63,934 bases of DNA, taken from the NCBI GenBank assembly GCA_030324005.1, contig JARDVH010000130.1:12792503-12856436 (forward strand), read 5' to 3'. The notes below the pieces were generated by a model, which saw only the letters and a list, made by a program, of their open reading frames with translations, did no database searches and was not told the origin of the DNA. Origin of the DNA: Negaprion brevirostris (Eukaryota). Position 1 is the first letter of the stretch. The number at the start of each line of letters is the position of its first letter. Both the position numbers and the translations under genes were made by a program. This document shows, one piece after another, positions 1 to 63,934 of the stretch.

Positions 1-29
1 CAGTTCCAAATCTCAATCAGCTGTTTTGT

Positions 30-110
30 AAATGAGCTCCCAAGTCCTGGAGTAGAGATGGATTGCACGTGTTTTTGACTCACAGGTGAGAGTGCTACCA
101 ACTGAAGCAA
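30..110 (-). mobile_element. 5' head fragment of a SacSINE1-like DeuSINE
   Basis: Reverse strand reads cttcagttggtagcactctcacctgtgagtca...tactccaggacttg, resembling the tRNA-derived head of this family. Confidence 0.5.
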
Positions 111-431
111 TAAATAAACTCAACAGTCATTGAGTCTACAACACTCAAATCCAAAATCTGTCTCTATAATCAAATCCAGTCTGATTAAAGAGAACAGTTT
201 GTTCAAGCCTTCATGTTAAACATTTATGCAATTAAACATTAAAATAGAGGAGGCCATTTACTATTATTTTACTTCACATAGATGATTCACAGCCATTAGG
301 AGCTAAAATTAATTTAATTAGAAGTTTGAGATTTGTTATCATGATTAAACTCATAACACTAAATACATTGTGGACATTTACTGACTGCACCATAATTTGG
401 AGGCAGGAATCCCTGAAGAACCTTAAGTACT

Positions 432-1226
432 TGGGTTGCATGATAGTTAACACTGCTGCCTCACAGTGCCAGGGACCCAGATTCAATTCCAGCTTCAGGT
501 CACTGTCTACGTGGAGTCCATACCTTAGAAAAGTAGAAGATAGGAGCAGGAGAAGGCCATTTGGCCCTTCGAGCCTGCTCTGCCATTCATTACGATCATG
601 GCTGATCATCCAACTCAATAGCCTAAACATGCTTTTCCCCATAACCTGTGACCACATTCTCCCCAAATGTTATATNNNNNNNNNNNNNNNNNNNNNNNNN
701 NNNNNNNNNNNNNNNNNNNNNNNNNNNNNNNNNNNNNNNNNNNNNNNNNNNNNNNNNNNNNNNNNNNNNNNNNNNNNNNNNNNNNNNNNNNNNNNNNNNN
801 NNNNNNNNNNNNNNNNNNNNNNNNNNNNNNNNNNNNNNNNNNNNNNNNNNNNNNNNNNNNNNNNNNNNNNNNNNNNNNNNNNNNNNNTTATAAGTCTCTA
901 TGAGATCCCCCCTCATTCGTCCGAACTCCAATGGAAACAATCCTACCCTAGTCAATCTCTCTTCATCCATCAGTCCCACCATTCCCGGAATCAACCTGAC
1001 AAACTTCCCCATGTCTGTGTTTGGTTTCTCCCGGGTGCTTTGGTTTCCTCCCACAGTCCAAAGGTATGCAGGTTAGGTGGATTGGCCCACAGTGTCCAAA
1101 GATGTGTAGGTTAGGGGGGGGTTACAGGGATAAGGAATGGAGTGGGCCTGTGTAAGATGCTCTGTCAGAGTGTTGGTGCAGACTCGATAGGTTGAATGGC
1201 TTCCTACTGCACTGTGGGAATTCCAT
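432..1226 (+). mobile_element. HE1-type V-SINE interrupted by a CR1 fragment
   Basis: Head cactgctgcctcacagtgccagggaccc..., body resumes at ~1005 (ggtttcctcccacagtccaaag), tail tgcagactcgat...gaatggc...tgcactgt. Confidence 0.8.
522..1003 (-). mobile_element. CR1/HER1-like LINE 3' fragment (spans a gap)
   Basis: Minus-strand translation RMRGDLIETY is a CR1 ORF2 C-terminal motif; typical 3' tail at 530-610. Confidence 0.8.
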
Positions 1227-1921
1227 GAAAAGCTTATGAAAAGGATACTCCAGGTATCCAGAAAAACTTTTCGCCATAAATAAAACTCGCAAAGTTATTA
1301 AGAGGTGGAATTGGTCTTTGGCAAAATTACAAAATGGGCGACGGCAAATCCTTTGCAGTTAGGCAAGTTGTAGGTGGTGTAAACAGGCTGGTGATTTGCT
1401 CTTCCCCATTTTGCGCTTTAGTAAAAGACTTTTTCCTACAATAATTGGCACAAAAGAAATCCACAAAAATATAAAATAAACATGATCTTTCTTTGTTAAA
1501 ATGTCACACTATTCATGTAGCTTCCATTTGTGTGACGTGGTAGATAGAATGAGTCAGTACAGAACCAGTCAAGAGTGACCCCTATGGGCATGACAAAGTG
1601 TGATTAGCATTCCAAACACTAAACATGTAACTGAGTTAATTCATTTCTTTCAGTTTAATTTCTACTAAACCCCTTCCTTTATAGATAGGCACATGACACA
1701 TTAATTCACAACAAGAAAAGTCAAAAAGGGAGAACTTCCTCCTAACATTAACATTTACTGTTGGCACAAGTTGCTACCACATTTATCTCCATATCAATAA
1801 AAGGCCACAGGGTACAGCAGCACAGTGTTTGTTACTGGACAAGCAACCCAGTGGCGTGGACTATTATTGATTTTATTCTTTGGCAAGATATGAATATCGC
1901 TGGCTAGGCCAGCATTTATTG

Positions 1922-2178
1922 AGAACATAGAACAGTACAGGCCCTTTGGCCCTCGATGTTGTGCCGAGCTTTGTCCAAAACCAAGATCAAGCTATCCCAC
2001 TCCCTATCATTCTGGTGTGCTCCATNNNNNNNNNNNNNNNNNNNNNNNNNNNNNNNNNNNNNNNNNNNNNNNNNNNNNNNNNNNNNNNNNNNNNNNNNNN
2101 NNNNNNNNNNNNNNNNNNNNNNNNNTCTGGTGTGCTCCATGTGCCTATCCAATAACCGCTTGAAAGTTCCTAAAGTGT
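1922..2178 (-). mobile_element. CR1 3' tail fragment nested in the older LINE
   Basis: agaacatagaacagtacaggccctttggccc tail motif on the + strand. Confidence 0.65.
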
Positions 2179-2473
2179 CATTGCTTATCCTTATTTGCCC
2201 TTGAGAAGGTAGTGGGGAGCTTCCTTCTTAAATTGCTGCAGCACAACTTGTGTAGGTACACCCAAACTACTGTTAGGAAGGTCATTCTAGGAATTTGATC
2301 CAGTGGCAGTGAAGGAACAGCAATATAGTTCTGAGTCAGGATGGGGTGTGGTTTAGAGGCGTACTTGCAGGTGGTGGCATTATCATGTATCTGCTACCTT
2401 GTCCTTCTAGGTGGTAGAGATCATTGATTTGAAAGGTGCTTTTGAAGAGGGCTTGCCAAGTTATTGCAATGCA

Positions 2474-2842
2474 GTGGTGTAGTGGTATTGTCACTGGCAA
2501 TGCTTCGGGGACCTGGGTTCAGTACAGCAGTTGATAAAATTTGAATTCAACAAAAACCTGGAATTAGACTCTAATAATGACCAAGAAACTACTGACAACT
2601 GCAGTATAAATCTGTTGATTGTCGTAAGAGCCCATCAGGTTCACTAATGTCCTTTCAAGAAGGAAGTCTGCTGTCTTTACCTGGTCTGGTCTACATGCAA
2701 CTCACAATCCACAGCAATGTGTTTGACGCTTAAGTGCCTCCTGAAATCGTCTAGCAAGCCATGCAGTTCAAGGACATTTACAGATGGGTAATATATGCTG
2801 GCTCAGTCAGCAGTGTCCACATCCTATGAATGAACTTTTAAA
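2474..2842 (+). mobile_element. tRNA-headed SINE ('family B' here)
   Basis: gtggtgtagtggtattgtcactgg head, ggttcactaatgtccttt core, flanked by aatgca direct repeat. Homologous to 20995-21605 and 28053-28410. Confidence 0.75.
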
Positions 2843-2900
2843 AATGCATCCTGTAAAGGGTGTTGCCAATGTGTACTGATAGTGGAGAGAGTGAATGTTT

Positions 2901-3557
2901 AATTTGATTTGGTTTATTATTGCCACATGTATACAGCCAAAAGTATTGTTTCTTGCGCGCTTTTCAGACAAAGCATACTATACGTAGAGAAGGAAAGGAG
3001 TACAGAATGTAGTGCTACAGTCATAGCTGTGGTGCAGAGAAAGATGAACTTAACATAGGTCTGTTAAAAAGTCTGATGACAGCAGGGAAGAAGCTGTTTT
3101 TAAGTCTGTTGGTATGTGACCTCAGACTTTTGTATCTTTTTCCTGACAGAAGAAGGTGGAAGAGAGAGTCCAGGGTGCATAGGGTCCTTGATTATGCTGG
3201 TTGCTTTTCCAAGGCAGCGGGAATTCTAGACAGTGTCAATGAATGGGAGGTTTGCTTCATTAATAACCCTTTGTAGTTTCCTGCAGTCTTGGACAGAGCA
3301 GGAATGCTTTCTATGGTGCACAGTAGAAGCTGGTGAGAGTTGCAGTGGACATGCCAAATTTCCTTAGTCTCCCGAGAAAGCAGAGGCATTGGAGGGCTTT
3401 CTTATCTATAGGATCTGCATGGAGGAACAGGACAGGTTGATGGTGATCTGGACACCTAAAAGCTTGAAGCTCTTGACAATTTCTACTTCATCTCCATTGA
3501 CGTAGACAGCCCTCCACTATTTTTCCTGAAGTCAATGACTATTTCTTTTGTTTTGTT
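2901..3557 (-). mobile_element. Rex1/Babar LINE 3' fragment
   Basis: Reverse complement matches the 3' part of 30437-33298 (tail and the LRKFGMS region). Confidence 0.8.
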
Positions 3558-4356
3558 TTGGGTGGTGGATGGGTGCTGATCAAATGGACTACTTTGTCCT
3601 GGATTTTACTGAGCTCCCTGAGTGTAGCTGGGGCCACACTCACCCAAGTGCAGAGCATCTCATCACACTCTTAACTTGTGCCTTGCAGATGGTTGATCAG
3701 CTTTGGGGAATCAGGAAGTGAGTCACTTGTCAGACGATTCCCAGCATCTGATCTGCTCCTGTAGCCAAAGTATTTCTATGACTAGCCTAGTCTAGTTTCT
3801 GATCAATAGCAACCCCCAGGATGTTGATGGTGGGGAATTTAGCAATGATAATTCTGTTGAATATCAAGGGGGCATGGTTAGATTCATTTCTGTTGGAGGT
3901 AGTCATTGCCTGGCACTTATGTGTCACGAATGTTACTGCCACTTCTTAGTTCAAGTCTGAATGTTTTCCAGGTCCTGTTGCATATGGGCATATTTGCTTC
4001 AGCATCTGAGGAGTTATGAATGGTACTGAACACTGCAAAATCATCAGCAGATACAAATCCTCACTTTTAACATTCTGCTGGCAAGAAGATTATTGATGAA
4101 ACATCTGAAGATGGTTGGGCATAGGACTGCCTTGAGAAATTCCTGCAGCAATGATCTGAAGGTGAGATTTTTTTTTACCCCAAAAAGCACAACCATCTTC
4201 CTTTGTGTTTAATAGGACTCCAACTAGCTGAGAGTTTTTCACCAATCCCCACTGCCTCCAGTTCTGTTGGGGTTCCTTGATACCACACTCGGTATCATGT
4301 TGCCTTGGGGTCATGGGATGTCACTCTCAGCTCACCTCTTGAGTTCAGTTCTTTTA

Positions 4357-4846
4357 AATCAAAGAACCCTACAGTGCAGAAGGAGGCTATTTGGCCCATC
4401 GAGTCTGCACCAACCACAATCCCACCCAGGCCCTATCCTCATAATCCCATGCATTTGCCCTAGCTAGTCCCCCTGACATTAAGGATCAATTTAGCACGGC
4501 CAACCCACCTAACTCACACATTTGTCGACTGTGGGAGGAAACCGGACCACCTGAAGGAAACCCACACAGACGTGGGGCGAATGTGCAGATTCTACACACA
4601 CACACAGTCACCCGAGGCCGGTACTGAACCCAGGTCAATGGTGCTGTGAGGTAGGAGGGATGACAAGGTAAAATCTGATATGGAAATGAATGGCCATGAT
4701 TGGGAGGGTACTAACCTGCACCCTCCTAACCTACACAACTCAGACATGGGGAGAACGTACAAATTCCACACAGACAGTGACCAAAGCTGGGAATTGAACC
4801 CGCATTCCTGGCTATGTGAAGCAACAGTGCTAATCAATGTGCCACC
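4357..4846 (-). mobile_element. HE1-type V-SINE (4357-4655) plus a partial second copy (~4712-4846)
   Basis: ctacagtgcagaaggaggc...cccatcgagtctgcacc tail, gactgtgggaggaaaccgga body, gctgtgagg head. Confidence 0.8.
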
Positions 4847-5084
4847 AGCTGCATTTGTCCAAGTTTGGACTAAGGCTGTAATGAGGTCAGAAGTTAAGTG
4901 GCTTTGACTAGAAGGAAACTGCATGGAGCAACAATGTGCAAGTTGTGTGTTGTGCAAGTGTGATTTGTTCGCACTGTTGTTGTCACCTTCCATCACATTG
5001 CTGATGATCCACAGTAGACTGATGGGTCACTAGTTGGCCATATTGTGAACGTAAGTTTAAGAATTGGGATTGAAATTAGAGAAA

Positions 5085-5350
5085 AGAAAAATCGGAGTGC
5101 TGGCATCAGCGAAAGTGACCATGAAGCTGCTGCATTGCTGCAAAAACTCTATTGGTTCAAAAACCTCACTGAAGGAAACAAGTCTGCCATCCTTATTCAT
5201 GTGCATGCTATATTTGTGTCCAATCCCACACCGAGGTGGTTGACTTTTAACTACCATCTGTGCAGAGTGGCTGTGCAAGTCACTTGGTTGTATCAGAGCA
5301 ACTAAAAATGGAGAATAAATGCCAATCAACACCACCCACATGCTGAAAAT
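5085..5350 (+). mobile_element. Old family-B SINE remnant
   Basis: gaccatgaag...ggttca...tctgccatcctta...gtggttgacttttaact collinear with other copies. Confidence 0.5.
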
Positions 5351-6492
5351 GACTAACACACATTTTAACTTCTTTAAACATTGTGGTGAAGTACGTTGAA
5401 ACTTCCTAAGGGTGTGATGAGCTGATGTAAAATGTACCAAGATTGATAATTCTTTATTTCATCCTTCTAATTTCAATTGTCCGCTCCAGTCATTCATCCA
5501 TGTTGAAAGGTGACACTGCAGTCATTTACCAAAATCTATTTGGATGTCAAAAGTTGTTCAAACCTGATTGTGAATTCAGTGATCCAGCACCCCAATGAAA
5601 GCTGCAGTCAAAAGGAGCTATTCATGAGAATCAGGGCTAGAGCGCTGGTGTCATCTCCTTTGCACACAATTTCCCACTGGAGTGTGGGAGTGCTTAATGC
5701 ACCCTTTTAAGATTAAGAACCCATCAAAAGGTTCTTAGCTATAGGAAGAGATTGACAGCAAAGCAACCTCAGTAGTGAATAAACAGTGGCCTTTCTCCCA
5801 CTATTAGATATGCCTGCTGTTGCGGAGTGATAAAGGGCTTTCAACACATTGTCAGCAATCAAACTGACTTTCTGCACCTCAGTGTAACAGCAGCAAGCTC
5901 TGATAACACAAATGAAATATTAATTATACGCAGACACCAGACACGTGCTTCCCTGCAAATCTTGCTGCCAGTTAACCACCTGAAGTACACTGCCAATAGT
6001 CAACCTGCTGACATCACAGTAAGCCTACACAAACAGGTCAAAGACAGCATGTGATTCCATTTCAGTGAGGATAAGGTAACACACTGATCACTTTCAACCA
6101 AATAATGAAATATAGAAAATACCAGGGCAGCTTTTACTAATCAGTTTTCCTTTGTTAAATCAAATATTAATTTCAACATAAGTGGATGGACTCAGTCACC
6201 TTAGAGACAATGAGGGTATAATACCACAATCAACATTAGCAGTAATAACCTATATATGAAACATCTCTATGTGCATGGTTGCATAGTCACAGAGATTCAA
6301 AACTTTAGATGTAACTTAACATATTAACAACTAAATATTGATAATTCAAGTTGACATTTTGCAAGCCTGGAAACTTCTAAACACATTAATGTACAAGGTT
6401 CATTTGCCCATTAGGTTTTTACACATGGGATAATGGAATATAAAGAGGAATTGAAAGTCTAATATTCATGGAGTTTCCAAATATCATATGCA

Positions 6493-8478
6493 CATACAAA
6501 TTAGGAGCAAATCTAAGCCAATTGGCACTCTCACGAGCCTACTCAACGTTCAGTAAGATCAAAGCTGATCAAATTTTGGCCTCAGCTCTGCATTCCGCCT
6601 ATCCCCAATAAACTTTGACTCTCTTATTAGTCAGGAATCTATCTACCTCTGCCTTAAAAATATTCACTGACACTGCCTCCACTGCTGTCTGGGGAAGAGA
6701 GTTCCAAAGATTCTCTGGGAGAAAATACTTCTTCTCATCTCCATCTTAAATGAGAGACACTTTATTTTTCAACCGTGTCCCCAAGTTCTAGTCTCTTCCA
6801 CAAGGGGAAACATCCTTTCAGCNNNNNNNNNNNNNNNNNNNNNNNNNNNNNNNNNNNNNNNNNNNNNNNNNNNNNNNNNNNNNNNNNNNNNNNNNNNNNN
6901 NNNNNNNNNNNNNNNNNNNNNNCCAAGTTCTAGTCTCTTCCACAAGGGGAAACATCCTTTCAGCATCCACCCTATCGCCTTCATTCAAGATCTTACGTGT
7001 TTCAATAAGATTGCCTCTCATTCTTCAAAACAAGAAAAAATAAAGACTAGCCTGTCCAATCTCTCCATGTAAGATCACACCCATCCAGATACCAGTCGAG
7101 TGAATGTTCTCTGAACTGCTTCTAACGCTTTCATATCTTTTCTTAAAAAAGGAGATCAAAACTATATAAAGTACTCTAGGTGTGGTCTCACCAACACACT
7201 GCACAATGTTAGCAAAACATCCCTACTCCCATGCTGCAAACCTCTATGACTCTATAAATGTTCCATTCCCCTTGCAATAAACACCTGCATTCCATTTGTC
7301 TTCTTAATCACTTGCTGTATCTGCATTATTACTTTTCTTGATTCATATATCAAGACATCCTTCCATAGCTCATAATTCTGCAATCTCTCTCCACTTAAAT
7401 AATATGCTGCTTTTCTATTCTTCCTGCCACATACTCATACTGTCATGTACGTATGAGTCATACGTCTCATACTCCGTCTGCCATTATTTTGCCCATTCAC
7501 TTCACCTATCCATGTCTCTTTGCAGGCTCCTTGTGTCCCCTTCACAATCTGCTTTCCTACCTATCTTTGTGTCATCAACAAACTTAACAAGCATGGGCCA
7601 GATTGTCGAACCTGCCCGCAGCCTGGATTTTCCACTTCAGCAAATGGAGATTTGGCCGAATGTCAAACTCCCCATTCTCAATGGCAGTGGCGGCAGGGCA
7701 TGAACAGTCAGGGAGCTCCAGTCCATACATTTGGTCCCTTCACACAAATCACTGATATGAATTGTAAATAGTTGACGCCCCAGCACCGATCCCAGTGGCA
7801 CTCTATTCATCGCACCTTGCTAACCAGAAAAAGACCCATGAATACCTATTCTCTACTTCTTGTTAGCTAACCAATCCTCTACACACGCCAATATATTACC
7901 CTCTATATCGTAAGTCTTATTTTGTGTCATAACCTTTGAATGTGGCACCTTGTCAAATGTCTTCTGGAAATCCAAGTACACATACCTACTGATTCCCTTT
8001 TATCCATGCTTGTCACTTTCTCAAAGAACTCCAATAAATTAGTCAAACATGATTCCCCTTACACAAAACCACACTGACTCTGCCTACTTACACAGATTTT
8101 ATAAATACCCGGCTCAAATTTCCTTAATAGTAGATTCCAGCAGGATCTGAGTATTTGTCAGATTTTTATCCAATAATTTTCTCTGTACCCTTTCCCTGGT
8201 GAGTATAATTGTTTTAAGTTCTTTCCTCCCTTACACGTCCAGATCCTTAATTTTTTCTGGGATGTTACTTGTATCTCTCCAATGAAAACAGACGCAAAAT
8301 ATGTACTTAATGAATTTGCCATTTCCTTATTTTCCATTATTAATTTTCTATTTTCACTCCAGAAGACCAACAATCACTTTATATACTCTTCTTTTTTAAA
8401 AATACATTTTTAAAAAAAAATCTGCAGAAACTTTTACAGTTTGTGCATTTCTAGCTAGCTTTCTCTTGTGTTCTAATT
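6493..8478 (-). mobile_element. CR1/HER1-like LINE, internally deleted and decayed
   Basis: Minus-strand peptides MRGNLIETRKIL...DRVDAERMFPLV and NKEMANSLSTYFASVF are CR1 ORF2 signatures; 3' tail at ~6495-6570. Confidence 0.85.
7595..7723. mobile_element. MITE (Harbinger-like family) inserted in CR1
   Basis: Similar to 14753-14878 and 35244-35379; possible CAT target duplication; host resumes after it. Confidence 0.6.
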
Positions 8479-8741
8479 TCAGTAATCAGTGGACTGGGAC
8501 TCAGGGGTTTGTAGAGGCAAGATGGGGTGAGTCGTGGAATTAAAAAATGAGGAGATGAACTTTAACTTGAAAGTAGTTCAGACAGAAAGCACACGGGGAC
8601 AGAGTTCAGTGGAGGGCTAGATACTGATGGGGGTGTATTGCATGCACTACTGTTTATAGGGAGTGGAATTTGGAAACTGGCTGACGAAGATAAGAATCAT
8701 CTACAACTTATTGAACATAACGGGTGGCTTCAGAAAAGATT

Positions 8742-9010
8742 TTGTTTATTTATTCATTAGTGACAAATAGGCTTATGTTAACAGTGCAATAAAGTTACTG
8801 GGAAAATCCTCTAGTTGCCACACTCTGGCACTTGTTCAGGTACACAGAGAATTTAGCATGACCGATGCATTTTTTGGACCATGGGAGGAAACCGGAATAT
8901 CCAGAGGAAACCCAAGCAGGCACGGGAAGAACGTGCACAGTCACTCAAGCCAGGAATTGAGTGCGGGTCCCTGGCACTGCGGCTGCAGTGTTAACCACTA
9001 TGCCACCCCA
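8742..9010 (-). mobile_element. V-SINE with alternative 3' tail
   Basis: HE1-like head and body, but tail equals the reverse complement of the 17280-17392 tail. Confidence 0.8.
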
Positions 9011-9104
9011 TTGATGTACAATTGTATTCAAAACTATCCTCACATAATACATTTTCAATCAATTGAGTCGTCCTTTTTGTTTTTCAGAAGTACTTTGGTA
9101 CTAG

Positions 9105-9515
9105 AAGAACAAGATTATATTTATGAAGCATTTTCACATTTTCAGCCCATCCAAAGGTGCATCTTAGTCAATTAACTATTTTTGGATTGTGTTTTTTTGT
9201 AGTTTAATAAACAAAGCAAATTAAAACAGCAGTAACCAGATAAATGACCGAATAATGTGTTTCCTTATTGAAGTTTAAAGGATATATATTTGAAAGGACT
9301 CAAGGTGGACTCCCTTACTCTTATTTGAAAAGTTCCAATGACTCTTTTATTTCAATCTATAAGGCACATGGCACCTTGATTTAATATTTCATATAAAAGA
9401 CTGCATTTCCAACAGTGCAGCTCTCCCACAGTACTGACTGCACTGGAATGTCAGTCTAGATTATATAATCAAGGCACTGAAACTGGGCTTGAATCCACAC
9501 CCTTCTGATTCTGAT
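9105..9515 (-). mobile_element. SacSINE1-like DeuSINE, near full length, diverged
   Basis: Minus strand: tcagaagggtgtggattcaag...ctgacattccagtgcagtcagtactgtgggagagctgcactgttggaaatgcagtctttt..., then Deu-domain-like middle and L2-type tail. Confidence 0.7.
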
Positions 9516-10502
9516 CAATTCCACCAAACTATCTTGTACAATTACGATTGAGTGACAGGAAAGTATCTAAAATAGCAATGTATTCACTTTGTATTTTCTC
9601 ATACATGGACTCACAGATTGAAGGGCCACGGGGGGGATGGATGTGNNNNNNNNNNATGTGGGCAAGACATGGCAAAGACGGGGCATAGGAAATGTGTGGA
9701 GGTGAGGGGTGTGAAGGATGGGAACAGCCAGGCCTTTCTGTTTCTACTACAACTGGGATGAAGTCCCACAGCATCGAGATGAGTCTCTTGAACAGCCCGC
9801 CTCCACATCCCTGCTCACAGCCACCCCCATAACTGCCTCTGAAAGTTTTCCTGGATCAGCCGGCCTGATCACAGACTGCCACCCCCTCCAACAATGAACA
9901 TCCCATTCTTGCAGGCATTTCCCCCAAGGCAGCCATGAACTTTCCGAACTCCTGCCACCCTGCCCATGGACGGAAGTATAACCCAGTATCATCAATCCCC
10001 CAATTCATATTGCTTGAGTGGGACTCGCAACTGGAAGCATCAGCAGTGACTTTACAGCCAATGCATGAAATGGTTTTAGTCACTGAAAAATACTGCAAAA
10101 TATTTATACTTCATGTCTGGTTTCAAGATCTAATTTTCCAAATGACGAGAGGATGCAGTTAAATGTGACTTTTGTGCTATCATGAGAAATTAATGCAAGG
10201 TTAAAGTGAATATCTGGCATTGATCTACATGGAAAATTCTTAGTTGTTACATCTTTGTCACCATCTAAACATTTTAAATCGTGTATCCCTGATCAGCTTC
10301 CCTTCAGTGAACTAGGGGCTGAAAGCTGGGCCCAGATATTTTCAGCTCATTACATTTTCCCCCACGTGATGAACGTTGACCTAGCCTGCATGGAATTTAT
10401 AAATTGTTTTGGAATGGCATGCCTTATTAACAATAGCTGCTCTGTAATTCTCCAGTTGTGGACACTCTGGGCAAGCTAGTTGCTGTTCAGGAAATGAAGA
10501 AG

Positions 10503-10737
10503 TCTAGTGTGGTACAGTGTAAATGGATAGCCAGATGCTCTTTCCTAGGGTAGAAAAGTCAAATACTAGAAGATATAGATTTAAGATGACTGAGGAAAAG
10601 TTTAGAGGAGATGTGCGAGGCAAGCTTTTTGTTTTACACAAAGGGTGGTGAATGTCTGTAACGCGCTGCCCCAGGGAGGTAGTAGGAGCAGGAACGATAG
10701 CAACATTTAAGGTGCATCTAAACAAATACATGGATAN
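10503..10737 (+). mobile_element. CR1 3' fragment running into a gap
   Basis: LPREVVGAGTIATFKVHLNKYMD-type ORF2 C-terminal motif. Confidence 0.8.
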
Positions 10738-11004
10738 NNNNNNNNNNNNNNNNNNNNNNNNNNNNNNNNNNNNNNNNNNNNNNNNNNNNNNNNNNNNNNN
10801 NNNNNNNNNNNNNNNNNNNNNNNNNNNNNNNNNNNNNNNNNNNNNNNNNNNNNNNNNNNNNNNNNNNNNNNNNNNNNNNNNNNNNNNNNNNNNNNNNNNN
10901 NNNNNNNNNNNNNNNNNNNNNNNNNNNNNNNNNNNNNNNNNNNNNNNNNNNNNNNNNNNNNNNNNNNNNNNNNNNNNNNNNNNNNNNNNNNNNNNNGAAT
11001 ATTC

Positions 11005-11095
11005 TTACATCTTGAAATGTTGGCTCTGTTCTCCCTCACAGATATTGTCAGACCTGCTGATATGTTCCAGCTTTTTTTGTTGTTTTTGTCTCCAG
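11005..11095 (+). mobile_element. Penelope-like terminal repeat fragment
   Basis: gaaatgttggctctgttctccctcacagatattgtcagacctgctga; same family as 13325, 17880 and 48160. Confidence 0.55.
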
Positions 11096-11319
11096 AATTA
11101 TGAATGCTCCAAGCCTCTATACTGAAGGGTAAACCATTATGCAAAATAGCCATTGCTGATATGCAGCAATATGCGTCTATTCATCAAATTATTTACCTAA
11201 ATTTGTAGTCAACCACAAGTGGCTGGGTAGTTAACATATTGGCACAGTTGTCCTGATTTTATCATCGTAGCAAGTTGCAGAAACTGAATTCATAAAGTTG
11301 AGTAGCTTATGGAATGAAA

Positions 11320-11500
11320 AATGACCATGAGAGATGGTGAATTGTTTTAAACATGCAACTAGGTCATTAATGTACTTCAGGGACCCATCACCACTCCCTG
11401 GACTGACCTACATGTGACTCTAGTCCCACACTACATCGATGACTCTTTAGGATAATAAATTCTACTGCGTCAGTGTTGTCCATATGGCAGGAGCAACAAG
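11320..11500 (+). mobile_element. Old family-B SINE remnant
   Basis: atgaccatga...ggtcattaatgtacttcaggga...cctacatgtgactctag. Confidence 0.5.
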
Positions 11501-12462
11501 AAATTCATTCCACCGATTTGTTCACACCAATTTATTCCAAGGTTCTTTTATTTAAAAGAGAATTAGTCAGTCATTTGGAATGTGCAGATAAACTCTTCAA
11601 CGAGCAGAAATACTTCCATCAACATATAGCTGGAATGTCTGTAGATTCTGCTAGAGAGAAAAATAACCCTAGGAACTGCATCTAAAAATTGAAAGCCAGA
11701 TATTGTACCCTGTATTCTGACCTGCAGCCGGAAGAGCAATTAAACTCTGATACAGTTCACTCAGTGCAACTCCCGGATAATTAATCTTTTTTGTTCTAAG
11801 GTTTTGCTTATTGATCAAAAATTGATCTGAAAGGGACACAGCTTAACCTAAACAGTGGAATGATACACACCACATTTTGTGGACTTGGGTTTCATTTCTT
11901 AAAAAGCAATAAATCACCCAACTGAGTAAGACCAACAGAAAATCAACTAGTGCTAATCAACTAAAACACTTCCCATGCATGCTTTTCTTCCATTATTGCT
12001 CTTCTGCCAAACTTGCCACACTTGAGGCAAATTTTCACAGGTAACTAATTACCTCTAATGGAAATTCAATTTGGAAAAAGTCAAGTGAAAGACAACACAG
12101 ATTCTTGTCTCAGGCTTCTTTTTAAACAATGCAGATTCATTTCTCTTCACTCCTTCACCTGTGAGCTCTGACAACCACAGAGAAATCAAACTGACCCCCC
12201 GACACACCCATTGGTGAGTCTCTGCATACATTCAACTTTCACAAACTCAGGTGAAACTTCAACTGTTTGGCAGCTTGCTATGCTGCAATCTGAGTATATC
12301 TGCCATCATTTTTATTCTGATTACTTCCAACATCTGATCCTGGCCTCCTTTACCCATGCCAAGGACAGGGATTTCGGAGATCGATGGGTTTGGAGGCAGT
12401 GTAACATTTTTGAAAGGCTGAATTGCGTGTGAAACCTATCTGCCCACAAATGGTAACTTGAT

Positions 12463-12574
12463 GGCCGGAATTCTACTGCCCTTCCAGCCAGATGAAGGGC
12501 GGACAATGGAAATGTCTGCTGACCTCAAGCAGGAATTTCTGGTCTCGCTCGAACGAGGCTGCAAAATCCCACCC
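12463..12574. mobile_element. MITE (Harbinger-like)
   Basis: Termini ggccggaattcta / aaaatcccaccc; reverse-complement match to 19030-19114. Confidence 0.65.
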
Positions 12575-12696
12575 ATTATGGTGATCACAAGGCCAATGAA
12601 GGTCATTGATCAAATGTTGACTGGATTTTCCAGGGATTTGTTTTTACTTCCTGGCTCTTGCTCTAGCTGCTACTCTACATTTAAAAATTTAATTAT

Positions 12697-13010
12697 ATAA
12701 CAATTTGTATTGATATGGCACTTGGGGTGTTTTATCACATTAAAGGTGCTTGGTCAAAGAGATAGATTTTAACGGGTTTCCTAAATGAAGAAAGCAAGGT
12801 AGCGAGGCAGAAAGGAGTAAGGAAGGAATTCCAAATCTGAGGGCCTAGTTAACTGAAGTTGTGCTCAATGCTGGAGCAATGAAAATCAACCGTCAGAATT
12901 TAAAAGGCCCAGATACTACTGAGGGTTGTAAGGTTGGAGGAAATGGCAAATGCAGGCAGGGGCCACATCATGGAGGGATCTGAGAACAAAGAAAGGATAA
13001 AAATAGGTTT
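12697..13010 (-). mobile_element. L2 LINE 3' fragment
   Basis: aacaatttgtattgatatggcac tail, gcttggtcaaagag...ggaattcca...gggcctag; homologous to 49175-49830. Confidence 0.65.
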
Positions 13011-13324
13011 CCTCGCTAACAATGGCAAGAAGCTCATGCATACTTTACTGCCAAAGTGAAGACTAACCATTCAACTTCTTCCATTGTTTCTCCATCCTTT
13101 CCATACTCCTGAACAACCACCGCACCAACCAGTAGATGACCTGCCCCTAATACTCCCTCCGTTTCTTTCTATGGTTAAACTCTGAACTACCTAACTTTAT
13201 CTTTCAGGCTATTATGTTAGCTGAAGTTGCAAATGTTTCTCTCTCCTGAAGCAAAATGCATTCTTCCCTTCCAAAATCTGGTTATTAGCCATTACTTCAG
13301 AATGTCTTGTCATCAGAAAGTATC

Positions 13325-13465
13325 TCTGAAGGAAAGTCATACAGACTCAAATGTTAACTCTGTTTCACTCTCACAGATGCTGGCAGGGCGGTTGAGCTTT
13401 TTCCTGCATTTTCAGTTTTTATTTCAGGTTTTTAGCATCTGCAGTATTTTATTTTTATTCTTAAT
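13325..13465 (+). mobile_element. Penelope-like terminal repeat with decayed hammerhead motif
   Basis: ctctgaaggaaagtcatacagactcaaatgttaactctgtttc...acagatgctg. Confidence 0.55.
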
Positions 13466-13559
13466 CTTCTAAACTCACTAACTGCAACCGCTCTCCAAAC
13501 ATCTTTTATTCTCAAAGGCCTTTGTTACCTTGTTATTTCCTAGATTTGTGTCTATCCCT

Positions 13560-14345
13560 CTCACAACTCCTTGTTTGAATCCTTATCATTAACTTGCTCT
13601 TCCTTCTGCAGCATTAAAACCCTAAGCAAAGACTGACTGACATTCTCCATTGTTGAGACCATGGTGCCTTGTCCAATGTATTTGACCTCTTTATTGCCAT
13701 CATCACAGTTGACCGTACATCATCCACTAATACCCTTCTGCATTGTCCAGCTATGTGGCAGCACCCTCGCCTGGTTCCTCTCATACCCAATTTGATCATA
13801 ATTAAAAGATCTCTAAAAATGGCTTTGCCTCCCATTCTCATTCTACCAGCTCCCATTCTTCATCTTTCTCAAGGGTTCAGCTTCTTCACATACAGTACTT
13901 ACACTGCTGCTTCACAGTGCCCAGGACCCTGGTTCAAGTACTGGCTTGGATCACTGTCTGTGGGGTGTTTGCACATTCTCCCCATGTCCGTATGACTTTC
14001 CTCTGGGTGCTCTGGTTTCATCCCACTGTGCAAAGATGTGTGGGCTCGGTGGATTGGACGTGTTAAATTGCCCCTTAGTGTCAGAGGGACTAGCTAGGGT
14101 AAATGCATGTGGTTATGGGGATAGGACTTGGTTGGGGTTGTGGTTGCTGCAGACTCGATGGGCTGAATGGCCTCCTTCTGCACAGTAGGATGCTATGCTA
14201 TGACTAATTCTTCATCAACTCTCAGAACCCTTCCACTTTCTCTTTCATTTCAGATTATTCATTCAACATCCACTACTGGATAAATGTCAACATCTTCCAG
14301 TTAAACATTGGGAAGATATTCATCATGTGTGTCTATTACAACCCT
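13560..14345 (+). mobile_element. Highly decayed L2 RT remnant (hosts an HE1 SINE)
   Basis: FDLFIAIITVDR resembles LDLSAAFDTVDH; WINVNIFQLNIGK resembles WMxxNFLQLNxGK. Confidence 0.5.
13893..14200 (+). mobile_element. HE1-type V-SINE
   Basis: Complete head, body and tgcagactcgatgggctgaatggcctccttctgcac tail. Confidence 0.85.
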
Positions 14346-14639
14346 CCAATCTCCCAGCATAACTTTGAGTGGAAAGTTGCTGGAAATTTTGGAAAGTGGC
14401 ACAAACACCTGTTTGGATGATTTCTCAGGGATCCTCCCTGAGGTTTCCACTGGAGTTCCAGCAGCAAAATCAGGGGAACCCCAATAGCCACATCATTCAA
14501 CATGAACCACTAAGTTCCTACTCGTGTCAATAGTTGCACCACCTCCCTTGCCCCGTCACTCTCTCAGGTTGAACTCTTTGCAACAGCACAGCTTGTAATC
14601 TTGGTCTCTTAGTTAGCTCTTAATTGAGACATGAATGAG

Positions 14640-15260
14640 GGTTTCAACAATGATGAGCTGAAGTAAGGCATAATTGTGATGGTATTGTCATGGATATAGG
14701 CAGCCTTAATGACAGTGTAGACATGTTACTGAAAGCTAAATTAGAGACAAATACTCTGACCTCACCCACAGTTGGGATTCTCCAGTCCTGCTGCAGTGAA
14801 TGGAAACTGGGCTCAGCACCAAATTCTCCATTTTTGCTGGTAGGGTAGCGAGGTGTATGAGACTGGAGAATTCCGGCCAAGTGGTCTGGTTCAGTCCCAG
14901 GTAGCTGCTGGGAGAGGGGTAGAGTCAGTAGGTGGAAAAGGGCTTTGTGGTAGGGACCAAAGACGATGGATTCCATCTTCCCAACATTTAGTTGGACAAA
15001 ATTTCTCTTCATCCAGTACTGGATAGTGCACAAACCGTCTGATAATTTAGCAACAGTTGAGAAATCCAGGAAGGGGGTAATATGATAGGGTTGCACCTCA
15101 TCAGCATTAATATGGGAACCACAAGTTGTGCCTTTAGATGTGGTCACCAAAGAGTAGAATGTAGATAAAAAAAGAGAGCACCAAGGATAGTTCCCTAGAG
15201 GACACAAGAAATGTGGGACCGGGAAGCAAAGCCATTGAGGTGATACTCTGGCTATGATGG
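14640..15260 (-). mobile_element. L2 RT remnant with an inserted MITE (14753-14878)
   Basis: Peptide HINADEVQPY...IQYWMKRNFVQLNVGKMESIVFGP; MITE ends ggagaattccggcc. Confidence 0.7.
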
Positions 15261-16119
15261 CAATGATAACATTTAAATTGTCCTATGATCCATACCCGAG
15301 AATAGTAATCAATAAATGGATTCAGTTTCTATACCTCACACTGGTCTGTGAGGACACTGGACACATTAGCAAAATTTAAACCTGATAACAGCTCAATCTA
15401 CTCAGCTGAAAAGATTCATGTTTGTAGCTTCCTACATGAAAGAATTTATTTCGTAGACTTTTCTGAGGTAAAAACTGAGCCTACAGCTTTAAGCAACAGG
15501 TGTAACCATGGCAACTCCTTCATCCTGTGAAGCAAACCTGTATAATTTGCTCGTGGCTTCGCCTTTTCTAAATACGCAATCTCTTTTGCTCAGAATAAAC
15601 ATTATACTGGAACAGATTCTTATAATATCCACCGTAAGTAAAACAGCATGAATAGCAGAAGTAAAAGAAAGGNNNNNNNNTTCACCAAGAAAAAATGCCT
15701 TCATTGGTTGGGTGTAGGTTTAAATCTGAAATCAGGCTTGATTTTGGTGCTCATGATCAGCAGGAATTAGCTTGAGGACAATGCAGGAAAACAGAACAAG
15801 GTTAAAATCAACCCCCAATTTAGTGCAAAAAATAAAGGGCCAAATGGTTTCTGCCCTGTTTAAAAAAATTCCATTCACCTAGCTGGTTTTTACATCCCTT
15901 ACTATCAACTTGCATGTTTGAAGATATTTTATTATTAGAATGTTTTCAATCTGTTTTGATAAATCAGATATGTAACGCTTGATAATAAAATAAGAATCTT
16001 GTACCGTACGCACCTGTCACATATACTTGTCTCAGGCAGTGGCACAAAACAGATGGTATAGTTGACTACCCATTACAAACAGTGCTGATATTGAATTCCA
16101 TTGGCTACAATGACACTGA

Positions 16120-17053
16120 GGGCCCTATTTCACCATTTTGATTCTAAGTGCTGGGTGGGAGTGTTTCAGATCCAACTTTTGAACCCGTTCTCAGGCGTCT
16201 CCATATACACACTGCCTGAAAAAATATCGGCAATTTCAAATCGTTCTGCAGAAGGTAGGAGGGGCTTAACACACCTGAAACTCTGCAGCTCCAATTGGTG
16301 CCTCCAACTGCACATGTGCAGAAGGAAAAAATGATTGGATGCAGCTCCCCTACCAAATCTCTCCCAGGCTGGCTAGTGCCTCCCCCTGATCCCCAGTGAC
16401 ATAGCACCACCGCCCCCCCCAACATTACTGACTCCCTTATCCTGTCACACAGATCAATCGCAGGCCCCTCCCCCATACTGATCTCAGGCAAAATTGCAGC
16501 AGACTTTCCTCCCTCACCCCACCCCTCCTCCTGATTTCAGGTAGAGTGGCCACAGACCACCCCCGTCCCACCCACTGATCTCAAGCAGAGTGTCAGTGGA
16601 CCCATCACCCGTCACTGATCTCAAGCAGAGGGGCAGTGGACCCATCACCCGTCACTGATCTCAAGCAGAGGGGCAGTGGATGCCCCCTTCCCCCCACCTC
16701 CACCAATCTCAAGCAGAGAGTTGTCGGATGCTCAGCAATTACCTTTTCACTAACTGCAGCACCCGAATCAGACTTATGTGGAGCATACCTGTTTTATGCC
16801 GATTCTGGATGGGTAAAGGGAGAAGTGCCAGTAAGGTTGGGTGTGCAGCCCATTAAGTTAATTTAAATGCATGCAAATACATTTAAATGGCCACCATGGC
16901 TGTTTTGGGTATAGTCCCAACCGTAGCCATTTTTGGTAAAAGGGGAATCGACGCGGAGGTGGGCACTGATTGTGCCACTTGCCTCACACCCGACTTTACC
17001 AAACTTTTACACCTGAAAATGGGTGCAATGCGATGGTAAAAAGAATCGGGCCC
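16120..17053. mobile_element. 934-bp non-autonomous DNA transposon, PIF/Harbinger-like
   Basis: GGGCCC termini with imperfect terminal inverted repeats (gggccctatttcaccat / atggtaaaaagaatcgggccc) and an exact TGA duplication at 16117-16119 and 17054-17056. Confidence 0.75.
16477..16720 (+). repeat. 40-bp minisatellite inside the transposon
   Basis: cactgatctcaagcagag... units start at 16573, 16613 and 16653, with diverged units on either side. Confidence 0.85.
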
Positions 17054-17108
17054 TGAATAACAAGGGCTGTGTAAAACAGGCGACAGATCCAATATTGCCA
17101 CTTAACAA

Positions 17109-17392
17109 GGCGGCACAGTGGTTAGCCCTGCTGCCTCACACCACCAGGGACCTGGTTCGATTCTCGGCTTGGGTGACTGTGTGGAGTTTGCACAATGTCT
17201 GCGTGGGTTTCCTTCAGGTGCTCCGGTTTCCTCTTTCAGTCTGGAAGACACACTGGTTAGGTGCATTGGCCATGCTAAATTCTCCCTCAGTGTACCCAAA
17301 CAGGTACCGGAGTGTGGCGACTTGGAGATTTTCACAGTAACTTCATTGTGGTGTTAATGTGACCCTACTTGTGACACTAATAAATAAACTTT
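17109..17392 (+). mobile_element. V-SINE with alternative 3' tail
   Basis: ggcggcacagtggttagccctgctgcctcac head; tail ttctccctcagtgtacccaaacagg...ttttcacagtaac...cttgtgacactaataaataaac. Confidence 0.85.
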
Positions 17393-17589
17393 TAACGCCA
17401 CCAGTTTATGCCAAAGGTTTTCAAATTTCTTGTACTTCAAATTACAAATAGCTTATGAAAAGTCATAGGAATGTTTTATCGTAGGGATGCTTGATCTTTC
17501 AACTTAAGGATTCAGGGCAGCATGATTCCGATAGTAAAATAATTTGTTGTTATCCTATTCAATAAATGGTTGTTCTTTGCTATTGAGTT

Positions 17590-18420
17590 TACCTCACTGT
17601 CAACCATTGTTACATGTAATGGTATTATGTGTATATTCCATGGGGCCCATTCCACTAGCCCTGATTTTAAACTCCATCTATCCTAACCCAAAATCATGGA
17701 ATCTGGCACACCTTACCCTCTGATTTCAGCTTCTCTGCTGTTTGGCCATTCACAACCTCTATTGTCTCTATGGACTTCCATTAGCATCTCTTAGCCTTTC
17801 CCCTTGTTTTTGTGGCTGTGATTCATCTTTCATTCACTCACCCTACAGTATAAAAATCTCTCACTTTCTATGCCTTTTAACTGTGACAAAAGGGACATCT
17901 GGCCTCAAAAATGTCAGTTCTTTTCTCTCCTTACAGATGCTGCCAGACCTGCTGAGATTTTCCAATGTTTTCTCTTTTGGTTTCCAATCTCATCCCAAAT
18001 CTTAGGGACAGGCTCACTTGCACAATTAACATCAGTACATTAGAAGCAAAATACTGTGGATGCTGAAAATCTGAAAAATCAAACAGAAAATGTTGGAAAA
18101 ACCCAGCAGATCCAGCAGCATCTGTGGAAGGAGAAACAGAGTTAATGTTTTGATTCTGTATGACTCTTCTTCAGAGCTAAAGAGAGGGAGAAATGTGATA
18201 GATTCTATGCTGTCTAAAAGGGGTGGAGCAGCTGAGGCAGTGTAGACAGACAGTGATAGCTGGGAACTAGGAGGGATTACAACAAAGATGCATAGGGCAT
18301 GAAATAGAGGAAATGTTAATGGCAGGGTGAAGGGCTAGAGAATGTGCTAATAGTGACATAAAGGTAAGGTAGCAGAATGTGTTAATGGGAGAATAAAGGG
18401 CAGTGCTTAGTGAAAGTCCC
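17590..18420. mobile_element. Two Penelope-like fragments in opposite orientation (17590-17985 +, 18043-18420 -)
   Basis: acagatgctgccagacctgctgagattttcca on +, its near reverse complement at 18090-18180; each carries a hammerhead-like motif. Confidence 0.6.
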
Positions 18421-18499
18421 CCTCCCCTTTCCCCACTGGGCCATCTGTCACTTGTCCTTTATTTTTGCTTTCAGTTTTTTGTTTTCACAGATTGTTTGA

Positions 18500-18640
18500 A
18501 TAAAAACAATGTGCAGGGGTACGGGGAAAAGGTAGGGGAATGCTGCCAAGTCATATGCTCATTTGGCGAGCTGGTTCAGACGCAACGGGCCAAATGGGTT
18601 TCCGTTTGCGCTGTCTTGATTCTGTGGTCGATTCTGTGAT
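18500..18640 (+). mobile_element. CR1 3' tail
   Basis: gtgcaggggtacggggaaaagg...gggccaaatgg...gattctgtgatt. Confidence 0.65.
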
Positions 18641-19029
18641 TCATGCCTGGTATCAGCAGCTCAGAGAGGACAATGAGTGAAATTTCCAGGTATGTCCAGA
18701 AGCTCTCCTAGACACATCCTGTTGACATTAAGATAGAGAAGAAAGATCTGTACAACTCTGCTCCCTGCACCCAAAAAAAATCAAGATGATTGGAATGAAG
18801 CTCCAATATACCCATGTTCTACCCCCAGTTCTAAGCAGAAATCTAGCTTTCAGGTCCTGTCTAGCCCCCATGAATTTCAATGTCAAAACTGCAAAAACAT
18901 GGTCATCTACAAAATGTCAGCACTTTATGGCAAAGGGAACATCTGCCCATAACAGTAAATCCTCAATAGGCATTACCATCAACTGAGGGTGTGTGCCAGA
19001 AGTGCGCACTTGTTAAATCTATAGCCTAG

Positions 19030-19114
19030 GGGTGGGATTTTATGGCCTCGCTTCAGCAAGACTGTTGTCCACCTCCCCCATTCTGTGGTGGCTGGGGTGG
19101 TAGAGTTCCGGCGC
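19030..19114. mobile_element. MITE (Harbinger-like) with TAG duplication
   Basis: tag|gggtgggatttta...agagttccggcgc|tag. Confidence 0.65.
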
Positions 19115-20994
19115 TAGTGTTTAATATTAAGCCAAGTTTAAAATTTAAACGTAATTGAGATTCCACACAGCTGCAAATTAAACAAGCTGCATACCATTCA
19201 ATGAGGAAACTTTCATCAATATATGTTAGAAACGTGATTATGGCAGGGACTCGACCAATCAAATTCAGTTAACATTGATAGGTGTGGAAAATATACTTCA
19301 GAGGACAATGGATTATGTGATTGGGCAATTTCAGTGAAATCTGTCGGGGCTTGTGGGGGGGTGGGGGGGTAGGGGAGTTATCCAGGAACATCTTTAGACA
19401 TGAAATTTGCAATTTGTTACATAGCTACACAGGTTCGTTTGCAAACCTCTTGGAAATTGGAAGGCAAATGGTGATTAGAGAGAAAAAGTGACAACCTCAC
19501 TCTCCAAAGCTCAGTGCAGTCCTCCCTTTCTGAAGTCTCCAGGTTCCCCACTACTGCTGGCCGGTTGTCTTTGAAGTAGAACAGAAGCAGCACCAAATTG
19601 CCAAACANNNNNNNNNNAAAATCAACATTTCCTGATATTTATTTATTCCTTCTCCCTCTATCCTCCAACTATATGCCAAGCTCCATGTACAAGTCACCTC
19701 TGACCCTCTGTGGTGATACTTTGAAAGCTTCTCATTCATTACGTGTTGGTCTGACCTGGGCTAAAACATTTACTTTTCGCTTTGACTGGACTGTAGCAGA
19801 ACGCCACACACAAGGACATTATTAACACTTAAACTGTCAGTGGCAAAGTTCCCAATTACTCTATTTCTCCAGAGTTTTTGCCAAAGTTACAACAGGAAAT
19901 ATTGCCACAGTGGCTTCACTGACTTTGCCCTAGTGTCTGGTAACGGGAGGGGGGACGGGGGCCGGCAGGAATCATTTAGGCTGTTTTGTGCTATTTGCTT
20001 TTGGTTGCCCTAAACAGAACTCTGCCGAATGATAGAATAATACAATGTAATTGAGATATGGCCATTTCAATTGTGCAAAGCTCAGTCAAAGTAATTTCTT
20101 TGCCTTGGGCTTCAAGATACGACTGAACACACAGAAACTATTTCACTCAAGCATTTTTATTTGCTCCCAGATCTGAAGAAACTACAGTATAAAGAAATGA
20201 CACTATAGATCCATCCTACTACTTAAACATGCAGCAACAGCACCTCATTAAAAATTAATCGATTACAAAAATTGAAGATCCATATCCTTTTACAATGACA
20301 AAAAGCCCACTGGCACTTTTTCCTACATTTTATTTATCCTAGATTTTGCAAGGATAACTTATAAAGCTTTTTATTAATTTGGTTTATCAGCCTGCACATA
20401 ATAATGAAATTCAGCTGCATAGATGTGTGCTGAAATATGTATGAGATTATTATAATTTCAGGTGCGGTCATATTAAATGTAATGATATCAATAGGGATTT
20501 ATACTTCAATATGAATTGAGTTAATTCAGATCCAATACTTCCTATTCACAGCTCTTAACTAAAGAGTATAACTAAATAATTATATTAAAATTCTAGTTTC
20601 TACGTATCATGTGTAACGCATCTCCCAACTTATGCCATATCCATTACAGCTACTCCATCATGTTAGAGTTAGCGATTGCTTTACATATGTTGTTACAAGA
20701 ATTGTTAAGTGCATGCATTGCTTCTTGAAATACTACCAGGAATGTGCCACACACTGTCTCACCCATATGCAATTGGTCTTTCAGGGAAGTCCCATTCAGT
20801 GTTGACAAAAGCACGTGCACCTTGCCAGGAGGAAAACTGCCCTGATGATTCTCTGCCACCCTCCCCCCCCACCCCAATTACTGCCNNNNNNNNNNTATTA
20901 ACCATGAGCCTCATTTAAATGGTGCCAAACCAGCTTCCTGCCTGAACTGGGATAGAAGAATTGAGGGGCAGAGCAGCTGTTGCCAGGAGACAGC

Positions 20995-21605
20995 GGCATG
21001 GTAGTATTGTCGCTAGACTAGTAATCCAGAAACCCAGATTCTGCTCTGAGGACGCAGGTTCAAATCACACCATGGCAGATGTTGATATCTGAATTCAATA
21101 AAAATCTGGAATTAAAAGTCAAATGATGAACACAAAACCATTGTTGATTGTTGTAAAAACCCATCCGGTTCACTGAAGTTAAAGTTTATTTATCAGTGTC
21201 ACAAGTAGGCTTACATTAACACTGCAACAAAGTTACTGTGAAATCTCCTAGTCGCTACACTCCGGCGTCTGTTCGGGTACACAGAGGAAGAATTTAATAT
21301 TGCCAATGCACTTAACCAGCACATCTTTTGGACTGTGGAAGAAGACCAGAGCACCAGAGGAAACCCACACAGACAAGGAGAGAACATACAACTTCCACAG
21401 AAGCAGTCACCCAAACTGGGAATCGAATCCAGGTCCCTGGCACTGAGGGGCAGCACTAATGTGCTTTTAGGGGAGGAAACCTGTTATTCTTATCTGGTCT
21501 GGTCTACATGTGGTTGACTCTCAAAATGCCACTCTGTTTGATGGCAATTCGGGACCAACAAGTGCTGGCCTTGCCAGCAACACCCATATCCCATGAAAGA
21601 ATAAG
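20995..21605 (+). mobile_element. Family-B SINE containing a minus-strand alternative-tail V-SINE (~21178-21455)
   Basis: Host ggttcact|...|cactaatgtgcttttagggg is split by the insert. Confidence 0.8.
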
Positions 21606-21611
21606 GAAACA

Positions 21612-22127
21612 GTGCAAAATGGTTTATAGTGGAGCTCCTTAGCGGTCAGTACTGAGATCCTTGCTCTTCCTGATATATATGAATGGCCTAGACTGTGTTG
21701 TGCAGGGCAGGATTACAAAACTTGCAGATGATACGAAAATTGGAAAGACTGTCAGCTGTGATGCGGATAGCAGTGAACTTCAAAAGGATATGTTGGTAGA
21801 TTGGACAGACAAGTGGTCGATGAGGTTCAAAGCAAAGAAGTGTGAAGTGATTCACTTTGGCAGGAAGAAATATGGAATGACAGTACAAAATAAAGGGAGA
21901 AACAAAAGGACGTCAGTGTAAAATTCTTTGAAGCTTGAGACTGCAGTTAATAAAGCATAAAGTAGCTTAGGATTTATTAACAGAGGCGCTGAGTACAAGA
22001 ATAGGGGTGTCATGTTGAATTTGTGTAAGACACTAGTTAGGCTCCTCACAGACAGTGACCCAAGGCTAGAATCGAACCAAGGTCCCTGGCACCATGAGGC
22101 AGCAGTGCTAGCCACTGTGCCACCATG
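21612..22127 (+). mobile_element. CR1 RT fragment followed by a minus-strand V-SINE head (22045-22127)
   Basis: LFLIYMNGLD...TKLADDTKIG...WTDKWSMRFKAKKCEVIHFGRK. Confidence 0.85.
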
Positions 22128-22775
22128 CCAGCAACAAAGAATTGGTTGGGATCTCGGTGGGGGAGTAACCTGCTCGTTTTTAAACTGTCCGCCAGCCTGG
22201 TTTCTGCACAGTCAATAGGGTTAAACTGCTTAGGATCAGTATTTAAAGAGAGGAACATGGTTTCTAAGTGTTTGGATTTGAACTGTTATTTGAGAATAAT
22301 GTTGAGGTGTGATCTTTTCCAGCTCAATTTTCTGTTGCAGGTTTTCTTTGCCTCTTTTAAAGTGCTTTGGCTAAAATATTTTTAATGATCTGGTTAGAAT
22401 GTGCATGACTGGCAGATACCAACAACGTCATTTTTTAAAAAAACAGCATCTTATCAGACACGTAAGAAGCAAACTCTGTTCACGACCATTCTTACCGACA
22501 TCCTCACATCTACACTCAAAAGCACATGTCCATGGCATGTCATGGAAAAACTGTCACTTCAAGTTGTCCTTCACTTGAGAGGAACTGAAAAGAGTTTTGC
22601 CAACTCCTGAAAACTGGCTTCCACTCCCAGACAACACTGCCAGTGGCTGTCACAATCATTACTGTCAAAGATCTTTGTAGGCTTGTTTGAGGTTGCCACA
22701 GTGAAGATTACTCAATGCACGATGTGTCAAACAGGAGCTTGCATTCTTTACCAAGATAAGCAATTATTTTAAATT

Positions 22776-23015
22776 TAAGAAGAGTCATTCGACTGGAAAC
22801 GTCAACTCTGGCCAGAATTCTCTGATGTCGTCCACCCCGCCACCACTGCCTGCAAGAATATAGCATTCAGCCAACGCTCCACTCACAGCCACGTGTGAGG
22901 TAGGAGAATCCTGGCCTCGGTTTCTCACTCTACAGATGCTGCCCAACCTACTGACTTATTCCAGCATTTTCTGCTTTTATTTAAGATTTTCACATTTGCA
23001 ATATTTTGCTTTTAT
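22776..23015 (+). mobile_element. Penelope-like terminal repeat interrupted by a MITE (22810-22916)
   Basis: aagaagagtcattcgactggaaacgtcaactct|ggccagaattctc...gagaatcctggcc|tcggtttctc...acagatgctgcc. Confidence 0.65.
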
Positions 23016-23592
23016 TTAAGTAATGATATCGCATTGTTCCATGACAAAATGAGAGGTGTCGTATGCTCTCCGCTTAATAGGATTCCCAAAACCCAGAGTG
23101 GAATGCCCATTTGACTTAATGGTGCTGGCAAACAAGTCCACCAATGAGTCCATAAAGTGAGATGCTCACTTCAAGACAGCAGCAAAGATGGCCGGATTAC
23201 AAAGGTACCCAGACTGGCAGGGTTATTTGAGAAAGGTTTGCTGCTGGGTAGCCAATGCTACCCGCCTGAGCCCTTGCTCATGACAGTCATGAAGAACAAC
23301 AGAGTGCACTCACATTGAGATGATAAGCTACCAGTGTTTTAAATGCTCAAACAGACATAGGGAGCCCTACAAAGCAGCTTGGAGAAAAACTCAAAAACAT
23401 CATGCTAGGCTCATGTTGCATAAACTTTGTCATTTCAAGAACGGCTATAAATCTGGGAGCTCCCCAGTCCTCCAGCCACATCCAGGAGGACACTAGATTG
23501 AGTTAAGAAAATATTTAGATGGCTTTCATGGTTGAAGTATTCACCTAAATGTCTCACCCGGCCAATGCATTAGATTCCTCTGTACATTTGTC

Positions 23593-23822
23593 AGCGTTGG
23601 ACTGGGGTAAGCACAGTAAGAAGTCTTACAACACCAGGTTAAAGTCCAACAGGTTTATTTGGTAGCATAAGTCACAAGCTTTTGGAGCACTGCCCCTTCA
23701 TCATGTGAGTGAGAGAGTTGTGACAACTCCCACTCACCTGATGAGGAGGTTGTGTTTCAAAAGCTTATAGCTTGTGCTATCAAATAAACCTACTGGACTT
23801 TAACCTGGTGTTGTGAGACTTC
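23593..23822. mobile_element. Fold-back element: two inverted Penelope-type repeats, each with a decayed hammerhead motif
   Basis: Arms ~23610-23720 and ~23722-23822 are reverse complements around the centre gagttgt-g-acaactc. Confidence 0.75.
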
Positions 23823-25804
23823 CATCTGCACCATGTCATGGGGGCTACATACAGCTGATCTAAAACATGCTTCTTCACCCACACAGATTCCCTTCCTTTC
23901 GTCTGCTAATAATCATACATTATCTCAAGAATTCTGCTGGGTGCCAGTAAAGTAAGTTGCAACTGAATTTAACTTTTTACAAGTGCTTTTAGATATGTGT
24001 CTTGTGTTTTTCATGCTGGTGTTTCCCTTGTTGTCAGTATGTGTTCAAAAACCTAACCCATTTCTATGTTCTTAGAGAAAGAGCAACAGGAAGCAGAAGG
24101 CCATTCAGCCTATTCTGCCAGTCAGCAGGATTGTGGTTGATCCGTAACCTAAATACTTTTACCTGTCTTAGCTCCATATTCCTTAACACACATGACTACC
24201 GAGAATCTATTAATTTCAGGCTGTTAATTTTATCAACATCCTTTTTTTGTGGGAGAGACTATCACCATCTCTGGGCTTCACCAAAGACTGTCTACATGAA
24301 AATCCTACATGGAAAGGCTGTCTACTTGGAAAACCCTTAGATTTATTAGTCTTGGATCATAAGGTCTTCCAGCCAGTTTACAAATGGCCTACTTGTGTTG
24401 CTGAAATGGCTATTTGTTCGTATTCATTTTCTGGCACATGATCTGAAACATATGTTCATACTGACCTACTGAGGAGGGATGGTACGCTCTTTGTTTTGTA
24501 TTATTACACAAAAAGATATATCATTTGAACTAAGTAAATCTGCTCATACGTGATTTATGGTCAACCCATTGCAAGCTAGCAAAAGGATCATTAAAATAGT
24601 GACTGCCAAGGAGTATGGAAGAAGCTGCATTAGAATATGAACTTAAATTTCCACTTTCTAGCTATTAATTTGAAGACTGCATTTGATTTTGAATCTTCAC
24701 ATGCAATCATACAGCAGATTGACTAAGCTAAATAGCCAAACTCATGACAAGAATACATTTAAAAGATTCTCATATAAAAGTCTAGAATTGAAAAGCCTTT
24801 CTGCAGATTTGATCTTGCTCCAACTCTTTTTGAAATATTTACAAACAACCTGCTTCCATTGATTTCTGAGTGGTTCAAGCATGCAGAGGATACCTGCCTA
24901 GCTTCAAGATACTCCGACTGTAAAACTTGTGGATAATCTGAATGACAATTTATCATCCATCAGCAACTAATACAAAATGTAGATATTTAAACCCACTGTG
25001 GCAAGAGAGAGCTTCATGCTTCAATGTCACATCATGCTTTAACCTTCATCACAAAAATATAAGAAATAGGAGCAAGTATAAGATGTACAGCCCTAGAAGC
25101 TTCTCCATCATACCCACATCCCTTGGTTCTCTGATTACTAAAAATGTGATAACCTCAATCTTGAACATACTTATCAACCCAGTATCCATAGATTGACATT
25201 CATCAGTAAAGAATTCTAAAGCATGAAGAAATTCCTCCTCATCTCAGTTCTAAATGGCCAACTCCCTATTCTTTACGGGCTCTAGTGTGCATCCCTACAA
25301 TCAGTAGCATCTTCACCACCATGCCTTCTAAAGATTGATTAGTGTTTATGGATGTTACTCCTCTGCAATGCAATGGGTTCATGATCTCACCCAGATCATA
25401 CAATGATCTACAAGGACATAAAGGTAGTCTCCATTTTAGCTGATCTGTAATCCCTACTGCAAATATTCACAACCGCCTGTGGCTCTGCATTAATAAGACA
25501 TAATGTATACCTTATGATTTGGACATTTAGCCAAGTAATCAACCTATTTAACTGTTAGGACCCAGGTTAGATAAAGGCTTGTGCAGAACTGTGTATGTAG
25601 TTGTTGCTAGGAATATGTTTCATGTAATTATGTTCAATCAGAACATATGTCATTCTCTTTGGGTGGCACAGTGGTTAGTATTGCTGCCTCACAGTGCCAG
25701 GGACCCGGATTCGATTCCCAGCTTGGGTCACTGTCTGTGTGAAGTTTGCACATTCTCCCATGTCTGCATGGGTTTCCTCCGGATGCTCTGGTTTCCTCCC
25801 ACAG

Positions 25805-26214
25805 ATGTGGAGGTGCCAGCGTTGGACTGGGGTAAACATAGTAAGAAGTCTGACAACACCAGGTTTAAGTCCAACCAATTTATTTGATAGTAAACTCACT
25901 AGCTTTCGAGGTTTCCCNNNNNNNNNNNNNNNNNNNNNNNNNNNNNNNNNNNNNNNNNNNNNNNNNNNNNNNNNNNNNNNNNNNNNNNNNNNNNNNNNNN
26001 NNNNNNNNNNNNNNNNNAAGACTTGAATAGCAGGTTAGGTGTAAAGATTCACATTCTAATCAGTAATCTGTAAACTGTCTGTGCTGTTATATGTTCTGTC
26101 TGAGGCTAGAACCCTTCATTCACCTGATGAAGGGGGAAACCTTGAAAGCTTCTGAGTTTACTATCAAATAAATCAGTTGGACTTAAACCTAGTGTTGTCA
26201 GACTTCTTACTGTG
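25805..26214. mobile_element. Fold-back Penelope-type element with hammerhead motifs and a 12-bp TSD
   Basis: TTCCTCCCACAG at 25793-25804 and 26215-26226; inverted arms ~25835-25917 and ~26134-26214. Confidence 0.8.
26118..26157 (+). ncRNA. Minimal type I hammerhead ribozyme motif (Penelope-associated type)
   Basis: ATTCAC-CTGATGA-A-GGGG-GAAA-CCTT-GAAA-GC-TT-CTGAGT: conserved CUGANGA and GAAA boxes, short stem II, palindromic AGCU stem III, stem I with one mismatch. Confidence 0.65.
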
Positions 26215-26352
26215 TTCCTCCCACAGTCCAAAGATGTGTGAGTTAAGTGGATTGGCCATGCTAAATTGCCCCTTAGTGTCAGGGGATTAACTAGGGTAAA
26301 TGCATGGGATTATGGGGATAGGACCTGGGTGGGGTTGTGGTCGGTGCAGACT

Positions 26353-26639
26353 GGATAGTCAGAAGCTTTTTCCCACAGTGGAAGAGTCAATTACTAGGGG
26401 GCATAGGATTAAGGTGCGAGGGGCAAGTTTTAAAAGAGATGTATGAGGCAGATTTTTTACACAGAGTGGTGGGTGCCTGGAACTTGTTGCTGGTAGTGAC
26501 TTTTAAGGGGCGTCTTGACAAGTACATGAATGAGATGGGAATAGAGGGATATAGTCCCCAAAGCATAGGGGGCTTTAGTTAAGTCAGGCAGCATGGTCAG
26601 TGCAGGCCAGTTCCTATGCTATAATTTTCTCTGTTTGTT
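26353..26639 (+). mobile_element. CR1 3' fragment nested in HE1
   Basis: Peptide ending FLHRVVGAWN...FKGRLDKYMNEMGIEGY; near-duplication cagact/cagtct at the junctions. Confidence 0.8.
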
Positions 26640-28052
26640 CAGTCTCGATGGGCCATATGGCCTCCTTCCGCACTGCAGGATTCTCTGATTCTATAATTTA
26701 ACACCTTGCTTAGCATAGATCGCAGAGAGACAGATCCCTTGAGGTCTACATCAAGACCCTCAACATATATTGTGGCAACAAACCGTAAGAGACCACAAGA
26801 ACTATAATTTTACTCTAGTGCAAACTAGTATAGTAAGATGTGAAAAATGAACACATCAGAGGATGGGGGTGCAGCCCTCTGTGCAGCTGGAGAGCTGGTG
26901 AGGTAACAGTGCCTCGATTGAGTGACTGTTCAATTCCAGAAGAACTTTCTGAACTCAACAATTAAAACCTATACAATGCTAAGCAAGCTTCTTGATATTT
27001 TTGACCTTTTCATTTTCAGTTTTTCCAATCTTCTTTGTATCACTTGTGCATTTGCAAGTAATANNNNNNNNNNNNNNNNNNNNNNNNNNNNNNNNNNNNN
27101 NNNATTGAATTCCTGAGAAAGCTTGCAATGAACGTTACTGCTAATTAAAAGAATTTTCAGTGCAATGTTATTGTTTTGTAAAAGGTTATCTGGCCCAAAC
27201 ACAAATATTAGTGTGCAATGGTAGACAGAATATTTTAAACAATTTCCTGATGCATATCTCTTCAATTGTTAAATAATTAATTTTCTTTCCAGTTCCTGTC
27301 ACTATTTTCATTTTGGACAGATGGCACTGAGTGATCAGAATGACTTGTCAAGATTAAAGAAAACCGATAAAATAGCATATTTGCAATAGGGTCAGAGAGT
27401 CAATTTCCAGCAAAAAATCTAAGTGAAAGTCAAAAATATTTGCATCTCTTCCAGTTGCATTCTGTGGACTAAAATCTATTGCCATGAACTTGTATTCAGA
27501 AAGAACTTGTGCAATATCTTGTAATTTAATCAATTTTACTAAAGTAGATAAGAAGCACAGGGATGTAATGAAGGTTTAACAGTCAATATATTATTGAGTT
27601 ATTAAAATTATCCACTAACCCTGAATTTATTCATTGTAAACTTCAAAAGGTCAAAAAATATTCAAACCCTGTTACTGCAGTTTAATTTACGAATGTACAA
27701 ATCAGAGGCAGTAGACCACTTGCCCCCTCAGCCATTTAATAAGGTCATAGCTATAGACTTTAACCCACAATTAACATTCGCACCACCCCCAATAACCTGT
27801 CACACCTTTGCTTATCAACAGTCTATCCTCAAGGACTCTGCTTCCACCACCTTTTGAGGATGAAAGTTACAAAGACCAAATACAAGACTACAATCCAAAA
27901 TACATTTTCTTCTCTTTCACATCATCAAATTCACATTGTCTGGGGCAGCGTGACTATCAAGAATGTCCAGTCTTTATATTTATTGCATTCAGTCTATACA
28001 TAGACAACATCAGTAGTATTTGTGGGAGTCAGAACATATTATGGGAAAGTGA

Positions 28053-28410
28053 TGGCCTACTGGTATTATCACAAGACTATTAACCTAGAAGTTCAGCTGA
28101 TGTTTGGGGGGACTTGGGTTCAAATCCCACCTCGGCAGATGGTGGAATTTGAATTCAATTAAAAAAATCTGGAATTAAGAATCCACTAATGACCATGAAA
28201 TCATGGTCAATTGATTGGAAAAAACCCATCAGGGTTCACTAATGTCCTTTTGGGAAGGAAATCTGCCAGGCCTGGCTTGGCCTGTATGTTACTCTACAGC
28301 CATAGCAATTTGGTTGACCCTCAAGTGACATCCAAGAGCAACTAGGAATGGGCAATAAATGCTGACACCCAGTGACACCTATGTCCCATGAATAAATAAA
28401 AATAAATATA
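28053..28410 (+). mobile_element. Family-B SINE, near full length
   Basis: gggttcaaatcccac B-box-like, ggttcactaatgtcctt core, tail gggcaataaatgctg...tcccatgaataaataaaa. Confidence 0.8.
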
Positions 28411-28726
28411 ATGTTGTTGATGTGTTTTGGGGTAGTTTTTGACCATCTTGTAGAAAGAGTGACTTTCAGGGTTAAAAATCAACTTTTTGAGGGATGTAAA
28501 ATTATCAGACCCCCAATTATTTCCTTCCCAAATCAGATGAGGTATATAATACCCATTACTACCCTCACTAAAGTTGAATTGCACATTCCTAATCATTTTA
28601 TAAGCCAACTGCATTTTTAAGAGACAATATAAAAAAGCTGCCGAAATCCTAAATGAGACAGACCTCCTGCAGTTGAACATCTGTAATACCAAAGCCACTA
28701 TTTTCAGTCATTCCTTTGCTGACTTA

Positions 28727-28841
28727 GGGTCTGCCTACTGCTGGATTTGTCCAGTCCCACGGAAAGTCAACAGAATTTTACCTGTGCAACCAAATTCCCC
28801 ACAGCCGATTCCATGACCACAGGTGCTGGAAAATCCCGGCC
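28727..28841. mobile_element. MITE with TTA duplication (Harbinger-like)
   Basis: tta|gggt...ggaaaatcccggcc|tta. Confidence 0.65.
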
Positions 28842-29005
28842 TTAGCCTCCCATCCCCAGACTTGATCAACTGGTATTCCATTCAATCTGACAGCTGAGTT
28901 CCAACTTTATGTGCCATCAATCACCAAGCCCGTTTTCTTCCATCATCTTCTCTAGTTCAGCTCCAATACATTAGAAACCACTTCCATCGCCTCTGAGCTC
29001 AATTA

Positions 29006-29258
29006 GGGTGGCACGATGGCACAGTGGTTAGCAGTTGCACCTCAGTGCCAGGGGCCTAGGTTCAACTGTGTGTGGAGTTTGCACATTCTCCCAGTGCCTG
29101 ACTGGGCTCAATTTTCCTCCCACAATCCAAAGATGGGGGGGTTAGTTTGATTGGCCATGTGCATGGTTATAGGGACAGGACCTGGTTAGGATTGTCGTCG
29201 GTGCAGGCTCAATATGCTGAATGGCCTCCTTCTGCATTGTAGGGATTCTATGATTCTA
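29006..29258 (+). mobile_element. HE1-type V-SINE (internally deleted)
   Basis: gggtggcacgatggcacagtggttagca head; aatggcctccttctgcattgtagggattctatgattct tail. Confidence 0.8.
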
Positions 29259-29364
29259 ATTCTTCTCAGTCCTTTAAAACGTGCTGGACAAGGAGGTCTT
29301 TTCCATCAGTCCACCATGAGAATCTGCGTTAATTCAGCACGTGGTGAGTCAAGAATTGGCATGC

Positions 29365-29517
29365 ATCATAATTATGCCGATGCTACAGTTAAGAAAGCCC
29401 ACTGACGCCTCTATTTTCTCAGGAGGCTAAGGAAATTCAGATGTCTGCTATGACTCTCACCAACTTTTACAGATGCACCATAGAAAGCATCCTTTCCATA
29501 CAGCTTGGTACGGCTCC
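29365..29517 (+). mobile_element. Rex1/Babar fragment running into a gap
   Basis: MSAMTLTNFYRCTIESIL, near identical to the 32706 ORF remnant. Confidence 0.8.
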
Positions 29518-29617
29518 NNNNNNNNNNNNNNNNNNNNNNNNNNNNNNNNNNNNNNNNNNNNNNNNNNNNNNNNNNNNNNNNNNNNNNNNNNNNNNNNNNN
29601 NNNNNNNNNNNNNNNNN

Positions 29618-30227
29618 TGGTTTTAATAGGAAAGGGAGATTCACTTAAATTCATTTCACTTCAAAGCTGACATTTTCAGGAGCACAACTACAACTGAGTG
29701 AGGACTTGCTGTTGACTAACAAATTAGTAGATAGTGAGTGGGGTGGTGATAACACAACTGGAGTAGGGGAGAGGCTGTAGTTAGGATTGTGATCTCAGGC
29801 AAGCACATCTTCAGACAGTGTCTGCACCTCAAAGAAATTCAGCTCAGAGTCATCAGGCCAGAGTCAACGGTGGAGATGTTTCATGATGAACGAGGGGGGG
29901 AAATGTTATTTGAACCGCAATTCCAGGATGCAGTCATACACAAGTTAATGCTGCCAATCTGGTTATTTGTCCATGATCAAGTCAGGAAGATAAGGGACCC
30001 CCAAGTTGCAGTGCTGGGGAAGGCTTTGTTTTTCCCTTGCGCTTGTCTAAGATCACAAGGCCAACTACAACCTCTCGCCTACTGTAGTTGTGTTGTCACC
30101 ACTCCACCCACTATCTACTGATTTGTTAGTCAACACTAAGTCCTCACTCAGTTGTAGATGTGCTCCTGAAAATGTCAGTTTTCAAGTGAAATGATTTTAA
30201 GTGAATTTCCCTTTCCTATTAAAATCA
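29618..30227. repeat. Element with ~190-bp inverted arms and ~230-bp spacer (probable non-autonomous DNA transposon)
   Basis: 29618-~29808 is the approximate reverse complement of ~30038-30227; left end lost in the gap. Confidence 0.8.
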
Positions 30228-30436
30228 GTATAAGAGCTGCAGTTTGGTTCTGTAGGACCTTCCTGATTAGAAAAAAAAACTTGTGTGCAGGTTGAAATAC
30301 TTCGCACTGCTACATTCCTATCTTAGTATTTGAAAACTTAAATTAAATGTTTTAGAAGAACCTCATTGGACACCTACACCCTTAACACTGCATACTACCT
30401 CTGTCTCCCAGGCAGGAGAAGAAGCTGTCACTCTAG

Positions 30437-33298
30437 GTGGTGTATAAAATGTGCAAGCGAGAGTGAAACAACACAGTCCCAAGGCCCGCCTCCCCAGCTT
30501 GCTCCTAGCAAATGTCCAATCTCTGTAAAACAAGCTAAATGAACTTAAAGCCAGACTCATTGTTCAAAGAGAACTGAGGGGCTGCTGTGTGCTCTGTTTC
30601 ACAAAGCATGGCTCACTCCTGTTTCACCAGACAGTGCCCTACAACCAAAGGACTCCTCAATCCACCAAATGGACCATACGGTGGCCTCAGTCAAGGCTAG
30701 AGGAGGTGGGGTCTACCTTCCAATCAATATCGAGGTGCCTAGGTGCTTCTGCTCCCCGGACCTAGAATACCTCATGCTAAACTGCCGCCTCTACTATCTT
30801 CTGCAGGGTTCCACCTCTGTTATCCTGACAGCAGTTATACCCCACCCCATGTGGATGTGAAGATCGCACTGGATGAAATATACACCACTACAAATATAGC
30901 CTCAAGACCAACCAACCCGAAGCCTTGTTCATCATGGTTGGGGACTTCAATCAGGCCAAGTTCAATAGCATCCTACCAAAATGCCTTCAACACATTGCCT
31001 GTTCTACCAGAGGCCCAAACATCCTAGACAAATATCAAACACGCCTACTGATTTATCGTCCACCCAACCTTTGGCAAATCAGGCCACAAGGCTGCACTCC
31101 TGCTCCCGGCTTACAGGCAAAAATGAAAACAGGAGAATCCGTTAAAGGAGGTTGTGCAATGTTGGTCTGAGAAATTGGATGTTCGCCTACAGAGCTGCTT
31201 AGAGTCAGTGGATTGGTCAGCATTTAAAAATTCTGTGACTAGCCAGAACAAGTATGCCACTACAGTAACTAACTTCATTATTAAGTGTGCAGGGTGGTGA
31301 ATCTCTGGAATTCTCTGCCCATTGACGTGGTGGAGGCTGCCTCGCTAAATATTTTTAAGACGTGGGTTGATGGGTTTTCGATAAGCGAAGAGATTAAGGG
31401 CTATGGGGAGAGGGCGGGAATGTGGAACTGAACCACGACAGATCAGCCATGATCTTATTGAATGGCGGGGCAGGCTCGAAGGGCTAGATGGCCTACTCCT
31501 GCTCCTATTTCTTATGTTCTTAGAAGTCTGTGTACCAAAGAAGCAAATCCATGTGTTTCCTGTTTGCTGAAGTTCAGGTTTGATATCTATACATGCAAGC
31601 CAGGTATGCTCTATGGGGATCCAAAGATGTCAAAAGATAGTATCAGACCAAGCTAGAGTCCCATGCTAGTTACACTACTGCTAAACTATGGCAAGGTCTG
31701 CAAGACATATCAGGCTACAAGTTGAAGGCATGTAAAATCACTGGCACCAATGCATCCCTCCCCAATGAGTTCAGCGCATCCTAAGACAGTTTTGAGCAAG
31801 AGGTCAGAGAGAGCATGCTCTCCACCCTGGAAGCCTCGGATGAACCTGCATCCAAGGTCACCATTGCAGATGTCAGAGCAGCCTTCACCAAAACTCAATC
31901 CACAGAAAGTGACAGTCCGGATGGGGTGCCCAGATGAGCGCACAGATCCTACATGGACCAGCTGGCAGGGGTATTCACAGACATCTTCTACCCGTTTACA
32001 CCAATCTGAGGTCCCTAACTGCTTCAAGAGGATGATCATCATCCCCGGTTCCAAAGAGAAGCTAGGCAGCAGGCCTTAAATGAATATCATCCAGTGTCTC
32101 TGATATCCATCATTATGAAGTGCTTCAAAAGGTCAGGCATATCACAAATCAATTCTGGCCTCCCAGATTGCCTGGATCCACTGCAGTTCACCTACCGCCA
32201 CAGGTCCACAGCAGATGACATCTCCCTGGCCCTGCACTCAACCCTGGAATACCAAGATAACAAAGACAACCACATCTGACTTCTAGTGTCAACACAATTA
32301 TTCCTACGAAACTCATTTCTAAATGCCATGTCCTGGGGCTTGGCTCTTTCCTCTGCGATTGGATCCTAAACTTCCTAACCCACAGACTGCCATCTCATCA
32401 GCCCCTTACTATGCTCTTTATACAACTATGATTGTGTAGCTAAATTCCCCTCCAATTCAACTTTCAAGTTTGCTGATGACACTGGTTTGCTGGCGAGTCG
32501 GATCTCAAACAATGACAAGACAGAGTACAGGAATGAGATAGGGAATCGGGTGAACCGATGCAATGACAATAATCTCAAGGTCAACAAAATAATGGAGATA
32601 GTTTTCAACATCAGTAAGTGTTATGGAGCACATGCCCATGTCTACATCAATGGGAAATAGAAACGGTTGAGAGCTTCAAGATTTTAGGTGTCCTGATCCT
32701 CCCATGTGGACACTCTAGTTAAGAAAGCCCACCAACCCCTCTACTTTCTCAGTAGACTAAGGAAATTTGGCATGTCCGCTATGACGCTCACTAACTTTTA
32801 CAGATGCACCATAGAAAGCATTCTGCCTGATTGCATCACAGCTTGGTATGGCTCCTGCTCTGTCCAAGACAGCAAGAAACTACAGTGGGTCATAAACAAA
32901 GCCCAGTCGATTACACAAACCAGCCTCCCATCCATTGACTCTGTCTACACTTCCCACTGCCTTGTAAAAGCAGCCAGCATAAATAAAGATCCCACGCACC
33001 CTGGACATGCACTCTTCCACCTTTCTGCATTGGGAAAAAGATACAAAAGTCTGAGGACACATACCAACCGACTCAAGAAAAGCTTCTTTCCTGCTGTTGT
33101 CGGACTACCTTATATTATTGAACTTTCTTTACACCCTACTTATGATTGTAACACTACATTCTGCACTCTCTCCTTTCCCTCACCTCAACCCCCTCCCCGA
33201 TGTACTCTATGAATGAATTGATTTGTCTGTATAGCACGCGAGAAACAATACTTTTCACTGTATCTTAATATATGTGACAATAATAAATCAAATCCAAA
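30437..33298 (+). mobile_element. Near full-length decayed Rex1/Babar LINE (APE + RT) with a nested CR1 tail (~31288-31520)
   Basis: LPSLLLANVQSL*NKLNEL; FIMVGDFNQA...STRGPNILD; LDPLQF; FKFADDT; VKKAHQPLYFLSRLRKFG; tail gtgacaataataaatcaaatc. Many stops and frameshifts. Confidence 0.85.
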
Positions 33299-33960
33299 AA
33301 CAGAAAAAGGAATTTGCAATTGTAACCTATTCATTCTTCAGAATTGTTTGACATACACTCCTTTGACCAATAGAGCTCAGCTCAACATGGTGGGTGGTGA
33401 ACATCTGGCTGGAAATGCATGTGCACTTTCTGTCCACCACATCATAGGCTTAAGGAACGATTTAGCGCCCAAAAGACAGGACATTATCAAATTTCTAGGC
33501 CAATGCTTTATGCAGGTAAAACATTTCAGCATCAATGTATTAATGTATGCAATGTTCAGGTCAATACTTCCACCATTAATATTTCCTAACTTTAGATGGG
33601 TGTCATTAACAATTCTTTCATGATATATTAAAGAGCATTTATTTTTCAGTTTCTCTTCAGTCTTTCTATAAATAGTGATGTGTGAAACTTTGTTAAAATA
33701 GGTAGGATTTATGTGAAAGTAACAGTTCCTCATACCTTTTCCCTTTTTCTTTCCTGCCTTGCATGACGTATTATCCCATGGCTGTGAGAACAGAAATGAG
33801 CAAAAACTTGTCACTGAGACGCAGGAGGGACAATTCCCTCCCCTCAGCACTTCCTCCCATTATCATGGGAGCCAGACTTTTAAAAGACAATCACAAACTA
33901 CAGAGCTGCCCTAATAGAGTTCACAACAGCAAGCTTAAAATTGTGATTGCCAAGTATATA

Positions 33961-34035
33961 TACATATCTGTACAAACACACACATATCTGTACAAACACA
34001 CACATATCTGTACAAACACAAACACACACACACAT
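33961..34035. repeat. 20-bp tandem repeat x3 merging into (CA)n
   Basis: (c/t)acatatctgtacaaacaca repeated at 33961, 33981 and 34001. Confidence 0.9.
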
Positions 34036-34081
34036 ACTTATACAGTCTTAAATGCAATTAGATTGCACATTGAAAAGCTTG

Positions 34082-34745
34082 TCCATCATTTACAAGGCAC
34101 AAGTCGGGAATGTGATGGAGTACAAGGTACATAAATTCCTTATGTACCTTGGGTGGCATGGTGACACAGTGGTTAGCATTGCTGCTTCACAGTGCAAGAA
34201 GCCAGATTGATTCCCAGCTCACTCTCTGTGCGGAGTCTGCACATTCTTTCCGTGTCTGCAAGGGTTTCCTCTGGGTGCTCCAGTTTCCCCTTTCAGTCCA
34301 AAAGACGTGCTGATTAGGTGGACTGGCCATGTGAAATTCTCCCTCAATGTACCCAAACAGATGCCAGAGTATGGTGACCAGGAGATTTTCACAGCAACTT
34401 TATTGTAAGCCTTCTTGTGACACTAATAAATAAACTTGAACTTAAAATTAGTACCTTCTAAACCTATGGCCATTGTCATCACTGTCCAGAAGGACAATGA
34501 CAGCAGATACCTGGGAACACCACCAGCTGCACGTTCCTCTCCAAGCTACTCACCATCCTGACTTGGAAATATATTGGCTGTTCCTTCTCTGTCATGGGGT
34601 CGAAATCCTGGAATTTGGTCCCTAATAGTACTATGGGTGTACCTACATCACAGGGACTGTGGTGGTTCAAGAAGGCAGTTCCCCACCACCATCACAAGGG
34701 CAACTAGAAATGGACAAGAAAATGCACACATCCCATAAACAAATT
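34082..34745 (+). mobile_element. CR1-clade LINE 3' fragment with a nested alternative-tail V-SINE (34151-34450)
   Basis: SINE flanked by GTACCTT at 34144-34150 and 34451-34457; host is homologous to 1870-2470 in reverse. Confidence 0.8.
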
Positions 34746-34955
34746 TTTGTTTCCTCGTCTTTATGCTTTCTGCTTTTCCCCTTACTCTGCCTCCTATAGC
34801 TCATTCATGATGTTAAGTCAAAGCTCACAACATGAGGAGGAGCAAGCATGACACAGTAGTATGAAAATCCTGAGTGCCAGTGGTATTTTTTGCTTTCTTG
34901 CTTATATCTTAGCTGTCCCCCAGTTTCACATTAACATGAGGGTCACGAAATTGAA

Positions 34956-35379
34956 GCCAGAATTCCCTGTCCGGCAACGCACTCCTGCCCATGTGTTTCC
35001 CACCGGCAATGAGGTGACATCAGTGGGAATTACATTGACAGCGATGGGGCCAGAGAATCCTGCCACTAGCAAGTAACATACCACCTCCTGCCAATGGGTA
35101 ACATGCTGCGGGAAGGCCAGAGGATTCTGGTTAGTGAGTTTTGTCCTGACCTTCTCCTGCTATTGGATTTGGGATGTTTGATTATCCGAAATGTAAAAGT
35201 GCCCGGCAAAAATTTTCTTATTAATGTTTTCTATTGTAACGTAGGGCTGGATTCTTTGACCTTGCCCGTAGCTGGGATTCTCCAGGCCTATTGCAGTAGA
35301 CAGAGGTTTAGTGGAGCGTCATATTCTCCATTCTCACTGGCAGTGGTGGTGGGATGTACGAGACTGGAGAATCCTGGCC
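34956..35379. mobile_element. Two adjacent MITEs (34956-35132 and 35244-35379)
   Basis: gccagaattcc...ggattctgg and gggctggattct...ggagaatcctggcc termini. Confidence 0.65.
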
Positions 35380-36237
35380 GTGATGTGCAGAAAAAGATAT
35401 CGCCTGACCACGTGCACAAGGCTTTGCTCAGATATAAAGGATTAACGGCAATTTTGAGTTTTCTGTACTACTGCTCCATCCCATGCCAAAATCAGAACAG
35501 CTTTGCTAAGCACTTTATCTCAGAAGATTGTTCCCTTGCAGATAAATATGCAAATACATATTATTTGATCCCTAATATCTAGGCTTTTTATGTTTTTTTT
35601 GTTTTTCTCCTGACTCTTAAGGCAATGCTTAATAGCTGAACAATTCATAAGCATGTTTAAGATGGAGTCATGAAAGCGACCATATCTTTTTAAAGTTAGC
35701 TTCCAAGTAAATTCTTTACTTTCAACCATGGTCACGAATTTCAATAATCTATTTTAAGAGCTTAGCACACTAAATTAACAAAATTATGCTACAGTATTTG
35801 AGTGTGTAAAAAGATTGGCCATGGCTATATCACCTTGCTGTTTACAGCTGCCTTTAATCATATAACAGTATCATTAATTTCCCACAAAAAACATGCTCCT
35901 CCGGACCACCAAGGCCTCAAGAGGGACCTAAACCTGCAACTCCGTTTGGCACTTGGCACAGCAAAACTGAATGGCAAATGTTGACATAACAAGTCATATG
36001 TCAAATTTCTGACTAAAAAATATTCAGGAAGAACAGAAAGTAAGATTTCCTTGTAATGATGCTATGTTATGTAATGATGCTATGTTTGGAAATGCTCTCC
36101 CATCACCAGTACGGATTTGAAGATTGGGAAAAGCTGTCATTGTTATTTTCAAGTTGGAGGGTATGAATGAAGTCACCAGTATTTGCATTATCTGAAAAAG
36201 CTTACTAGTTATTGGTGGGGCTTTCTGGTCGTCGAAA

Positions 36238-36338
36238 TCAAAAGAAAAGATGCTAGAAAATCTCAGTAAGTCTGGCAGCATCCGTAAGGAGAGAAAAGAG
36301 CTGACGTTTTGAGTCCAGATGACCCTTTGTCAAAGCTT
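36238..36338 (-). mobile_element. Penelope-like terminal repeat with hammerhead-like motif
   Basis: Minus strand: agctttgacaaagggtcatctggactcaaaacgtcagctcttttctctccttacggatgctgccagac. Confidence 0.6.
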
Positions 36339-37091
36339 TGTGGTAGATACCTTTCTGGTGAAACCAAAGCTATTTCTTGCATTAAGTAAGTAACTAATAA
36401 TAATTGGAGGGGGTGAAGCAAAAAGGAACAGAGCTGGGTTAAAACTGGGAGAAGCAGTTCCCTGTAAGTTATTGTAATGGATACAGTTTATCATTTGTAA
36501 TTATGTTATCTGTTTGGTGTGAGATGGACCTGCAGTTATCTTACTACATCGCAACAGAAAAATCGTAGAATGATTTATCTGAAATTTAAGTGCCTTTGGC
36601 ATAGACATAGACCGATGATATGATTAATGATCGAATTAATAAACAATAATAAGCTCTCAAATTGAAAGCATTTAATCATCGCAAAGCCCAACATAAAACA
36701 AATTGGGAAAATAAAATGATAATGCAAGATTGTCAATCATGTTTGGATCTCTAATACTTTAACATTGCTAGTCAATTTCTTATTTCAATTGAGATATAAA
36801 TCACACGTCACAAAATTGCTGTTTGAATACAAGCTTACAATAAGAACAGTCATCAATTTGCATTGCAATTTAACACATCAAGCAATTAAGTGGCACTTGC
36901 TGCAATAAACTTTACTGCATCAGCCAATGCTGTTGCAATGGATTTATTACAGTGTTCAATACAATGGTGTAACTGCACCGTAAAACAGTTTATCATAGCA
37001 GCCATGACAAATGGTATTGCTGCAAAACAATTCATTACAAAATGATGGCGATTCTGATATCGGGACAGATTTCTTAGACCAGGTTATTTAA

Positions 37092-37700
37092 GAAAATAAA
37101 AGCAAAATGCTGCAGATGCCAGAGATATGAAACAAAAACAGAAAGTGCTGGTAATACTCAACAAATCAGGAAGCATCAGTGGAGAGAGAAACAGAGTTCA
37201 CAAATTGAGTCCAAGATGACTTCTTTGGAAGTGACGAGTGGTAGAGATATGGGNNNNNNNNNNNNNNNNNNNNNNNNNNNNNNNNNNNNNNNNNNNNNNN
37301 NNNNNNNNNNNNNNNNNNNNNNNNNNNNNNNNNNNNNNNNNNNNNNNNNNNNNGGGGGGGTGGTGGAATTCTCCCATCCTGGCTGTCACAGGAATCATAG
37401 CAGGCGGTGGTGAGGTGGGTGGGGATGGGGCGGGGGGGCGGGGGCAGACCATGCAAAGATCCATTGATCTCGGATGGGTTTGTCCAGTTTTGGGGCGAAC
37501 ATGGCCGGAGAATCCCACCCATGACCTCCCCTTTTGCTCCACCTAACACTCTCCCTTTTCTCAACAGAGGGAACCCATCACATCATTATCTCATTTCAGT
37601 CCTGAAGCAGTCATATTGAATTTGAAATGTTAATTCTTGTTTCTCATTTAACAGATGTTGCCAGATCTGGTGAATTTTTCCAGTACTTCCCACTCTTACT
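37092..37700. mobile_element. Inverted pair of Penelope-like repeats with a MITE (~37361-37520) in the middle
   Basis: Minus arm 37092-37230 and plus arm ~37595-37700; MITE termini ggtggaattctcc / ggagaatcccaccc. Confidence 0.6.
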
Positions 37701-38444
37701 TTAGGAGGTCGCTTAGTTGAAACCTTTCATTGTGAAAGCATTTCACCTTTAAATCCAGCCTCAGTGCTATTTCTTGACAAAAGCTGAAGGCTGCCTTCTT
37801 CACAGAATTATTCTAATGAGATACCATAACGAAATGAAATTCTTCTGCTCGATCAGTTACACGCAGCTATCAATATTTTAATATAAGAAAGCATGCAGAT
37901 TAATGTGGAGAACCTCGTATTGTTTCTAAGAAGTCATAGACTAAAAGAGATTTAAGACCATTCAATATGTGTACTCTCCCCCGCACATTGTGTAGACTGT
38001 AAATTTCAGTTCAGCATTTGGCATGTGTGTTGCATAACACGTTTTATGTTTCGCTAAATACCTTCTTGAAGAGCTATGCTGTCAGCTGTGGCAGGTTTCA
38101 GGATTGGCATCATATCACAGCCATGGGGTGCATTTTATAGATAGGTACAGCAACTGAGCTTCATCAACAAATAAATGTTGCATGCCAGTTCTGCTGTACG
38201 TGCATCTCAGCATGGAGGTCACAAACAAAGCTTTCAGTCTTGGTAATTAGTTATCAAAAAGGATCTCTTAATCTTCACTAGCTATAATTGTTTACCACTT
38301 ACCTACTTAATCCCTCCTTAAAACTTCTATATCATGTAACTGGCAATCATGAACTATGCAGTTACAGCTTTGTTTTATGCTGAATTATCAACACTAATGC
38401 TCACAAATATGTTGCATGTAAAATTGATGTTCCACTTGCAACTG

Positions 38445-39330
38445 TTCAGATACTAGTGAAGTCCATGCCTGCATTCAACAAGTTCTGAAATACATTCAAG
38501 GCTTGGTTTGATAAGTGGCAAGTAACATTATTGGCCCAAGAGAGTCATGCAATAGCCATCTTCAATAAAAGGGAATCACAACCATCTCTCCTTAACATTT
38601 AATGGCACCAGCAATGTCAAATCCTCCACCATCAATGTGCTGGGGATGATTTTTGATAAGAAATGTAACTAGAGCAGCAACATAAATATTCTGGCTGCAA
38701 GAGCAGTCTGAGTCCAGATATTCTGTAGCAAGTAGCTCGTCTCATGATTCTCTAAAGCCTTTCCACCATCTACAAAATCAGGAGGGTGATAGAGTACTCT
38801 CCACTTGCCTCTGAGTGCAGCTGTAACAACACTCAAAAAGTTCAACGCTATCTATGAAAAATAATATTTAATTGACACTCTATCCATCACCTTCAACATT
38901 CACTCCTTTTACCAACAGTGGTCCACGATTTTAGTGTTTACCATCTATAAGATGTATTGCACAACAGAAGTTTCTTCGACAGTGCCTTCCAAACCTCCAG
39001 CCTTACCACCTGGAAAAGTAATGGCAAAAGGCACGTAGGTACACCACTACATACAAGAATTCTCCAGCCATTCAAGCCAGCAGGATACTCTGCAGCGAAC
39101 GGAGATTTGGCTGGGCACCAAATTCTCCGTCCTTGCTTGTCAAGGCACGAACAGCTGGAGAATTCTGGCTCCTGTTGCTTCACTGTCATTGAATTAAAAT
39201 TCTTTGAACTCTCTATCTAAAAGCACTGAGTGCATTTACTCCACATGGACTGCAGCACTTGAAGGAAAAATTTAATTGCTATCTTTCGAAGAACAATTTG
39301 GGATGGCTAATAAATGCTGGCCTAATATAC
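38445..39330 (+). mobile_element. CR1-clade LINE 3' part with an inserted MITE (39056-39169)
   Basis: gataagtggcaagtaacatt (DKWQVT); homologous to the 1870-5045 family; tail gggatggctaataaatgctggcct. Confidence 0.75.
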
Positions 39331-40210
39331 TGTAACAGGCGAAACTTGATAGCAGTCCCCACAATAGCAATCCCTTGATCAAAGATGGTAGCCTTCCAGT
39401 ACTTTCCTCTGCCTCCAAATTTCCCTCAGGCACATACCTGTTGAAGGCCTGTATTTTAGCCAAGATCCTCACCACTCACTGTGTATAAAAGTTTTTCCTC
39501 GTGCTGCCTTTTCACTGGAGCCTGAAAAGAGCTGAAGAGAGGAAAGGTCAATGAGTACTGGCTTTGGCAAGAGGCTGGCTCCCAGCAGTGAGGTGAAGAG
39601 TGGGAGAAGGGGAGAACAGTCAGAGACTATGTGGCTGGTATCTTTGGACATGGAACAGTCAAATAAAGAACAGCAAAGGAAAGAAAATGAGGAGAGGCAA
39701 AAACATGATTAAAAGAAGGTAAGTCCATTATTGTCTCAGTTATACTGCATGGAGAGATTAACTATATTATAGAAAAGGAAGCCACTTTTTCACTACCTGC
39801 TTGCAGCATGGAATCATCAAAATTATAAATTACAAACAGATCAACGATGATCTTATTGAATGGTAAAGCAGGCTTGAGGGGCCAAATGGCTTACTTCTAT
39901 TTTGTATGTATGTTCATATGTTCGTACAACAGCAAAGGGATGCTATTTGTGCATTGAGCCAATGCTATGCCTGCAGATGAAGATGTCTGCTCTCATCCTT
40001 TACTTACCACTATCCTTTCTTCTATAATCTACTCTCTTTCCAAATAATTATAAAATTCTCTTTGAAATAATGTTACAGTCGCTGCCTCAATAGCCACTTG
40101 TGGTGAAGTATTTTGTTTTCTAGTAACTCTGAGTAAAGAGAAAAGATTCTTTGATTCCCACCTGTCTAATAGTCTTCAGCCTATGGCCACTTATGGCTAC
40201 AACTGGGGAG

Positions 40211-40512
40211 GAGCAGCACGGTGACACAATGGCACTGCTATCTCATAGTGCCAGAGACCTGGATTTGATTCCCAGCTTGGGTCACTGTCTGTGTGGAGTC
40301 TGCACATTCTCCTCGTGTCTGTGTGGGTTTCCTCCAGGTGCTCCTGTTTCCTTCATAGTCCGAAAGATGTGCTGGTTAGGTGCATCATTGGCCATGCTAA
40401 ATTCTCCCTTAGTGTACCCGAACAGGTGTCGGACTGTGGTAAATAGGGGATTTTCAGAGTAACTGTGTTGCATTGGTAATGGAAGCCTACTTGTGACAAT
40501 AATAAATAAACT
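40211..40512 (+). mobile_element. Alternative-tail V-SINE inside decayed CR1 remnants
   Basis: Head and body as 17109; tail cttgtgacaataataaataaac. Confidence 0.85.
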
Positions 40513-43035
40513 TAAATAATATAAAACACTTGTTACTGAATAGCCAATTTGCATCTTCCACGATTTATCCTATTAAAATATTTCATTATTTTGAAGTCAT
40601 CCATTAGATTCTGCTTGTATGAGAAAGGAGAAAAAATATCCAATTAATCTGCATTATTTGCAAAGTTCTAATATTCTTTTTTGAATGGAACTCCCAGAAC
40701 CATGTGCAATATTCCAGTTGTGGCCTGATGAACTCCTATTCAAATTTAGCATCATTTTCCGACAAACATCCCATGTTTTAAACCTAGAATCCTACTTACC
40801 TGTTTATACGTGCTCAACACGATGGTGGCTTTGCTCTGAGACAATGAGGGGTGTTTTAATCTAAAGCAAAGCAGGTTTGAATTGGGTAATCATGGGGTTA
40901 ATTTTTGAGAAATCTGTTCCTCTACCCGAATCCCCTCCAATCCAAACATTTCCAACTTTAACTAAGGCAGGTTAGATTTTTAATATGATGCTGACCCCAC
41001 CACAGGGCTTCTGACTTCCTCATCATTCCCAAATCTTTGATCTCAACACCCCCAATCTCTGAACTCCAATCTTCATCTCCCCTCCCCATCCTCCACCCTC
41101 CCTTAGGCATTCAAGTCCCACCACCCATCGCAACTGCTTCTGATCTCCAACTTCACCCTTAGACCGCAAGTCCATTTATTCGATTCCTGTTCAACCACCG
41201 CCCAACACCTCCTTCCTCCCTAGTCAAGTCTTGTTCCTCCACCATCAAACACCCTCTTCTAAACCCACCCCATGCCCAGTCAAACCCCCAAACACTCCTC
41301 AGTCAGAATTTAACTCAAACCCCAATCAGACAGTTCTAAGGGCAGAGAACTGATGAGCAACATCAGTGACATGCTGTAGTTCCTCCACAGTGCCTGGCGG
41401 AACTTCAGATTGTAGGTTCCCCATTATCTTCATGACTGCCCCCCTCCACAAACAATGTCCTTGTCAGCATTCCACATTCAAATACATCTGAATTTTTGAG
41501 CATTTGTACATTTCAGTATACCAGTTTCTACCTATTTACAAGCCGATCCCAATCCCTTCCTCCACAGCTCCCCCAGTCTGTCGTTCCTCTTTCTCAGCAT
41601 CAATATTACTCCCTTACCAGGTGACCACTTTTTGAATTGCACTTTTAGGATTATTTACCCACTCTCTTCCCCCTCCCCTATACTAAACAGCCATGCTCCC
41701 ACCCAACCCTGCACACCATGTCGAGCAGGACAATTCTAATAATTTCTCAAGCTCAGTAACTTTGAACTTTTCAGCCTATACTTATCCTTCACACTTGCGT
41801 TTTCCATGCCAGCCATTTGAACTGTGTGATTGATACAATTTTCTGCTTTAAAGCAAAAGGTGATACCCTGGGTGTGCAATCGACTTTAACTGTCACATGA
41901 ACACAGTGATGTTGTGCAATTGCGTAATATGGATGATAGTTGGATAAGAGCTCACCTTGTCTTGCTGTAAATTTTTATATCCATTGACTTCAATAAAGTG
42001 GCAAACTGACTAATGGCTACCATTTATTTTACACTATTGCACAAAAGTTTGCCTAATGTTGGCAGCTCTGGTGACAAGAGCTGGTGTTGCGTAAGACCAA
42101 CTGTGGACATGAGGAACAAGCTAACATGTTAAGTTTTGAATCCCGAACAGATTGCAAATGAACCTCCAGAAATTCCAAACTAAAACTGGCAAACCAAAAT
42201 GACAATAAATGGAAGAATTAAAGTTTGTAATGATTTGTGCCTGCATTAATGGATTAATCTTAATTTATTTGGGTAATATTGCTTCTTAAAATATACCAAT
42301 ACATTTCTCAAAGAAAGGATAATTAACCTTTTTCGTGATCTTCCATCGCTTTCATTCAGTTACTATGGAGATGATTCAATGCTCTTGGAATTGCTCATTT
42401 TAAAGTTACTGTAATTTAGATATCAGTTTTCATTCCCAGAAATACAATTTACAATTCCAATTTTTTTACAAATTAGGAAATTGTTAGAGTGGAGGGTGGC
42501 TCTATGCATATTTTTTATATTTCACTTGTTTAAATATCACAAAGTAATGCTGACACATCATGCTCCTAGCCGCCAAGTTAGTTTATACAGGGGCTTATTT
42601 TATTTGTTTTACTGGGACAATACATTGCCAGCCTTATTAATTTATTTAAAATAGACAGCTCAAGCTCCCCTAGCTCTGCAAAACCTATATTTGAATAACA
42701 AGGCTGCGCATACACAGCTAGTAAACAGGGTGGTGACAGGAATTTGGTAAGAGTGGGAATTCATTGGTCTATAAGGGATTTCCATTAACACACAGAACTG
42801 TGCACACAGAGCTGGGTGAATCTGCTTGACAGAGTGGTGACAGGAATTTGGTGAGAGTGGGACATTAGTTATGGATACAGAGTATCAGAACACAGAATAA
42901 CGGGCACAAGGGATTTGGACGGGGGGTGGGGGGGGGGGGTGATCAGCATGTTGAATTCATTGATCAGCCATGCTCAAAATGAATGGCCGAGTACGCTCAA
43001 AAGGCCGAATGGCCTACTCCTGCACCTAGATTTTA

Positions 43036-43355
43036 ATTCATAAAATTCCTACAGTGCAGAACGCTAACCCTAACCCAGTCTGCACAGACAGAGCATCCCA
43101 CCATCACCCTATCTTCATAACCGCACACAATTACCCCATTAATCCCCCTAGCCTACACATCTTGGGACACTAAAGGGCAATTTGGCATGGTCAATTCACC
43201 TAATCGGCACATCTTTGGACTGTGGGAGGAAGCCGGAGCACCTGCATGAAACCCATGCGGGGAAAATGTGCAAACGTAGTTACCCTCGGCCAGAATCAAA
43301 ACCGGGTCCCTGATGCTGTGAGGCCGCAGCACTAACCACTGTGTCACCATTCCGC
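43036..43355 (-). mobile_element. HE1-type V-SINE
   Basis: ctacagtgcagaa...gacactaaagggcaattt...ggactgtgggagga...gctgtgaggccgcagcactaaccactgtg. Confidence 0.8.
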
Positions 43356-43764
43356 TGAGTACTAAGAGGGAAAAAGTTACAACAATAAAAAATCTGGTAT
43401 ATACCAATAATTGAAAAAAGAGAGTAAAGGGACATTAAATGAAAAGCATATCAGGTATCCAACATAAATCATTAGACTTTCAAGTAAATGAATGAGATAG
43501 CCTTGGTCCTCTTTCTCTCCTGCAGTTCCAGCAGCAGCCATGGATACCTTATTAGGGTTACCAGAACAGGTGGAGCTGTCCACCAAACTAGACCACAGCT
43601 CCAGAGGGCAGAAATTCTTCCCTAATGAAGGCGAAGGTCCAATTTGGCCTTCTTTGTCCACCTTGCAGGTGGTGAGGAGCGTGTCAGTTCCATATTATCC
43701 AGCCCAGCGTTTATGAACGGCCAAATGGCTTTCCATGCTGCACTGTTCTGTGACTCTGTACTGG

Positions 43765-44225
43765 AATAGCACCAAGGATGAGGGAATTTAATTATCTGGA
43801 GACACTGAAGAAGCTGGGGTCATTCTCCCTAAAGTAGCAAAGTCAAGAGGAGAATTTACAGGGTGTGCAGAATCAAGAACGATTTTGAGAGAGTAAATAA
43901 GGAGAAATTATCTCGAATGGCATAACCTGTAACTTGAGGGCCTAGATTCAAAGGAATTGGCAAAAGAACCAGAGGCAACATGAGGAAATGTGTTTTGCAC
44001 AGTAGGTCGCTATGATCTGGAATGCACTGTCCAACAGGGTCATGCAAACTGACTCAATAATAATTCTCAAAAGGGAATTGAACAACATTTGATGGGTTCT
44101 GTGGAAAGATCCACACTTGACTCTTTTTCTCCCTCCACAGATATTGTGAGATCTACTGAGTATTCCCAACACTTTACTATTTTTATTTCAGATTTCCATC
44201 ATTACTGTAGTTTTTTTTGTATTGT
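43765..44225 (+). mobile_element. CR1 3' fragment followed by a Penelope-like repeat (44090-44225)
   Basis: gatctggaatgcactg...aagggaattg CR1 motif; ctccacagatattgtgagatctactgagtattccc. Confidence 0.6.
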
Positions 44226-44869
44226 CTTACTGCTCACTCCTGTTACTCAAATAAGTCCATCATTTGGCAGCACAGTACAAAAGGATGAATAGCAGGATTG
44301 CTAAATGCACTGTCTGATTAGATAGCTAATGACTTGTCACAAATATTCCAACTAAAAATGGATCATTTGAAGGTTGTTGCAATTAATTTTAAGATCTCAA
44401 AAATAACAAGACTATATCTATTCATTTGTTCACCAATCTTAAATTGAAATCAAACAATAATATCTTAGCCTGGAGTGTTTACTGAGGCCAATAGTGTCAG
44501 GCAGCTGAAATAAGTTAGACATTTAAAATTATTTTGTCTGAGTATTTCCTTCAGTTGAGTATATTAATTCCACTCCTATTCCCTGTAAGTTTCTCTCCGA
44601 CCTCTGATAAGTGTTTAATATTCAGTTTTTAATTAAAAATTGATGTAGATTTTGTTATTGATGATTAGTAATAACTAATTTATTCTGATCATGTTGGCTT
44701 TGTATTACTGTTGGTGATACGAACAGACAAACACATATGTTAAAATGATGAACAGGTCAATGTCATACAAACATAAGTATAAAGTGGTATGCAGAGAAGG
44801 CTCCTTCCTCATTTAGTGTTATAGGCAACATTAACTGCTAAGCTTACTACTCTGTAACATGTTCTGAAA

Positions 44870-45240
44870 TGGCAGGGGTGAAACTGATCAGACGGGGGAT
44901 TTGGCTAGCCCTTTGCACTGGGGAGGTGTGTGGATGCCTGCGATCATGGTTTGCCTAAGCTACGGTCGTGTTAAGGAGTAAGGATAGCCAATGAGGTTAA
45001 ACTGAGGCTTTACCTGATGCACTTTTTCAAAGCCTTCTCAACCTTTTAGCTAAGATAAAGCGTTAGATCAAGCTGGAGGAGGTGTGCAATGCCTCATCCT
45101 GTCAACTTGGATCTTGTTGGATCAAGCCCAAGATGGAGTGCAATGTCTTGTCTTGTCCCTCATGTGGGCACCATGACTGGACTTAATTTGAATTGGCTTT
45201 ATTGATCGGAATTTAAGTACCAAAAGATACCAAACAAAGC
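44870..45240 (+). mobile_element. Chimeric U1/U2 snRNA-headed retroposon (SINEU-like)
   Basis: U1-like 44870-44945, second U1 stem-loop-II-like piece ~45003-45023, U2 5'-like 45034-45063, internal direct repeat, TCTGAAATG duplication at 44863-44871 and 45241-45249. Confidence 0.75.
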
Positions 45241-48159
45241 TCTGAAATGAAATGTTTCTGCCGATCGCAAATGCTTTCACACTTAGTTACAAATTTAGCA
45301 CAAAACAACTGGAAAGCCAATCAGTAGTGTTGTCTTCATGAAAGCTCCATGCATCCTCACATAGTACATTCAAAAGCACTAGTCAGAATTCCCAGCGTCA
45401 GACATCATATTCTCCATGGAGCACTCAGGTGCTGCTCAGCTGGGTACCTGCTGGAGAACAATCAGCCGGTGTCCCTGGCTGCAGCTTCACAAAGGTGATA
45501 AAAAGGAAAACAGCAGCTCCTGGAAACCCAAAGTAAATAGGAAATGCTGGAAGTGCAATGAGTTCTGATGCAGAGTCTGACCTGAAATACTGACCTATAT
45601 TTCTCTTTGACTCACCTACTTTGCCTTTCCAGAATTTTCTGTTCTTATTTGTCGGCTCATTTTATGATAAAGTCTCTGGAATCACCCAACTCACACGTTT
45701 GTGACTCTTAACTTCATAATCCTGTACAATTCTATGTCTGTAGACATTCAGCACATACATATTTTCTTCACTTCATGCAAGTTTTAAAAATATTTAATAA
45801 CATCAATTGGCCATCACGTAAATACAATACAGGGTGATGCAATTTGTGCAAAGCTCATCAACTCAACTGGAATAACGTATGTATGACTTCACCCCACACG
45901 TTATATAATCAGGTACGCTCACTGTATAAGTACCACATGACATCAAAACCTCTGGGGTATCCCATAGCGATTACATAGTGAGTAACAGAAATGAAGGAAA
46001 GCATTAAAATAGAAAGGAAAAGTAAGAAAAAATATCCAGACAGGAAAGATTGAGAAGAAATATTAACAGGGAAAAAAATAGGAAATTCAAATATCTAACA
46101 TAAGAAAGAGTGAAATGATGAAATACATAGAAGACAAAAAGAAAAATAGAAAAAAAGAAAAATAGAAAAAAAGGAAAATATTACCTTCAGATTAAAAGAT
46201 TATATCTCCATGCACTTGCTATGAACATTTCCCCTTCTAAACTCTGATGCCCACATTTGTAATGGAAACAGCCTGTGTAAACTTGTCACGTAGTAACTGC
46301 ATTCTCCCACCCTGAGCAGTTGCTACAGCTCAACCAGTGGAAGAAGGATGTAATTATACCATGACAGGCCATGGCAAAGTCAGTCTGGGAGTCGCGGCAT
46401 CCCAACCATGACACATGATTGTAGAGGATCACCTCCCTACCTTGTTCCCAGGAATATCTCTCAAGCATCTTGGGACTCTAGGTTTCAGAGTGCAAGTCTC
46501 TATGATTTCCAGCTCAGCCTTCAGGCAAAGTGTGGTCAGAATAGCCTGATCCCAGCTCACAACCCTTACTGTCAAGTTGGCCAAACTATCAGTTCAATCC
46601 TCCCCCCCACCAAGTTGCACAAGCCAACTTCTTCCTTTGGTGACAATCTGATCACAGACGGTTTCCATTATAATAGTGCTCACAGGGATTTAAAATTGAA
46701 GTAAAAGAATGAAGACACAATATTTGATATTAGAGTGGGAGCTGAATTACATTTTTGTACCCTGGCCAAATAATTCCTTTACATTTAGTCCAGTTTGACT
46801 TGGAAAATTAATCATTACAAATATTACAGCTGATGATATTTTTCAGTAGGAGTACAAATAAATGATAAAAGTACAGAATACCTTAGCTATTTTTAGTTCT
46901 TTTATGTATATTCATGCAGTGAAATATGCAGAGAAATAACAAAAAATACAGTAAAAAATGAGGAAGGCAAATATCATCACAATTTGAGTGCACAAACATT
47001 TTTTGTTGCCTTGCATGATTAAAAATAAACTACTCTCATTCGAATTTGACTACTTGACTTATAACCAGATACACAGTATGTGAATTATGCACTTAAACTG
47101 TTCTGTCTTAAGTGTATTTTCAGTGACCATATCTTTGTATGTCTATATAGGACAGAATAACTGAATATTTAATTACAATCTGAAATTCATACTTCATTGG
47201 AAATGCACAAACGGTAATCAATGACCCATTTTTGTTTGGAGCGAGAACATTAACATACTGATTTTATTTGCATAGCTTGTTTCAAGGGTCTACTGAAAAA
47301 GTCTATTTGCCAACACAGCTACTGATAGATTTCTGTCATTCTAATGCGAAATGAGTGAGATGAACATCTGTGATACTGGTCATATGCTATTGTCAGACAC
47401 TTGTCTGTCCATGAAATTCAAGTAAATATTTGGGCAATCATGCTTTTCTGACATCATTTACCATTCATTTGTTATTTTGTGCTATTATAACTTTTTTTCC
47501 CCAGTACTGTTTATTATGTATTGTGACTTTCAGAGGTTTTAGTGTTGGTGTTCTTAGTAAGATGTTTAAAATAACAAAATAACTAAGGATTTTTAAAGGC
47601 AACTTTCAAAAAGGTGGATATTTTTGTCTAATCCATAAACTAGTCAAATTGAATAGTGAATAATATGAAATAACACTGAGAGCTTCCTGCTGAATAATGT
47701 ATTTAATTAGTTGCCTGGCAGTGCAGTATGCTGATTCACAAATGCAAATTACTGTAGAGTAGTTGGGTTATCCTTCTATCGTGAGTTGGCAATGGAACCC
47801 TGAATGCTAGAGAGAGGCAGCAGGCACATCTGATTTGCTACAGGAACAAATGGCAAACTGGAGGTGGACAAGCTGTGCTACTCATACATCTCCAAGCAAC
47901 AGACTTGTGCAACAAAAGCCACGAAACCAAGAATTGGCCATACGCTGACCTTACAAGGCATTTATGTTGATTTAATTCTTAGCATTGAATAAGGACCAAT
48001 ATATTGACACGTATTAAAAACTAAGCTAAAAATTCAAGTGCATCAGTACTTGGGCATGGAGGATGTGAATTGTGACCTGCCCCCACTGTTTCTGTTGGAG
48101 GTAGGCGGCATGCAAATTTGGAGTTGCCATCTCACTTACATGATTGGAGCACTGTGCTG

Positions 48160-48312
48160 AGCTCTGACAAACAGTCATATGGACTTGAAACATTAACTCC
48201 ATTTCTATCATTACAGATGCTGAGATTTTCCAGCAATTCCTGTCTTTATTTCAGATTTCCAGCAATTCCTGTTTTTATTTCAGATTTCTAGCATCCACAG
48301 TATTTTGTTTTT
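48160..48312 (+). mobile_element. Penelope-like terminal repeat with hammerhead-like motif and internal ~29-bp tandem duplication
   Basis: agctctgacaaacagtcatatggacttgaaacattaact; agatttccagcaattcctgt(c/t)tttatttc occurs twice. Confidence 0.6.
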
Positions 48313-49174
48313 AACTTGTGCTGAGCAGTTCCTGGCTGACTATTGGTTGCCTCTCATCTGCATTATGAACTATCTCATTTCACAGTAGGGAGTCAAACAG
48401 CAACGTGCTGAGAGCCAAATTTCTATTCTGAGAGGCAGTCTGTCCCTCTTAAAGCTGCACCGGATTGCAAGAGGTTTTTGGTGAATACAGTTGGTGTAAN
48501 NNNNNNNNNNNNNNNNNNNNNNNNNNNNNNNNNNNNNNNNNNNNNNNNNNNNNNNNNNNNNNNNNNNNNNNNNNNNNNNNNNNNNNNNNNNNNNNNNNNG
48601 TAACTCTAAACAAGGAAAAGTACCAGGGTAGAGAGCGGGTTCTATGATCACAGATGTGACACCGCAAATGGTCTAGCTAATATGAGGTCTGCTAGGCTTT
48701 TGTGCCAGTAAAGTGGTAGTGGCTTGGCGGAAGGTGTGTTTTGGGGGGCGGTGTGCATGGAGGGAGATGCAGGAGATGGACGTAAGAATCTTGTATCGGC
48801 TCCCCCACTCCCACAATATCATGCAAGCTTACTGGAGGTGAATCCTAGGCTCTCCCTGAAATTCCACTCCTTACACTCTCACCAGCCTTAGTGAAACTCT
48901 CAACAGTTGAGAACTGGCTCTTAGTCAGTTAGTGTTACAGGAAAATCTTCCCAGAGTGCAAGGGAAAGGCCTAAATTCCTCAGTAGGACAAGCTAATGGG
49001 ATCAATTTCTGACAACAACTGTGTCTTTAGTTCTCTGAAAACCTGAGTTTCAAATTCTTAGCTTTCATTTGGAATTTTCCAGACTTACAAGTGACAAAGG
49101 CATACTGCCAATCTAACAATGCTGCAAGCAGATTTGCAGAGGTTGCACTTGGTGCATGCTTACCAGGGTTTGTA

Positions 49175-49830
49175 ACAACAACAACAACAACAACAAGAAC
49201 TTGTATTTATATAAAATACTTGACCTAATAAAATGCTCCCAGATGATTCACAGAAGCATTATCACACATAAGGATGCATTAGGCAAACTGACCAAATGAT
49301 TGGTCAGTACAGAAGGTTTTAAGGAGCATCCTAAAATATTAAAGAGAGCTAGGTAGAGAGATAGAGAGGTTTCCACGGTGATGTGGGGGATGGGGGGGTG
49401 CCTTTGGTGCAGTATTTCAAAGTTTGGCAGCTAAAGTCACAGCCAACACAGCTGAAGTGATTAAAATTGGGGATGTCCAAAGGACGTAAGTAGCTAAGAT
49501 ACCTGAGGTTTGAAGAGCTGAATAAGATCACAGGGGTTTTGAAACAAAGGCATGAACTTTGAAATTGAGATATTGCTTAAGTGGGAGCCAGTGCAGGATA
49601 TAACACACAGGGTGATGGGTGAATGGGACTGTAGCTAGTTAGATATGGGCAGCAAAAGTTTGGATGACCTCAAACTGAGAGAGGTGGAAGATGGGAGGTC
49701 AAACAGCAATACTTTGAAATATCTAGACTNNNNNNNNNNNNNNNNNNNNNNNNNNNNNNNNNNNNNNNNNNNNNNNNNNNNNNNNNNNNNNNNNNNNNTA
49801 ATATTAGGGAGGTGGAAATAAGTAGACTTA
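49175..49830 (-). mobile_element. L2 LINE 3' fragment with (AAC)n tail
   Basis: (aac)n-aacttgtatttatataa tail; ggttttaaggagcatc...gagaggttt; tttggatgacctca. Confidence 0.7.
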
Positions 49831-50396
49831 GACAGTTGCCAAGAAGAGGGAGGTAGCTAGTGAACAGTGTTTCTGGTAGCCTGTCTCACCCAAATGTCCG
49901 TATTCCCAGGATTTGAGATGCAGCCTGCAGTCTCTCCCAAGGGTGGATGAGAATCCAGTTCTGCAATGCATATGTTGACAGCATGGATCTATTGCCTCCA
50001 CCCATTCCAGAATTCCAGGTGGGGAACTACTTAATCCAATTCTATGGCCACAGTGGGTTACGGGTTCTTCTTAACAACACAGGGATATAATGCGGCTGTC
50101 CTTATCATGCAGGAGATCATTCCAAATTACTATCAGGAATGCCACATAAGATTCACAGTGGCCCCGAAACTCTGCAAGGGGCATTCTCTGTTTCTAGTTC
50201 CACCTCCAGCAGGAGAAAAGCAGGAATTAATAATAATTGAAGACATTACTTAATGCTATTTACAAAAGGAGTCTGGAAAACCCTGCACAGAATTTCCAAT
50301 CCAATAAATCTAGATTTCTAGGTCAGATGTTTTATAAAGGCATAAAGAGACAAATGCAATATTTTGAAATGGGTAACAGTTTTACCCGATAGAAAA

Positions 50397-50503
50397 TATG
50401 TCAACAGATATAGAACAAATATCTATATATTTGTTCTATATCTGTTGATATAGATATCAACATATATCAATATTGATATATAGATATATCAACATATATC
50501 AAT
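50397..50503. repeat. AT-rich palindrome cluster
   Basis: Perfect 22-bp arms at 50401-50422 and 50427-50448; perfect 20-bp palindrome at 50462-50481. Confidence 0.9.
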
Positions 50504-50504
50504 G

Positions 50505-50805
50505 AGTGCCCTACAGCCCTCCAAGCCTGCACCAATCATGATACTTGCCTGAACTAAATCTGTATGCATTTACAGAGTCAGTAGCTTTCAATTCCCATCC
50601 TATTCAATATTCATCTAGCTGCCCCTGGAATGCTGTTATCGCACCTGCTCCCCAAGTAGCACATTCCAGACATTCACCATCCTCTGTGTAAAAAAAAACT
50701 TGCCTTGTACATCCCCTTTAAACTTTTCTTCATGCACCTTAAACCTAGTACTTTTCTACCTTAGGAAAGAGCATTTGACTATCCACTCTGTCCATGCCAC
50801 TCATA
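50505..50805 (-). mobile_element. CR1 3' fragment
   Basis: cattccagacattcaccatcctctgtgtaaaaaa...cccctttaaac...accttaaacct. Confidence 0.7.
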
Positions 50806-50911
50806 GGAGGCACAATTTTTCTAATCTCACAGCCATATGTATAGCTTGCAACTCAAAGATCAATTAAACTCTGACCTTGTCCAGTGTTTATTAAACAAAA
50901 ATTACACTTAT

Positions 50912-51352
50912 TAAAACAAAAGCAAAATACTGTGGATGTTGAAAATCTGAAATAAAAAGGTCCTTCTTTGGGAATACAAGAAATGCTCAGCCCATCTGGC
51001 AGCACCCACGAAGAGAGAAACAAAGTAAACCTCCCTGGTCCAGGAGCAGTTCTGGGCAAGTTTCTTTATCTGAAACATAGGCTGGGAGTTTCTGGCTGTA
51101 CACACTGGCAGGATATTCTGCTCTGGCTGATGGCTGACCCCTGTCATGGGTTTCACAGCGGCAAGGAGTGCATTCAACAGGAAACCCCATTGACAATAGC
51201 GGGAACAGAAGATCCCACCACTCACCAATGGCAGGCCAACTGCACCGCTAGGAAATGCATGGCAGGTTGCTGGGAAAATGCCGCCCATGAATTTGGTTTC
51301 TCTCTCCACAGATGCGGCCACACCTGCCGAGTATTTTCAGCATCTTCTGTTG
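50912..51352. mobile_element. Inverted pair of Penelope-like repeats with a MITE (51080-51286)
   Basis: Minus arm 50912-51030; plus arm gaaacat|MITE|...gtttctctctccacagatgc. Confidence 0.6.
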
Positions 51353-54300
51353 TTAATTGAGGAAATTTGTTGCTGGGGAAATTGAACATCTTAATTTGCA
51401 ATTTGAGTACGTAGGATTGGCATCAGGTATTCACATAATCAGGTGTAGAACACGTGGATGCAAATTTTCAGCTCCCTTTTCTCTATCACACCAATCTGCC
51501 TCAGCATCAGTACATATTGTGCCACTAATAAGAGCAGAATTAATATTTCTGCTCTAACTCAGTGATATTGCCAACTCAATGACAAATGTAAGAGAGTTTT
51601 ATACTGTGGACTATTACACTTTACCTCCCAATAGAAATAGGGTGCCCTTTGAACACCAGGCCTGGTTTTCATGCCAAATAATTTTAACAGTAACAAAAGT
51701 CGGGGTGGGTGACAACCAGATGGCTCATCTATTACTACCCAATGGTAAAACCAAACATTCACTCCATGAGGAGTTGCACTGACGCTGGCCAAACTCAAGC
51801 TTAGGCCTTTTTGGCTAAACAGCATAGGGCACTGAGCTGAAGTTCAACAATAGTCTAAAAATCAAATAATCTAAACAATCAGTCCTGCATATAACTCATA
51901 TCCTGCACAGATTAAAGGTTAGTAAACATTAATCTTGAATGTCAATGCTACACTAAAATGGAATATTCTTCATATATTTCAGCTACCAATTAAAATTTAA
52001 TTCTGTGAATAAAACATGACAATTGTTCATGACACTCAATACATAAAATATGATTTCATATGCTCTGTCAATGCCATTTTAAACAAATGTGCACCAATAA
52101 TGACATGCGAATGAACCTAGCACATCATTAAGAAAAGTCTGATCCTAAAACCAGTCTTTACATAGAAAATAAATATCAAGCAAAATAATTTGACAGTAAG
52201 TGATGTTTTTTTCATGGCCACTATGTATTTGCACCATTGTAATGGTAGCANNNNNNNNNNNNNNNNNNNNNNNNNNNNNNNNNNNNNNNNNNNNNNNNNN
52301 NNNNNNNNNNNNNNNNNNNNNNNNNNNNNNNNNNNNNNNNNNNNNNNNNNNNNGTCGCAATCACCCAGCAACCAAAGAAAATCTTTACCCTATAATGTTG
52401 AAAGAGTCAGCCACTTGAATTCATCTGATCTCCAAGGCAGCTGACATATGTATACTGTTGAATGGTAAAGAGCTGTAAATCACAGATACAAACATTCATT
52501 GTAAACAGGTTTGCTCTAAGTCAAATTAAATTCATCTTCAGGACCCATGAGGTGCAGAAGATGGTGACAGCAAGGGAAGACCCATAAATTATGAGCCAAA
52601 ACACCCTTATTCATTTATAACTGAGTGGCACTGATGCTGGTGACTCTCAATTCAGCTGTTTTGAATTGCGAATTTATTTAAGTAAGGGCATTGTTTCTGA
52701 TGGGTCATCCCTATGAGGTCTGTGTCGTACGTGTATTTTATGTGCACCTGTTTGTAAAACATGCTCAGATATGTTTCTGAATAAATAATGACAATTTATG
52801 GTACAAGTTATTGTCTATAATTCCCAAGAACTAAAGCTGAAGTAAGTTTTAAATGTAAATATCATCATCGCAGGAGTCATGAGCAGTTTACAAACTGGAC
52901 ATGAAAACTTTGTCTTAACATTGTTATTTAGAGAAGATTTTGAGGCACAAGGCAGTAGAAGGCTACCCACCAAAGGCAGCATCTTCTATAATAAGCTCAC
53001 AGTGAAGTCAGCGTGATTGCTCTTTGTTGATCCTTACAAAAAAACCAAGTGATTATCTGTGCATTAAAATATCAAAACAGCTGCACATATCTATCATGGA
53101 TATAGATAGCATGTACTTTGAGAAATGTTTTAACTTCATAATGCCCTGTGGCTCTTCGTGAAATCAGCCACGCACTTCTTAAATTTGGATTTTTTTTACT
53201 TTTTAAGCTAGTCATTCTTTTTTCAAAACAAAAGTAAAAGACTGACCTTTAATCGCCTGCAGCAGTGAGCCACTCACAAGAGACGGGTGTTTTGTCCATT
53301 TGAAGACATGGGTGTTCTCAGTTATCAGTTCAGAATCTGGTAAAAACTCCTTCCACATCACAAGATTTGTTTTAAATGATTATAGACTTGGGGTAGTTAG
53401 AAGCCAGTCCCTAACTTATAATGTTGTCCAACAGTCCACTTCCTCTAAACATTTTCACAAGATAAAGGATGAGCCAAAGCAAGAATCAAATCCAGAATGA
53501 TTTGTGATCATCTAAAATGCGTTTCCAGTTCAAAAATCTGTTGACCTTCTTTTTGTTTTGTTGCTCCATCGCACTGTGGTGTCATTTCTTACTACTTCAC
53601 AGTTCATGTGTTAAACTTCTGGTACATAATCCCAATCTTCATCTGTCCTCAGAGAACCCAGTATTTTGCAGATTTACTGTTCAGGATAAATATGCACAGG
53701 TTTTAAAATAATTAATTTATAGCAGTAATATAAAACAATGCATTCAGTTAGGTCAATACAAATGTGATCAAGGGGATCCTCAAGTAAATTACTTTGGATC
53801 TTTGCTGTACAGTAGCTTATTTGCAACACATTAAGGTGGATTCACAATATACTTTGACAGCCCTACCAGCAAAGAGGGAGACTAGTACTTCTCCAAATGT
53901 GGAAAATCGGTACTAAAAAAGCTGGAGTTCCTGATTTCAATCTCCAGTCATGTGAACGGGAGAAGCTCCAATTATCTCAACATACTGTTCAGCAATTCCT
54001 GTATGATATGTTTGAATATTGTCTCATGAAGACATTTTAAAAACTACATTGTTAACAGAGGTGTGCCACATTGTCCAAATGTGTACTCTAATTTTGTCTT
54101 CATCACCAACTTGTCAGGAGTGTTCTTCTCCCCCTCTCTGAAGGTACACTGCAAATAGTACAAACACTGTTGTGAACCCATCGTCGCCACTGGAGTTATC
54201 CCCATGTGTTTTAAATCATTGCCCTCCCTGCCCATTCACCTGTCGCTTCCTTGCGAAAGGGAAAAAAAAAGAAACACCAAACGGTAGAGAAATTAAGCAG

Positions 54301-54784
54301 AAAAAGAAAAGATGAAACAGTCCATGACCCTTTTTTTCTTTACTGCAAAAGACAGAAAAATAAATTGAACTACTTCACAACTTCCTCCACAGAGACAATT
54401 CGAAAAAATAAATACTCGTGGAATTTGAAGACCTCACATTTTGTTTTCAATTACAGAAAGGCACAACAAATACAACACGGAACTGTTTGAAAACTATGCA
54501 CAAGCTTGTCCTATTGTGCACAGGGTGAGGGTGAGGGGACTATGCACACAGTCCCGAGCTGTCCGATTGTGCACCTGGATAATGTTGCCTCATCATCCTA
54601 CTTTAAGGGCACTGAAGTGTGCGCCCAATAACCGGAGTTTTGATAAATAACGATGTATAAAATGTTCTTCCCGCCTAACTAATCTAGCCTCAGTGGTTTG
54701 TGCAAATGATGATTTGTATCTATGCTCGTTGGTGAGACACGTCCTTCTGCTCAGTGTGGAGAGTGGGCTGCCCTGTGCCGAGGG

Positions 54785-56401
54785 TTACAGGTCTGTCTCG
54801 GTGTGTGGGTCCAGGCACAGGGCGTACAGAGATTTCCTGATGTCCGGGGCGCTGTTGGCCTTCAGGTGGGCGCCCGCCCCATTGTTCACCCCATCGCTGT
54901 TCTCCAAGGGTTTGCCCAGCGAGCTCCGGCTCCTCTTCAACTCCTCCGAGTTGCTGGCCTCGCTCTCCGGCTGGTCTTTCAGGTACTGAGCCTGCTCCTC
55001 GTTGTCCGTCTCCCGGTGGTAGAAGTAGTTGAAGTTGGAGACGATGACGGGCACGGGCAGGGCGATGGTCAGCACGCCGGCGATGGCGCACAGGGAGCCC
55101 ACGATCTTCCCCCCGATGGTGACCGGGTGCATGTCGCCGTAGCCCACCGTGGTCATGGTGACCACCGCCCACCAGAAGGCGTCGGGGATGCTGGAGAAGT
55201 GGGAGCGGGGCTCGTCCGCCTCGGCGAAGTAGACGGCGCTGGAGAAGAGGATGACCCCGATGAAGAGGAAGAAGATGAGGAGACCCAGCTCCCTCATGCT
55301 GGCCTTGAGCGTCTGGCCCAGGATCTGCAGGCCCTTGGAGTGGCGGGAAAGCTTGAAGATGCGGAAGACCCGCACCAGGCGGATGACCCGGAGGATGGCC
55401 AAGGACATGGCCTGTTGACCATTGGACTGCTGCTCGGCCAGCTCGGTGCCCAGGGTGATGAAGTAGGGGAAGATGGCCACGATGTCGATGATGTTCATGA
55501 TGTCGCGGGCGAAGACCGCCTTGCTGGGGCAGGCCAGGAAGCGGACCAGCAGCTCCAGGGTGAACCACACCACACAGGTGGTCTCGATGATGAAGAAGGG
55601 GTCGGCCAGGCTGTTGACGCCCGGCCCCTGGGTGCCATTGGCGCCGCGCTGCCCACTGTAGCGGTCATCGCGGAACTCGGGCAGGGTCTCCAGGCAGAAG
55701 ATGATGATGGAGATGACGATGACCAGGACGGAGACGATGGCGATGCCGCGGGCGGGACTGGAACTCTCCGGGTACTCGAAGAGGAGCCACATCTGCTTCT
55801 GGAACTCGTTGTTGGGCAGGGGTCGCTCCTCCTCCTTGATGAAGCCCTCGTCCTCCCGGAACCGCTCCATGGCCTCGGGTCCCAGCTTGTAGAAGCGGAT
55901 CTCGTCGGCGAACATGTCGATGGAGACGTTGACGGGCCGGCGGATGCGGCCCCCGGACTGGTAGAAGTAGAGGATGCCGTCGAAGCAGGGGCGGTTGCGG
56001 TCGAAGAAGTACTCGTTCTTGAGCGGGTCGAAGTAGCGCATCCTCTTGTCGGGGTCGCCCAGCAGGCTGTCCGGGAACTGGCTCAAGGTGCTCAGCTGGG
56101 TCTCGTACCGCAGCCCGGCGATGTTGATGACCACCCGCTCGGCGCGGTTCACCTCCGGCGGCGGGAGCAGCAGCAGCGGCGGCGGCGGGTTTTCCGGCAG
56201 CGGACCCGCCGCGTTCATGTCGTTCATCTCTCCCGCCGCGGGCTCCGGCCAGCGGTGACCACTGCCCGTGGCCGGGGGCGGGGGAGCAGCAGCAGCAGCG
56301 CTCAGAGCCGAGGTACCACCACCACCACCCCTCCGACAGCTCCCCAGAGCCGCGCCGCCCTCCTCCTCCTCCTCCTGCAACCTCACCAGGGCTATGTCCA
56401 T
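54785..56401 (-). CDS. KCNA5: Voltage-gated potassium channel Kv1.5 (Shaker subfamily), intronless, 538 aa
   Basis: Complete ORF with T1 domain ([16 protein letters not shown]...YFFDRNRP), S1-S6, S4 [21 protein letters not shown], filter TTVGYGD and S6 PVP. N-terminus MDIALV and C-terminus [11 protein letters not shown]...ETDL match the Kv1.5-specific termini (mammalian MEIALV...[18 protein letters not shown]). Start context gggATGG is strong. Confidence 0.93.
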
Positions 56402-56411
56402 CCCCCAGCGA

Positions 56412-56459
56412 TCAAATATTCAACAGCCCCGCCGAGACCCGCGTCCAGCGGCCACACAT
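56412..56459 (-). other. Candidate 15-aa upstream ORF ([15 protein letters not shown])
   Basis: ATG at 56459, TGA at 56414-56412, ending 10 nt before the KCNA5 ATG. Presence in the mRNA is assumed. Confidence 0.45.
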
Positions 56460-56480
56460 AGCCGCCAGGGNNNNNNNNNN

Positions 56481-56492
56481 GACACACACACA

Positions 56493-56533
<41 letters not shown>

Positions 56534-56592
56534 CAAAGGAAATCAGCATCAGCCCCTTGCACCACCCTACAGGGACACACACACATACACAC
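56481..56592. repeat. (CA)n/(GT)n microsatellites with a short (CT)n insert just upstream of KCNA5
   Basis: Read directly: gacacacacacactctctcacacaca... at 56481-56530, second CA run at ~56575-56592. Confidence 0.9.
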
Positions 56593-58316
56593 ATCAAACC
56601 ATTGGTTACAGGAGCGGAACCCGGATGAACAACAAATAAATCATTATTCCATCTCTCTCTCTCCCCCTGATGTGCAGAGATGAGGAGCACACTTTTCATT
56701 TGCCCCCTCCCCCCGGCAGATTGGTAAGGATAAGGTCGAGTCTGTTTCAACACAGTCTTTTAGGAGCCAACCAGCTCAACTAGTAGCGCTACTTCCTGAC
56801 ACCACCACCCAAAACCTTCACCCTATTCCTCCCCACTAGCCTGACCCTAATCTCCATCCCCTCCCTGCCCCGCTCTACACTCCAGGTACCTTCCACTGCT
56901 GAGAAACAAAACCATGCAGTAATCATCTACCCTCCCTTTCCTCGAGCCTTTTTTAAAAAATCACACAGAATAATAGGCAAGGAATTAAACAGGTGGGTTT
57001 ATTTTAAATAAGTCCCAAGTGCATGTTGTGTCTCTGACCGCATTTACTCGGCACGGTAATTAAAGAGCTTCCCATCCTTTCGTCAAACCAGTGTTTCGGA
57101 GATTGCACGGTGCCATTGCTTTGTGGAACACTGCGGGTATCTCAGCGACCAGCCATTTGATAGCCACCAAATCAATCCATAAATAATGTTTTAAAAAAAC
57201 CCTATCGACTGATTCGCTGCGATTCCAACAAACTGGACCCAGTGTAGTTGGGACTACACACTTCAACCCCAACACACAGCAAGAAGCCTAACTGTAACCA
57301 AGGTTAGTTTGTAGTAATGGTTAACCCATAAATGTTTTACAGCGATGAAACCCAGAGCACAGTGTGCACACAAAACATGAACTGTGTTTAGTCACGGTCA
57401 TGCCTTCGGCATGGCATTGTTTTCGCTTTGTAAAAACACACCCACTCTTGCTCCCATCTCTTCCCCCAGCAACGCTTATTCGAAAGGCAGCCTGGTCTCA
57501 TGACTTTCAGGGAATCCATACAAGTGAAGTTTTAGACATCTGGTCCAGGATGGCTGCACCATTTGATTCCTCATAAAGTGAAATCTATTTCCTCAGAAGG
57601 TCGAGAAGCATTATTGGCAGGAACAATAATACAAGTCGATTTAGAACATGTATTTATTAGCAGATTAAATAGCGGATGCCAGCTCACCATGATCTAAAGG
57701 AAGACTCTTGGCCATTAAAAATCGAGGGGAGGCTACTCCGCATCTTCCACTCTTGCTACAGAAAATCCCAAATTTGGGATTAATTTGACATAATGAGGGT
57801 CGGCAGGGTGCAGATAGTTGCAGCGGCCACCAATCTGTTGCTCTGCGTCCCCAGTGAAGGAATTGATTTCTTTTTGGAAATGCCTTCCCTCACAACGTCT
57901 GAGCTTAACCTGCTGGGGACAAGCAAACCTGGTGCTCACGTTGCTGGACTAAATATGGTAAAGCCCATGCTGACTTATGTTCACATTATAGTGAAAATGG
58001 CAACGTATCCGTACATTGCAGAATGAGTTCTGCCGTGTTCCACACCACCTGCTATTAACTCCTGTTTTCTGCTCTCGACAGACAACTCAACTTTCCCTTC
58101 AAGTCAATGGAAACTATTTCGAACGTACAATATATCACGTGCTCCGTACCATCATTGAAAGTTAGAAGTACGCCTCCAGCGACCATGATTCATTGAATTA
58201 TCCCTTGTGGATTCTACCTTCCACCACTATCTCTCCGAGGGCATTTCCTGTCTTGATAACTCAGGGTAGACATAAATCTTCTAATCCCTCCCTCTGTTAA
58301 ATTCATGTGCCCGACT

Positions 58317-58608
58317 TAAAGTTCATTTATTAGTGGCACAAGTAGGCTTACATTAACAGTGCAATGAAGTTATTGTGAAACTTCCCTAATCACCATACTC
58401 TGGCACCTTCTAGGGTACACGGAGGGAGAATTTAGCATGGCCAATATCAGTACGTCTTTCGGACTATAGGAGGAAACAGGAGCATCCCGCGGAAACCTAC
58501 ACAGACACGGGGAAGATTGTGCGGGCTCCACACCCACAGTGACCCAAGCTGGATATTGAATCCAGGGCCTGATGCTGTGAGGTAGCAGGGCTAACCGCTG
58601 TGCAGCAC
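58317..58608 (-). mobile_element. Alternative-tail V-SINE nested in a decayed CR1 (~58170-58940)
   Basis: tttattagtggcacaagtaggcttacattaac...gagaatttagcatggccaat...gctgtgaggtagcagggctaacc. Confidence 0.8.
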
Positions 58609-60227
58609 TGATACATTAACAAGTGAAAAACACCTCTTTTGTATTTACCAGATTAAAACATCTCAATTTGGAGCACTTCCATCAAATCTCCTCTTCCCCT
58701 TCTCCACTATAATGAAAAGAATCTCTGTTTCATGTTGCTTCACATACTAAAGATTTAGTATCAACTCAGTAGCCTCTTCCACACCTCTCCATTGCCTTCA
58801 CTATATTGCTGAAGTACTACATCAAAACTGGACATAACATTTTACCTACATCCTCTATTGTTTGCATCGTGTTAGCATCACTGCTTTTTGTTTTAAATGG
58901 AATGCCCACATTTCTAAAACGTAGGATTCCCTGTGCATTTTGGCGGCTTAATCAGATTAAAAGGAAGGACAAAGTTTGTGGACTTGAGACCATGTTTTTG
59001 TGCTTCTCTGCCCTTTAAGGAGGAGACCTATGAGCTAAATGGCAAAAATTTTAGTCTTCCTCATAAAAAGACAGACCGAGAAATTGAACTATCCCGGGGT
59101 CAGAAAGTCACCCCGGTGTAGTGCTAACTACAAGCACCTAAATGAAGCCAAAGGTAAGCAAGATTGCTCAGCCACCCTCATTTGTTTCGTTATCAGTGAG
59201 GTGCAAGGTCTGATCTTGGCCCAAGAGAACCTATCCCTCGAAGGCGAAATGCAAAGGCGGCTGGCTTGGTTGTTAATTAGGGTGNNNNNNNNNNNNGGGA
59301 ATGGTGGGGAAGAGAGCAAATCATGCAAGTTATAAAATCATTGCATTGCAGGTAGAAGGCTTCCCACTGGAATATGCAAAGACCCTAACACCTGTTTCAT
59401 GCTCAGGCTCTGTCCATCCAAGAATGTGTATAGATACCATGGAAGGGAGTACGTACAGCACTTGTTCTTTTTTTTAGGTATCAGTTTTACATCTCTACTC
59501 TGGATGCAAAACCAAAAACATTTCTAGGCTATCATGTCACAATTTTCAGCATTACGTTTCATCTGTCAACAAGCTACCCATTCTGTTATCTTGTCTCTGT
59601 TTATCCACCTAAAGTCCAAACAGTCTCTTCACAGCTAACCAGACTCCCTATTTTTGTGCCATCTTCAAATTTTGAAATCATGTATTCAAATGCAGATCAT
59701 TTGGACATATATATTGAGAAAAGCAATTGTTCGAACACTGATACTATTTACATCTCTCCAGTCTGAATCAATCAATCTCTTCTTTTCATCCACTAACTTC
59801 ACAGCCATACTGTCTCATTATGCAACTTAATTTTATCAGTGAAGTTTTATATGATGCCTCATGCAAGTACATGTAACACGTTCATTGCATTTACCATTGC
59901 ACTGCACTACATATTAGCCTCTAAAATATTCAATTGCAAGAATAAATCTTTAAACTAAATTTGTGGAAAGTAACTATAATAGACTATCTGGAGGCATTGA
60001 TTTAAGTAGTTCGGGAGTTTGAATGTGCTCGAGAAAATTGTTTCTCACACCTCAATAATTTATGTGGATGAAGTATATTCAAAATATTTGGCATAAGGGG
60101 CATTTGGCTGGGCTTAAATTTAGGGCAAACCTGTCATGTTTCACATGTTATACAGATACAGAAAAACACCAATATTGTGGAGTAGGCTTGGTACAGCACC
60201 ACATGTGCTCTTAGATTTGGCATTACA

Positions 60228-60420
60228 GCAAGGTCTCATCTGTCTGACCTAGTGATTGTTAAATATCCCATGGCATTATATCAAAGAGCAGAGAATTCCA
60301 CCAGTATGACAGGGAACATTCCTTTCTGAACTAATTCCCCAATGAATCAATCATTTCATTCATTGCTGTTTATTGAATATTGCTGCAATAGGATGGTTAT
60401 ATTTGCTTTCATTATAACAA
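60228..60420 (+). mobile_element. Ancient DeuSINE (Deu-domain) remnant
   Basis: atcccatggcattatatcaaagagcagagaatt...cattgctgttt...ttgctg...cattataacaa resembles the Deu-domain consensus. Confidence 0.55.
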
Positions 60421-62424
60421 TCCTTATGAAAATTTGCTGATTATTTTCAAAAATTAATATAGACATTTTAAAATTTATTCAAAAACTCTATCCCACTGAA
60501 CTAGCAATAAAGAAAAAAAACCAAGATCTTCAGAAATCCTCATTTAATTGTAAGGTACAAGGGAACTTTAATTCCAATTTATCATTCCTTAATAATTTAT
60601 TAACTTACTATTCAAACTCACTATTAGATTTTGCAAATTTAATCAGCAAGTATCTAAGGGAAAACATGTGCACAACCTTAGCAGCTCACATCTCCAAGTT
60701 AATTCCTATTCTGTCCCATTTCACATCAATCCCTGTCTGACTATAACACAGAAATACAAAAGATAATCTGGAATCCTGGTAGATTCAGCAATTGCTAGTT
60801 GGTTTCTAATTAGCTCACAGCCTTATCTTTTCATTGTTCTGTTTGCTTCACTTCTATTTTGTGGCTCCCACCTTATAAAGGTTTCCTGCTGTTTAGTTAG
60901 TATTTCTAACTAAAGTTGATACAATGAAGTGGGATCCTCTAATTGCTCCTACTGGCAACTAGGCGCCTGTGAAGGTTTCTGTAATCCAACATTTAAAACA
61001 GCCATCTTTGAATTATCCCACCCTTGAACATTGATTTTGTTAGCTATCAGAATCAAGAGATCACCCAGTGCTATTAATTAAATGGATCTTTCACTTCAAC
61101 CTCCTCTCTTGCCATTGGTCTCTCAAGATATATATGGACATTATAGCATACCTAGGACATGTGAACGAAACCACTGTTAGTGGTAAATTCTCCCAACCTT
61201 ACAGGATTGCTTGCATCACTATACAGCTGTGGGTAATAGACAATGAGCTCAGAAAGATGAACTCTCACACCACATGTGGTACCATTGTTTTTAGAATCCA
61301 AAGTGCTCGTAAGAAATTAATCCAAAATGGTTAAATTTCTGACCATGTCATGTTTCAATTTGTACGATGGCTTTTCTATTCTAAGTTATTTTAACTGATC
61401 TAAGTTATAGATGGCAGTCCAGACATATGTGCACAACTAACTGGCCATCAGAGAAAGCCTCTTGGGATTTAGGATTGGAAACATATGCAGCAGAATGTGA
61501 GAAAGATTCTTTGGATGGTTGACTTTGCTTTGCCATTATTTAGGGAGTAGGTGTTTATACATTTGAAGAGTCATTGGTTGCATGTACATGAACAGGTACA
61601 TTTTGAGCCTGAGAGATTCCTTTCCCCACCAGCATGTGAAGCATCTTGCTGTGGGCATGAACTCAGAGTATCTGCCCTAATATGTTGAAGGGAATTTTAA
61701 CCCCAATAATAAATAGGAAAGGGAAGAGTTATAGGGTAAAATTTCAGAAATCTGCAACCTGACACCTATCTGCCTCCATTTCGAATTTTACCAGAAGTAG
61801 GCTAGGGGTGGACAACTAACCTTCCCTTGAGATATCAGATATTTAAATATGATAATGAGGTGCTTGGGACACCCAGTCACTTAAAAGGGGCAGAAATGGC
61901 CAGAACCAGCAGCCAGGTGCCTTTCCAGCACTGTTTAGCTATATGGTTTACCCAGTGTTACTCTGTTAATAACTCAGCTATATGCTTCTTTCTCTGGAAT
62001 CCACCTGTACTTGGGGACGGGGTGTGTGTGTGCATGCGTGCGTGCGCGCGCGTCTGTGTGATGAGGGGAAAGGAATGTTTGTGTGTGTTGCATAACTGGA
62101 ATGTTTTTATCCCGTGATAACGTAATATCCTGCGTGATAATACCAGAGTAGGCAATAATATGGTCAGTGGGTGGGCTTTTAAATTGCAAAGTTGATCATT
62201 AATGGATAGTAAACCTCATTGGCAGTCAGGACAGATGCAAAAGCTGGATGTGGTTCTGTCTCTGACTTCAGCAAGGGAGATTTCTGAGAGATTTTTGACA
62301 TTGGTATTCTTGGAAGGTGCAGAATCTGGGGCCTTTGTCAAGTTTCCAACCAATCATTTGTTTGCAAAGTGATGAACTATCTACTCCGCAGTATTGTTTA
62401 CCTGATGAATACGGGAATAGTGGT

Positions 62425-63934
62425 TTCAGGCTATAGGATGAAGGCATGTAAAACTGCCAATGCATCCCTCCCTAATGTGTTCAATGCATTCTATTTTTGA
62501 GCAGTGAGAGCACCCTTCCACCCTAGAAGCCTCGGATGAACCTGTATCTGAGGTCACCATTGCAGATGTCAGAGCAACTTTCTCAAAGGTCAACCCATGA
62601 AAAACAACTGGCCTGGATGGGGTACCCAGACGAACACTCAGATCCTGCCTAGCCCAGCTGGCGGGAGTATTCGCAGACATCTTCAATCTCTCTTTACAAC
62701 AATCTGATGTCCTACCTGCTTCAAAAAGATGACCATCATCCGGATACCAAAAGAAAAGCCAAGCAGCAAGCCTTAATGACTATCATCCAGTGGCTCTGAC
62801 ATTCATCATTATGAAGTGGCACAAACCAATTCCAGCTTCCCAGATTGCCTTGATCCACCACAGTTCGCCTATCGCCACAACAGGTCCCCAGCAGACACCA
62901 TCTCCCTGGTCCTGCATTCAGCCCTGGAACACCGAGATAACAAAGACACCTACATCAAAATCCTAATTATTGACTACACCTCAGCCTTCAACACCATTAT
63001 TCCTATGAAACTCATCTCCAAGCTCCATGACTCGGGTCTCGGCTGCTTCCTCTGTGACTGTATCCTGAACTTTGTAACCCACAGACCACAATCATTAAGG
63101 ATAGGCAACAACTCCTCCAAGATCATCCGCAAAACCGGTCCCCACCAGGCTGTGTCCTCAGCCCCCTACTACATTCCTTATACACTTATGACTGTGTGGC
63201 CAAATTCCGTTCCAATTCAATTTTCAAATTTGCTGATGATACCACCATTATGGGTCAACTCTCAAACAACGATGAGACAGAGTGGAGGAAAGAGAAAGAG
63301 AATCTGGTGCGATGGCAACAATCTCTCCCTGGATGTCAACATAACAAAGAAGATGGTCATTGACTTCAGGAACCGTACTGGAGGACATACCCCTATCTAC
63401 ATTAATGGGGATGAAGTCGAAATGGACGAGAGCTTCAGGTTGTTAGATGTCCAGATCACTAACAACCTGTCCTGGCCCTCCCATGCCAAAACTATAGTTA
63501 AGAAAGCCCACCAATGCTTCTACTTTCTCAGAAGACTAAGGAAATTTGGCATGTCCATATAACTCTCACCATCTTTTACAGGTGCACCATAGAAAGCATT
63601 CTTTCTGGTTGTATCTGAGTTTGGTATGGCTCCTACTCTGTCCAAAATTGCAAGAGACTAGAAAGGGTCGTGAATGAAGCCCAGTCCATCACTCAAATCA
63701 CTCTCTCACCCATTGACACTGTCTACACTTTCTGCTGCCTCAGAAAACAGACAGCATAATTAAGGACCTACACACCCTGGATATACTCTCTTTCACCTTC
63801 TTCTGTTATAAATGATACAAAAGTCTGAGGGCATGTACCAACCAACTCAAAAACAGTTTCTTCCCTGCTGCTATCAGACTTTTGAATGGACCTACCTTGC
63901 ATTAAGTTGATCTTTCTCTACACCCTAGCTATGA
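62425..63934 (+). mobile_element. Rex1/Babar LINE remnant (RT to 3' region), runs off the window end
   Basis: CLDPPQFAYRHNRS...IDYTSAFNTIIP...VKKAHQCFYFLRRLRKFG; collinear with 31710-33150. Confidence 0.88.

Follow-up and report, generated by a model that had tools for sequence, protein, structure and literature searches.

A split SINE and its surroundings

The window, which is the whole stretch of 63,934 nt analysed here, contains a SINE interrupted by an insert with two inverted arms and an assembly gap between them. The 5′ half of the SINE (25660–25804, plus strand, start approximate) is of tRNA type and matches other copies in the window at 72–87%; it has an A-box-like motif at 25662–25678 and a B-box-like motif at 25708–25720. 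The 3′ half (26227–26364, plus strand, end approximate) matches the copies at 4398–4540 and 14017–14167 at 85–87%. The SINE is multicopy within the window. It is putatively HE1, which a passage of PMC3747384 places among the tRNA-derived V-SINEs found in sharks and rays.

Several further features lie elsewhere in the window. The open frame at 54785–56419 (minus strand, 544 codons) presumably encodes a Shaker/Kv1-type potassium channel, and the Rfam editing signal K_chan_RES was found inside it at 55034–55147 with 114.5 bits. Three repeat copies (62426–63934, 31710–33145 and 2896–3557) are 68–75% identical, and we assume from their translation that they are fragments of a LINE-type reverse transcriptase. 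Another inverted repeat, about 190 bp long and unrelated to the insert (29618–29807 / 30038–30227, 88%), starts directly at a different 100-N gap. It contains no match to the strict hammerhead descriptor described below and is possibly MITE-like.

The insertion site is duplicated

The insert is bracketed by a 12-mer that is present at 25793–25804 and again at 26215–26226, both on the plus strand. The same 12-mer was found once each at 1045, 4529 and 43220 and, with one mismatch, at 29114, always inside copies of the same SINE (6 matches across the window versus 0.4 expected by chance). In three of these other copies, the 12-mer is followed directly by the same sequence as the right 12-mer at the focal locus. 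Thus the 12-mer is an ordinary part of the SINE, single in other copies, and the focal SINE was split by an insertion that duplicated the site. This agrees with a previous interpretation made from the letters of the window (the sequence-only reading), which had placed the insert inside a SINE. The same reading described a clean target-site duplication (TSD) of 12 bp. The duplication is there and is 12 bp as written, but the match between the right and the left arm continues into the right 12-mer for two letters. The duplication is therefore 10–12 bp, of which 10 bp are unambiguous.

The inverted arms differ by a one-sided extension

The two arms, 25835–25917 (minus strand) and 26134–26216 (plus strand), are identical at 76 of 83 positions, and 5 of the 7 differences are transitions. 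A separate inverted-repeat measurement of the same arms gave 90 nt at 89%. The inverted arms of about 80 bp in the sequence-only reading were thus confirmed. The left arm resembles a terminal repeat and carries the 3′ half of a hammerhead only. At its outer end it continues into an extension at 25805–25834 (minus strand), which has the size and place of the “tail” of a Penelope-like element (PLE) and is absent from the right arm. The right-arm segment complementary to the visible left arm stops where this tail would start. Measured from G12 of the hammerhead, the outer end lies at 103 nt in the left arm versus 73 nt in the right arm, so the extension is exactly 30 nt. Neither this extension nor the second fold-back described below appeared in the sequence-only reading.

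Toward the gap, the right arm continues upstream of the hammerhead core for at least 106 nt with no sign of a junction. We presume that its inner part upstream of the hammerhead (26018–26117, plus strand) is element sequence. The best outside matches of this part were 19–21 nt with E above 0.1, and no convincing second match to it was found in the window.

A second fold-back of the same family

The window contains a second, gap-free head-to-head fold-back of about 235 bp (~23589–23823), which lies about 2 kb from the focal insert. It has a partial tail on the left, a 15-nt palindromic junction at 23715–23729 and two hammerhead remnants that are more decayed than the focal ones. Its stem II has different letters that still pair. 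The whole fold-back is predicted to fold as one long hairpin (−145 / −128 kcal/mol), and it is flanked by a degenerate direct repeat of 16–17 nt only. Its junction is 16–18 nt upstream of C3, versus at least 106 nt at the focal insert, and its outer ends are 9–10 nt shorter. The two fold-backs, which apparently belong to different subfamilies, therefore share neither the inner junction nor either of the outer ends (2 of 2 copies, n = 2). These different breakpoints argue against the discrete unit that had been proposed. Inversion points that vary between copies were the outcome named in the sequence-only reading as refuting it, and this is what the two copies, of different subfamilies, show.

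On a 48-nt anchor, the focal arms differ from each other at 3 positions and the arms of the second copy at 5, whereas arms from different insertions differ at 7–9. The focal arms are closer to each other than to the second copy, and they stand in a split SINE with a duplicated site. They most likely arrived as one insertion, as previously suggested. We also considered that scaffolding had joined two separate SINE copies across the gap, both of them carrying a PLE end at an identical place in the SINE. Independent insertions at that position are conceivable, for the duplicated 12-mer is a standard SINE motif and the site resembles the tail of the element. However, the SINE halves are complementary, with the 5′ half on the left and the 3′ half on the right, and continue as in intact copies, and the arms share subfamily-diagnostic bases (3/48 versus 7–9/48 differences). 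Such a joining artefact is very improbable. A duplicated contig, in which one sequence was assembled twice, is excluded because the arms are 92% identical.

Hammerhead motifs of the focal insert

We searched the window with our own strict descriptor of the type I minimal hammerhead (CUGANGA, stem II, GAAA-NN-UH and stem I) and used dinucleotide-shuffled windows as the control. The descriptor gave one match (C3 at 26124, plus strand) in the window and one match in 200 shuffled windows. The search with a minimal-hammerhead descriptor, which the sequence-only reading had recommended, thus returned the right arm as the sole strict match, above chance. A relaxed descriptor gave 3 matches versus 24 in 40 shuffled windows and was not discriminating; its match at 16396 was attributed to chance. 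The Rfam comparison recommended at the same time found no hammerhead family, neither at the gathering score across the window nor, for the two fold-backs, at E up to 10. Weak Rfam matches to miRNA, snoRNA and group II families were far under the gathering score and were rejected as chance or hairpin effects.

The right-arm motif (26118–26157, plus strand), assigned by the strict descriptor and by folding, is a decayed type I minimal hammerhead. The 5′ strand of stem I (26118–26123) is followed by the core (26124–26130), an extra A (26131) and stem II (26132–26135 / 26140–26143), which contains G10.1-U11.1. Then come GAAA (26144–26147), GC (26148–26149), U16.1, U17 (26151) and the 3′ strand of stem I (26152–26157). 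The motif is damaged at two positions, namely the G10.1-U11.1 pair and a C-C mismatch at 1.1/2.1 that adjoins the cleavage site. On the minus strand, the left arm retains part of stem II, C11.1-GAAA (G12 at 25907), GC, U16.1, A17 (25900) and the 3′ strand of stem I (25899–25894).

Both hammerhead strings quoted in the sequence-only reading are present. Its count of two hammerheads was too high for the visible bases, in which the left arm has a 3′ half only; the CUGANGA box and the 5′ strand of stem I of that arm would fall in the gap. Likewise, the fully paired stem I with a CUA triplet turned out to be a composite of the two arms, for the right arm has C-C at 1.1/2.1. The CUA triplet occurs in one of the four arms in the window and the remaining three read CUU (position 17 is U in 3/4). 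No complete undamaged motif is visible among the four arms.

The type of motif given in the sequence-only reading is supported. The marks of the Penelope minimal hammerhead are present: the extra base after A9 (an A, shared by the focal right arm and the left arm of the second copy), G10.1-C11.1 and a palindromic 15.2/16.2 (GC in 4/4 arms). At position 11.1, the focal left arm and the second copy have C and the focal right arm has U. One of the four arms keeps the dinucleotide C11.1-G12 intact; the other three have TG or CA, which is what neutral CpG decay would be expected to leave.

The hammerhead likeness could also be incidental, and the insert a DIRS-type element, a MITE or another DNA transposon bounded by terminal inverted repeats. 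Inverted ends and a short duplication would suit such elements. Yet the inverted repeats are not flush at both ends, given the 30-nt one-sided extension, and DIRS elements leave no TSD according to a passage of PMC8969392. In addition, the motif passes the strict descriptor (1 match in 200 shuffles), and a paired stem II is kept with different letters in the second copy. We consider this origin very improbable and rejected it.

When the right motif was folded alone, another structure was preferred (−5.9 versus −9.2 kcal/mol), with a predicted stem I probability of at most 0.01. When 25805–26216 was folded as one strand with N unpaired, the predicted pair probabilities of stems I and II were 0.00. 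In such a model, a transcript across the insert would pair arm with arm and mask the ribozyme. One sense copy of the hammerhead is in view on each strand, and consequently no dimer can form in cis.

These results bear on the idea of the sequence-only reading, which can be put as a discrete fold-back unit that is non-autonomous, has a hammerhead on each strand and is copied whole by a PLE protein. The gap leaves room for a short insert, and a short fold-back of the same family (about 235 bp) exists. Part of PMC3846280 reports that sequence unrelated to the element can be mobilised in trans through the terminal repeats of PLEs, and non-autonomous PLE derivatives are described in sections of PMC8557442 and of bioRxiv 10.64898/2026.07.22.740005. 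Against the unit stand the different inner junction and outer ends of the two fold-backs, the single sense hammerhead per strand, which gives no cis dimer, the antisense arm that is predicted to mask the motif (pair probabilities 0.00), and the damage or incompleteness of the motif in all four arms. We regard the unit as highly unlikely. The same holds for a reading with only a short hairpin centre inside the gap, in which the insert would be one member of a replicating family of PLE derivatives that are non-coding, fold back and have hammerheads on both strands. The description as a short non-coding unit was not upheld: the stated length runs across a placeholder gap, the second copy has other breakpoints, and the ribozymes are decayed and predicted to be masked.

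The gap and the length of the insert

The inversion junction is covered by a gap of exactly 100 N (25918–26017). In a survey of the window we counted 11 gaps of at least 40 N, and 6 of them were exactly 100 N. The flanks overlap exactly at two of these six, and at none of the other five gaps. The two gaps, 2026–2125 and 6823–6922, have overlaps of 15 and 42 nt and represent unmerged contig ends. Because 100-N gaps recur at a fixed size, two of them with exactly overlapping flanks, 100 N is very likely a placeholder. The insert length of 410 bp in the sequence-only reading had counted these 100 N; the known bases are 310 (113 left and 197 right). In general, lengths that span 100-N gaps are not lengths.

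The gap probably hides the inversion point and further 5′-truncated element sequence, from almost nothing to kilobases; alternatively, it may contain DNA captured from the host. Any direct pLTR or partly tandem arrangement would also fall within it. As a special case of the PLE insertion favoured below, more than 1 kb may be hidden. The insert would then be a long PLE insertion, nearly complete or in tandem, whose body collapsed into the gap. The placeholder nature of 100-N gaps and the right arm, which runs at least 106 nt inward with no junction sign, fit such a long insertion, as does the tendency of inverted and tandem structures to break short-read assemblies (noted in parts of PMC8557442 and PMC3846280). 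On the other hand, PLE copies are mostly heavily truncated (parts of PMC4209133 and PMC8557442), no sequence is missing at two further 100-N gaps of the window, and the neighbouring copy is just about 235 bp. A long insertion is a possible outcome, but not the expected one.

The target resembles the tail of the element

At the right junction, the target DNA (26219–26236, plus strand) matches the first nucleotides of the tail at 14 of 18 positions, 2 nt out of register with the end of the right arm. A likeness of at least 14/18 was found at 7 of 123,038 junction positions in the window, all of which trace to the corresponding site of a single other SINE copy, in an ungapped near-register test that was designed after the alignment was seen and that concerns one event. 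No other non-element site in 64 kb resembles the tail as closely as the target, apart from that corresponding site. With free local alignment, 3–9% of random windows (poorly placed SINE windows) scored as high as the target, and in a further local-alignment comparison unrelated windows scored 22–25 versus 23 for the target, which is unconvincing. The second fold-back has no tail-like target (6/18). Elsewhere, the tail-like SINE position occurs at 43227 (minus strand), 1049 and 29118, with 13–14/18 in several SINE copies.

The likeness hints at an endonuclease that recognises tail-like DNA, or at primer-template pairing at the tail-less end. Recognition of tail-like DNA by the endonuclease of D. 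virilis Penelope is cited in a passage of PMC11167929, and PLE site choice and second-end joining are stated as open in parts of PMC8557442 and PMC11167929. It is conceivable, though we think it unlikely, that this SINE position mimics the repeat/tail junction and serves as a recurring pseudo-homing target or as a site of homology-assisted second-end joining. If the position is repeatedly targeted, thousands of SINE copies would offer a ready test of tail-guided targeting and a genome-wide natural read-out of PLE site choice and sealing. The literature searched, with partial coverage, yielded no paper that deals with hammerheads in shark PLEs or with this SINE as a PLE target.

A probable single Penelope-like insertion

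Taken together, the locus is very probably the result of a single integration of an endonuclease-bearing PLE into a SINE, now dead. We prefer this explanation because the anatomy matches published PLE insertions item by item. The structural features present are an inverted head-to-head repeat, a 30-nt one-sided extension and a TSD of 10–12 bp. That the insert works like a PLE insertion is well supported; that it is one is likely, with membership argued from anatomy. The visible bases on either side of the gap contain no reverse transcriptase (RT) or GIY-YIG frame. The left-arm peptide gave 13 candidates, none at E 0.01, and no match among 1.84 billion representatives, which is weak evidence with such short queries. 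A 23-nt arm motif had no match in metagenome, viral and genome contigs. An 18-nt arm motif matched 4 metagenome loci, and all four were rejected as chance matches of 18–20 nt, one of which extends weakly to 34 nt at 82%.

A plausible course of the integration can be outlined. The GIY-YIG endonuclease of the element would make staggered nicks 10–12 nt apart. The top-strand end would then prime cDNA from the outer end of the tail and give the left arm. For the inverted right arm there are two options: the other strand may prime at an inner start site 30 nt upstream (compare PMC11167929), or the arm may form by fold-back self-priming, as proposed in PMC3846280. In either option, where the element inserted, or where its right junction formed, may have been determined by the likeness between target and tail (14/18 nt). 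Neutral decay would have followed. In this PLE explanation, the hammerheads would be passengers of the terminal repeat with no role at this locus. As an element, the insert is one more fossil of an insertion pattern already described.

Comparison with known systems

Animal non-LTR retrozymes (bioRxiv 10.64898/2026.07.22.740005; PMC6765202), as far as described in parts of these sources, resemble the insert in being non-coding and pLTR-related and in carrying a type I hammerhead. Part of the preprint reports them in the single chondrichthyan genome sampled. Retrozymes are head-to-tail tandem repeats with hammerheads on the same strand, whereas the focal insert is head-to-head. We rejected a retrozyme since the visible motifs are on opposite strands and no second same-strand strict match was found in the window.

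Minimal hammerheads on opposite strands, 100–700 bp apart, are a published PLE pattern (Cervera and de la Pena 2014, a passage of PMC4209133). The same source names three marks of PLE minimal hammerheads: one additional base behind A9, the pair G10.1-C11.1, and positions 15.2/16.2 that are palindromic. The words “Shark” and “Callorhinchus” were not found in one of its two supplementary files. Compared with metazoan PLE minimal hammerheads, as outlined there, the motifs here are alike in the CUGAUGA and GAAA boxes, the extra base after A9, the palindromic 15.2/16.2 that lacks a loop III and the opposite-strand pairs spaced by some hundred bp, and G10.1-C11.1 is common to the left arm and the second copy. 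Minimal hammerheads are thought to need dimers, according to passages of PMC4209133 and PMC6765202. Compared with the Schistosoma minimal hammerhead as partly described, stem II is 4–5 bp here versus 7–8 bp, and all copies visible here are damaged or incomplete.

For PAc, the Poseidon element of Anolis carolinensis, the following points come from parts of PMC11167929. Both target strands are cut and extended, and two RT start sites bound the tail. The PAc hammerhead needs protein for cutting and is dispensable for insertion in vitro. Two-strand cutting and extension together with two RT starts would yield the arm asymmetry of the focal insert. In contrast to the focal site, PAc in vitro prefers AT-rich ATT sites, and its RT starts without homology to the cut DNA.

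In sections of PMC3846280, a typical PLE insert has an inverted pLTR and TSDs of 8–10 bp; one of its arms bears a tail of 31 bp, and palindromes occur where the repeats meet head to head. Parts of PMC8557442 likewise describe PLEs with an inverted 5′-truncated copy, a 30–40-bp tail and breaks in short-read assemblies. The closest likeness of this kind is to Pen2a_Av and Pen2_Av of Adineta vaga. The focal insert differs from them in that it has no visible ORF and in its target, which is not AT-rich and is like the element's own tail. It resembles these elements, as partly described, in the head-to-head repeats, the tail of about 30 nt on one arm, the TSD of about 10 bp and the assembly break, and the likeness of the junction palindrome is seen in the second copy in the window.
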